Shown here: positions 1 through 64,000 of the stretch, in pieces
Layout: each line of letters opens with the position of its first letter
Numbering within the stretch: the stretch's first letter is position 1
Assembly (NCBI RefSeq): GCF_030144855.1
Contig: NC_082708.1
Span: forward strand, 26,846,001 to 26,910,000
DNA: 64,000 bases
Direction: 5' to 3'
Source of the DNA: Hypanus sabinus
Lineage: Eukaryota
Notes under the pieces: model-generated
The model's database searches: none
What the model saw: only the letters and a program-made list of their open reading frames with translations
Told to the model about the DNA's origin: nothing
Made by a program: the position numbers and the translations under genes

Positions 1-124
1 TGAGGCTTGAACCAGTGACCTTCAGGTTACTAGTCTGATGCCTTGCCCACTAGGACTCGCACCAACACGCACCCAATACACTAATGCAATCATGAAGGCA
101 GCATATTAGTGGCACTACTTTGCC

Positions 125-545
125 AAGATTTGATATGTCACCAAAGATTTACAAATTTCTACAGATACACAGTGGAGAACATTCTGACAGGTCACATCAC
201 AACCTGGCTTACAGCCTCCAGAGAGATGTGAACTTAGTCAACTCTATCACAGGCTCACATTCACCACCATCACAAACACCTTTAAGAGGCAGTACCAGAA
301 GAAGGCAGCATCATCCAGGACACATCCTCCCTTCATTACTACCAACAGTGAGGAGGTAAAAGAGCCTAAAGACGCATACTCAACATTTTAGAAACAGCTT
401 TATCTCTCTGCCATCAGAAATTAGAATAGTCCACAGCACTTCCATTTTATTTATTTTCCACTACTGTGTAATTTATAGTAATTTTATGTCTAAGTAATGT
501 ATTGCTACTGCAAAAAATCATTTTACAAATGTCATGATGGCAATT
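125..545 (+). mobile_element. Rex1/Babar-type LINE 3' fragment
   Basis: Degenerate 'ttctacagatacacagtggagaacattctgacagg' region and 3' tail, recurring at ~51790-52280, ~55000-55990 and ~58500-59560; boundaries approximate. Confidence 0.6.
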
Positions 546-666
546 CCAATTCTTATTATTCAATAAGACATACATATACACACAAACAATGCCTGGAACA
601 TGTTGAAAGCAATTACCAGGTGCAGGAGTTCTTTTGTAAAATACTTTGAAAGATAGCTTTGAATAA

Positions 667-1154
667 GAGTAAAGCATTAAAACTACAAATGCCAAAAGCA
701 AATACTGCATGTGGAAATCTGAAATAAAACAACAGATGCAGAATTTATTCAGCAGATCATGTATACAAAACAGTTCAAAACTAATCACCTGAAAAATGGG
801 TAGAAAATCATCCTGATTAATTTCAGCTCTGTCTTTAAATCCTGCGAGTTCAAGAGCGAAGTCAGAACCAAGATTCTGACCCAAGAAGTCTAGGTCATTT
901 GTTATAATTTCCTGGACAAGAAAGAAAAAGTTAATCTATAGCATTTTGAATGCATTCCAAGATATTGTGTTCTAAATAGGTTAATGGCAATGAAATTGTA
1001 TTCAAGTAAGCTGCATTAAGATTCCCAATTTGGAATTGGGAATGCTTTTTATCAATTGTATGAGTAAAGCATTAAAACTACAAATGTCAAAAGCAAATAC
1101 TACATGTGGAAATCTGAAATAAAACAACAGATGCATAATTTATTCAGCAGATCA
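667..1154. repeat. 93-bp direct repeat pair (667-759 and 1062-1154) flanking a coding exon
   Basis: gagtaaagcattaaaactacaaatg...aatttattcagcagatca occurs twice, 395 bp apart, with about 3 mismatches. Confidence 0.9.
789..911 (-). CDS. Internal coding exon (EIITNDLDFLGQNLGSDFALELAGFKDRAEINQDDFLPIFQ) of a minus-strand gene continuing left of the window; TSGA10 candidate by synteny
   Basis: Strong acceptor ctttttctttcttgtccag|G, donor CAG|gtgatt, 123 nt, open in phase 0-0, phase-compatible with exon 6610-6663. Confidence 0.6.
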
Positions 1155-1949
1155 GACAGCATCCATAGAAAGCAGTTCAGGTAATTACCCTTTTGTCAAA
1201 ACTGCAAACATTTACAGATGAAAGGAATAGATACAAAACCGAAGTCTGTGACTTGGTGAAAGGCAGGTAAATAAGTGACAGAATAGACACTGCAGGTAAA
1301 AGTGGTTAAGGGCACTAGTGAATAATTAGACACACAAAAAACAAAAATTACCTTAAATTACATAATGACAGACATGTACAATGTCAAAGATGTTATTCAG
1401 GTTATATTATATACATTATGTGAACATATTTCATGTTATAAGTCAAAAACCATTTTCTTCAGACCCAGTCACAAACTGTTTACTTGACTGTGTCTCTTAA
1501 CAATTGCTCAAAATTGAATCAGACTGCTTAAACTTGTCAGTACTAAGATGTGCTTTGGAACAGATTGTGCTACAACCCAGACAACCTGTTTCCACTATCA
1601 TAATTTAATCCAGCTTCATTTCTGCTTCTTCAATTCTGTTACCTTTTGACCCCAATATTCCACACAAGACAAGCAAGCTTCTAAATCCTATGCAAATGTC
1701 CTCTAATTCTGGTCATTCTTATTGTCCCCTCGAGGGCTTCTAGACCTCTAAATCTTATTTCCTTCTTAATAGCAGCACTCCTCTTCAATCAAGCTTAGAT
1801 TATTGCTGTGATTTTCACCTTCAATAGCTGTCAACTTTAATTTGATAACACTCCCAGGAAGTGCCTTGAGATTTGCTGCATTCAGAAGGGAGTACATAAA
1901 ATGCTGATTTGTGTTTTTTTAAAAAATCAACTTACTTTAGGTCAACTTA

Positions 1950-4900
1950 AAAGTTAGACTGCATATTTGTTTATTGTGTATCAAAATGGATGGCAAGTCA
2001 GAAGATTGGACAGAATACAAAAATAAGAAAACATTGATAGGCAATGAAAAATTAGAATATGGACATTGCTAGCTAAAAAATTTAAAACAGATATCTAAGT
2101 TTCTATTGATATTAAGAGGAAAATAAGCTCCTGTCCTTTAAAAAGGAAATGTGGACAACAGTGGAAAACAAAAAGCAAATGCTAAATTGTGTTGCATCAG
2201 TCTTTGCTCAATGAATACAAGCAGGGATTAAAATGGAACAAAGAACTGAAAAGTGACCAAAAAACTGGTTCTAAGCAAATTGGTGGGCTAACAAGTCCTC
2301 AGCCCTAATGAACTCATTCTAGGATCAGATACTAGTTAATGATAACCTTGCCAGTATCAGATAAAAATTCCATAACATTTATAATTACAGCCCTCTTCAA
2401 AAAACTGAAACTATAAACATGAGGAAGTCTATAGATACTGGAAATCCAAAGCAACACACATAAAATACTGAAGAAACTTCAACACTTTCCTTATGCAAGA
2501 TGTTAAGTCAGCTGACTATAATTCAGTTGGCTTAACATCCGACACAAGAACTGTGTTGAAAATTATTAAAGACATTACAACAGGCCATCAAAAATATTAA
2601 GGAAATCAAAATGATTTACCAGTTCATTGGAACACAAGAATGATACAGTAGTAGGACAAATTGGGTCCTCAATCCAATCTTGTCTCAATAAACTGCACTC
2701 CACCCCCCCCCCCCCAATATCACTCAGCTCTATTGAAAATTAAAGGTCAATTTGCCTTGAATGTTTTCAATGAATCCATCTTCATAATCAAGAAAGGTGT
2801 AACACAGGTCAGTGCTAGGGTCTCACTTCTTAACAATTTACCCTAATGACTTGATTGAAAGTGCCGAAGAAACAATTGCCAAATTTGCTGATGACAAAGA
2901 TACACACGTGGAAAAATGTGGAAATAAAAAAGAGAAATTGCCCACATAGTAAGGAGCTCCGGAGCTGATTATCTGTTATTTGTGAAGTGGGGTGCCGTGC
3001 GCGATCATAATCAATTGGAAACAGACGTGGGAGCACAGGGGAACATCGGGAAATCTCCAGGAAGACCTTCTTCATTGCTGCTGCTGCTGCGAGATCTGGG
3101 ACTCTGCTGGGAAGAACAGGCCCCCAGTCCTCGGGGTGGTGTTGCTGATGGCCGTTGGCGAGGCCGTCTTAATACGCTCGGCAGAGGATGGTGCTCAGAG
3201 AAGCTGTGCCAGAGGGAATGGACATCGGCTCGGAGGTTCAACGGACTCTGAGTCCGCTGCAGTCAGGTTGCTTTCGGTATGTGCTGCGTCTGCGAGGCTG
3301 AGTCAGGCGACGCCGTGGAAGTCCATAGCAGGGGTATTCCCTTCTGCCGCCAGCGTGGGGTGGCGAGTCTGTCGGGACCCTGGGGATTTGTGGAAACTGT
3401 GTGGTGATTTCTTTTGAACTTATAGTCCTTTAACATCTTTGGACTTTTTTTTTTACTGTGCCCATGGTCTTTTTTTTAATCAATTATGCTATTGCTTGTA
3501 CTGTTGTATCTATATGCTGTAACTATGTGATTTTGTGCAGGTCTTGTATTGTCTGGTGGATTTGGAGCTCCTTTCTGGCGAACGTGCTAAGACGGTAGCG
3601 CAATATTAATACGCAGCAGCCTCTCCGGACTCTGGATTGGGGATTGCCAAACATTATGTGGATTTTCTGGATTTTCTGTTTTGTCATATGCTTTTGTGAT
3701 ATCATTCTGGAGGAACGTTGTCTCATTTTCTTTTTATTGCATTGCATTTGTGGTTTCTAAATGACAATAATCTGAATCTGTAAAGTAGTATTTCGCTAAA
3801 CAGTGAAAGATTGTAAAACTGAATTGCAGAAGGATCCAGGGAGCCCTCCATCATTCACAAAATGGCTCAAATGCAAGTAGTACAAGGAATTTGATAAGCT
3901 AACAGAACACTTATTAGGGAATTGAACATGAAAGGAGGTGTTTTTTGTTATCTAGGAGCACAGTACTCCAGTTGTAGTTATCCATGCAACCACAACTGGA
4001 GTACAAGCTTGATACTGATTTTGTCTAGTAAAGGATGTTAATATATTGGCAATTCAGAGAATGCTTATAAGTCTAACATCAGGAATAAGCCAGCTGTCTT
4101 ATGAGGGCAAATTACTACATGCTAGAAGAGTGAAATGGGACTTCATAGGAAAAAAAAGACCTCCAAATCTCAACATGGTGGAGAATCTAGAAAAAGGCAT
4201 CACTCATTTAAGGAAAGGCCAAATTTCTTTCCTTAAATGGTTCCAAGTGCTTGGTACTTTCATTCTCAAGGATGGTTGAAGCAGAGTCTGAATAAGGCAA
4301 AGGTAGATTCTTGATAGCCAAACATTCTAGGTTACCATGAGTAGGTGAGAATGCAGAGGGGAGATAACCAAATCAGACAGAACCTTAATGGATGGCAGAG
4401 AGATTCAAAGGGTCTACATTTTAACTCCCTGCTCTTTTGTATGAAGTTAAAAAGTGGGTTTCCACAAACAGACAAAACAACGTTAAGACTGAATGAAAAC
4501 TAGTTTCGAGAACATTGATGTCCACCCACCAGTTGGGAAATGTCAGTCAAGATATCCTGATGAATCATTTTCAGTTTTGGACAGCCCACTTACAGGAAAG
4601 ATTATCATTATGCTGGAAAGAGTGCAGAAAAGAATTAAGAAGATTTCATCAGGATGCAAGGGCTGAGGTTACAGAGAGAAGTTGAGCAGGCTGAGCATAG
4701 GATATGAGGTGGTGATCTTATAAAGGTATATAGACAGGGTGGATTCATAGTCTTCTTACCAGGGTTGGTGAAATCCAGAAAATGCCATAAATTTACAGTG
4801 AGAGATATAACTTGTTTCACATAGAAGGGGGTACATATATGGAACAACCATCCAGAAGAGGAGACTTAAAGTTCAAAGTACAATAACATTTAAAAAGACA

Positions 4901-6020
4901 TTTAGACTGCCACATGGGTAAAGAGACATGGATCAAATGCAAAAATGGCAGTAGATAGACTTGGGAATAGTTGTGCTTCACAGGAACATTTCTGGGACCC
5001 TTGCTCTTTGAATAAATGACCGATAAGGGAGTGGAAGTGTAGGTTATTATGTTTCAGATGACACAAAGATTGGTGTTATAGATAGTGGTTCCTAACCTTG
5101 AGTCCACAGACCTCTCAGATAATGGTAGAGATTGAGAGCATAACAAAGGTTAGGTACCCCTGGGAAGGAAAAAGTGTAAAGTGATACACCTTGGAAGATT
5201 GAACTTGAAGGCAGAGTACAAAGTTATTGGCAACATTCTTAGTAGTGTAAAAGAACAATCGGATCTTGGATCCCATGTATATATATCCCTTAAAGTTACC
5301 AAAGAAATTGAGATGGTGGTTAGCTACAACCAAGGCGACACTGGTGCCTCATGGCAATCAATGTCCAACGGGGTTTTGCGATCACAAAAGAAACGTCCAA
5401 GACAGACCCTCAAGGTTTCACTGCATGCCGCCTTCACATCAACTCGAGTGCCTCCTGAGTAGCAGGTTAAGGGTGAAAGATGAAATGTTGAAGGGCAACT
5501 TCTTTACACAGAGGGTAGTAAGAGTGTGGAATAAGATCCAATGCAAGTGATGGGTTCAGGGTTGATTTCAATATTTAAGAGAAATTTGAATAGGTACATG
5601 GATTTGAGGAAAATGGAGGCCTTTTGCCCAGGTGCAAGTCAATAGGACCAGGCAGCTAATGGTTTCAGCATGGAATAGGTGGGCAGAAGTGCCCTTTTAT
5701 GTGCCATTGTATTCTATGACTACCAAGTGGACAACTAGAGACTTTTCTCCAGGGCTGAAATGGCCAACATAAAAGAGCGTAATTTTAAGGTAATTTGAGG
5801 AAAGTATGGGGCGGGGGGGTCAGAAATAGGTTTTATTAAACAGAGTGGTAGGTGTGTAACACTAACAGGGCACGTGGTGGAGGCAAATACATCAGAGACA
5901 TTCAAGAGATTCTTAGATGGGCACATGAAGGGGTAAGTGGGATGGAGTGCGAGTTTGTACTTTGAGTAGGTTCAAAGGTCAACATAACAGTACTGCTCTA
6001 TATTTTGCATTCTATGTTCA
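1950..6020 (+). mobile_element. Cluster of old CR1 LINE fragments, interrupted at 2990-3780
   Basis: Degenerate RT motifs (aaatttgctgatgacaa, KFADD) and CR1 3' ends (ttctttacacagagggtagtaagagtgtggaa; ttctatg tails). Confidence 0.65.
2990..3780 (+). mobile_element. Young CpG-rich non-autonomous retroelement with Rex1-like tail
   Basis: Abrupt CpG-rich block ending aaatgacaataatctgaatctg; imperfect flanking duplication tgtgaagtgg/tgtaaagtag. Confidence 0.5.
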
Positions 6021-6362
6021 TATTGGCATGGTTTACTCAAGCTGCCAGAGTGGAATTTGAACTCTCATTTGTTAAATCACCAGTCAAGCAAAATAATAAC
6101 TCTAGAGCACTTTTTAAACCTTTACCAAGATACAGCGTCCAAAAGGGATAATTTTTCAGTTGTAAACTATGATTGAACAATTGTTAAGTTTATGGACATG
6201 CTAATTAATCAGTACATATTACAGTCCTATGGTTGCTCATTTACACAAAAGGAACAATTGGAAATTCAGTTGACAGTTGGTTAACTGGATTCATCTTTCA
6301 GCTTTATTTTGATGAGGAAATTTTCTAGTTGTTTGATCGGGGAAAACAACCACAGGAGCACA

Positions 6363-6380
6363 TAGTTGCTATAGCAACTA
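6363..6380. promoter_or_regulatory. RFX X-box (perfect 18-bp palindrome TAGTTGCTATAGCAACTA)
   Basis: Core GTTGCTATAGCAAC matches the X-box consensus GTTGCCATGGCAAC; about 230 bp into the intron after the first coding exon. Confidence 0.65.
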
Positions 6381-6609
6381 CTGAGCTTTTAGGATTATTT
6401 TACTTGATGTACAAAATCTTGAAGACTTTTTAAACAAACATTGGTTCAAATTCACATTACAGAAAGCTTGTCTTTTGAAAAGATGCTACCCAAGAACAAT
6501 TACTTTTAAAGCTAACTACTTTAATAACCCGAGTACAACTTTAAACTAAAAAGTACACAGTTGACTTTAGCTTCTACCTGAGTATTTCCAGTTTATTTTA
6601 AACTTTTAC

Positions 6610-6663
6610 CTTGAAGTTAGAGGCTGCCCAACTCCATCTCCGCGTAGGCAAGTCTGAAGACAT
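6610..6663 (-). CDS. First coding exon (MSSDLPTRRWSWAASNFK) of the minus-strand gene; TSGA10 candidate
   Basis: Acceptor cctgttttaccag|c then ATG at 6663; 18 codons; donor AAG|gtaaaa in phase 0. Confidence 0.6.
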
Positions 6664-6999
6664 GCTGGTAAAACAGGGGGAGCTTTCTCTTCACTCCTCC
6701 CCCCACCCTTGCGGTTAAAACCTCTCGGTACTTTCAGTGCCCTCAAAAGTCCCCCTCCCCCCTCCAGTTTCCCCAAACCTGACTCCCCCCACAGCTTGTT
6801 GATGTGATGTAAAACAGGTTGCGTGGCTTTATGACATCAAGAGGACTGGAGGGACAGAGAGACAGAAAGGCCGAGAGCCAAGACCGGGGTAAGCAAACAC
6901 ACCCGTGTACAAAATAAACTTAGAGCCAGTAACTTCACCAAGAGCCCCTCCAGTATTTCCACAACAGGTAGTCCCTGTCACAGCCACGCTTTCCCTTCT

Positions 7000-7560
7000 C
7001 AATGTCTCACCCGTTCAAGCAGAACGACATCAATGAGATAGCACACTCGCACCTCCAACTCTTCACCGGTACCCACCACCTACGGACGCTCAAGCAGAAG
7101 CCGAAGCCGAAGCTCCGCGGGCACCTGGTCACTGGCCAAATCCGCCTATGGCAGCCGACCTTGCACAGAGGGTGCGGAACAACCAATTAAAACATTCCGC
7201 TCTCCGTTCCCCGGAGAGCTCTAACCAATCAGCGTCCGGTAACGGGAAGAGTAACTTCCCCCCCCCCCCCCGGGAAATACGGCTGTCGATAAAGCTGGTT
7301 CTTATTAGGGTCGCGCTATTTTTTGTTAAAAGTTTTTTTTTTACCCTCTCTCTTTTCCTCCCGTACAATTGCAGAAAGCCGAGCTCCCGATTTAATTAAT
7401 ATCAACAAAAACACAACCGTTAGCCCTCCCCCACTACGACGCCGGTTGCCCGGTTACGCCGCGTGCCTAACAACCGAAACAACCCGGATGAAAGGGCATT
7501 TACAGCGTCCCGCTCGTAAGTCGTGCCGAGTTTCTCAATTAACTGACATTATTCACAGGA
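7000..7560. promoter_or_regulatory. CpG-island, probably bidirectional, promoter
   Basis: CpG-dense; CCAAT boxes near 7183 and 7225; X-box-like GTTGCCCGGTTAC 7445-7457; CCGGATG ETS-like site; outward-facing donors at 7010 (-) and 7516 (+, CTC|GTAAGT). Confidence 0.7.
7011..7200 (-). other. Putative non-coding first exon of the minus-strand gene
   Basis: Donor CGG|gtgaga at 7010 inside the CpG island; 5' end not defined. Confidence 0.45.
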
Positions 7561-8036
7561 TAAAATACATCAAATCATTTATCATTTCCTGTCACCTTAT
7601 TCCTGCACATTAACGTCATTTTTGTACATTCCATCCGTCTGTGTATATACGCTAACCTTATGTATATTCGGCCACGCTTACCTATACACTGTATCGTATA
7701 GAATTATCTTTATACTTACATTTATTGTGTTTGTTTTCGTTGTTTTCTCCTTTCTGCTCATTGTGTTCTTTTATTTGTGTTGCATCGAATCCGGAGCACT
7801 ACGACAGTTAACGTCAGTCGTAGTTTACTGAAGAATGATAATACACAATCTTGAATCACGTTTTAATATTAAGTTGGTTCATTAGTCAGTAAATTCGGTG
7901 CGAAATACCAAGAGGAAACATTTGTTAATCAACGCGATCCGAAATTTTAACAGCACCATGTAACTCACAGGCAAGAAACAAAATAGAGTGAAATAAATCC
8001 TATGTCAGTTCAATTATTCAGATTAGTTTAACACGT

Positions 8037-8291
8037 TCATTGCATCAGCAGTGAGGAGGGTGCGATGCAATGAACAACTTGTGGCGATGCATTTTCTTGC
8101 GAGCAAATCCGTTTTATCTCTGCCAGACTGAGATTTAGGCGGAAAGCGCGCATTTTGCCTAGTACTACATTGTTTCCTCTGCTTGAGGTCGTTAACTGGC
8201 GAACTGGTAAGAGGGAGGGCTCGCAAGATGAGGGGAGCGGCAATTTCAAAGTTCGGAGCGTACATGTGGCTCTGCACTTAAGCCTGGGAAC
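8037..8291 (-). pseudogene. Putative terminal exon of the decayed gene (VPRLKCRATCTLRTLKLPLPSS...SSLLMQ*)
   Basis: Acceptor aattttcctgatttctcag|GTT, 84 sense codons then TGA, ATTAAA on the minus strand at 7862-7867. Confidence 0.45.
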
Positions 8292-8523
8292 CTGAGAAAT
8301 CAGGAAAATTTGAACAGGTTAGGATTTTATTCCTTGGAAAGCGGGAAAATGGGAGCGGGTTCTTACAGAGGTATACGAAAGTATGAGGGGCATATTACAG
8401 GGGGAATAGGCTTTTCCCCTCAGGTTGGTTAGGACTAGAAGTAATGGTTTAGGGTGAAAAGGGAAATTTTAAGGGGAACCTGAGGGGGAACTTCTTTACT
8501 CAGATGATGTGGAAGGTGTTTCC

Positions 8524-8911
8524 TGTTAAACAAGCGTGGCGGTGGACGAACCCAAGTACAGAACACAGGCGTGGAGGCAGAATAGGGAGGCGTTATTAAC
8601 GTAGCGAGCGTGGAGTCGGTATCCAGGAGCGATGCTAGACTTAGAACTGGGAGTCCTAAGAACCATGAAGCAAGGTTACTCACACCAGGAGTCGACCAAC
8701 AAACTGGCAGCTCCTTGTTGTGGTCACAGGGTTTTTATACTACATTTGCTGATGGAAAGCGGGTGTTTGTAGTTAGTGGAACCTGAGAATGATTGGAAAC
8801 TAAACAAAGTGGTTGAAGCCCAATTCCTGAGGTAAATAGCCAGGTGGGCAATTGCCAGAAGGGACCATGACATTTCCAGTCGAAGCCGTGGGAGCACGTT
8901 CAATCCTAACA
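8524..8911. mobile_element. Solo LTR inserted in a CR1 fragment
   Basis: Termini TGTTA...TAACA; flanks ttcc/ttca (imperfect 4-bp TSD); CR1 3' sequence on both sides. Confidence 0.5.
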
Positions 8912-9466
8912 TTCAGGAGAAATATGGAGAAGTACAAGGATGAGAGAGTATGGAAGGCTATGATCCAGGTATAGGTAGACAGGATAGGCAGAAGACCAAA
9001 TCAACATGGATTAGATGGGCTGAAAAGCCTGTTTCTTTGCTGTAGTACCTCTGTGACTCTCATCAAAAAGCAAGGCTGCCACTATTGAGGGAATGTTGTA
9101 TTGTCATATTATCACAGAGTCATACAGCACAAAAATAGGGCTTGCAGCCTAACTTGTCCATGCCAACAGTTATGTTTTGCAATTCCAGAGCTAATCAATA
9201 GAAAAACACGGGGAAACAGGATAAAATTGCCTACTTCAGTCTTTCTTTTTAGTGAGGCATGCACTTACAATATGGTGGCAGAACCACATATGTCATTCAC
9301 ATACTTTTACATATAACCCAAAATGCATTATGTAAAGAACAAAGAATACTTAATCAGAATCAGGTTTATTATCACCGGCATGTGATGTGAAATTTGTTAA
9401 CTTAGCAGCAGCAGTTCAATGCAATACATAATCTAGCAGAGAAAAAAATAGATTAAATAATACATC

Positions 9467-9502
<36 letters not shown>

Positions 9503-9689
9503 CAAGTAAATCAATTACATATATTGAATACTGTAGATTTTTAAAAAGTGCTAAAACAGAAATACTGCACACAGTATTTAAAAAAGTGAGGTAGTGTCCA
9601 AAGCTTCAATGTCCATTTAGGAATCGGATGACAGAGGGGAAGAAGCTATTTCTGAATCGCTGAGTGTGTGCCTTCAGGCTTCTGGGCCA

Positions 9690-9872
9690 TCAGGGCGCCA
9701 TCATGACAAGCTTTTTGCACCGATCTTTTTGGTGATTGCTCATCATACAGCGTGTCTTGGGCATCTGAAACCTGGCGGAGCCCACCCCTCTCCAGGTTTT
9801 TGGAGCCAGTTGGATTTGAACTTGGGAGCCTTCGCTCTGAAGTCGGACACTGATGCCACTACGCCACCAGCC
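9690..9872 (-). mobile_element. tRNA-derived SINE
   Basis: Minus strand gctggtggcgtagtggcatcag...aagttcaaatcc (A and B boxes); same head as 22088-22260. Confidence 0.65.
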
Positions 9873-10825
9873 AACATTATATTTAAAAACAGTATATCTA
9901 CAATATTACTATAATATTAAATACACTATGCTTCTCCCTGCTTAGCTATAAACTTTAACTCAATGTAGAATGCATATCAACTATATACTCAGTGTGCTAT
10001 ATAATACAACTACTATCTGGACATCCACAGAACAGTAAATTTTAGATTGTCCCATTCAGGCCTAAAGATTGAATCACGTGGAGGATTCCTTACTCTTTTA
10101 AGATAAAGTTTTTCCTGAGGGGGGTGGTGGCTGGAGAGACTTGTGTCTATGAAACAATCTCAGATTCTGGGGCTTCCACTGTGGTGGTTGTAGGAGGTGA
10201 CTCTGGGACTGCAGGAAGTGGTTCTGACAGCTCTGGACACCTTTCTCCTTCAGCAATTAACTCTGCTCTCCTCAGCTGTTTGTCTCCAAACAATATCAGG
10301 TGCAATCTCCACAGTGCAGGGGAGTGGTCCCTTTCTGGTCCTTCTCTTTCCAAGTACTTGGCTTTTGATCAGTTGCAGTGCGTAGCCCTCTCCAGCTTGT
10401 CCATGAGTGAGGCATCGAACTTCTTTGTTTGCAGAGCCCTCTATTTGTCTCAGCTGTTTATCCTGCATCCTCCTTCTGAGATTGGCTTGAGTGCAAGGGT
10501 TGACCCAGGAACAACACAGCTAACTGGTGAGTTGTTGGTTGCGGAGTGTGTTGCAATGTGAGATGCAAGGAGGAAACTGGTAAGCTTCCTATTCAGTGTC
10601 AGTGTGGTGTGTTCTGCTGACGTTGCTCACAGTGTGCTCTTTAGATTCTGGACTCACCTTTCCGCTAAGCCATTTGTAGCTGCGTGTTATGGTGCAGATG
10701 TAACATGTCTTATTTTGTTCATTTTCAAGGAAGACTAAAACTCTCCCACAACAAACTGTGCTACATAGTAACTAAGTGTTCTGGAATACCAATCTTTCAG
10801 AAGAGGCTTCCCAACACATTATCAA

Positions 10826-13800
10826 TGTGACGAGAGACCTTGACAAGGATGGTTAGGACTCAAGTGCTGGATTATCCAAGGCTAGGATCAAGACACAATA
10901 TGAGACTGAAACGCGAAAAATGCACACTACGCAAGACATTAGACGATAAGCCAATTTGAGCTTACGATTGGACATGGAACCTCCATTCAGGTGCTCCTTA
11001 AATACTGAAATCCTGGCACCAAAACATAGCAGCCAATTAGTGAGATGGTCCTTCAAGCTAAAAAGGGCCGCAGCAGCTACCCATGTTCTGGAGGGTTAAA
11101 GTGTCTAGACCCTGGAAGCCGGCATGGTTGGGTGCTTGTCATAACAGGACCCCCTCCCTTTTGGCCAACCCCTGATGGCTCTGGCTGCTCAGAGAGATGG
11201 TGGTGGTAGTCATGGATGAGAGCTGGATCCTAGATGGCCTTTTCAGGCGCCCAGCACCTTTCCTCGGGTCTGAATCCTTCCCAGTCCATGAGGTACTGCC
11301 AAATATACCAAACCTTTCGCAAGTCCAAAATTCTCCTCACCATGTAGACCTGTTCCCCTTTGATAAACCTGAGTGGTGGTGAGGCTGAGGGACTTTAACT
11401 TAGAGATGTGGAAGGTGGGCTTGATCTTCAGAGTCTTGGGGAGCTGTGGGGTGTAAGGAATCAGGTTTACTTTCTTGAGGATTTTGAAGGGTCCAATGAA
11501 TTTGGGTGCCAGCTTTCTAGACTCCACCCAGAGAGGCAACTCCTGAGTGGTCAGCCAGACTGCAAAGTGGGTCCCTGTCTTGTCCTTCAGTTACTCAGCT
11601 TCTGCCTCCAGGCAGAAGTCAGCAAAATCTCTCTTGCCCTAGTCCACTTCTGCTTGCAGTGTTGGATGTGATCTTTGGCTGCAGACCCCCAAACTTGGCC
11701 TCCTGTTCCCAGAAGAGTGGCAGAGATTATCCAAACTTGCACTCGAACAGTGACATCCTGTGCATTGAATGCTATAAGGTGCTGCGGGTGACCTCTGTCC
11801 ATGTCAGATGGTCACACCACTCATCAGGTCTGTCTACAAGAAGGGGCAGAGCCGTCTCTATTTCCTGAGGAGACTGGTCTTTTAACATCTGCTGGACGAT
11901 GCTGAGGATGTTCTACGAGGCTGTGGTGGCCAGTGCTATCATGTTTGCTGTTGTGTGCTGGGGCAGCAGGCTGAGGGTAGCAGACACCAACAGAATTAAC
12001 AAACTCATTCGTAAGGCCAGTGATGTTGTGGGGGTGGAACTGGACTCTCTGACGGTGGTGTCTGAGAAGAGGATGCTGTCCAAAGTTGCATGCCATCTTG
12101 GACAATGACTCCCATCCACTCCATAATGTACTGGTTCGGCACAGGAGTACATTCAGCCAGAGATTCATTCCACCGAGATGTAACACTGAGCATCGTAGGA
12201 AGTCATTCCTACCTGTGGCCATCAAACTTTACAACTCCTCCCTCGGAGTGTCAGACACCCTGAGCCAATAGGCTGGTCCTGGACTTATTTCCACTTGGCA
12301 TGATAAACTTATTATTATTTAATTATTTATGGTTTTATATTGCTGTATTTCTTCACTATTCTTGGTGCGGCTGTAATGAAACCCAATTTCCCTCGGGATC
12401 AATAAAGTATGTCTGTTCGTCTGAGGCCAGGCATCTTAGGGTTCATTCCAAATCTTGGCTAACAAACTCCGTCTGACCATTGGACTGCAGGTGAAACCAG
12501 ACGAAAGACGTGCCCCATTCAGCTTTCAGAAACGTGATGTGAATTGGGGACCTCGATCCATTACAATGTCTATCGGAAATTCATGGTTCCTGGAGACTTG
12601 ATTCAGGACAATTTTGGCAGTCTCCACCATAGAAGGTAGATTGTCCAAAGCAATGAATTTGCAAGCCTTCGAAAACCAATCGACAATTACCATGATGACA
12701 GTCTTCCCCTTGGAAGAATTGGCAAACTGGTACTATCAACTTGGCTTGCGGTAAAATGGTGGTAGGCTTCTCCCCTCTTTCAGGTTAGTCGAACTAACGA
12801 GACAAGGTGTTCGGTTTCTGGTTCTTTGACCCCAGTCAATAGATCAGGACAAAATTAAAATGGTTAAGAAAAAGAGACCACCTGGGCTGTCTGAAAGTCT
12901 CTTGGCCTCCTGAATATCAGCCAGGTTCATGGGTCTGTCCAGACAATAAAAGTGTTCATGGCCCCCTCAAACCAGCGACACCATTCCTCCAAGGTCAACA
13001 TAACTGCAAGTAGCTCCCGATTCCTCATGTCATAGTTTCTCTCTGCTGGGGATTGTCACCTGGAGATGAACCCATACAGGTGCAGTTTACTGACCAAAGG
13101 TGACCATTGAGACAACACTGCACCCACTCTGACATCTGAGGAGACCCACCTCCATGACGAAAGGAAGGTCCGGGTTGGATGAAACCAAGAGCAGATGTGA
13201 ACTGTTGTTTGAGCTCTGCAAAAGCAGCCTTGGTAGTCCAGTCACAAGGGTCTGTGGATTTCTTAGTTAGAGCCATTCAGCGGAGCTGCCACTCAGCTGA
13301 AGTTCTTGATGAACTTCAGGTAAAATTTAGCAAATCCTAGGAATGTTTGCAGCTGTTTGACACTGGATGGTTGTGGCCAATCTCCGAGTACCTGGGTCTT
13401 GGTAGGATCCATCTTGAAATTGCCATTGGAGATGATGAAACCCAAATATGCAACGAGAAATTTGGACTTCACCAGCTTAACATAAACTCATGGTTTAGAA
13501 GCCTCTTTAAAATGTCCTTGATGTGGATGATGTGCTCCACCATGGACTTCAAGCAGATTAGGATATCATCCAAGTAGACGAAAAACGTCATCTATAAAGA
13601 CCTGAGAAACTGCTGGAGCTTTTGCAAAACCGAAGGGCATAACCAGGTACTCATAGTGCCCTGTCAGTGTACTGAATGTGTTTTTCCACTCATCACCCTC
13701 TTTTGTGTGGACCAGATTCACACCACAAGTCTAGCTTTGTGAATACTCTTGGCCCTTGGAGAATCTTGAAGGCAGTGTTCATGAGTGGGAGGTGCTAACA

Positions 13801-14800
13801 ATTCTTGGCCATCATGTATAATCAATGCATGGTTGCAGGTGCCCATTCTTTTTTTTGTATGAAGAAGAAGCCTACGCTGGCAGCTGAGGTGGAGGGCTGA
13901 ATAAAACCCATGGCAAGAACTTAATTTATATACTCTTACATTCCGCTTATCTCTGGGCCTGAGAATGAGTATAACCGACCTCACAGAGGACAAATACCAG
14001 GCAATAGGTCTGTAGCACTGTCTTAGGGTCAAGGCCGTTCTCTTACTGAAGACCTCTTCCAAATCCTTGAAGGGATTTTGAGCAGTTTGATATTGCAATC
14101 TCTTCTAGACCTTTCCTCAAGGTTGACTCTTAAGGCATCTTAGGTGACCAGGGTGATTCGACAGACCTCAGAGTCTCCTCTCTAGGTTCACTAGACTTGT
14201 TCGTTGGAACAGTGGCCAAATCAGAGTCCAGATCCTCATACGTATCTTCAAGGTGACCGCAGCGAGGTGTAACAAGTGATCCTTGTGCCCACAGGAATAG
14301 GTTTCAATGGTCTGCGTTTAGGAATCTTTCTTTTATTCAAGGCCTTGCAGCTGGATCCCTTAGGCTTAGCTGCTAGAGCTCCAGACTGCTTGGGCACCTC
14401 CTTGGTTTGCAGCTCCTGAATAGAGATCCTCTCTCTCTAGTTCTAGCATCCCCCAAATTGACAGGGTCCGGACTTGCATAATCCTGTTGGCCAGAGCTGG
14501 CTTGTCTGTCCTAAAGTCAGGATTGGATCTCCAGAAGACTTCAGGTTACCCTGAACTGAAGTCTCCCCCCTCGTTAGTCCATAGTTTCGGGAGAGTCTAG
14601 GGGTTGTAGTACCCTACTAAAAACATAACCTCTTACAATGACTGGACCAAGTGATGATTCTTCCTTCCTTCCAGTTCACAGAAGGATTATGCTGGGTCAA
14701 GCAAGGGTGCCCAAGGATCAAGGGTATGAGAGGTGAGTCAATGATATAGAAACTAATATCCTGTACATACATGAGCCTCAGTTTTCATCTGTAAACCCAA
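10826..14800 (-). mobile_element. Degenerate Gypsy element B nested in element A
   Basis: LTR 10826-11146 (TGTGAC...GTCATAACA) next to a polypurine tract; GPY/F integrase motif KLAPKFIGPFK..FHISKLK (11243-11539); RT/RNase H remnants 13000-14100. Confidence 0.7.
11810..12420 (+). mobile_element. Rex1/Babar LINE 3' fragment inside Gypsy B
   Basis: ORFs MLRMFYEAVVASAIMFAVVCWG and HPLH...RRKSFLPVAIKLYN; tail gggatcaataaagtatgtctg. Confidence 0.8.
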
Positions 14801-15349
14801 TGTCTGCTGCTCGATCTGCCCAGATTCTGTAATGTTGAATCAGGTTTGCAGGTCCAGCAAGTGAGACAGAAAACACTGGCTGCAAAAAAACATATTAATT
14901 ATTTATTTACAAACAGTAAAAATTCAACCAAACGTTCATGTTCCCCAAGTTACAGATGCTACAAAGCTGAATATTCAACAGGCATATGTACATTCAACAA
15001 ACATACTTAGCAACACACACACAGCATACCTTCTCAATGGCCAAGTGCATTGCTTGCCTTAAACAAAGGAAGAGAGACAGAACCTCCCACACAACTCTCT
15101 ATACACTCAAGATATTTGGAACTGGACACCAGGTAGCTACCCAATGGGAAAAGCAGCTGCAGTTCCGAAACTAACCAATCATAACAAAGCGACTTTCAAC
15201 AATCAGACTAAGGCACGCCTCCGCACAGGACAGAGCAGATGGTCATTCAGGACAGTTGCGGGCATGGACTAGCTCAACTCCTACAGCAGTATGTTGAACC
15301 GATGGGCAGTCCCCAAATCCAGGAAATCACCAGCTGCCCCTGTCCACAA

Positions 15350-17454
15350 AAGCATTTACTAATTTGTTCTGTAATCTGTCATCTTTATTTACCTTACTTA
15401 CATCATTCCTGTAGGTATGTGGCCAAAACTGCACACAATACTCCAAGTTAGGCCTCACCAATGTCTTATACAGCTTCAACATAGCATCCCATCTCCTGTG
15501 CTGAATACTTTGATTTATGAAGGTCAATATGCCAAAAGCTTACTTTAAGACTCTATCTACATGTGATGCTACTTTCACTGAATTATGGACATGTACTCCC
15601 TGATCCCTTTGTTCTCCCACACTCCTCAGTGCCCGACCATTCACTGTGTAAGACCTATCCTGGTTGGTCCTACCGAAGTATAACACTTTGCACCTGTCTG
15701 CATTAAATTCCATCTGCCATTTTTTAGCCCATTTTTTTTCCAGCTGGTCAGATCCAGCTGCAAGCTCTGATAGTCTTCCTCATTGTCCACTGCAATCTTG
15801 GCGTCATCTGCAAATTTGCTGATCCAATTAACCACATTATCATCCAGATCTTGATATAGATGACAAACAACAATGGACCCAGCACCAATCCCTGCAGCAT
15901 TCTATTAGTTGCAGTCCTCCAGTCAGAGAGGCAACCATCTACTACCACTCTCTGGCTCCCACCAAGCTAATGTCTAACCCAATTTACTACTTCATCTTGA
16001 ATGCCAAGTGACTGAACCTTCCTGACCAACCTCTCATGCTGGACCTTGTCAAATGCCTTGTTGAAGTCCATGTAAACAACATCCACTGCCTTTCCTTCAT
16101 CAACGTTCCTGGTAACTTCCTTGAAAAACTCTATAAGATTGGTTAGACATGGCCTACCACACTCAAAGCCATGCTGACTACCCCTAATCAGTTCCTGTCT
16201 ATTCAAATACTCATGTTTGGCTCACAGGCCTATAATTTCCTAGTTTATTTTTAGAGCCTTTCTTAAACAGTGGAACAACATTAACTACCTTCGAATCCCT
16301 TGGTACCTCACCTGTCACTAAGGATAATTTAAATATCTCTGCTAGGGACCCAGCAGTTTCTAGATTTCACTTTCACAGGGTCTGAGAGAATACCTTTTCA
16401 GGCCCTGGGGGTTTGTCCACCCTAATTTGCCTCAAGCCAGCAAACACCTCCTCCTCTGTAATCTGTCTAGAGTCCATGACCTCGCAGCTACTTTGCCTCA
16501 TTTCTATAAACTCTGTATCCATCTCCCAAGTAAATACAGATGCAAAAAAATCATTTAAGGTCTCCCCCATCTCTTTCGATTCCACACATAAATTACCATT
16601 TTGCTCTTCCAGAGGATCAATTTTGTTCCTGCAATCCTTTTGCTCTTAACATATCAGTAGAATCCCTTAGGATTCTCCTTCTCTTTGTCTGCTAGGGCAA
16701 CCTCATGTCGTCTTTTAGCCCTCCTGATATCTTTCTTAAGTGTTCTCTTGCATTTCTTATTATCCTTAAGCACCTCATTTGTTCCTACCTACATATATCT
16801 GCTATGCACCCTTTTTTTCTTAACCAAGGCCTCAATATCTCTTGAAAACCAAGGTTTCCTGCACTTGTTGTCTTTACCTTTTATTCTCACAGACACATAA
16901 AGGTGCTGTACTCTCAAAATTTCACTTCTGAAGGCCTCCCACTTTGCCAGAAAACAGCTGTTCCAGTCTACACTTACCAGATCCTTTCTGAAAGCCTCAA
17001 AAATGGCCTTTCTCCAATTTAGAATCTCAACCCGTGGGCCAGACCAATCGTCCTCCATATTTATTTTGAAACTAATGACACTGTGATCACTAAATGAAAA
17101 GTATTCCTCTGAACAAACTTCTTTCACCCACCCCAACTCATTCTCTAGTAGGAGATCAAGTATTGCACACTCTCTCATTGGGACTTCTATGTACTGATTA
17201 AGGAAACTTCCATGAACACATTTAACAAACTCTATCCCATTTAGTTCATTTATAGAACGGGAGTCCCAGTCAATATGTAGAAAGTTGAAATCACTTACTA
17301 TAGCAACTTCATGTTTCTTGCAACAATCTGCAATCTCTATATAAATTTGTTCCTCAAACTCCTGCAGGTTGTTGGTTGGTCTAAAATCTAGCCCCATTAA
17401 TGTGGTCATACCTGTCTCATTTGGATATGGATTCATGGATTCAATTTGGTTCAC
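15350..17454 (-). mobile_element. CR1 LINE ORF2 fragment (endonuclease to RT)
   Basis: ORFs with SDFNF..IDW, ILDLLL, SDH, VDVVYMDFNKAFDKV, KFADD, LVRPNLEYCVQFW. Confidence 0.85.
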
Positions 17455-19805
17455 AATGCTGTTTTTGTTGCTTGCTTCTATTGTTTAAATGATTTGTTTT
17501 GTGTATTTTTCTCTTTCTCTGTTAGCACTAGGGGTTGGTCTTATTTTATCTTAATTGTTTTTTTCGGGTTCCTTGCTTTGTGATGACCTGTAAGCAAACA
17601 AATCTTAGGACTATATAATTTATACATGTTTGAGAATAAATGCACTTTGAAACTTTATTCCTCAGTTCTAACCATAAAGACTCACTAGACAAGTTCTTCA
17701 GTATTGCCTTATTGGGTTGATGGTGACCTTAAAATTACCACAGATCCTTACAGACCTATTCTTTTTGGCTACTGAGACCACTGGCATTGCCCATGAGTTC
17801 CACTAAACCTTGGAAAGAATTCCTTCAGCCTCCATGCAACTTAGCTCATGGCTACTTCATCACAGTGTAAGGAACTGGATGGACTTTGTAAATCTTGGAT
17901 GAGGCATTTTCATTTAACACTATTTTACCTTTAATATGTTTGACTTCTCAATGCCATCCTTGAACACTGTTATGACATCATCCAGTACCTTTCTTAATTC
18001 ACTTTCAGTTGATTCTGTTGCAGGGAATGCGGCATGCAATTGGTGGATGAATTTCCAATCAAGTTGTAGTCGCCTCTGCCAATCATGGCCCTGCAATCCT
18101 GGCCTTCCTGCTTTTACCACATACAAACCCAATGTGGCTTGTTGGTTGTTGTATTGCACTGTTATGAGTGTCATTCCCATAGCAGGTTCTCCAGTATAAC
18201 TTCTCAGTTGGAAATCTGTAGGCTTCAGTTCAATATCTTTCAAATGCCATTCAAATTCATTTTGTGGAATGAGTGAAATGCAGAACCAGTGTCCAATTCC
18301 ATTTTCATTAATTTGCCAATCGCTTCTGGTGTAAGCCATATTGCTTGTCTCCTGTTAGTTTTCACATTACAAAACCCAGTCATGTGTCACTCTCTTCATA
18401 ATCATATTTCCCATTAACAGCATGCAGCTTAATGCTCTTTTTGAAAATGTAACTTGACTTTATATCCTTTTCTCTTCCCAGTGCAGTCTATTTATTTTTG
18501 TCTCCCCAACATGCTCTTTATGTGTCCTACTTTGTTGCATTTTCTGCAAGTTTCACCTTTAAACTAACATTGGTCTGGTCTATGTGAGCCCTGCCACAAC
18601 AGTATGGTAATTTGTTTGGCCAGACAAGTTTCTGTTTAGACTTTAGACTTTGCAATTTTGTTCACGCTCACTTTCATTACTGATTGCAACTCAATTGCAT
18701 CTCTGTCTGTTGTTTCCATTGATACAGCAATTTTAACTGCTCTTTTAAATGTGAGTTGTGCTTCAATTAACAAACATTTTTTAAAGCTTTCTTGCAAGAT
18801 TCCACAAACTAAACAATCTCTCAGTGCACCATTAAGCCCATCCCTGAACTGCCATTGCTTGGATTATGTCTTCAATTCAGCCATGTACGCTGAAATGGAC
18901 AGTGCCTTATTTTTGATACCGCTTATGAAACTTAAAGCGTTCTGCCTTCAACAATGGTTTTGGTTCTAAGTATTCCTGTATTACTTTCATGATATCAGTA
19001 AAGCTCAGTTTGGCTGGTTTGGTTGGAGCAGTTAAACTTCTAAGCAAACTGTATGCTCTTCCACCAATAGCACTCAGCAAAATGGGTACTCGTTTCACAT
19101 TAGCTATTCCATTTGCTTTAAAATACTGCTTAACTTGCTCAGTGTACATATTCCAGTTATCTCTTACGCAATCAAATGGGTCTATCTTTCCTATATAGCC
19201 AGCCATTTCAGTATTTTTAAATTTATTTTTATCACCTTCTACTCACTACTTATGAACATGTGAATTCCATACATTTTCTGCCTTTTTTTTTAATCTTGAC
19301 ATTTTTCTCTTCTTTCTGAAGAAAAAAAAACCTGCTGCACTATTCTTCTTTAACTTGAGTGTCTTGCAGTGCTTCAGCAGGTAGGTAGCCATTTCAGGTT
19401 TGTTTTAAAATTCCTCATCATCACTCTTATTGGTTTGTAACTCCAAAAATTAATCAAAAGAAAAACACGGAGACCAGGATAAACTTGTCTACTTTGTTCT
19501 TTGCTTTTTAAATGAGGCACCCATTTATGGCGTGGTGGTGTAATAATATTCATGTATTTTTATATATAATCCATAATGAATTATGTAAACAACAAAGAAT
19601 GCTTAATCAAACAATATTTTTGCAATATTCCTCAAATATTACTGAAATATTAAACACACACCAACAATGTTGCTTATTTGAGCTGGTCCATTTCCCTGTA
19701 TTTGACCCTTATCCACTAATATTTTTTCAATCCATGTATCTTTCTAAATGTCTTCTGTATGTTGAAATTGTACCACTCTCACTATTTCCTTCCTCTGGAC
19801 AAATA

Positions 19806-21409
19806 CAAACCCCATTTCCAGAAAAGTTGGGATATTTTCCAAAATGCAATAAAAACAAAAATCTGTGATATGTTAATTCACGTGAACCCTTATTTAACTG
19901 ACAAAAGTACAAAGAAAAGATTTTCAATAGATTTACTGACCAACTTAATTGTATTTTGTAAATATACACAAATTTAGAATTTGATGGCTGTAACACACTC
20001 AACAGAAGTTGGGACAGAGTTAAAATAAGATTGAAAAGTGCACAGAATATTCAAGTAACACCGGTTTGGAAGACTCCACATTAAGCAGGCTAATTGGTAG
20101 CAGGTGAGGTATCATGACTGGGTATAAAAGTAGCGTCCACCAAAGGCTCAGTCTTTGCAAGCAAGGATGGGTCATGGCTCACCCCTTTGTGCCAAAATTT
20201 GTGACAGAATTGTTAGTCAGTTCAAAAGGAATGTTTCCCAATGCAAGATTGCAGAGAATTTAGGTCTTTCAGCATCTACAGTACATAATATTGTGAAAAG
20301 ATTCAGAGAATTCAAAGACATCTCAGTGCATAAAGGGCAAGGTCGGAAACCACTGTTGAACGTGCGTGATCTTCAAGCCCTTAGGTGGCACTGCCTAAGA
20401 AACCATCATGCTACTGTGACAATTATAGCCACCTGGGCTCGGGAGTACATCGGAAAACCATTGTCACTTAACACAGTCCGTCGCTGCATCCAGAAATGCA
20501 ACTTGAAACTGTATTATGCAAGGAGGAAGCCATACATCAACTCTGTGCAGAAACGCCGGCGAGTTCTCTGGGCCCAAGCTCATCTCAGATGGACCGAAAG
20601 ACTGTGGAACCGTGTGCTGTGGTCAGATGAGTCCACATTTCAGCTATTTTTCAGAAAAAACAGGCGTCGAGTTCTCTGTGCCAAAGATGAAAACGACCAT
20701 CCTGATTGTTGTCAGCGAAAGGTGCAAAAGCCAGCATCTGTGATGGTATGGGGGTGCATCAGTGCCCACGGCATGGGTGAGTTGCATGTATGTGAAGGTA
20801 CTATTGACTCTGATGTGTGTATTAGGATTTTAGAGAGACATATGTTGCCATCAAGGCGACGTCTCTTCCCGGGACATCCATGCATATTTCAGCAGGACAA
20901 TGCCAGACCACATTCTGCACAGGCTACAGCAGCGTGGCTTTGTAGACACAGAGTGCATGTGCTTGACTGGCCTGCTGCCAGTCCAGATCTATCTCCTATT
21001 AAAAATGTATGGTGCATCATCAAGAGGAGAATCAGACAACGGAGACCACGGACTGTTGAGCAGCTGAAGTTTTAAATCAAGCAAGAATGGACAAAATTTC
21101 CAATTGCAAATCTGCTACAATTAGTGTCCTCAGTTCCAAAGCGATTAAAAAGTGTTATTAAAAGGAAAGGTGATGTAACACAATGGTAAACATGCCTCTG
21201 TCCCAACTTTTGTTGAGTGTGTTACAGCCATCAAATTCTAAATTTGTGTATATTTACAAAATACAATTAAGTTGGTCTGTAAAACTATTGAAAATCTTTT
21301 CTTTGTACTTTTGTCAGTTAAATAAAGGTTCATGTGAATTAACATATCACAGGTTTTTGTTTTTATTGCATTTTGAAAAATATCCCAATTTTTCTGGAAA
21401 TGAGGTTTG
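19806..21409 (+). mobile_element. Full-length Tc1/mariner DNA transposon (1604 bp)
   Basis: TA duplication at 19804-05 and 21410-11; 214-bp TIRs 19806-20019 and 21196-21409 containing internal AAGTTGGGA direct repeats. Confidence 0.95.
20167..21189 (+). pseudogene. Tc1 transposase, 340 codons, inactivated
   Basis: HTH region, GRK motif, WSDE, QQDNA, SPDLSPIKNVW (expected catalytic E is K, DD34 spacing); premature TAA at 21073-75, after which the frame continues IKQEW...RKGDVTQW*. Confidence 0.92.
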
Positions 21410-21519
21410 TAGAACTAGCTTAGATGGGTGACTTGAATAACATGGGTGATTAGGACAAAAGGACCAGTTTCCTTGCTGTTTTACTCTCTGTCTCTGACAG
21501 TCTATTCCACACACCTACC

Positions 21520-22030
21520 ATCCTGTGGAGTACTGTGCTCAGTTCTGATCGCCTCACTACAGAAAGGATGTGGAAGCCATAGAAAGGATGCAGAGGAGAT
21601 TTACAAGGATGTTGACTGGATTGGGGAGCACGCCTTATGAGAATAGGTTGAGTGAACTCAGCCTTTTCTCCTTGGAGCGACGGAGGATGACAGGTGACCC
21701 GATAGACGTGTATAAGATGATGAGAGGCATCAATCATGTGGATAGTCAGAGGCTTTTTCGCGGGGCTGAAATGGTTGTCATAAGAGGACACAGGTTTAAA
21801 GTGCTAGGGAGTAGGTACAGAGGAGATGTCGGGTAAGTTTTTTACTCAGAGAGTGGTGAGTGCATGGAATGGGCTGCCGGCAACGATGGTGGAGGCGAAT
21901 ACGATAAGGTATTTTAGAATAAAATAAAGGGCTACAGGTAAGCCTAGTAATTTCTAAAGCAGGGACATGTTTGGCACAACTTTGTGGACCAAAGGGCCTG
22001 TATTGTGCTGTAGGTTTTCTATGTTTCTTT
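21520..22030 (+). mobile_element. CR1 LINE 3' fragment
   Basis: ORF ERMQRRFTRML...LFSLERRRM; tail tgtattgtgctgtaggttttctatgtttc. Confidence 0.85.
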
Positions 22031-22087
22031 CTGTGTGAAAAACTTCCCTTAGCTCCCCTTTAAATCTTTCCTCTCTCACATTCTGGT

Positions 22088-22260
22088 GCCAGCTGGTGGC
22101 GTAGTGGCATCAGCACCGGACTTCGGAACGAAGGCTCCAGAGTTCGAATCCAGCCAGATACCTTGCACGCTTTCCATCTGTGCGGGGTTAAGCGTCGAGC
22201 TAGCAACTTGGCCTCCTTAAAGCCCTTAAAGCAAGAAAGCCTGCTAAAAAACGCCATCAC
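22088..22260 (+). mobile_element. tRNA-derived SINE
   Basis: Pol III A box TGGCGTAGTGG 22097-22107 and B box GAGTTCGAATCC 22140-22151, followed by non-tRNA body. Confidence 0.7.
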
Positions 22261-23509
22261 AACGGCGTCCCAATGACTCCACTCAGAGTTAGGGGCTTTC
22301 TTCTTCTTCTCTTGCATTCTGCTTTCAGGTAACCTGAGTCCTGGACACCATTTGTCCCACCATTGAGTACTTCTACATGCAATGCTGTCACAAGAAAGCA
22401 GCATCCGTCATCAAAGACCCCGCCATCCAGGCTACGCCGTCTACTTGCTACTATCATCAGGCAAGCAGTACATTAGCTTTACCTCCCAGAACACCTGGTT
22501 CCCTACAACCATCAGGCTACTGAACCAACATAGGTAACTTCACTCACCTCAACTCGAAACTGATTCCACAACCTACAGAGTCACTTTCAAGAACCCTTTA
22601 CAACTCATGTTCTCAGCATTAGTTTATTGCACAGTTTGTCTTCTTTTGCTCATTGATTTTTTGTCCAATTATGTATAGCATTTTGTAAAATTCTATTATT
22701 CTACTTCTTTTTCTTGTAAATGGATCTCAAGGTAGTTTATGGTAACGTGTACATCCTTTGATAATAAAATTAGTAGATCTTTAAACTCAGTCAATATTCC
22801 TAAGTAAACTAACTTTTTTTAATCACGGCCCTGTGTATAGGAATTCGCAGTGTGCAACAGTGACTCTACTTTGATGACTACAAAGTACTGCAGGCATTCT
22901 GAAATGAATGAAAAATTATAAATAAATGTAAGACTTTCTCTCTTATTTTTCTCTACATGAGTGCCTTCACCCAAGATGAATTAGGTTGTATGCCTTTGCA
23001 TAGGGATAATAAAAACAAGAGTAATAGCTTCGGCATTCGTAATGTTTTTGAATAAGAATGCAGCTGGATGTCAGACCAGAGGTGTGATTGATAAAACATA
23101 GGGTAGAGATTCATAGTGTAAACACAACAACAGAATGGATTACATTAATGTACAAATGGAATCTGGAATCACAGGAGTCTGCAGACACTAGGATCTGGAG
23201 CAAATGACAAAATGCTGGATGAATACAGATAGAATCTGCAGAGGGAAATGAACAGTCAAAGCTTCAGGTCAAGACCCTTCGTCTGAACTTGCTACAAGTG
23301 GAGTCTGAAGTATTTCAAGCTTGGTAACGCCAACAGTTGACACATAGAAGGAAGACAAAGACAGAAAGGTCTTACAACAAATTTAAAAATAAGGGATTTT
23401 TATATTCACCTAAGTGGGAAAAGAGCTTTGGGTTAGCATCTTCAGTGAGGCAAATAATGTACTTCTGAGAGTTAAACCAGGGTCTTTTACAGATATTACA
23501 GCATTCAAG

Positions 23510-23515
23510 TTTATT
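23510..23515 (-). terminator. Poly(A) signal AATAAA for the C2orf15-like gene
   Basis: tttatt on the plus strand, about 185 nt past the stop codon. Confidence 0.5.
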
Positions 23516-23699
23516 TTGATTGAAAAATACAACAAAAACATCTTGAACTCCATTTTAAATACATACAAAAGTTTACACATTTCCATATATGCACAGAAGA
23601 CCGTAGGACATAGGAGGAAGAGTTAAGCCATTCTGGTCTGCTCCACTATTCCATTATCCCTCTTAACCCCATTCTCCTGCCTTCTCTCCATAACATAAT

Positions 23700-23984
23700 T
23701 CAATCAATATCTATTACCTCCATGCCATCATTTTCATTAACATAGGAGACAGGTTGCACAACCTTCTCTTCAGATGCTGCTGGATAGAGTTCAGCATTAA
23801 GTTTGATGATACTCATTTCTGTTGTGGGACTAGTGCTAGACAGCCTTCTAGCACTCACTGTTAAAAGGTTTTCTTCAACAATGCTTTGCAAATCCCCTGT
23901 ACTTTCTACATCCTCTGCCTTTGTATTATCTTTGTCCAGGCCTGAAGCAACATGACTGGAAGATTTCCCAGAACATAGCCCCAT
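23700..23984 (-). CDS. C2orf15: C2orf15-like small protein (94 aa), single coding exon
   Basis: N-terminus MGLCSGKSSSHV and C-terminus VSYVNENDGMEVIDID resemble human C2orf15 as recalled (MGFSLSKSATQV...VVYVKESDGLEMTDVE); acceptor at 24083; LIPT1 neighbourhood. Confidence 0.8.
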   Translation of the reverse strand: MGLCSGKSSSHVASGLDKDNTKAEDVESTGDLQSIVEENLLTVSARRLSSTSPTTEMSIIKLNAELYPAASEEKVVQPVSYVNENDGMEVIDID

Positions 23985-25372
23985 TGGGTAGTCACAAAGA
24001 TTAACAGCTCGTTGGCTCTTGTGTTAGGGTAAGATTTGTTCAGAAGTGTTCTGCTGCTTTTTGACTGGGATCCCATAAGAAACCTATTTTCAGATAAAAC
24101 AGAAATTAGAGTGATTAACATACAAGGAGACTGTAGCTAAATTGTTTGATAAATTTAAGAGGTTGTGGTTGAGTTACGGAGGAGGCAGACATAATTATTA
24201 AAAAGTAAACTTTAATTTTACTAATTTATTATTTAGCTTGCATGTGAAAGAACATTTTTTTCCTGAGGAAACAAGAAAGCTTTAACAACATGAACACAAG
24301 ATACTCTGCAAATGCTGGAAATCCAGAGTGACACACATGAAATATGGGAGGAACTCAGCAGATCAGGGAGCATCCATGGAAAGGAATAAAGAGTCGATGT
24401 TTCAGGCCAAGGTCCAAAACTCAGACCTGATGAAAGGTCTCGGCCTGAAACAACAACTCTTTATTCCTTTTGTAAACACAAGGGTTTCTGAAGATGCTGG
24501 AAATCCAGAGAAACACACCATTCCTCCAGTATTTTGTATGTATACTGTTTATTCATTTCCATAGATGCTGCCTGACTTGCAGACTTCCTCCAGCATTTTG
24601 TGTGTGTTAGATGACATGAAAACTTCTTATAGTGTTTTTAGCACAGTCAAATCACTTAGTGTTTTACCACAGTAATTATCATTTTCTTTTTCACCTTTTG
24701 ATGAACTACAACCCTCTTCTCCAAACCACCTACCTACAAAAACAGGCGATTCTAATATCTGGGTCTTGGCAGGCAAATGCGTACCTCACTGGAGACTAGA
24801 TGGAGGTGGAAGACAAAAGTTGTCAGGAAGAGAATCTGGGAGCAGTTATATGGAGACCACAGACCCAAGTACCTGAGGCAGCCCAGGGAAAACACAGAAG
24901 TACAGAAGAGAAGAGCAGTGATCAGGGTAGTCATAGTGTTACTAAGCTGTGGGGTATTGCCAGTTGGTTCAAAAAACAAATGATTGAAAGGAAATGTTGA
25001 ATGATGGAGCAGGCCCCAAGGGTGTTTCGTCCTCTACCATTCAACATTTCCTTTCAACTATTTGGTTCTTGAACCAACTGGCAATACCTCTGAACTTCTG
25101 ACTGCCATGATCACTTTGCACTAAAATGGACTTCATTTTTTTTTGTTCTAATTGTGTTTTATTTCTTGCAAAAATTATATTTAATCTAAGTTTTTTCCTG
25201 TGCTTGGTGCTTATACAGAGCTATGTGCCTGTGATGCTGTAAGTTTTTCATTGCACCCACGCATAACACAATTTTGACTTTGCCATTAAGTAATACACCT
25301 TACTGCTTATCGTGGAGCACAGCACAGAAATGGAGCCTGCAACCCAGTTCATCAATACTGGTCATGATGCCT

Positions 25373-25604
25373 CACATAAAATGCTGGAGGAACTCGGCAG
25401 GCCAGGCAGTGTCAGTGGAAAACAGCAAACAGTTGACATTTTGGGTTGAGACCACTTCATCACCCAGTCCTGATGAAGGGTCTCGGCCCGAAACATCGAT
25501 CGTTTACTCTTTTCTGTAGATGCTGTCTGGCCTGCAGAGCTCTTCCAGCATCTTGTGTGTGTTACTTGAATTACCAGCAGCCGCATATTTTCTCGTGTTT
25601 GTGA
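25373..25604. mobile_element. Palindromic Penelope-derived short element with hammerhead motif
   Basis: 11-bp TSD tcatgatgcct (25362-72 / 25605-15); inverted arms aatgctggaggaactc.../...gagctcttccagcat; motif at 25465-25502. Confidence 0.8.
25465..25502 (+). ncRNA. Minimal type I hammerhead ribozyme motif
   Basis: CAGUC-CUGAUGA-A-GGGU(CUCG)GCCC-GAAA-CA-UC-GAUCG; core intact, stem I partly mismatched. Confidence 0.6.
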
Positions 25605-25834
25605 TCATGATGCCTTTTTGAATATACTGAATGACATCATTTCTACTGCCTTCTATGGTAGTGAATTCCACAGACTTACCCTCTATGTGGAGACTTTTCA
25701 CCTATACTCAGATTCTGAAGCTGTGGCTTCTGGTCCTGCACTCTTCGGCCATCCAGAACATCCTCCCTGTCTAGACCCATTGAAATGTTTTAGGTTTCTG
25801 TAAGTTCCCTTCTCATGCTTCTCCTAAAGGGTTG

Positions 25835-26385
25835 GTGGCCACGTTATTAGGTACCTCCTTTATCAAATAAAGTTGCCACTGAGTATACGTCTATGATCTT
25901 CTGCTGCCATAGAATCTATTTTAAGATTCAACATGTTGTGGTCTTCTGCACTCCTCTGTTGTATTTCATGGTTCTTTTAGTTTCTGTCACCCTCTTGTCA
26001 GCTTGAACCAATCTAACCATTCTCCACTGACCTTTATCATTAACAAGGTATTTTCACCACAAAACTGCTACTCACTGAATGATTTCTATTTTTTGCACCA
26101 TTCTCTGTAAACTCCAGAGGCTGTTGTGGATGAAAATCCCAGGAGATCAGCAGTTTCTGAGATACTCAAACCACCACATTGAGCACCAACAATCATTCAA
26201 CAGTCAAAGTCACTTAGATCACATCTCTTCCTCATTCTGATGTTTGGTCTGAGCAACAACTGAACCTCTTGACCATGTCTGCCTGTTTTGATGCATTGAG
26301 TTGCTACCACATAGCTGGCCAATAAGATATTTGCACAAATGAGTAAGTGTACAGGTATACCTTAAAAAGTGGCCATCAAGTATAT
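25835..26385 (-). mobile_element. Internally deleted Tc1-family non-autonomous element
   Basis: TIR-like gtggccac(t)ttattaggtac ends; same body as 49487-50035 and 53910-54386. Confidence 0.7.
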
Positions 26386-28711
26386 TACCAGAGAAAATAG
26401 ACCTATCAAGACATTAATCTGTCATTAAATGTCCATCCAAAGATGGTATAATTTTGCAATGAGGAGAAAGTGGGGTAACTTGTCCAATATTCACCAGGCC
26501 TCAGAAGAATGAGAGACAACCTTATTGATTGGTGGGAAATTCTGAGAGGACTTGTTAGACTGGATGCAAGATGGGCATTCTCCTGGTACAGAGATTGGAA
26601 TCAGTTATCACAGTTTCAGGATAGAGGACTAGAAATTCAGAATTGACATCAGGTGAGATTTTCTCACTCTGAAAATAGTGAACTCATTGAAATTCTCCAC
26701 AACAGATGCCTGTGGAGGCAAACCCACTGAATATATTTAAGAAAATTGATTTGTGGGTACAAGACATCAATAGTATGTGGAAAGAATGGTGATCATGAAA
26801 ATCAGAATCAGGTTTATCTAATGTATGTCATGAAATTTTTGTGGCAGGGCAAAGTTAAGATGGAGCTAAATGGCGACTCCATTGCTTGCATCTTTGGGAA
26901 CCGCTTTACTTCTATCTTCGATATCTCTTTTTTCCCCTTTTCAGGTTGGGGGACGGGCTCTTTTGAAGATCCTGACCTGGATTTACACTGTGACTTTGGT
27001 TCTTTGTGCGAATGGGACCCACTCTCAGTGCCTCACGAACAGCCACTTTTCTATATCCCAAAGACATGGCCTGGAAGACGAACATGCCTTCAGGGTTCTG
27101 GGATTTCGTGGCTCTGGGGACGTGTTGATTCTAGGCTGGTGCCCCTGACTGAAGCGTCACAGGAGAACATGGAACTTCGGGAGCAGTGGGTTAGCTGCTG
27201 GGGGGTGTGTGCCCAGAGAGTTGCGCCTTTTTAGTGCTGACTCTGGGCGCAGAGCTTGGAAAAAACATCACAACAGACTGTTAGCATCATAAATCACTGA
27301 GTTGTTTTGTTATGTCTCCCCTCTCGCTGTGAAATGGGGACACCTCTTTTTCCCTTATTAGGGAGAGAGAGAGTCTGTGGTATGTCGAATTACTGGGTGA
27401 ACGAGTAGTTTTTGGGGTACTGCAAGTCTGTGTATTTTTTAATGTTTTGCTGCACGCTTGAGTACTCAGTGGAGGGTGCTGATGCTTTCTTCCTGGTGGG
27501 GGTGGAGGGGTTGTTGCGTTGCTGCTGCTTGTGAGTGGGTGGGGGCTTCGGGGTTCAAATGTTTTAACTGTCATTCATTCTTTGGGGCACTTCTCTGTTT
27601 TCGTGGATTTGAAGAAAAAAAATTCAATTTGTATATTGTATATATTTCTCTGGCATTAAATGCACCTACTGAAGATGAAATATTAGTCATGAAGCACATT
27701 GAATGGTAAAACAAGCTGAAAGGGCCAATTGACCGACTTTAGCCCCTATTTCTCTACATTTCTTAATGGGATGTTATTCATATCAACAATGGGCCTCAAC
27801 GATGAGGATTCATTTGTACAATAGGCAGTGCACAAACCCATCTAGGGGACAACATTAAAAAGCTTCAGATGATCACAGCCACCTAGAGAAAATCACAAGA
27901 CAACTAAGCTGAATAAGTTCAGAGTAAATTCATTACCAAAGTCTGTTTATGCCACCATATGTTACCCTGAAATTCATTTTCCTGTGGATATTCACAGTAG
28001 ATATAAAGAAACACAATAGAATCACTGAAAAACTACACACAAAGATGGATAAACAGCCATTGCACAAAAGAAGACAAAGTGTGCAAATACTGAAAAAAAA
28101 ACAAATACTAATAATGAATAAAAAAGTAATAAATAATATTGAAAAAATGAGTTGTAGAGTCCTTGAAAGTGAGTCCATTGATTATGGAAATTATATTCAA
28201 CTAATTTGCTAGTGTGTTTTGTGGATGTGGCATATAATGGTTAAAGGAGAATCAGTGGATGTTATGTATCTGGATTTCCAGAAGGCATGCTGCTATGTTT
28301 AGCTGAGCCATCAATCTGCCATTCCACTGGTGGCTCATGAGAGTACAAGTGACGTGCATGACTGAATAAGCAATTGCAACTTTCCTTTTGTCTCTGTGCA
28401 TGGCTGATTGATTATGTTACTAATGGTCCCCTAGGACAAATGGAGAATTCATGGTCATTGCCCAATGCTGGGGGTAGACTATGGTTTCTTTGTATTGATA
28501 TAACTCATCACTGACTTTCTTTACGAAGTGCAGTCTCTGCAAGCACAGGTCAATTAGAGGTTGAAACATTTTGTTCTGGCTGTACATTGAACAACTCCTG
28601 TAATGCCTCACCTTCGTTTGCTTTCTCTAAAACCAAAGGAACATATACAGTAACACACACAAAATGCTGGTGGAACGCAGCAGGCCAGGCAGCATCTATA
28701 GGGAGAAGCAC

Positions 28712-28748
28712 TGTCAACGTTTCGGGCTGAGACCCTTCGTCAGGACTA
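28712..28748 (-). ncRNA. Minimal type I hammerhead ribozyme motif in a Penelope-derived insertion
   Basis: UAGUC-CUGACGA-A-GGGUCUCAGCCC-GAAA-CG-UU-GACA. Confidence 0.6.
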
Positions 28749-30044
28749 ACTGAAAGGGGACATACATAGTACTTCTCTTGGAAGATGATGCGCCCTCTTT
28801 TTGACTGGGTGAAGGTGAGAGAACAGGAAGGACTACCTCCGAAAGTACAGAAGTGAAGCAGTTTTCAACAGTGCATAAAGTATTAATGTTGCCTGAAAAT
28901 TAAACTTTACATGGATCATTGTTAAAGTATATACAAAATGTATTAAATCAGTTTCCCTTCACCTCACCAGTAGCAACTATTTAGTGAGGCATGCATGAAT
29001 GTAGAATAGAAATGGTATTTATGAAAAACTGGAATATTACTATTCTCTTAAGTGTGCCAGCCAATTTCAGCATAAGTACTGCAGGGTTTATTGGAATTGG
29101 CAATAAAATGAGTAAAAGCAATCATGGGTGGGGGTCCAAACATTGTAGGAAAACTAACCAGATGTGAGGCACTGTAAGTAAGAGATGATTTGGTCCTTGA
29201 TGCTACCTTGCTGGATGGCAGACAGCATTGCATTTTTGACAGCATTGGTTATATTTTGCCTTCACAGGAGAAGGCCTTCAATTTTCCTCCCTGCTTTAAG
29301 TACCTTCTAGGAACCTGCTGAATGCTTGTTGCTTTCTGTATTTTATGTGTCACAGGGCAAGTACATGATTTGGGAATATGAAGATCATACAAGATTTTAA
29401 AAGCAGGTTAACTATTACCTGGGTGTGTTGGCCCTTTGTGGTGTATGTGGTGTCCAGGGAGGGGTAGCTCCTCTGGTGAAGGGGCTTGTTATGTCCATTT
29501 TGGGGCTGCTCAATCACCTTTGGTCCCCAATGGACACTTAGCTCTCACAAGTAGCTGTTTGTATGTGACAATAGCTGCACCCCGGTACACCACTTCGACA
29601 GGCAGGCTAAACCAGATGAGGGTAGCTGGCAGCTTTGTGCCTGTCCTAGGATGCGAAGTCAGCTCCGGCAGTCCAGGTAGGTGAGATCTACAGTGAGATC
29701 CAATAGCCAGGAAGGCACTTCTGCAATGGTCTGTGGACAGTAGACATCATGGTCACCCACTGCAACCAAGGAAAACCACAGTTGGTGAAGCTTGTTTATA
29801 CCACTGGCCTCAGACTTCTGAGGTTGAGAGAGTAGGGCTGCCCCGGTGCAATGACTTTTCCACTTTAAAAACTCTCCTGCACAGGTTTCCGGTCATTGTC
29901 AGACACAATGGACAACCACCATTGTCCCTTTACATTTAAGTGCCAATAAGATCCTTTGTGAGACAGCAGAATTAAGATACATAAACTGCCATGCCAATGT
30001 GCTTGCAATAGACCATCAAAATTCTCTTTCACATTCTATTATAG

Positions 30045-30930
30045 TAATAGAGTCATCAAACACTACAGCACAGAAACAGACCCTTCAGCCCATCTAGCTT
30101 TGCTGAGCTAATAATCTGCCTTGTCTCATTGACCTACACCCAGATCATAGCTCCACACCCCTCCCCTTCCATGGATCTATCCAAATTTCTCTTAAATGTT
30201 GAAATCAAATACATGTCCACCAATTCCACTGGCAGCTTCCTCCACACTCTCAACACAGCCTGAAAGAAGATCCCACCTCATGTTCCACTTGAATAATTTA
30301 CCTTTCATCCTTAAGCCATGACCTCTAGTTCTAGACTCACACAACCTCAGTGAAAAAAGCCTGTTCACATTTTCTCTATCTTTACCTAACATAATTTTGC
30401 ACACCTCTATCAAATCTTCCCTCATTCTCTCATACTCTAGGAAACAGAGTCCTAACCTATTCAACCTTTCCCTATATTCAGGTCCTCAAGTCCTGGCAAC
30501 ATCCTTATAAATTTTCTGTGCACTCTTTCAATCTTATTGATACTCCTTATATCTTATAGATAAAGGTCACTCCTTTAGGTGGGTGACCAGAACTGCACAC
30601 AATACTGCAAATTAGGCCTCATCAACAACATGTACAATTATAAAACAATATCCCAACTCCTGTACCGAGCACTTAGATTTATGAAAGTCATTGTGCCAAA
30701 ATCTCTCTTTACAACCCTATCTAAGCTGTGATGCCACTTTCAAGAAGTTATGGATCTGTATTCCCAGATCCCTCACTTCTACTGCACTCCTCAGAGCCGT
30801 AGCCCCTCACTGTGCAAGTCCTACCCTGGTTTGTCCTCCCAAAGTGCAAAACCTCATTAAATTCCATCATCTGTCATTTTTCAGCCCATTTTTCCAGCTG
30901 GTCCAGATCCTGCTGCAAGCTTTGACAGCC
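30045..30930 (-). mobile_element. CR1 LINE 3' fragment
   Basis: ORF 30192-30464 (RLGLCFLE..RMREDLIEVCKIM...RTRGHGLR). Confidence 0.8.
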
Positions 30931-32034
30931 TGAAGCTAAGCCTTAGGCTTGAAGCTCATATGAAATAGCATTAAATCACTTTGTTGGTTCAATCTAGGCT
31001 ACTCTAGTAATACCAGTCACTTGCTCGTAATATGCCAGTGACTGGATCGTGATCCCCACTGTACCCCACTCCTGTAAGTCTCAGAGAACAAAAAACAGCA
31101 AGATTTTGAAGTGGTGCTATTATTGCCAATCATTAAACTTGAATTAATTTTTCCTTGTGACCGATAACCTATTAACAACTATCGATACTATATTTTCCTA
31201 CACCTGGCCCCTAAGAACTACAAGAATACCTTATATTATTGGTACATATGACAATAATAAACCAGTTCATCAATTTACATGCCAAACCTATTTAGCCTCC
31301 TAAGGAAGTCGAGGCACTACTGTGCTTTCTTGGCCTTGGCATCCTTATGGTTAGACCAGAGTGATTTTACTCCCAGAAGATTGAAACTCTCAACCCTCCC
31401 AACCTCAGCACTGTTGATGTAACCAGCATGTGAATTGCCACTCCTCCTGAAGTCAATGATCATCCCTTTAGTTTTGGTTGTTGTCATGACAGCCGCTACT
31501 TGAGTTCCCTATCTCCTTCCTGTTCTCCAACACATCATTATTTGAGACTGGGCTCACTACTGTGTTGTCATCTGCAAGTTCATAGATGGTGTTAGGGCAG
31601 AATCTGCCCATGCAATCGAGAATGTATGGAAAGCTAAGTAGAGGGCCGAGGATGTAGCATTGTAGGATACCAATTTCACAGAGCAGGGGCGGTGAACCAC
31701 TTTGAAAGCATGTGCCCAAATTGGCGATAATCTTCCAAACAATTTTGAACAGAGATTATCATTGATTAATGAATTAGTAACAATAATAATGGACTTTAAT
31801 AAAAAAGGATGAGTCCCTTATTTCTGTGTATTCATTGTTTTACTATTAATAAAGGTATAACAGAGACAGACTGAAATAAATGAAGCATTCTTGAAAACCT
31901 AGTTGAAAATTATTAATATCAATTTTTAAAAAGACAATTGAAAAATTATATCATTTCTAAATGTTTATTGTTCTTGTAACTTTTTACTGTCCAAGTAATG
32001 CACAATGTGTAGTACTTACGTTTCTTGTTTATGC

Positions 32035-32420
32035 ATCTCATATTCTGTCAGGGTAGCCTCCAACCTGATAATATAAATATCAATTTCTCCTTTTGACAAT
32101 TTTTTTCACTCTCTCTCCCCTTCTAATCCCCTCCACGGGCTCTTACTACTTCTCACCTGCCTATCATCTCCCATGGGTCATCTCTTCCTTTCCTTTTACC
32201 AATGGTTCACTCTCTTCTTCCTCTCCAGCCCTTTACCTTTCCCAACCACCTGGCTTCACCTATCACCATCCAGCTGTCCTCCATCCCCTTTCCCTACCTT
32301 TCTATTCTACTGTCTGCCCCCTTCCTTTCCAGTCCTGAAGAATGGTCTAGACCTGAAACATCAACTGTGTATTCATTTCATAGATATTGCCTGACCTCCT
32401 GCAGCATTTTGTATGTGTTG
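32035..32420 (+). mobile_element. Penelope 3' fragment with hammerhead motif (32330-32367), inserted in a fossil exon
   Basis: gggtagcctccaacctga... shared with the 3' end of 60150-62060; CAGUC-CUGAAGA...GAAACAUC-AACUG. Confidence 0.7.
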
Positions 32421-34956
32421 ATGTGTACATCAAGACTGGAGGATTTCAAAAGGTATGTTCTAATATCATGTGCTCTTGCAATCTGTGTCACTGGCATCAA
32501 GCCAGTCGAATATGTTTCCTTTGAAAACATCTCAGTGCTCTCTGGTTATAGAAAAGTCATTTGCCGCTTCATTTAGCAGTAAAGATAATCGCTATGAATC
32601 ATTTTTATTATAGGTGGGGTTTAAGGAATTGAAAGGTGGCACTACAAACTGCATGACAACAAAAGTTTTTGCATGTGCCATCTTGGGCAGGTGTGCTTTA
32701 GGTTCACGACCCCTGTTACACCACAGAAATAGGCCCATGCAGTTGAGGCCAATTGTGTCTGCCTATACGATTTAAGATGGCACTACCAAAGATATGGCAG
32801 TTTGGCAAGCAAGAGATTTGACTAAAAACATCTTTTCTGAAGCAAATTGTGGTGAACTATTGCCGAAGACAGTGGGGAGGCAGGCAAAGGCGAAACTGGT
32901 TCAGGGGATGACCCATGCTGGGGCATTGTGAGGCCCAACATGTTCAAGCTGCCCGGTTCACAGATGGAGTTGGTGGTATCGCTCAATTTGGCGAGATCAA
33001 GAATGGCTTTGGGCTGGGCAGCCCAAGTTTATTGTGGCACCGGGGTCTGGGCCCTGGAGCTAGGCACTACCCAGTGCTTGGACAATTTAAACCAGTCCAG
33101 ATGGACTGGAAGCCCAAGTGTTGAGACAGGTAGCAAAGGTTTAGCAGATTTTGCTCCCTCTCTTAAGAGTATTTATTCTTTCTCCACGGCACTGAGGCTG
33201 GAAATTGATCCAGCTGCTGTGTGTTTTTGCCCCACTGGTGTGATGAACTGGGACCGAGGCCTGGGCCTACTGTGGCTGCCTATAAGGAGACAAATCTCAA
33301 GGTGTATAGTTTAATCATTCTTTGATAATCTATGTGCTTTGAATCTATTTTTACTGATTGCAGTCCACTGGTCAAGAATCCTGTTGCGACGGTAGGTGTT
33401 GAGACCCAGACCCAGGTCTAGTAATTTGGAGATGAGTTTGCTTGGAATTATGGAATTGAAAGCAGTAATTGTATTAAAAACTATTGTACTTCAAATTATG
33501 TTATTGAAGGAAATAAGATGTGGTGGAATATCATAGTCTGAAGTCTGTCTTATATTGTCTTAAACTAACTCCCCAGTTTTCTGCAGGTGATTTGCTATTT
33601 AAAGAAGGAAGGTCCTAATTCCTGATGGCTCACTGTGAACATGACAATTCAGCAATCAGACCCAAACAATTCTCAATACACAGGATGGACTGAACTGCTG
33701 ATTTGGAAAAGGCAGAAGGTTGGGGTGGGGGGGGGGTTGTGCTTCATGATAAACTCTCTGTGGTGCTCCCATGTGGCAGTTTAGTCATACTCTTGGTCCC
33801 CTGACCTGGAACATCTAGTGATTAAGTGCTGACCATTCTACTTAATAAGAGAGTTCTCCTACACAACAAAGAGGAGGTCACCGGAGGCAGAGGAATGGCT
33901 ACGGGATTGCTTCAAGTTGATGGTTTGGGCTGTGTTCATGGACATTATCATGGATTTTATAAAAAATAGTTGTAGACGAGAGTGTCCCCACAAAATCATT
34001 CAGAGTTGTCCCCAACCAGAAGTCCTGGATGAACTATGAGATCTACAATCTGCTGAGGGCAAATCAGTGGTATTCAGATCTGGCAACCAAGTAGATGCAA
34101 GAGGTCCTATTACGATCCCCGGAAAGCTTTCTCACAGGAGAAGTGGCAATTCCGGACTAAACTTAAAACAACAAAGGATGCTTGACAGCTGTGGCAGGGC
34201 TTGAATGTTATCACCTCCTATAAAGTGAAATCAAGTGGCATAGGTGACAACAGGGCTTCGCTTTCAGACGAGCACAGTGCCTTCAATGTTCGCTTTGACT
34301 GTCAAAACAAGTAGGAAACATCACAAACTCCCACAGTCCACAATGACCCTGTGATTTCAGTCCCTGAAGCTGATGTGAGAGCATCTTTCAGGAGGGTGAA
34401 CCCACAGAAAGCATCCGGCCAGATGATCATGACCAGATAAAAAGTAGATCTGTACTCTTTGGGGTTCAGAAGAAACTAAGAAGATTTTACTGAAGCATAT
34501 AAAATCCTTAGGAATCATGACAGGGTAGATATTGAGATCATTCCATTAGAATCCTATGGTTACAAATAGAAGACGTTCATTAGGTGCGTCTTCTTGTAGG
34601 GGTTAGTGGATCACTGGAATACTTTACTCGAGATGGTTGTGGAGGTGATATCATCGAGATATTTAAAGAGGAAATAGATAACTTATTTGACCCATTAGGG
34701 AAATGAGGCCTATATGGAAGCAGCATGGAACATTGAAATCCTATAGAAATAATCATACTGAATGACAGAGCAGGCCTGTGGCTCCTGTTTCTTATGTTCT
34801 AATGTTCTGAATTTCAAGCTAAATTAGCCCATTTCAGTTGGGCATGCATAGAGGTGCCACATTAGAATCGATGTCACGACCCCAACAAATCCTTCTCATG
34901 AAGAAAAACTAATAAAAAAGGGGAAAAGGCCAATATTTGAAAAAAAATTGTCTTAC

Positions 34957-35269
34957 ATTTCCTGATTTAGTTAAGTACTGAGCATCTTTTACATGGCTGA
35001 AAACACTCAAAGCATGGACTTTAATGGGTTTGTCATGTGAACATGGACCAAGACTATTCAGGGGGGCACATTCAACTCTCAAGAAATATAGCAATTCAGG
35101 TGTTGCCACCAGAGGCATGGTAATGTTGAGATCACCACAACTGCTTAAAATTGATTGTTTGCTCCTAAGCATCCTTATAAAATTAGCTTCATTCATCTGC
35201 TTTCCGTAATTAATCCATTTCATATTAACCCTCAGCATAAAAAAAACTCTCCATACATTTTCTTTGAAC
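34957..35269 (-). pseudogene. Stop-free segment of the decayed gene (FKENVWRVFFMLRVNMKWINY...VATPELLYFLR...LTKSGN)
   Basis: About 104 open codons ending at a phase-0 donor AAT|gtaaga; non-repetitive sequence. Confidence 0.55.
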
Positions 35270-38145
35270 CTGTTAGAAGTAATTGAGGGTTCTGAGTTGG
35301 ATGATCAGCCATGATCATACTGAATGGCGGTGCAGGCTCGAAGGGTCGAATGGCCTACTCCTGCACCTATTTTCTATGTTTCTATGTAAATTCTGTAGAA
35401 TTTATCTCCTTTGTTTTCCATCGTTGAGCTGTAAAGGTACTCTTGACCTAATTGCTCAAACTCTTTCAAAATTATAGTAATTTCTATGAAATGCTCCATT
35501 AGCCTACAGTCTTACAAACAACCTTGTCTCGAACTAGGGAATCCATGTTGTTATTTTTCTGTATCTTTTCCAGAATCAAATTCTGCCCTTGCCTACCAGG
35601 ATTAAGGACATTTGTGGTTCCATTCAGCAATCATTGGAGAGCAAAAGATACATAATGTTTCACAGACTAACCTTTATTAACAGTCAGAAGGACACAAAAA
35701 GGAACTTATTTCTACGTCCTTGTTTAGCTGCTCATTTGACCTGGGATTATAAAATCATTGAGCTGGTACTTTATAGTTAACAGTAAGAACTTCCTGCTTG
35801 TCTTAAAGCTGTCTCGACAATGATCTTGTAAGTCCATGTTTTCTCTTAGTTTACAATAAGTAATGTACCTTTTCAGAGACTAATTTTCCTGGAGAAATAT
35901 CCTTCAGCTAAGTGAAAATGTCAAAACATTGGTCAGATCACACTTGAGCAGATTTAGGCCCTATATCTAAGAAAGGATGTGCTGGAACTGGAGAGGGTTC
36001 AGAGAAGGTTTACAAGCATGATCCCAGGAATGAAAGGATTAATATTTGAGGAGCATTTGATGGTTCTTAATCTGTACTCACTGGAGTTTAGAAAACTGGG
36101 GAAGGGGTTCTCATTGAAACCTACCAAATATTGAAAGGCATGGATAGAGTGGATGTGGTGAGGATGGTTCTAATAGAGGGAGAGTCTTAAACCTGAGCCT
36201 CAGAGAACAAGGACTTCACTTTAGACCAGAGATGAGGAAGAATTTCTTTAGCCAGCGAAAGTGAATCTGTGGAACTCATTGCCACAGACAGCAATGGAAG
36301 CCAAGTCATTAGGAATATTTAAAGTAGAGGTTGATAGGTTTTTGATTAGTAAGGGGGAATCAAAGGTTATGGGGAGAATGCAGGAGAATGGGGCTGTTAT
36401 TGAAAATAAATCAGCCTTGATTAAATGGTGGAGAAACTTGATGGGCTAAATGGCCTAATACAATTAATACAACCATAATGGTCTTATGGTCTTCTAGTTA
36501 ATTTTTAAAGGTTTTGTTATTCTCCTCCTTCAGTCTACATTCACCCTCCATACTCCTCTTTCACATTACTTAGGATTTCAAAAACTTCCCCAAGGTGTAG
36601 TGAAGTAATTATTTCTTTATCATATGTCTCAATAATATACAATTCTGGATAAAGTGGATCTATTTAAATCTCCTGTCAGTGGGCTCACACTATCTGAACA
36701 CACAGAGGCCTCAAAGACACTGATTGCGACCTTGTTATGGGACTTTCTTGGGGAACCTGTCAACTGAACACCAAAGTACTATCTCTTCCACCCGTGGAAC
36801 TTCTTGGATTATGGTGAATTGATTTTATCTACCTTGACCAAATTTTCTCGTATGTCCTGCAAATTGTTTTGCGTTCTTCCTCTCAGTCTGCTATATCCCA
36901 GGAACATTCCTCTTTAATCATTCCAAATTCAAATTATTTATTTGTGTGAAGTTCAAGATAGAATGGAATATTTTACATAGTCTCAGTGAGAAAATCACCA
37001 CACTTCTCCTCATTTCTATTCTCTGCCATTCAGCTGAACTTATAACAATGTTTTCACATTACCTTTAATGCCCTCTGCCTCAATTTTGTTGAAACTCTTG
37101 GGGTTTTCAAACAAGCACATTGATTCTGTGCTGTTCCTTCCTCCACATTGACTTGATGAATTCTATTAAATTGCTCAAGCATGATCAACATTTTGGAAAA
37201 AATACGTGTTATTTATTCATTTGTATCTAAGGAAATATTCGTCCATGTTATTCCAATTCATGGTGTCAGGAAAAATGATAAAATTGAAATATAATTTACA
37301 TGTATAATAATGTAAACTTATAAGAGTAATCTGTAAGAAAGAACAAGGAGCACTATTGTAAACCCTTAAGTCACCTCCAAGGGTTTCAAAATGGACAATA
37401 TGTGGACTATACTGCCATCTAATGCATTGAGTTATCACGATACCAGCTATTAGCATGGAAAGATTATTCTTAACTAAGCAACAACATAATCAAACAACAT
37501 TAATATTGCTGGTATTTTTAAAATACTTACTGTTAGGATAACTTCAAATGAATCTGTCATTCTCCTAGCTTCTTCGAAATGACGCGGTCTTCTGTTGGTA
37601 CAGTATAAATGTCAGTTTGTGTAATTGTACAGAAAGCCTGAACATCTGGGTGGAATCAGCAACTAACAAAAAGCTCAGGATCTCTCTCTAGTCCATCTCC
37701 TATTATATAAAAGCAATCTTGATACCCTTAGTAACGAGAACATTACTATGGCCTAACATTGCAGCCGATGATACAATGATAAACAAGAATCTTTTGTTTT
37801 CTTCCTGTAGCTCTTATACATTCAATCATAATCATTTAAATTGTGGCCACAACAGGATACGCTATTATGGGCAACCAGCATGGAGAATAATCTTGTTTAC
37901 TATAAGATCCCAGCTTCTTTTACATTCACCATTTTACCCCCCTTCAGAGTTCAGGATGAATTATTATTCAATTCAGAAAGATAACAATGCTCTCTGCCGA
38001 CCTGCTGGGAGATCTCTCTTGAATGTATTCAAAATAAATTGCTTTAAACCAGTTCCAAATCCATTTATTTACATTTTAATTTGTTCGATGCCTTATACAT
38101 ACATTTTAGAAGTACAAGTTCATATTTATAAACCAAGCATGTGAA

Positions 38146-38480
38146 GTCCTCCAAAAGGATCATAACCTTGCCGTGGGGTGGAGGCTCGCGTGCTTCAATG
38201 ACCTGGAGAGCTATGCTGGCTGGAGTCAGGGCCTTGTGCTTTGGCTGTTGGTAGGGTCACCCATACCAAACAGGTCAAAGGGTAGAGGCCTAACTAGAGT
38301 GATCGACCACCGGCCCTCCAGGTTCAGGGGTTCAGTTCGGGGCTAACAACCCTTACAGGTCAAAAAAAAAATTGTTACGGAGTCAGCAATAAAGAATCTT
38401 ATATATGTGTGCGATGGTGTGGACAGACAGAGATGGAGGGCCTTAACTGCTGCCCTAAATGCCAACGGTGTAATGAGCAC
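38146..38480 (+). mobile_element. RTE/Expander-like 5'-UTR-derived non-autonomous element
   Basis: accttgccgtgg..tggaggctcgcgtgcttcaatgacc..gagctatg..ggtagggtcacccat..aaacaggtc, typical of RTE-clade 5' ends as recalled. Confidence 0.6.
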
Positions 38481-38679
38481 TGAAAAGAAAGAGTGTGAGT
38501 ACATCTTTTAACTTGTAAAGTAATATGAATTGCCAAAACGTAATATGAGAATTCATGTTGAAAATCTAATGGACAAAGTGAATTGATTCTTCACCTTTAG
38601 AGATCATTACTAATTAAAACAGTTCTTATGAGAACTGAGTAATTGTTTGCATTGACCATTAATGAGCTTAGCAGCTTAC

Positions 38680-38929
38680 GCATTCGTGTCGGGGGTCCAC
38701 AGCATTGCAGCTCCCACCTGGCAATTCTGCCTCTGGTATTCGCAGAGAATACTGGTATAGGAAAGGAAAAGTATCTCTGGTGTTGCTAATACCCTGAAGG
38801 TACAATTAAATTGCATGGCGAACCTTCTGTACATTGCTTTATATTGCAACCTGTTTTGCTGAGCAGAAACCTGTGGATTGATAAATTGGTAAAAGCTCAC
38901 AGCAACAATACTTTTACTTGGAAAAGAAT
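38680..38929 (-). pseudogene. Intact-looking exon of the decayed gene (SFPSKSIVAVSFYQF...LATPEILFLSY...WTPDTN)
   Basis: Acceptor aatttcctcctag|, donor GC|gtaagc, 250 nt, phase 1 to 2, no stop. Confidence 0.6.
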
Positions 38930-39284
38930 CTAGGAGGAAATTAAATTAAGTATTGAATATGATGGCAATGATTTTCTGAAAGGAGGGTTGAAAGGGTTCA
39001 TTTTATTTGTCAAAGTATGCATGTACAATACAACTCTGATAGTCGTCGTCTCCAGGTCGCCATGAATTACAGAAAGGCCATGGGAACTATTGAAAGAAAA
39101 GACGTCAATCCCCCAACACCCCCCAACTGCATGAGAAAGAAGAAGAAACAAAACCAGCAAACCCCAAATCCCCCACACCCTCCCTCGTACCAAAAAAAAT
39201 CTAACAGATTGCCCACACGGAAATCAGCAGCTGGAATATCAAACCCCAAACCAGATAATAATATAAACATTAGTGAATCCAATC

Positions 39285-39585
39285 AGCACCATCGTAGTGT
39301 AGCGATTAGTGAGATGCGACTATAGCAAGGGGCATTCTGGAGTTCAGAGTTCAATTGCAGTTCCATCAGTAAGCAGTTTGTACGTTCTTCCCATGAACTG
39401 CGAGGGCTTCCTGCGGGTGCTCCAGTTTCCTCCCACAGTCCAGACCTACTGGTTTCTAGATTAACTGGCCACTGTAAATTGTCCTGTGATTAGGCTAGTG
39501 TTAAATAGGTGGGTTGTTAATTGGTGTGGCTCATTAGGCTGGAAGGGCCTGTACCATGCTGTATCTGTAAATAAATAAAATAAAT
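39285..39585 (+). mobile_element. V-SINE
   Basis: tRNA-like head, V-domain tttgtacgttcttccc...gggtgctccagtttcctcccacagtcca, (taaa)n tail. Confidence 0.7.
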
Positions 39586-42500
39586 ATAATAATACTGAGC
39601 AACAAGCACAAAATGCTGGAGGAACTCAGCAAGTTGGGCGACATTTATAGAGAGGGCTAAACACTTAACGCTTCAGCCCAAGACCCTTTATTCCTCTCCA
39701 TAGATGCTGCCAGACCATCTATGTTCCTTCAGTATATTGTGTTTGCTGCTCTGGCATTTGAAAAATCTCCTGTGTTTATGATAATGCTGAGGTTATTCCC
39801 ATATCTGAGTTATTTTCATCCTTTCAGTAAACTCTATCAGAATGATCAAGCAGTTGTGCTTCTCATTTTTTTTTGTCATGACAGCAATCAGCAGACAGGA
39901 TATTTGCTGCAATAAAAATGAGGGATTGGCAATTACTATCTAAACACTGAAATTTCATACCTAATAAATTCCAGCAGTTTACCAGAAATGCATATGCTCA
40001 AAATCTAGTAAGTATATATCACAATTATTAAGACCTTAACTCTCTCATAGGAGCAGCAGAGCAGCATCAAGCTTAAGCCGGTAGTTTAAACGGGTATTTT
40101 CATGACCAATCACTGCTAAGCATTTTTTAAATCAACACAATAAAGTTCATTTGAATCTGTGTTCCTGTTCGAGCTTGCTGGTTGTTGTCCATGCTATTTT
40201 GTTTCATATGTTAAATAATTTATTTTAAAGTTAAATGCAGACAAAATTTTATCATCAATGTACTAATACAAGTACATGAAAGGAATTAAATTTTGATGCA
40301 TTGATCAACTCTTAGGTCAGTATATACTGCTACTAAACAGAATTTTGACAATTGTAGATTTGTATAAATGACTTCTATGATGTAAAACCTCTCTACTTAT
40401 CAAGAAATTTTAAATAACTGTCTTATCTATTTTCCATTACTGTTTGTTATTGTCAATAGCATACTGTAAATAATAAAGCAATAACAAAAAAATGCATTTT
40501 GGCCTAGAGCAAAATATTTCATAATACTGCATCTTTCAATTAAATGTTAGCCTAAATTTTCCTACTTTTGCTTATATTGCTATACCTAACTATTACTTAA
40601 CTAATACAGTGCATCACAGTGTTGGTATTTTATCTATTTCTCCACTAGAAACAAAATACTAATCAGAAAAATCAATTTTCTTTTTGTCTAAAAAGTCTCA
40701 ATGAATTTAGTTTTTAATGAATACACATTTCTTATTTTCAAATGAATGCATGAAGCTTTTACTGTTTGAGGTTTATCTTCAGTTTGGATTGCTATATACA
40801 TCATTTGATCATAAGTTTACATGTGGACCCTCTATTTTTAGGATTTATGTTATAAAATACAGAATACTTTCTACACGTTATTTATTTATTAATAGTTTAG
40901 TCTGGTTTATCATAATCAGTTTATTTCTTACTCTGTTCAAATCTGCTTTGCTTGAATGCAACACCTTACCATTTACACTTTGACCTATTAAATCTAACAG
41001 CAAAGTCAATCACCATGTTGCCATCAGCCTTGCTATGATGCACCCTCCCTATCATACTGCTGTCCATTTTATTCATCACTAAACCTTGTTGCATAATCTA
41101 TTTTAACTAACTACTTTGAAAGAGCGCAGACAAAACTTTTCATGGATGTACTAAAACTAGTACAATAGAAAAAAATTCAACCTTCAGCAGGCCAGGCAGG
41201 ATCTGTGGAGAGAGAAACAAGATTAAAGTTTCAGGGTGGTGTCTTTTTATCTGAAAAATGTGCTTGCAATCACCAACTGAAACATTAATTTTTTTCTCTC
41301 TTGCTCCCCACAGACCTGCCAAGTACTTCCAGCATTTTGGTATTTGTTTATTATTGTTGCCTGAACCGATGTACAGAGAAAATCTTATCTTGCATACTGT
41401 TCATGCAGATCAAATCATTACACAGTGCATTGAGCTCGAGCAAGGTAAAACAATAACAATGCAGAATAAAGTGTAAAAGATGCCAAAGCGTCTGGTCAGC
41501 GTTGACCATGAATGTTCCATCCAGCTGCCTAAATATGCAAGCCAGGACTGTATGATATGGAGACCAAGCTGCGCATCTGATGAACCCAAAGGAACAACTG
41601 ACCAATACAATTTGGCACCAGAGATGTTGCAGAAGTTGCTGGTCAGTGTTGAACTTAGGACTGCCTTGGGCTTTACTCCTGAAGCCTTCCTCATGAGTCC
41701 ATGAGTGGGTGTAGCCACAAGGCAGGGAGTGTTTGAGATCAGAGTTTTCCTTCTCCTAGATGAGCTGCCAACCAGGGCTGACGAGCCCCATCTGCCTGAA
41801 GTAACTGATGGTAAGATGCCAGTAACCCACCTTTGCCCCTTCTCCTATCAGTAGAAATGGTTCTGCTGGGATTAGCAGCTAAGCCACACATGAAGGTCAA
41901 GAGCTGAACTTGGTTATCAGTGGATATTTGAGGCGCACGTCATTGAGAGCATTTCATAGGTAGTCGGACCCTGTCCTGATTACCACCCAAGGCTATAGCA
42001 AGCTTAAGGAATCTACCAAAAGTATGCAGTCCAGGTAGACAATAAAGTGCATGATCATAACGAGGTAGATTATCATAAAAGAGGTCCATTCAAGAGTCTG
42101 ATAACAGTGGGGTAGAAGCTGTCCTTGAGCCAGGTGGTGCAACTTATTTCAGGTTTCCAATACTGCAATATGTTTTCTTTTGGATTCTTATTCAGAGTTT
42201 TTGGCTCCAAGGCAATGTTCTTCTACAAAGACATCTAAATGTATTCTAAAAGTTCGATGCCTTTGCTATCCAGACCAGTCTATTTCTCCCCGCTGGAGAG
42301 ATTAAAGTGTTCCATTATGAATCATATTTCCCTAATCTCTGCATTCTTTCTCTTCTCATTGTGCCACTGCCAGCAAGAGGTCCATAGATAATTACTAGCC
42401 ATGCCTTGCACCCTTAACCTTTGGCTATTGAAGAAACTTCTAGAAATGATGCAATTAGAGAATTGTTCAATTTTAAGCTGTGTTTTCAGATACTGTAAGA

Positions 42501-43676
42501 TCTATTTGTATGAAGGTAGCTATTCAAGCAGACATCAACCTCATGTTCACGACCACATACTCGTACATTAACAGAAGGAAATTAGTATAAATATGCAAGA
42601 GCTGGTGAATTGAGGGGGAAAAGTATCACAATTTTCTGTGAAGAGGTAACCTGGTCATCTCTTCCTGATTGGTTCAATGTTTGACTACATTTGATGCAGC
42701 TAATTTTTCCAAAATTGTTGAGGAAACTACTTAATTGATGCAGAATACCAATCACCACTTTCTTAAGCCAATTTGAACAAGAAGTAAATCTGCCCTTTCA
42801 TCCAAGGAAGTTCAAAAATAAGTCTACCTTCCAAACTTTAGTGTCAAGTACAAATTATACTACGCACTGAATTTGAATATCAGTTAAAAAAAAAGTTTCC
42901 TCAGCTATAACACAGAACTGCGAGTGTTAACTTGAAACAGTACTGATAAACTTTCCCCATTTATTTTTCTCCAATTATTTATTAAAGCATATTCACCAAC
43001 CTTAGATACAGATCGTTTTCCATTAAAAGAACTGGAATGCCATTCTTCTTTCTAATCTAATTCTGAAAGCACAGTCTTCATCAACTTTAATTCCAATTCA
43101 AAAGGTGTAATATGTCTCTCCTGGATGAGTCCTGAACTTTAAAAGGATAATGCCTGCATGCTAATGGTAGGATAGTTTGTGTCACTTAATAAGGTTTGTT
43201 TGGATTCCATGGATACTGTAATAACCTTTCGTGGTTGACCTTGCTATAGGGGAATTCGCGTTTATCAAATGCTGACTGATCTCCGTGACTGAGCATTTAA
43301 TAGTTTATCATTAACAGAGGCATTATGTAAAAAAGCTGAGTCTGTTGAGTAGTCAACTGTTGAAGAAAGTCGTTTGTTCTACAGCCGCTGATCTTTCTGG
43401 CACATAATGCCCCATGCAGAGCTAAAGAGTGTGACCATTGTTTATCCATTAAAACAGACAGAAATGACAGTGGTCTCATGGAATTACATTCTATCCATCT
43501 GACCCATGATAACTCCCACCTAATTCATTCAACCCAGTCAGTACAACCTGCAACTCCATTAAAGGTTAGTCACTCCCTCTTACATCTATGTATGCTGTTC
43601 ACAGGATAAAGACAATAAGAGAAACTGTTCCAATATCTGCCATTGTTTAGCTGAAACTCATGTGGATTAGTACAGG

Positions 43677-43863
43677 CAACACACGCAAAATACTGGAGGA
43701 ACTCAGCAGGCCAAGCAGTATCTATGGAAAAACGTACAGTCGATGTTTTGGACCAAAAATGTCAACGATACTTTTTTGCATAGATGCTGCCTGGCCTGGT
43801 GAGTTCCTCCAGAATTTTGTGTGTGTTGCTTGGATTTCCAGTATCTGCATATTCTCTCTTCTT
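43677..43863. mobile_element. Palindromic Penelope-derived short element
   Basis: 14-bp TSD tggattagtacagg (43663-76 / 43864-77); inverted arms. Confidence 0.8.
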
Positions 43864-43873
43864 TGGATTAGTA

Positions 43874-43940
43874 CAGGGGTTCTCAACCAGGGGTCCATGG
43901 ATGCCTTGCTTAATGGCTTAAAAAAGTTTTGAAACCCCTG
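43874..43940. mobile_element. 67-bp hAT-type MITE
   Basis: TIRs CAGGGGTT...AACCCCTG; 8-bp TSD gattagta (43866-73 / 43941-48). Confidence 0.8.
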
Positions 43941-46900
43941 GATTAGTAGCATGTTGACGTTGGAGGGATGTCCATTTGGAACAGAAATGAGGAGGAATTT
44001 CTTTAGTCAGAGAGTGGTGAAACTATGGAATCCATTGCCACAGGCAGCTGTGGAGGCCAAGTCATTGGGGATATTTAAGGCAGAGGTTGATAGATTCTTG
44101 ATTAGTCAAGGTGTGAAGGGATACAGAGAGAAGGCAGGAGATTGGGGCTGAGAAGGAAATGGATCAGCCATGATGAAATGACGGAGTAGACTCAATGGGC
44201 TAAATGGCCTTTTCTGCTCCTATATCTTAAGATGAATGAGATTGCCAAATAGAAAGTCAAAGTAAATTATTGTCAATGTATATATATGTCTCCATATATA
44301 CTGTGAGATTCATTTCCTTGCAGGCATTCACAGTAGAACATATAATAGAATCAATCAAAACTGCACACAAAAAATACTGACAAACAACCAATATGCAAAA
44401 GATGACAAACTGTGCAAATACAAAAAAGACAATAATAATAAATAAAGTAAATAAATAATACTGAGATAGAAAGAGAAGTATGAGAAATGGAAAGAGTAGT
44501 TTCTGAAGTAGGAGAAAAGAAGAAAGGGGTTCTGCAGGAGTCGGTATTGGGGCCATTTCTTTCAATGCTATATGTCGGTGATCTGGGTGATGGAATTTAG
44601 GGCTTTGTGGCCAAGTTTGCAGATGATTCAAAGATCAGTGGAGGGGCAGGTGGTGTTGAGAAAGCAGATTAGAAGAGTGGCCAAGGAAGTGGCAGATGGA
44701 ATATAGTACAGGGAATTGTATGGTCATGCACTTCTGTAGTAGGAATAAAGGCAGGGAGAAAATTCAAAAACCAGAGATGGAAAGGGACTTGGGATCTTGT
44801 TGAAACCTATCAAATATTGAAAGGCCTAGGCAAAGTGAACATGGAGATGGTGTCTCCTATAGTAAGGGAGTCTAGGGCCAGAAGGCAAGACTTGGAGTAC
44901 AGGGATGTCCCTTTAGAAAAGAGATGAGAAGGAATTTCTTTATCCAGAGGGGGTAGAATCTGTGGAATTCATTGCCAAGGACTGCTGTGGAGGCCAAGTC
45001 ATTGGGTATAATTAAAGCAGAGATTGATAGGTTCTTGATTAGAAAGGGCATCGCAAGTCATGGGGACAACACAAGTTTCAGGTTTAATTATCATGCAACT
45101 GTACATGAACATAGCCAAATGAAACAGCATTCCTCTGGGGCCAAATACCAAAACACGTTACCAACAGCACACAGCACGCAGCATAAATAGCATATATGGC
45201 AACAATTTTAGAAAACATGCAGTCATAAAGAGAAAAAGATATACTGTATAACTCAAGTCCCTGAGCTGTCATGCTAGTTCTTCCACCAAGTGAACACCAG
45301 AGGGCAGCACTGAATAAGCATCAGAGATCAGCACCAATGGTAGGTGCCTGCTGTCAACCCAGTACAAAATCCAGTCAGCTCTGGTGACCACAACTGGCAA
45401 CTCTGAGGCATGGGAGCTTTATCCACGCAACAACCAAGGCAACACAACTCCCCCATTGATCACACCAATGAACCAGTGAACTGAACTCTGTGTCACTAAT
45501 GTCCAACAGGGTTTTGCGATAACAATGAAAGCATCCAAGACAATCACTCACAGCTTTTTTTGGACCGTACACCATCTCGGCACAACAGTATGCAACAAGT
45601 CCAGGCCGTGACACAATTGGACGCAGTAAGTCCAGCTCCATCACTATCAAGGAGTTCGTCGATGGGATGGTCCTGCATTATTGACGTTCTTGGTTTCCAG
45701 CAGCGATTTGTGATCGTGAAAGAGACGTACAGGATGAACAAGCACACCTTTGATTGAACCCGAAGTGGTCACCGTGTCTGGGCGCACTGCCATCTTACCG
45801 GAAGGGGATTGAGCGGGACAATAATCAGCCATGGCGGAATGGTGGGCCAAATGGCCTAATTTCACCCCCATGTCTTATGGTTTTATGGTCTAAGAAAGAG
45901 AAATAGAAAGAAAAGTAATGAGTCCAGGTTGTGAGTAACTGCTGATGTATATTGATATAATGGTTGTTTGTAGACCTGTCAACCGAAAGATTGGCTCTGT
46001 TGTAGGAGTGTTCTCATCAAGAACAAAGCACAGGGGAAATCAAATACATGACACATCAGAAAATATGGTTCCAGCTTTGAATGCATGGTGTCTGCATTGC
46101 AATGCTTCTGTTATACAGAATAAATGGAGCCTAAGTGTTTAGAAAATGAACCTCATGGTTGTACATGTTGTACTTTGATAATAAATTTACTTTGAATCTT
46201 GAGCATTGAAACCGCTTTTATTTTTAATATGATGGATAAAGAATAGTACATTGACGCACACATTCCTCTCTGCAATTCACCTAAACATCAAACGCAGAAG
46301 ACTATTCCTTCCTACAACTACTGAGACATTTCCCCTTTAAAACAACCTTTATAGCCTCTCAACTTTAACTGGTTGATGGATCTGAAGGAATTTTTTTTGA
46401 TTCTTTTATTTCTATTGATACTGTTAACTCATTCATTTCAAGGGAGTTTGCTCTTTCCATTTGATTGGAGTCATGGTCATAGAGTTACAGAGCACAGAAA
46501 AAGGCCCTTCAGCCCAACATGTCTATGCCAGCCATGAGGCCTTTCTGACTGAGTCCAATTTGCATATATCAGGTCCATATCTCTCTGATCTTTTCCTATC
46601 CATGAACATGTGAAAATTTCCTCTAAACACTGTAACTGTATCCTTCACAACCACTTTCTCTAGCAGATCTTTCTACATGTCTTCTATCACCTGTGTGAAA
46701 AACTTACTCCTCTGGACCCTTTTAAATCTTTCCTCACTCACATTAAACCTATGTGCTCTAGTTTTTGACTCCCCTACCCTGGGAAAAGGACTATGCTCCT
46801 CAGGAGTTTAGAAACAAATGTAAGCACACCCCTCATCTACATTCCAGGACAAATAGTCTCTACTTGTAACTTAAGGAGAGACTAGTCTTGGCAGCACCCT

Positions 46901-47250
46901 TGTGAATCTTTTTGGCATCCCCCTCTTCCTTAATCACCTGCTTCCTGTACGTAGTTTGGTGGCCAGAAAGGCACACAAAATTCCAGCTGAAGTATCACCA
47001 ACATCCTATACAGTTGCAACACGATACACCAAGTCTAATACTCAGCGCTTTGTCAGATGAAAACAAGAATGCTATATCTACAGTACTGTAAATGGCAATG
47101 AGGTTCACTCCCTGGTGAGCTCGTTGCCTTTTATGCTTGCTGTTAGGGAGTATTCTAGATGCATGTGAATATAGTAGATATCAATTCAAACAAGAACCTG
47201 TCATCAGTTCTTATTGTAAATTGTACACTGCAAGCAGTAAATAGAAGTGA

Positions 47251-47317
47251 CAGTATTGTGCAAAAGTCTTGGGCACCCTCACTATATATATGAGCCCAAG
47301 ACTTCTGCACAGTACTG
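47251..47317. mobile_element. Tiny palindromic Tc1-type MITE
   Basis: cagtattgtgcaaaagtcttgggc...gcccaagacttctgcacagtactg inverted repeat. Confidence 0.6.
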
Positions 47318-47438
47318 TACTTCTACCCTGGGTATCTCAGTTCTATAACACTCCCCAGGGGCCTGGTGTTTACAGTGTAAATCCTGCCCTGGTTTAACTT
47401 TCCTAAATGCTTTCCTGTCTTGCCCTCCAGTAACTTAC

Positions 47439-47564
47439 CTGTCATTGATGTACAAGATTGTAGTTCAGAGGATGTGCTCTCCAATGCATTGATAAAATTG
47501 TGAAAACATTAAGCGACAATGTAAGGTTACACAAACTCCTTTTGAGTAGCCTGACAGCATAATC
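47439..47564 (-). pseudogene. Upstream exon of the decayed gene
   Basis: Acceptor ...ccacgtgcag|, consensus donor CAG|GTAAGT, 126 nt; every frame contains at least one stop. Confidence 0.5.
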
Positions 47565-48229
47565 CTGCACGTGGTGGAAATTTGATGTTAAAAACAAAAT
47601 GATAGAAATATTCTGCAGGTCGGGAAGCATAATTACATAGTATTTAAATTTACACTCAGTGGCCACTTTATCAGAAGCACCTATACACCTGCCAATCAGC
47701 CAATCATGTGGCAGCAACTCAATACATAAAACATGCAGGCATGATCAAGAAGTTCAGTTGTTGTTCAGACCCAACATCAGAATGGGGAAGAAATGTGACC
47801 TAAGTGACCTTGACAGTGGAATGATTGGTGGTGCCTGGTTTGACTATCTCAGAAACTGCTGAGATCTTAGCCTGACAATACAGAGGAATAGAATAATAGA
47901 ATATTACAGCACAGAAACAGGATCTTTGGCCCATCTAGTCCATTCCAACCTAATCTGCTTTGTCCCATCCACCTGCACCTGCAACATATCCCTGTAAACC
48001 CCGTCCATTTACATGCATATCTGAAATTCTCTTAAATTTTGGAATTAAACCCACATCTATCACTTTCCCCGGTAGGTCATTTCTGCACTTGCAAAACCCT
48101 TTGGGTGAAGGAGCTGTCTCTCAGATACCCCTTAACTATTTCACCTTTCACTCTAAAGTACCTGTGAGCATTCACTATATTTTTAGATGTTAACACAGAT
48201 ACAGTAGAGTTTAATAAGGTAAATCTATT

Positions 48230-48392
48230 CAACAACAAACACAAAATGCTGGTGAATCCTGATGAAGGGTCTCGGCCTGAAACGTCGACAGTGCTTCTCC
48301 TTATAGATGCTGCCTGGCCTGCTGTGTCCCACCAGCATTTTGTGTGTGTTGTTGTTTGAATTTCCAGCATCTGCAGATTTCCTCGTGTTTGC
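48230..48392 (+). mobile_element. Penelope-derived short element with hammerhead core at 48259-48290
   Basis: 14-bp TSD aaggtaaatctatt (48216-29 / 48393-406); CUGAUGA-AGGGUCUCGGCCU-GAAA-CG-UC-GACA. Confidence 0.8.
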
Positions 48393-49486
48393 AAGGTAAA
48401 TCTATTGATGATTTTAAAAACTGCAAGTTTACATGAAATAACAAATTGTTTGCTTGATTCTCTAAAGAAAAATAATGATAGATTATTTTAGAAGACCCTT
48501 CTCAATTCATCTTATGAACATTTGTTGAGATTTTTCTAAGCATTATTGATGCTGAATTTCTGACAATGCTTTTATGTCTCAAAGCAGAATGGTTGCTCAG
48601 CAACATAAGAGACAGAAGACAAAATCCTATTCAATGCATCACTTTGGAAGGGATCGATTAATTCAAGTGGTTTAGTTGTAAATATTGGGATAAGCAACAA
48701 TAACATTCTCTCAATAGTCTTAATAAGAATATTGTATTAATTATTCAGTCATCATAAATCTGAGACCATGACAATGGGACTATGAATATTAATAATCCAA
48801 AGCATTTTTATTTTACTTCTGATATGTGTTAGAAAAATGTGTCTTCATATTCAATAAGAAATGTAATTGAAATTGTAAAAGATTACCCTTCATTATACAT
48901 GTAAAATCAGTATTCATGGTCATTAAATGAGCCAATTGTCACAAAAGCTCATCTAGAATTTAGGGAAGGTATCTGCCTTGCCTACATGGCACATTCTTTT
49001 CTTACGGAAATATCCGCATGATGCTAAGCTAGGGCACATCGTCAGAGATGTTACCTGGGGTCGTCAGGTGTTTCAGGTCTTTCAATATCATACACCCTCG
49101 CCCAGGCAACCCAACTGGGGTTGATCAGACTCCAGCCTGTGCCCTAGCAGCAACCCACTGATCTGCCCTCTTTATCCAGAGCCACCTTGACACTTTCTCT
49201 GCTGCGTCTGTGACGGTAGGAATGGGTCGCCTTCTTCTGTCTCCCGTGATTCCAAGTGCAGTGTATACTTTGCAGAGTGACTGGCCTGCAAAGCAGACTA
49301 CCTATGATTGCAGACTCAACAATATGATTGATTTTCACCTGCTTTGGGGGAAATATAGAAGGATCATAAATGCTTGCCTTGCCAGCTATGTCCATATCAT
49401 GTGAACAAAAAAGGTTCCATAGAATATACTGTAACAAAAAAAATCTACACCTAATTCTATCAACTTCCCTGCAGGAAATTTTCACA

Positions 49487-50035
49487 CAGTGACCACTTTA
49501 TTAGGTACACCTGTTCAATCATGCAAATCAGTCAATCTAATCAACCAATCATGTGGCAGCAACTCAATGACTAAAACATGCATATATGGTCAAGAGATTC
49601 AGTTGTTGTTCAGAATGGGGAAGAAATGTGATCTGAGTGACTTTGACCATGGAATGATTGTTGGTGCCAGACGGGGTGGTTTGAGTATCTCAGAAACTGC
49701 TGATCTCCTGGAATTTCCACGCACAACAGTCTCTAGAGTTTACAGAGCAAAAACAAAGAATCATCTAGTTGGTGGCAGTTCTGTAGACAAAAACACCTGA
49801 TTAATGGGAGAGGAGAGGCTAGAAGAGAATGGCCACACTGGTTTGAGCTGATGGAAGGTGACCGTAACTCAAATGACCAAGTATTACTACAGAAGTGTGC
49901 AGAAGAACATCTCTGAATGCACAACATGGCAAACCTTGAAGTGGGTGGGCTACAGCAGCAGAGGACCATGAAGATACACTCAGTGGCTGCTTTATTAGGT
50001 ACTGGAGGTATTTAATAAAATGGCCACTGAATGTA
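49487..50035 (+). mobile_element. Internally deleted Tc1-family element retaining the transposase N-terminus
   Basis: ORF with KKCDLSDFDHGMIVGARRGGLSISETADLL..TTVSRVYR (resembles DD36E/Incomer-type N-termini; inference); TIR cagtg(g/a)ccactttattaggtac. Confidence 0.75.
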
Positions 50036-50499
50036 GCTTTAAATTGTTCACTAAAAGTCAGACTTCAACATCAGAAATTTGTCTTAAAATATTAACAGTA
50101 GGCAATGGTTATTATAATGTGTTTGTGATAGTCTATGTGGATTTACCCATTGAAACTAGCCCTCTATATTCCCTCTGAGAAAACAAGGCCAGAACTGAGG
50201 CTAGTTAATATTTGGGAGCACAGTGGATGGAGCAGCATTAGTAAAGGGAGACAGACAGTCAACATTTTGGGACAAGACCCTTCATCTGAGAAGTAGGAGG
50301 GAAATAGCCAGTGCGAAGAGGTGAGGGCATGGTGTAGGGCTCAGATGGGGGGGACTGGAGGGAGAAAGGAAAAGTGGAAATAGCAACAGAGGCTGGCAGG
50401 TGTCACGTGGAGGTAATAAAGGGCTGCAGATGATGGAACCTATTACAGAAGGAAAGTGGATCATGGAACTAAATACAGAAGGTGGTGTAGGCAGATGGG

Positions 50500-51130
50500 A
50501 ACAGTGGGGCGAGTGAACCCAGTTGGAAGATTTGGAGAGGGAATTCAGTTGGGTAAGTGTGAGAGAGTACACCCAGATAGAAGAGTTGGAGAAGAGATCC
50601 AGTTGGAAGTGTTGGAGAGGGGACACTCAGATGAAAGATTAGGAGAGGAGACCTGGTTGGAAGAGTTGGAGATTGTCACAGCTGGAGGAGTGTGATAGAA
50701 GGATCCCACTTGGAAAAGTTGGAGAGGGGGCACAGCTGGAAGAGTGTGAGAGAGGGGACAGCTGCAAAAATTGGAGAGGGGGCACAGCTGGAAGAGTGTG
50801 ATAGAAGGGTCCCAGTTGGAAACGTTGGAGAGGGGGCACAGCTGGAAGAGTGTGATAGAAGGGTCCCAGTTGGAAACGTTGGAGAGGGGGCACAGCTGGA
50901 AGAGTGTGAGAGAGATGACCCGGTCAGAAGAGTTGGAGAGGGGACACAGCTGGAAGGGTTGAAAAATGTGAGAGAGGGAATCCAGCTGGAAGAGTTGGAG
51001 AGGGAACTCGGTTCGAATGTTTGGAGAGGGAACTCAGTTGAAAGAATGTGTGAGTGGGATCCAGTTGGAAGAGTTGGTGAGGGGACTGGGTTGGAAGAGT
51101 TGGAGAGGGAACTCAGTTGGAAGGCTATAT
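50500..51130. repeat. Purine-rich minisatellite, ~27-bp monomer with a 54-bp dimeric unit
   Basis: ggagagggggcacagctggaagagtgtga... starts at 50773, 50827 and 50881; degenerate monomers on both sides. Confidence 0.9.
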
Positions 51131-52369
51131 GGTTGGGAAAGAAACAGGGTCAGGGACTTGGGAAATGTGGGGGGTGGGAGAAGAGAGACTGGGAGTTTGG
51201 TGTGTGAGGATAGACCAGGAGGAGAGAGAAAGTGACACAGTGGGAGAAGGTTAACTGAAATTGGAGAATTCAATCTTTATGCCTCAGGCAAAATATGGAG
51301 CTTGTCATCAGTTTTTTTGCCACAGTTGCCAGGATCTGCACTCTTGTGTGTACCCAAGCTTCTGTTTCCAGTACTCATATTGTTGCAATTTTTTAATTAG
51401 TAACTTGTACCTTTTCCTCTTTATTTCTTCCCTTCCCCTAAGCCAGTGTGTTTTCTGCTCACACAGCACACTAGAGGAACTCAGCAAATCAGGCAGCATC
51501 TATGGAGAGAAATGGACAGTCAACTCAGGAACATTACTTCATTAATACAATTTTTACATTATTCAGTTATTTTGTAATTTATACTAATTTGATGTCTTAC
51601 ACTGTAATTTCAAATCCTATCAGACAGCGATAATAAATCTGATTCTGATGCTGACATTTTAGGTTAAGACTGTTTCTCTGGACTTCCAGAACTAAAAGGT
51701 AAAATGTCTGTTTCTCTCCATAGATCTGCTGATGTCCTTCAGTATGTTGTACATTGCTCCAGATCCCAGAACTTGTGGTATCTTGTGCCTCATGCTATCT
51801 CTAGAATATTTCTACAGATGTGCTGTGGAGAGCATTCTGACAGGTGGCATCACTGTCTTATATGGAGGGTCCAATGCCCAGGATCGAAAGAGGCTGCAGA
51901 GGTTTTTAGACTTCTCCATCACTCACAAGCTTCCCCACACTATTGAGGACATGTTCACAAGTCAGTGCCTCAAGAAGGCAACAGCCAACATTAAGGACTG
52001 TCATCAGCCAGGATTCTCTTCTCATTACTACCATCAAGAAGGAGATAAAGAAGCTTGAAGATCCTCACAACGTTTCATGAGCAACTTCTTTCCCTTTGCT
52101 ATCAGATTTCTGAATGGTCCATGAACCTATCAACACTTACCTCGCAGTTCCTCTTTTGTACTTTTCATTTGTTCGTTTTTTGTAATTTATTGTAATTTAT
52201 CTATGTTTTGATCTATAGTACTGCTGCAAAAGAACGTATTTTACGACTTACGTCAGTGATAATAAGCAGGATTCTGATTCTGACCTAACTGTCGGATTTG
52301 CCTGTTTTTCGGCTACAGTAATGGAGGTGGAGCTATCCCAGAATCCACCTCGACCAGGAATTGCCTGTA

Positions 52370-52589
52370 TAACATCCGCAGGGTGTTGCGCGGTACTCCC
52401 GCGTGTAGATGGCGCCGAGCGTGGGCGAAATGTCCGCCCTCGGCACTATTGCGGGAAGAGACGCTGCTGAAGGGTCAAAGCGAAACGAAGGGCGGTTGCA
52501 GTGGAAGCACTGGAGAGAGGATCAGGTGAGGGAATTCGCCTCACAGTTCGGTCTGCTCCCTGCGTGCTAACACCCCCGCTTGGCGCCTG
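52370..52589. promoter_or_regulatory. CpG-island promoter and 5' UTR of LIPT1
   Basis: CpG-dense; YY1-like AGATGGCG near 52407; GC boxes; donor CAG|GTGAGG at 52526. Confidence 0.7.
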
Positions 52590-53717
52590 ATGCCCTACTT
52601 GCATGCCGGACTCCGAGCAGCATGGAGAGGGCTCTCCCCTGCTCGGTGCACCACCCTGACCGCTTTGCAAGACCCTAAGGCCGGCGCCCTCGTCCTGAAG
52701 TCCCTATCCACCGATGTCTACGAGAACCTGGGGCTGGAGGACTGGCTGCACCAGTGCGTGCAGCCCCAGGACCGGGAGGTGCTCCTGCTGTGGAGGAATA
52801 GCCCGGCCGTGGTCATCGGCCGCCACCAGAACCCCTGGCAAGAATGCAACCTGAAGCTGATGAGGCACAAGGACGTTCAGCTCAGCCGCAGGAGAAGCGG
52901 GGGAGGCACTGTCTACCACGACCTGGGCAACATTAACGTGACCTTCTTTACCTCCAAGAAGCGATACGACAGGCGCGGCAACCTGGAACTGATCATCTCT
53001 GCCCTGAGGAGGATTCGACCTCACTTGGACATCATGGCCACAGACAGGCTGGATCTGCTGCTCAACCGTGCCTTCAAGATCTCGGGGACAGCCTCCAAGA
53101 TCGGAAGGACCACTGCTTACCACCATTGCACCTTGCTGTGTAATTCAGATAGCTCGCTATTGTCCTCTGTGCTCTGCACTCCTCATCGGGGTCTGAAAAG
53201 CAATGCTACCCCTAGTATACCGGCCATTGTGAAAAACCTCCAGGAAGAGGATCCCACTCTCACTTGCGACACCTTGATGGACGCTATCGCAGCCGAGTAC
53301 TCAAGGCGCCATGGCCTCCAAAACCAAATCTTGCACATTGATCCCAAAGACACTTTGGTGCTACCAGGAGTTGACAAGTTTACACAAGAGCTTAAAAGCT
53401 GGGACTGGATCTATGGAAGAACACCCACATTTAGTGTCTGTCACACCTTCTCTGTGGACCATAACTTATCGAGGGCAGAAGTTAAACTGAGTATGAACAT
53501 AAACCGTGGCCGGATTGAAACCTGTAACATTGATGTCTTGTCTGACTGGCTGCCATCAGAAATGTGTGACCAGCTGGCCACCGACCTCCTTGGCAGCAAG
53601 TTTTGTCCCACTGAAACGATGGTTTTGGCAAATTCCCACTTAAGGGTTTGTACCCAGGATAGCATACTCCATAATAAATGGAATTTACTTTGTGAGCAAG
53701 TTACAGCAATTATGTAA
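52590..53717 (+). CDS. LIPT1: Lipoyltransferase 1, mitochondrial (375 aa)
   Basis: VVIGRHQNPWQECNL, RRRSGGGTVYHDLGN, FKISGTASKIGRTTAYHHCTLL, WDWIYGRTP and C-terminal KWNLLCE motifs; Arg/Leu-rich N-terminus consistent with a mitochondrial presequence. Confidence 0.97.
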   Translation: MPYLHAGLRAAWRGLSPARCTTLTALQDPKAGALVLKSLSTDVYENLGLEDWLHQCVQPQDREVLLLWRNSPAVVIGRHQNPWQECNLKLMRHKDVQLSRRRSGGGTVYHDLGNINVTFFTSKKRYDRRGNLELIISALRRIRPHLDIMATDRLDLLLNRAFKISGTASKIGRTTAYHHCTLLCNSDSSLLSSVLCTPHRGLKSNATPSIPAIVKNLQEEDPTLTCDTLMDAIAAEYSRRHGLQNQILHIDPKDTLVLPGVDKFTQELKSWDWIYGRTPTFSVCHTFSVDHNLSRAEVKLSMNINRGRIETCNIDVLSDWLPSEMCDQLATDLLGSKFCPTETMVLANSHLRVCTQDSILHNKWNLLCEQVTAIM

Positions 53718-53888
53718 TTTTTGGTCTGAATGATTGTAGAGGATACACTGTACAACTGGATAGTCTTGAATTTAATACAGCTGAAACTACAAGCTGTTAG
53801 CTTGAATCTGGAGAAAGTTTGTTCTGTTTTATAACTCTTACGCAAAGATGAATTTTACCAAAATATTTTCTCTTTTATACTCCACTTT

Positions 53889-53894
53889 ATTAAA
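53889..53894 (+). terminator. Poly(A) signal ATTAAA of LIPT1
   Basis: About 170 nt after the stop codon, in an AT-rich 3' UTR. Confidence 0.5.
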
Positions 53895-53909
53895 TTAAAT
53901 ATGAAAATA

Positions 53910-54386
53910 CACTCAATGGCCACTTTATTGGGTACAGGAATGAACCTGATTTGACCTTCTGTCTCTGTCATCCATCCACTTCAAGGTTCAATGCATTGTG
54001 TGTTCAAAGAGGCTCCTCTTCACTGTTGTAACAAGTGGTTATCTGAGTTACTGTCTCCATCCCGTCAGCTTGAACCAGTCTGGCCATTCTCTTCTAACCT
54101 CACTCATTAACAAGACACTTTTGCTCAAAGAACTGCCGCTCACTCGTTTTTCTTTTGTTTTTTTACTCCATTTTCTGTAAACTCTACAGATTGTTGTGCA
54201 TGAAAATCCCAGGGGACCAGCAGTTGCTGAGATACTCAAAACACCCTGTCTGGCACCAACAGCCATTCCACAGTCAAAGTTATTTAGGTCATATTATTTG
54301 TTGATTTGCTGCCAGATGATTGGTTGTTTAGATATTTGCATTAATTAGCAAGGTACAAGTGTACCTAATAAAGTGGGCACTAAGTG
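53910..54386 (-). mobile_element. Tc1-family non-autonomous element
   Basis: TA flanks 53908-09 and 54387-88; TIRs cactcaatggccactttattgggtaca / tgtacctaataaagtgggcactaagtg. Confidence 0.8.
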
Positions 54387-54999
54387 TAACTGCACACACA
54401 AAATGCTGGTGGCACTCAGCAGACCAGGCAGCATCTATGGAAAAAAGTAAACAGTTGATTTTTCAGGCTGAGATGCTGCTATCCCATAGATGCTGCCTGC
54501 CCTGCTGAGTTCCTCCAGCATTTTGTGTGTGTTGCTTTGGATTTCCAGCATCTGTCAGGGTTTTGTCAGTGTGAATAGAAACAGGGTGCTTAATTTTAAA
54601 TTAAAATTGGAAATTTTTGGAATTATGCTGTCTTGGTCTCTATGTATTTACAGCATTGCCAATTTATTGCAGATACCACACTTCTGGAGTATTTTTACAG
54701 AGCCCTCGAACATTAATCCAGAGATTTAAAATCCCATTCTGGATCACTGAAGAAATTAAATTTGTGCTGAAATATTTCTGCAATTTAAAAGGAAGATCAT
54801 CTCAGAAATATACACAATCTTCTGGATTGTGAAAACGAACATCTTGTTTACTTGAGTGTTGAAAATGACTGAAGTTCAAAGTACTTTTATTATCAAAGTA
54901 TGTATACATTATACAGCCTTGAGATTCGTCTCCTTACAGGCAGCCACAAAACAAGGAAACCCAATAGTACCAATTTTTAAAAAAAGATTGTCGAACACC

Positions 55000-55990
55000 C
55001 AACTCTACTTACTTTACACTTATGACCATGTGGCTAAGTACAGCTTCAATGCCATGTTCAAGTTTGCTGCCGTAGGCTGAATCAATGATTGTGATAAATC
55101 ACCACACAGGAGGAGATTGAAAATCTGGCTGAGTAGTGCCATAACAGCAACCTTTCATTCAATGTCAGCAAGACCAAGGATCTGACTATAGATTTCAGGC
55201 AAAGGAAACCAGTAGTCCATGAGTCAATCCTCATTGGAGGACCGGAGGTGGAGAGAGTTTAAATTCCTAGGTGTTATTATTTCAGAGGACCTGTCCTGGG
55301 TCGAGCATGTGCGCAATTATGAAGAAAGCATGGAAGCACGTCTAATTCCTTTGGAGTCTGCGATGATTCGGGATGACATCCAAAACTTTGTCAAACTCCT
55401 ATAGAGTATATTGACTGGCTGCATGAGAGCCTAGTATGGAAAAACCAATTCCCTGAATGGAAAATTCTACAAAAAGTAATGGATATGGCCCGGTCCATCA
55501 CAGGTAAAGACCTCCCAACCACTGAGCCCATCTCTATGGAGCATTGTCACAGGAAAGCAACTTCCACCATCAGGGACACCCATGTTCTCGTCTCACTGCT
55601 GCCATCGGAAGAAGATACAAGAGCCTTAGGATTTGTACCGCCAGGTTTAGGAATAGTTGCTACCCCTCAACCATCAGTCTCTGAACAAAGGGGATAACCA
55701 CTCAACTGCCCCATCATTGAAATGTTCTCACAACCAATGGACTCACTTTCAAATACTCTTCATCTCTTATTCTTGATATTTATTGCTTATTTATTTATAT
55801 TATTGTTTCTTATTGCATTTGCACAGTTCGGAGACTTCTGCACTCTGATTGAATCCACAAGTTGAGCGGCCTTTTGTTGATTCTGTTATAGTTTCTAGTC
55901 TATAGATTTGTTGAGTATGCCCACAAGAAAAAATATCTCGGGGCTGTATATGGGGACAGGTATGTACTTTGATAATAAACTTACTTTGAA
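55000..55990 (+). mobile_element. Rex1/Babar LINE 3' fragment
   Basis: LYLLYTYD..KFA, FKFLGVIISEDLSW; tail tactttgataataaacttactttgaactttga. Confidence 0.75.
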
Positions 55991-57959
55991 CTTTGAATGT
56001 GTAGAAAAAAATACAAATGAATACAATAAAAGTAAGCAAACAATGTTCAGAACTGAATGTCACAGAAGTGAGTGTGCAGCCATGAAGCCAGTCATCATCG
56101 TAGCCAGTCTTGGAGCTCATTACCCACAGCCTCAGCTCAGCGTAGAGATGAGTAAACCTTGTGGAGCAGCTAGCTGAACACTTGCCCATCCCTATCCTGT
56201 GGCCCTGACAGTATCTTTTCCTCTCATTTTGTGCTGCTTATTTAATTCATCTATAAACCTATTTAATTGAGTAACAAATTAGGTATTTAAATGAAATACA
56301 GAACAAACACTACAACAGTATTGTAAAGCTGAGTATCAGTTCTTTATAGTTATTGATGGAGGAATTCAGCCAGTACGCTACAGTACTCTCCTGATAGACT
56401 GTAAATGAACAAAATCAGTGTAGATGTGTAGTGCAGAAAAAGGACTGCCTTTATGCAATGCTTTTGACAATTGAATCCTCCAAATCTTCATTTTCATTGT
56501 AACATTTTAATACTTTCAATGTAATTCCCAATTTGCTGAAATAGTGAAATCATTTCATTTTCACTCCCGGCCATTTCTGTCATCTCCAAGCCTGAATGCT
56601 TGAAACCGCAGTGAGCAAAGTAAGTTCTAAGTTAACTTGTTACTGATTTCTCGCCAATAATCAGTGACATAAATCACTGCTTCTTGAACACAAACAGATG
56701 CAACTGGTGCTATTCAAAACTGTTTGCTCTGTTGTGTCGATGAGCGATGCAGGTATACACAATCGATGCAAGTTAGAAACTGGCAACAGTCTCCTGCCCC
56801 AGTTAAGTGGTATAATCTAAATAAACTAAGGACATCCAACTATTTTTTCAATTAGTTTTTGTTCTTTAAGTGTTATCCCAAGTAAGTGGTTGCTCCAACT
56901 TACTGATGGCCCAATTATCCAGAACACACTGTACTTCTAATAATTTTTATTATGTATTGCTGCCGTAAAACAACAGATTTCATGATATATGCCAGTATTA
57001 TTAAACCTGATTCTGATTTTTGCATTGAGCTTGTACTAACATGACATCCAAACGCCTCCTATACAATTGTTGTGTGACTCTATATTGACCAAGGGAAATA
57101 GGAAAACTAAGTGAGAGAAAAACATTGTCAGAAGGGAAGGATTTGAAGGAGACATAGAACATTGAACAGTATAGCACAGGGACAGACCCTTCAGCCCACA
57201 AAGTGGTGCTGATCCAATTAGTAATCAAATGGGCAACCTAACATAGAACATCGCAAAGTAGAGGGAGAAATAACAACATTCAAAAAACACTTGGAGAGTT
57301 ACATACATAGGAGGGGTTTAGAGGGATATGGCCAAACAGGAGCAAATGGGATTATCTTAATAGGCAGTCAGCATGGACAGGATGGGCTGAATGGTCTGTT
57401 TCTATGCTGTTTTACTCCAAGATGACAAAGCAGGGAGATCAGAAGATAAAGTTTGGAGCAGAGAATTATGCTCTGTGCTTTTGAATTAGTTCCATTTGCT
57501 TGCTGTGGAAGTAATATAATTTTTTTTTTGTAAGTTCTAACCATGACTCCACTATTCTGGTACCATACTCCCAATGTAAAATAAAACTTCCTCACCAGTT
57601 TGCCTTTTCCTCATATTAAATTTATACCTTGTTCATAATAAAATGCATTTATTCAGCACATAATAATGTCGTACAGAAGTGTCACTATTAACTGTGTGCT
57701 GTCCTCAATGTATTGCAGTAACTCAGTAAGTCATTGTGGAGAGACCCCCGAAGGTGATTAACTCCATCCTCAGAGACTTGGGTAGGTGGGAGATCACACT
57801 TTGCCTTAAAGTAGTATGAGACTTCATTTATCCCAGTAGCAGTTCAGCATCTTCTTTAAGGCCTGTGGGGAAGGGCAGCGAACACTGTCCTTGACCGAGA
57901 CACTCGTTTCACAAATTAATTTAATAGTGAAAAGTACCATTTAATCCAGGATAGTGGTG

Positions 57960-58490
57960 ATAAAACTCATTTTCTGAGGGCTAGAATGTAAAAGCAAGGA
58001 TGTAATACTGAGGCTTTATACGACCTTGTCATACTTCACTTAGAATACTGTTTTCGCCCCCTTATCTAAGAAAGGATATGCTGGCATTGGAGAGGACCAG
58101 AGGTGATTCACAAGAATTATCCCAGGCATGAAAGGGTTAACATATGAGGAACGTTTGATGGCTCGGGGAATATTGAAAGGCCCAGAAAGAGTATATGTTT
58201 CCTATAATGGAGGAGCCTAGGATCAGAGGACATAGCCTCAGAATTCAAGGATGTCCCTTTAGAACAGAAATGAGGAATTTCTTTAGCCAGAGGGTGCTCG
58301 TTTCCACTGACAGCTGTGGAGGCCAAATTATTAGATGCATTTGAAGTGGCAATCGATAGGTTCTTGATTAGTAAGTGTGTCAAGGGTTACAGAGAGAAGG
58401 TAGTAGAATGGGATTGAGAGAGAGAATAAATCAGCCATGATGGAATGGCGGAGAAGATGCAAAGGGACACCATTCTGCTCTTATGTCCTA
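57960..58490 (+). mobile_element. CR1 LINE 3' fragment
   Basis: ccttatctaagaaaggatatgctggcattggagagg...aggaatttctttagccagaggg. Confidence 0.75.
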
Positions 58491-58499
58491 AGGAATCAT

Positions 58500-59560
58500 T
58501 CAAAGAAAATTTTATTACCAAAGTACATATGTTACCATATACAACCCTGAGATTCATTTTCCAGTGGACATACTCAGTAAGCCTATATATTAATAACTAT
58601 AATAGGATCAATGAGAGATCAACCAGAGTGCAGAAGACAACAAAGTGTGTAAACAACACCCTGATGTTTGAGGGGTTGTAACTGTTCTTGAACCTGGTGG
58701 TGTGAGCCCTGAGACCCTTGTACCTTCTACCTAATGGCAGCAGTGAGAAGAGATTATGGCCTGGGTGGTGAGGATCTCTGATGATGGATGCTGCTTTCCT
58801 ACAACAGCGTTTCACATGGATTTGCTCAATGGTTGATGGCTTTACCCATGATGTACTGGGCTGAATCCACTACTTTTTGTACAATTTCCTATTCAAAGGT
58901 GTTGGTGTTTCCATACCAGACCATGATGCAGTCAATCAGTACACGTTCCACTACACACCTATAGGGGTTTGTCAGTGTTAGATGTCATGCTGAATCTCCG
59001 CAGACTCCTAAGGAAGTAGAGGTGCTACTGTGCTTTATTCGCAATTGTATTTACATGTTGGGCCCAGGACAGATCCTTTGAAATAGCAACACCCAGGAAT
59101 TTAAAGTTGTTAACCCTTTCCACCTCCAATTTTCCAAGGAGGACTGGCTCAAGGTCCTCTGGTTTCCCTCTCCTGAAGTCTACAATCAGCTCCTTGGTCT
59201 TTCTGATGTTGACTGAGAGAGTGTTGTTATGACACCACTCGGCCAAAGTTTTAATCTCCCTCCTGTATGATGATTCGTCACCAGCTTCGATATGACCCAC
59301 AACAGAGGTGTTATCAGCAAACTTGAATATGGTGTTGGAGCTGTTCTTAACCACACAGACATAGGTGTAAAGCGAGTAGAGCAGGGGGCTAAGCACTCAG
59401 ACTGTGCTGATGGAGCTCGTGCAGAAGATGTTGCTACCAATCCAAACTGACTGGGCTCTACAAGTGAGGAAACCCAGGATCCAATTGAACAAGGAGGTAG
59501 GTCTTGGTGCTTATTGATTAGTTTTGAGGTGATGATGGTATTGAATGCTGAGTTGTAGTT
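58500..59560 (-). mobile_element. Rex1/Babar LINE RT fragment
   Basis: ORF LSPLLYSLYT..IFKFADNTSVVG..KTKELIVDFRR..FKFLGVAI. Confidence 0.85.
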
Positions 59561-60149
59561 GATTTAGGAAGATTCTGAAATGTGATAATCATGGGTTAAA
59601 TAGGCACCTCTGTCTATTTTATGTGCAGGATCCCTGTACCCAATGCATTAATTTTAAAATCTGATTAATGTATTGAAACCCCTCCATATCTTTTTTTTAA
59701 TGTACTAAAACCTAGACCCCTCAATGGTATATTTGAAAATCCATATTGTATTTAATTGTACCAGGCCAGGTGATGATCTAATGCCTTTAAATATATTCCC
59801 TTTTATATATCAGAACGAGTCTCCAAAGTGAGGATGAAAACAGGTAGATATGTTCCCAAATCAAACAGCGCAGGTACATAATTCATCTCTGTCCATTCTC
59901 TTCATGTAATGTGTCTGTCGGACACCACCATTGTGTCTGCCTTCACTGCAAGCTGTGGGAGTGTGTCCTGGGGACCTACCACTCACTAGAAAAAAAATTG
60001 CCCCCTCTCACCTTAAAGTTCTGCTCTGGAAAAGAGATTCTAACTACAGGTATCTACCCCAAGTTTTCTCAACCGGAGTTCTATAAAAGGTCGGTAGGGG
60101 TTCTGCGAGGAATCGTGTTTGGAAAAAAAAACACACACTTCCTCTTCCT

Positions 60150-62060
60150 TACCCATCTAACGGGATCCCACCAAGGAGTGCCAGGCAATGGTCTCCCACT
60201 CAATCACTGACCTTGTTATCTCAGGGGATCACCCATCCACTGCCACCAACCTCATTGTTTGTGCACCTCACTCCTCCCGTTTCTACCTCCTACTCAAGAT
60301 CCACAATCTTGTCTGTCCAGGTAGGCCCATTATTTCTGCTTGTTCCTGCCCCACTGAGCTCATTTCTACAGGCATCGACTCAGGTTTATCCCCCTGGTTC
60401 AGTCCTTTCCTATCCACATCCGTGACACTTCACACACTCTTGATCTTTTCAATAATTTCAAGTTCCATGGCCCTGAGTATCTTTATTTTCACTATGGATG
60501 TCCAGTCCCTATACACCTCCATCCCCTACCAGGAAGGCCTCAAAGCTCTTTGTTTCTTTCTGGACCCCAGACCCAACCAGTTCCCCTCCACCACCACTCT
60601 CCTCCATCTAGCGGAACTTGCCCTCACTTTCAATAATTTCTCTTTTGGCTCCTCCCACTTCCTTCACACAAAAGACACTCATATGTCCCAGCTCTGCATG
60701 CCTTTTTGTTGGCTACATGGAACAGTCTATGTTCCAAGCCTACACTGGTGTCACTCCCTAACTTTTCCTATGCTGCATTGATGATTGCTACATTGACTTC
60801 ATCAACTTTGCCTCCAACTTCCACACTGTCTTCAAATTTACGCAGTCCATTTTTGACACCTCCCTCCCCCTTTCTCATTCTCTCAATGACTGTCTCTGGA
60901 GACAGCTTAAAGACTGATGTCTGTAATAAACCCATTGACTCTCACCCTGTTACATGTAAAAATGCCCACTTCTCTCAATTCCCCTGTTTCCACCACATCT
61001 GCTCTCAGGATGAGGCTGTTCATTCCAGATGTCCTCCTTCAAAGAAAGGGGCTTCCCTTCTCCACCATCAACACTGCCCTCAACCGCATCTCTTCCATTT
61101 TGTGCATGTCTGCCCTCACCCCATCCTCTTGCCACCCCACCAGGGATAGGGTTCCCCTTGTCCTCACCTACCACTCCACCAGCCTCCACATTGGGCACAT
61201 AATTCTCCGGAACTTCTGCCATCTCCAACAGGGTCCCAACCACAAAGCACATCTTTCCCTCCCTCCCACTTTCTGCTTTCCCCGGGGATCGCTCCCTACG
61301 CGACTTCCTTGTCCATTCATCCCTCCCACTGATCTCCCACCTGGCACTTACCCTTGCAAGCAGAACAAGTGCTACACCTGCCCCTAGACCTCCTCCCTCA
61401 CCTCCATTCAGAGTCCCAAACAGTCCTTCCCAGTGAGGCGACACTTGACCTGTGAGTCTGTTATGGTCATCTACTGTGTCTGGTGCTCCCAGTGTGGCCT
61501 CTTGTATATCGGTGAGACTGACGCAGATTGAGAAAGCACTTCACTGAGCACCTACGCTCCATCTACTAGAAAAAGCCAGATCTCTAAGAGGCCACCCATT
61601 CCCATTCCCATTCTGAAATGTCCATTCATGGCCTCCTCTACTGCCACGATGAGGCCACACTCAGTTTAGAGGAACAACACCTTATATTCCGTCTGGGCAG
61701 CCTCCAACCTGATGGCATGATCATTGATGTCTTGAACTTCTGGTAATTGCCCCTCACCCTTCACCAATCCCCATTCCCATTTCCCTCTCTCTATCTCCTT
61801 ACCTGCCCATCACCTCCCTCTGGTGCTCCTCCTACTCTTCATTCTTTCATGGCCTTCTGTCCTCTCCTATCAGATTCCCCCTTCTCCAGTCCTGTATCTC
61901 TTTCACCAATCAACTTCCCAGTTCCTTACTTAATCCTGCCCCACACCCCCCCCCCCCCGGTTTCACCTCTCACCTTGTGTTTCTCCCCACGTTGTAACTC
62001 TGACTCCCCGTCTTTTTTTCTCCAGTCCTGCTGAAGGGTCTTGGCCTGAAACATTGACTG
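60150..62060 (+). mobile_element. Penelope-like element, degenerate RT plus GIY-YIG endonuclease, ending in a hammerhead-like motif
   Basis: FYLLLKIH..PGRPIIS..PTE, TMDVQSLYTSIP, LTFNNFSF; GIY-YIG region near 61450-61520 (VIYC..CS.CGLLYIGET); terminal CAGUC-CUGCUGA...GAAACAUU-GACUG at 62023-62060. Confidence 0.85.
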
Positions 62061-62119
62061 CACTCTTTTGGTTGATAATTGGTGAGTGCTGTATTGCATG
62101 GAGGGGAGGACGCTGTATT

Positions 62120-63050
62120 AGAACATAGAAGATAGAATAGTACAGCACAGTACAGGCCCTTCAACCCATAATGCTGTGCTGACACTTAAACCCTGCCTCC
62201 CATATAACCCCCCACCTTAAATTCCTCCATTACCCTGTCTAGTAGTCTCTTAAATTTCACTAGTGTATCGGCCTCCACCACTGACTCAGGCAGTGCATTC
62301 CACGCACCAACCACTCTCTGAGTAAAAAACCTTCCTCTAATATCCCCCTTGAACTTCCCTCCCCTTACCTTAAAGCCATGTCCTCTTGTATTGAGCAGTG
62401 GTGCCCTGGGGAAGAGGCATTGGCTGTCCACTTTATCCATTCCTCTTAACACCTTGCATACCTCTATCATGTCCCCTCTCATCCTCCTCTCCAGAGAGTA
62501 AAGCCCTAGCTCCCTTAATCTCTGATCATAATGCACACTCTCCAAACCAGGCAGCATCCTGGTAAATCTCCACTATACCCTTTCCAATGCTTCCACATCC
62601 TTCCTATAGTGAGGCGACCCGAACTGGACACAGTACTCCAAGTGTGGCCTAACCAGAGTTTTATGAGCTGCATCATTACCTCGCAACTCTTAAACTCTAT
62701 TCCTCGACTTTTGAAAGCTAACACCCCATAAGCTTTCTTAACTACCCTATCTACCTGTGAGGCAAGTTTCATGGGTCTGTGGACATGTATCCCCAGATCC
62801 CTCTGCTCCTCCGCACTACCAAGTATCCTGCCATTTACTTTGTACTCTGCCTTGGAGTTTGTCCTTCCAAAGTGTACCACCTCACACTTCTCTGGGTTGA
62901 ACTCCATCTGCCACTTCTCAGCCACTTCTGCATCCTATCAATGTCTCTCTGCAATCTTCAACAATCCTCAACACTATCCGCAACACCACCAACCTTTGTG
63001 TCATCTGCAAACTTGCCAGCCCACCCTTCTACCCCCACAACCAGGTCGTT
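62120..63050 (-). mobile_element. Young CR1 LINE 3' fragment
   Basis: ORFs WQMEFNPEKCEVVHFG and LYSLERRMRGDMIEV..FFTQRVVGAWNALP. Confidence 0.9.
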
Positions 63051-63257
63051 AATAACTCCACTCCAAGAGCATTCACTCCAAGAGTTTGCCCTCCTTGCCT
63101 TTGCAATGTGCTTCCACCATAGATCTTTACAAAAATCACGTTTTCCTCCGCCTTTTGTGTCTTCCCCGCTTTCTTTACCCACTTTAGTAACCATGCCTCC
63201 CAAGCTCTTGAAATTTCCTTCTCAAACTTTTTTGTTTTCTACTAAGAGCAAATGAAA

Positions 63258-64000
63258 ATGGACAAAGGAGAGCCGTGGATGTAGTGTATCTGGACTTCCA
63301 GAAAGCTTTTGATGAAGTCCCACATAGGAGATTAGTGGGCAAAATTAGGGCACATGGTATTGGGGGCAGAGTACTGACATGGATTGAAAATTGGCTGGCT
63401 GACAGGAAACAAAGAGTAGCGATTAACGGATCCCTTTCGGAAGGGCAGACTGTGACCAGTGGGGTACCGCGAGGTTCGGTGCTGGGACCGCAGCTGTTTA
63501 CAATATACATTAATGATTTAGATGAAGGCATTAAAAGTAACATTAGCAAATTTGCCAATGACACAAAACTGGGTGGCAGTGTGAAATGTCAGGAGAATGT
63601 TATGAGAATGCAGGGTGACTTGGACAGGTTGGGTGAGTGGGCAAATGTATGGCAGATGCAGTTTAATGTGGATAAATGTGAGGTTATCCACTTTGGTGGC
63701 AAGAACAGGAAGGCAGATTACTATCTAAATTGAGTCAAGTTAGGAAAAGGGGAAGGACAATGAGATCTAGGTGTTCTTGTACATCAGTCAATGAAAGCAA
63801 GTATACAGGTACAGCAGGCAGTGAAGAAAGCTAATGGCATGCTGGCTTTTATAACAAGAGGAATTGAGTATAGGAGTAAAGAGGTCCTTCTGCGGCTGTA
63901 CAGGGCCCTGGTGAGACCCCACCTGGAGTATTGTGTACAGTTTTGGTCTCCAAATTTGAGGAAGGACATTCTTGCTATTGAGGGAGTGCAGCATAGGTTC
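63258..64000 (+). mobile_element. CR1 LINE RT fragment running off the window
   Basis: [48 protein letters not shown]. Confidence 0.92.

Follow-up and report, generated by a model that had tools for sequence, protein, structure and literature searches.

A probable distant orthologue of C2orf15 encoded head-to-head with LIPT1 in the ray Hypanus sabinus

The DNA analysed here, a window of 64,000 nucleotides from the ray Hypanus sabinus, contains a small intact open reading frame (ORF) which is likely to be a distant orthologue of C2orf15 (Pfam PF17701, DUF5547). According to this likely reading, the mRNA of the ray gene starts with at least one non-coding exon ahead of the coding exon, and the gene lies head-to-head with LIPT1 in the ancestral arrangement, which was inverted in the lineage of the amniotes. 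The exon-like pieces flanking the ORF would then be either chance motifs or non-coding exons of C2orf15 itself. Human C2orf15 is an uncharacterised protein. Literature searches for DUF5547, PF17701 and the TSGA10/LIPT1 bidirectional promoter yielded nothing useful.

The ORF (23700-23984, minus strand) comprises 94 codons and a stop and is a complete coding sequence. Its product begins with MGLCSGKSS(S) and ends with VSYVNENDGMEVIDID, the C-terminal motif being SYVNENDGMEVIDID. The 5' untranslated part of the same exon (23985-24083, minus strand) starts at 24083, directly behind an acceptor AG at 24085-24084 (...ctgaaaatag/G, the slash marking the splice site). The 33 codons from the acceptor to the ATG share its frame, which is interrupted by a stop, the TAA at 24026-24024, 14 codons before the ATG. 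In the 3' untranslated region (23510-23699, minus strand) an AATAAA hexamer is located at 23515-23510, 185 bases past the stop codon. Rereading of the sequence thus agrees with an earlier sequence-only reading, which had described an intact ORF with an acceptor, the exon starting at 24083, and an AATAAA at 23515-23510. The hexamer has no counterpart at the matching place in a contig of a second batoid, and since it is not kept there, the poly(A) site of the ray gene is a putative one. The terminal exon would run from 24083 to about 23495 on the minus strand and hold the whole coding sequence. The assembly collection has no record of the exact product of the ray ORF.

Relatives of the ORF were found in other elasmobranchs and in a bony fish. 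The same ORF, with 92 residues, is present on a genomic contig of 1062 bases from the second batoid (L001), and the encoded protein (P0001) is 68-70% identical to that of the ray. The contig keeps the acceptor and the 5' leader of the ray exon and has an in-frame TGA upstream of the ATG. A dN/dS of 0.42 was obtained for the two ORFs, which, as estimated from this pair, is moderate constraint, as expected of a short disordered protein. In the cloudy catshark Scyliorhinus torazame, residues 133-222 of XP_072332069.1, labelled 'uncharacterized protein', match the ray ORF with 52% identity. When the catshark protein was compared with the window by tblastn, the match opened precisely at position 24083, which pairs with residue 100 of the catshark protein. 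The coding range of the catshark gene model is 13.4 kb, and its last exon begins where the ray acceptor lies; the catshark mRNA therefore has further exons upstream. Unlike the ray ORF, XP_072332069.1 includes 132 additional N-terminal residues derived from upstream exons, and no counterpart of its N-terminal 99 residues was found in the window. Because stops close that upstream frame in both batoids, the extra residues are probably an artefact of annotating the longest ORF, and the catshark protein is probably over-extended at its N-terminus. In the spotted gar an unannotated ORF, MGLCLENSS...DFVKENDGLQLLDLEECER, lies by LIPT1. It reached 14.8 bits against a hidden Markov model (HMM) made of elasmobranch sequences only, the maximum for shuffled sequences being 8.2. 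Second batoid, catshark and gar have the same start and stop as the ray ORF. Searches of large protein collections with the ray ORF, with phmmer and with a three-sequence profile returned only elasmobranch relatives and one spurious match, a tandem-repeat protein (P0002) which was dropped. As far as can be judged from sequence, ray C2orf15 is a real gene.

The identification as C2orf15, proposed by the sequence-only reading, was corroborated by comparison with a bat protein. XP_070252781.1 of Myotis yumanensis, named 'uncharacterized protein C2orf15 homolog' by NCBI, has 91 residues, matches DUF5547 at E 1.1e-49 (168 bits) and is encoded by a contiguous coding sequence. An alignment of the elasmobranch proteins matched it in hhalign at E 3.3e-5 across the last 27 residues. 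With the bat protein as tblastn query, the C-terminus of the ray ORF was the top match in the 64-kb window (E 7.6e-4; next match E 5.1), and the gar ORF was the top match in the gar locus. HMMs of the fish sequences assigned about 20 bits to the bat protein, a score reached by none of 2000 composition-matched shuffles (maxima 9.4-12.6). Moreover, DUF5547 is the only Pfam family matched by the second-batoid proteins P0001 and P0004 and the catshark protein (P0003). These matches, at 13-16 bits and E 0.011-0.09, are below the Pfam gathering score of 25 bits; they cover profile positions 83-121 of 122 and run to the protein end. For the ray ORF no DUF5547 match was obtained even at E 10, nor was one obtained for the gar ORF. 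The ray protein is under the Pfam cut-off and has therefore to be regarded as a distant orthologue. A match of the ray ORF to Pfam DUF4623 (E 0.003) was set aside as chance, the profile having 450 positions and the match being absent from the orthologues.

Like the bat C2orf15 homolog, the ray protein has about 90 residues, is encoded within one exon and has LIPT1 as neighbour. Both proteins begin with Met-Gly, after which come Ser/Cys and Lys, and both end in [YF]V[NK]E[NS]DG...D.[DE]. Their similarity is limited to the two ends, about 10 residues at the N-terminus and about 27 at the C-terminus. Unlike its bat counterpart, the ray protein, which is only about 26% identical to it overall and under the Pfam cut-off, is encoded in the opposite orientation to LIPT1. 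The distance to LIPT1 also differs, with 28.6 kb in the ray versus 2-8 kb in gar, lizard and bat. In a rival reading, the ORF would be an unrelated, lineage-specific small gene that came to lie near LIPT1 by chance. Single-sequence searches without a significant match to mammalian C2orf15 are in line with such a gene (phmmer with the ray ORF did not find it at E 0.001 among 1.84 billion representatives), and so is the lack of a Pfam match of the ray ORF's own. The profile and shuffle tests, however, favour homology, start and end motifs, length and the single-exon coding sequence are all in common, and LIPT1 is the neighbour in four lineages. We therefore regard an unrelated gene as very improbable. 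The protein-collection searches returned no named C2orf15 relative outside mammals.

C2orf15 of the ray would be a short, fast-evolving and probably disordered protein of about 90 residues. The predicted model of the catshark protein in the atlas has a pLDDT of 0.33. Conservation is found at the C-terminus, where the motif [YF]V[NK]E[NS]DG[ILM][EQ]xxD[ILV][DEQ] ends at the protein end or up to 5 residues from it; this motif is a likely, predicted binding site. A Grb2-type pYxN reading of 'YVNEN' was rejected, since gar and lizard carry F and K there. At the N-terminus, motifs for N-myristoylation and palmitoylation consist of Gly2, a small residue at position 6, a basic residue at positions 7-8 and a nearby Cys. 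Starts of this type are seen in ray and catshark (MGLCSGK), second batoid (MGLCYGK), lizard (MGNCCSK) and bat (MGFSVSK). The gar start, MGLCLEN, fits the motif less well, Glu at position 6 being unfavourable for myristoylation. In the ray protein the Met-Gly start, Cys4 and Lys7 fit, as a sequence motif, the consensus of N-myristoyltransferase together with a palmitoylation site. C2orf15 would accordingly be an acidic, otherwise disordered protein with a lipid anchor in the membrane. The MGLCSGK start is like the MGxC starts of small proteins that are dually acylated, such as Src-family SH4 motifs, BAALC and herpesvirus UL11. This likeness is one of motif and composition, with scores below 0.8, and not of homology; the feature search of the atlas, in which proteins of this type were the nearest neighbours, returned only MG-start look-alikes.

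LIPT1 is encoded on the plus strand of the window by a single ORF of 375 amino acids (52590-53717), 95% identical to LIPT1 of Mobula, and GCA_030144855.1 has a record of precisely this product. As C2orf15 is on the minus strand (23700-23984), it points away from LIPT1, 28.6 kb off, just as had been described from the sequence alone. The window is free of N, so that no scaffold gap separates the two genes. The gar has the same divergent layout, with C2orf15 on the minus strand, its ATG 2.4 kb from the ATG of LIPT1, and LIPT1 on the plus strand, followed by MITD1 (minus) and MRPL30 (plus). In the bat, C2orf15 lies 7.7 kb upstream of LIPT1 and both are on the plus strand, with MITD1 on the minus strand. 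The sand lizard likewise has C2orf15 about 2 kb upstream of LIPT1, both plus, with MITD1 (minus) and MRPL30 (plus); the halves of its C2orf15, MGNCCSK... and ...FVKENDGLEITDVQ, occupy different frames. Further upstream in the lizard, a 920-residue coiled-coil gene, probably TSGA10, begins on the minus strand. Thus the ray layout is indeed opposite to the mammalian one, as represented by the bat and shared by the lizard, the two species compared.

Order and strands of LIPT1, MITD1 and MRPL30 are alike in gar, ostrich, lizard and bat. With this layout constant, the C2orf15 segment is therefore the differing part. The sequence-only reading had suggested an inversion in one lineage and had named a shared orientation in other vertebrates as counter-evidence; the spotted gar, which is head-to-head too, provides it, so that the layout is no peculiarity of the ray. 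The same gar orientation, together with the gap-free window, removes the concern about an inversion created by mis-assembly. Since ray and gar agree, the divergent state is most simply ancestral, with the flip on the line to amniotes, a polarity which is based on these two outgroup lineages. Were the tandem state of amniotes ancestral instead, ray and gar would each have flipped independently. Small inversions between close promoters do recur, and non-amniote orientation was read in two lineages only. Nevertheless, this requires two events versus one and no other data favour it, which makes it unlikely in our view. The head-to-head arrangement of C2orf15 and LIPT1 is, from the gene orders compared, probably that of the jawed-vertebrate ancestor.

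C2orf15 homologues were also looked for within 10 kb of LIPT1 in elephant shark, ostrich and spadefoot toad, with no match in any of the three. In the elephant shark a KCTD-type gene, not MITD1, comes after LIPT1; the neighbourhood in cartilaginous fishes may therefore not be the TSGA10 one. MITD1 and MRPL30 were not seen in the ray window. According to the ray gene list, the interval 42.6-63.7 kb includes a gene on the plus strand which encodes an Alg6_Alg8 product and has a coding range extending across LIPT1. A search of the window with approximate ALG8 coding motifs found none.

A further claim of the sequence-only reading was that the C2orf15 exon is nested in an intron of a dead gene on the same strand, bracketed by two fossil exons, and survives as an alternative terminal exon of the dead host transcript. 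The upstream piece (24668-24872, minus strand) has stops in all three frames, a donor of 3.5 bits and no homology that we could find, and is unsupported as a fossil exon. It may belong to C2orf15 as a non-coding 5' exon, or be of no significance. The downstream piece (23376-23409, minus strand) comprises 34 AT-rich nucleotides, is likewise unsupported, and its acceptor and donor are of chance-level quality. The GT after 24668 and the AG before 23409 are present as described; as splice sites they are no better than chance. By the scores of a simple donor matrix, the two claimed donors are equalled or exceeded by 417-467 of the 3581 minus-strand GT sites in the window (467 for that at 24668), and a pyrimidine tract matching that at 23409 in quality precedes 396 of the 4455 minus-strand AG sites. 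Splice sites as good as those claimed occur about once every 150 bases on the minus strand.

Such a host, a dead minus-strand gene and implicitly TSGA10, with C2orf15 placed in its intron by an inversion in the ray lineage, could draw on the existence of this GT and AG. Additional points in its favour are an exon-like piece with a good donor at 28612-28893 and the amniote situation, where a TSGA10-like long coiled-coil gene is on the strand opposite LIPT1. However, splice motifs occur at chance frequency, every frame is broken and no coiled-coil-like exon was found in the minus-strand open segments between 20 and 53 kb. In tblastx against the loci of gar, ostrich, toad, bat and elephant shark, only LIPT1 and transposon pieces were matched. 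The ray gene list has no minus-strand gene in 42.6-63.7 kb, and the orientation is the same in gar. Remnants of TSGA10 or of a coiled coil were not found on the minus strand either, a weak blank given that approximate motifs served as query, which leaves some room for a badly decayed TSGA10. We regard a dead host gene as very unlikely. With broken frames, no detectable homology and splice motifs at chance level, the bracketing host gene was not borne out, and neither was the survival of C2orf15 as its alternative terminal exon, there being no recognisable host exons on either side.

In the favoured reading, with C2orf15 as a gene of its own, the ray mRNA would begin in at least one non-coding exon further upstream, towards LIPT1. 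This is suggested by the conserved acceptor, behind which in-frame stops precede the ATG in ray and second batoid, and by the catshark model, which has upstream exons; the coding exon would thus be the terminal one. Directly ahead of the coding exon, the intron is full of SINE-type repeat pieces (24293-24624, minus strand), of which many copies are found elsewhere in the window. Also on the minus strand, the exon-like piece at 28612-28893 has the good donor AAG/GTGAGG and a SINE inserted at about 28649-28747. After removal of the SINE it shows a 53-codon frame, which is not significant (about 0.1 by our own estimate, one of three frames). For this piece, both chance and a role as non-coding 5' exon of C2orf15 come into consideration. 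Should one of the exon-like pieces be genuine, it would most economically be read as such an exon of C2orf15 itself, because an exon without coding function would tolerate stops and a SINE. From the C2orf15 exon to LIPT1 there is a single CpG island, which covers the LIPT1 start (52201-53000). A bidirectional promoter shared by both genes, 28 kb from the ray exon, is therefore possible and this island is the candidate for it. The C2orf15 ORF of the gar has its own CpG island.

With regard to gene order the outcome is a minor one, a small local inversion on the way to amniotes. A further idea, doubtful and given a small chance only, is that C2orf15 and LIPT1 form an ancient head-to-head pair whose members have remained neighbours for over 400 million years amid changing surroundings. 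If true, these surroundings would be of the ALG8/KCTD type in cartilaginous fishes; in bony vertebrates they would consist of TSGA10/MITD1/MRPL30. Such a pair would suggest that the two genes share their regulation or that a lipid-anchored microprotein is functionally tied to a lipoylation enzyme. The flip in amniotes, by which C2orf15 came to lie antisense to the TSGA10 side, would then have rewired this connection.

For the annotation of these genomes, the analysis suggests that the N-terminus of the catshark protein is over-extended and that the gar and ray genes are unannotated. Ray C2orf15 is, by profile comparison, a new distant member of a known, uncharacterised family. As an orthologue is recognisable in rays, sharks and gar, the gene dates to the jawed-vertebrate ancestor. 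Selection has kept the Met-Gly-(Cys) start of the lipid-anchor type and the acidic C-terminal motif, and these are the obvious entry points for a functional study of C2orf15.

The C2orf15 gene has homologues in other vertebrates that have escaped annotation. In the spotted gar, an orthologue of 75 residues lies on the minus strand of the gar locus (L004, 7355-7582) within a CpG island of its own (7201-7800). An acceptor precedes its ATG by 12 bases, and a GTAAGT donor is present near 7795. In the sand lizard, a plus-strand homologue (L008, 7749-8022) is distributed over two frames, the break falling at a T run near 7875-7885; this reflects either a homopolymer error of the assembly or a gene in decay. 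The second batoid is represented by two C2orf15-like proteins, P0001 and, from another sample, the 122-residue P0004 retrieved from Logan, in which the stop codon of P0001 is replaced by tryptophan and 30 residues are added. This read-through is attributable either to a close species or to a stop-loss variant.

Similarity between ray, second batoid and catshark extends into the stretch that leads from the acceptor to the ATG; this leader comprises window positions 23985-24083 (minus strand) in the ray, positions 487-582 of the contig L001 in the second batoid and residues 100-132 of the protein XP_072332069.1 in the catshark Scyliorhinus torazame. At the amino-acid level the leaders of the ray (VSYGIPVKKQQNTSEQIL), the second batoid (ITYGIPKEKEQNTFERIL) and the catshark (LSCGIFVGKEHTTFQRN) are alike, and despite this likeness both batoids carry in-frame stops ahead of the ATG. 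The stretch may be either a conserved leader or an upstream ORF, or else it may have been coding in the past.

SINE and transposon debris makes up a large share of the window. An unbroken Tc1/mariner-type transposase ORF of 306 codons with DDE_3 and HTH_Tnp_Tc3_2 domains is found on the plus strand (20155-21075), and LINE fragments, comprising an endonuclease-reverse transcriptase domain and pieces of RVT_1, are found at 16789-17454 and 59025-59396 (minus strand) and at 63275-63733 (plus strand). Directly upstream of the claimed fossil exon (24668-24872, minus strand) lies a 66-base inverted repeat (24944-25009 and 25032-25097; 85% complementary, 22-base loop). ORFs on both its strands read ...GIASWFK[KN]Q[MI][IV]ERKC, and the repeat probably represents a small hairpin element.

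A G-skewed stretch immediately upstream of the LIPT1 CpG island holds plus-strand tandem repeats of about 19 codons (EGAQLEECDRRVPVGNVG; 50692-51207) that have no Pfam match. Concerning LIPT1 itself, the gene list of the H. sabinus genome for 42590-63717 includes a gene on the plus strand that encodes an Alg6_Alg8 product of 523 residues and whose coding range takes in LIPT1 plus 10 kb on either side. A scan of the window for selected ALG8-like coding motifs detected none, and the gene lists of manta and elephant shark contain no Alg6_Alg8 gene near LIPT1. The model is either an annotation artefact or has a very long intron.

In the elephant shark, LIPT1 is followed after 4.5 kb by a single-exon KCTD11/21-type BTB gene (L003, 15612-16325, plus strand), whereas MITD1 takes this place in gar, ostrich, lizard and bat. 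In human, ALG8 and KCTD21 are adjacent at 11q14, so LIPT1 of cartilaginous fishes may reside in another chromosomal neighbourhood.
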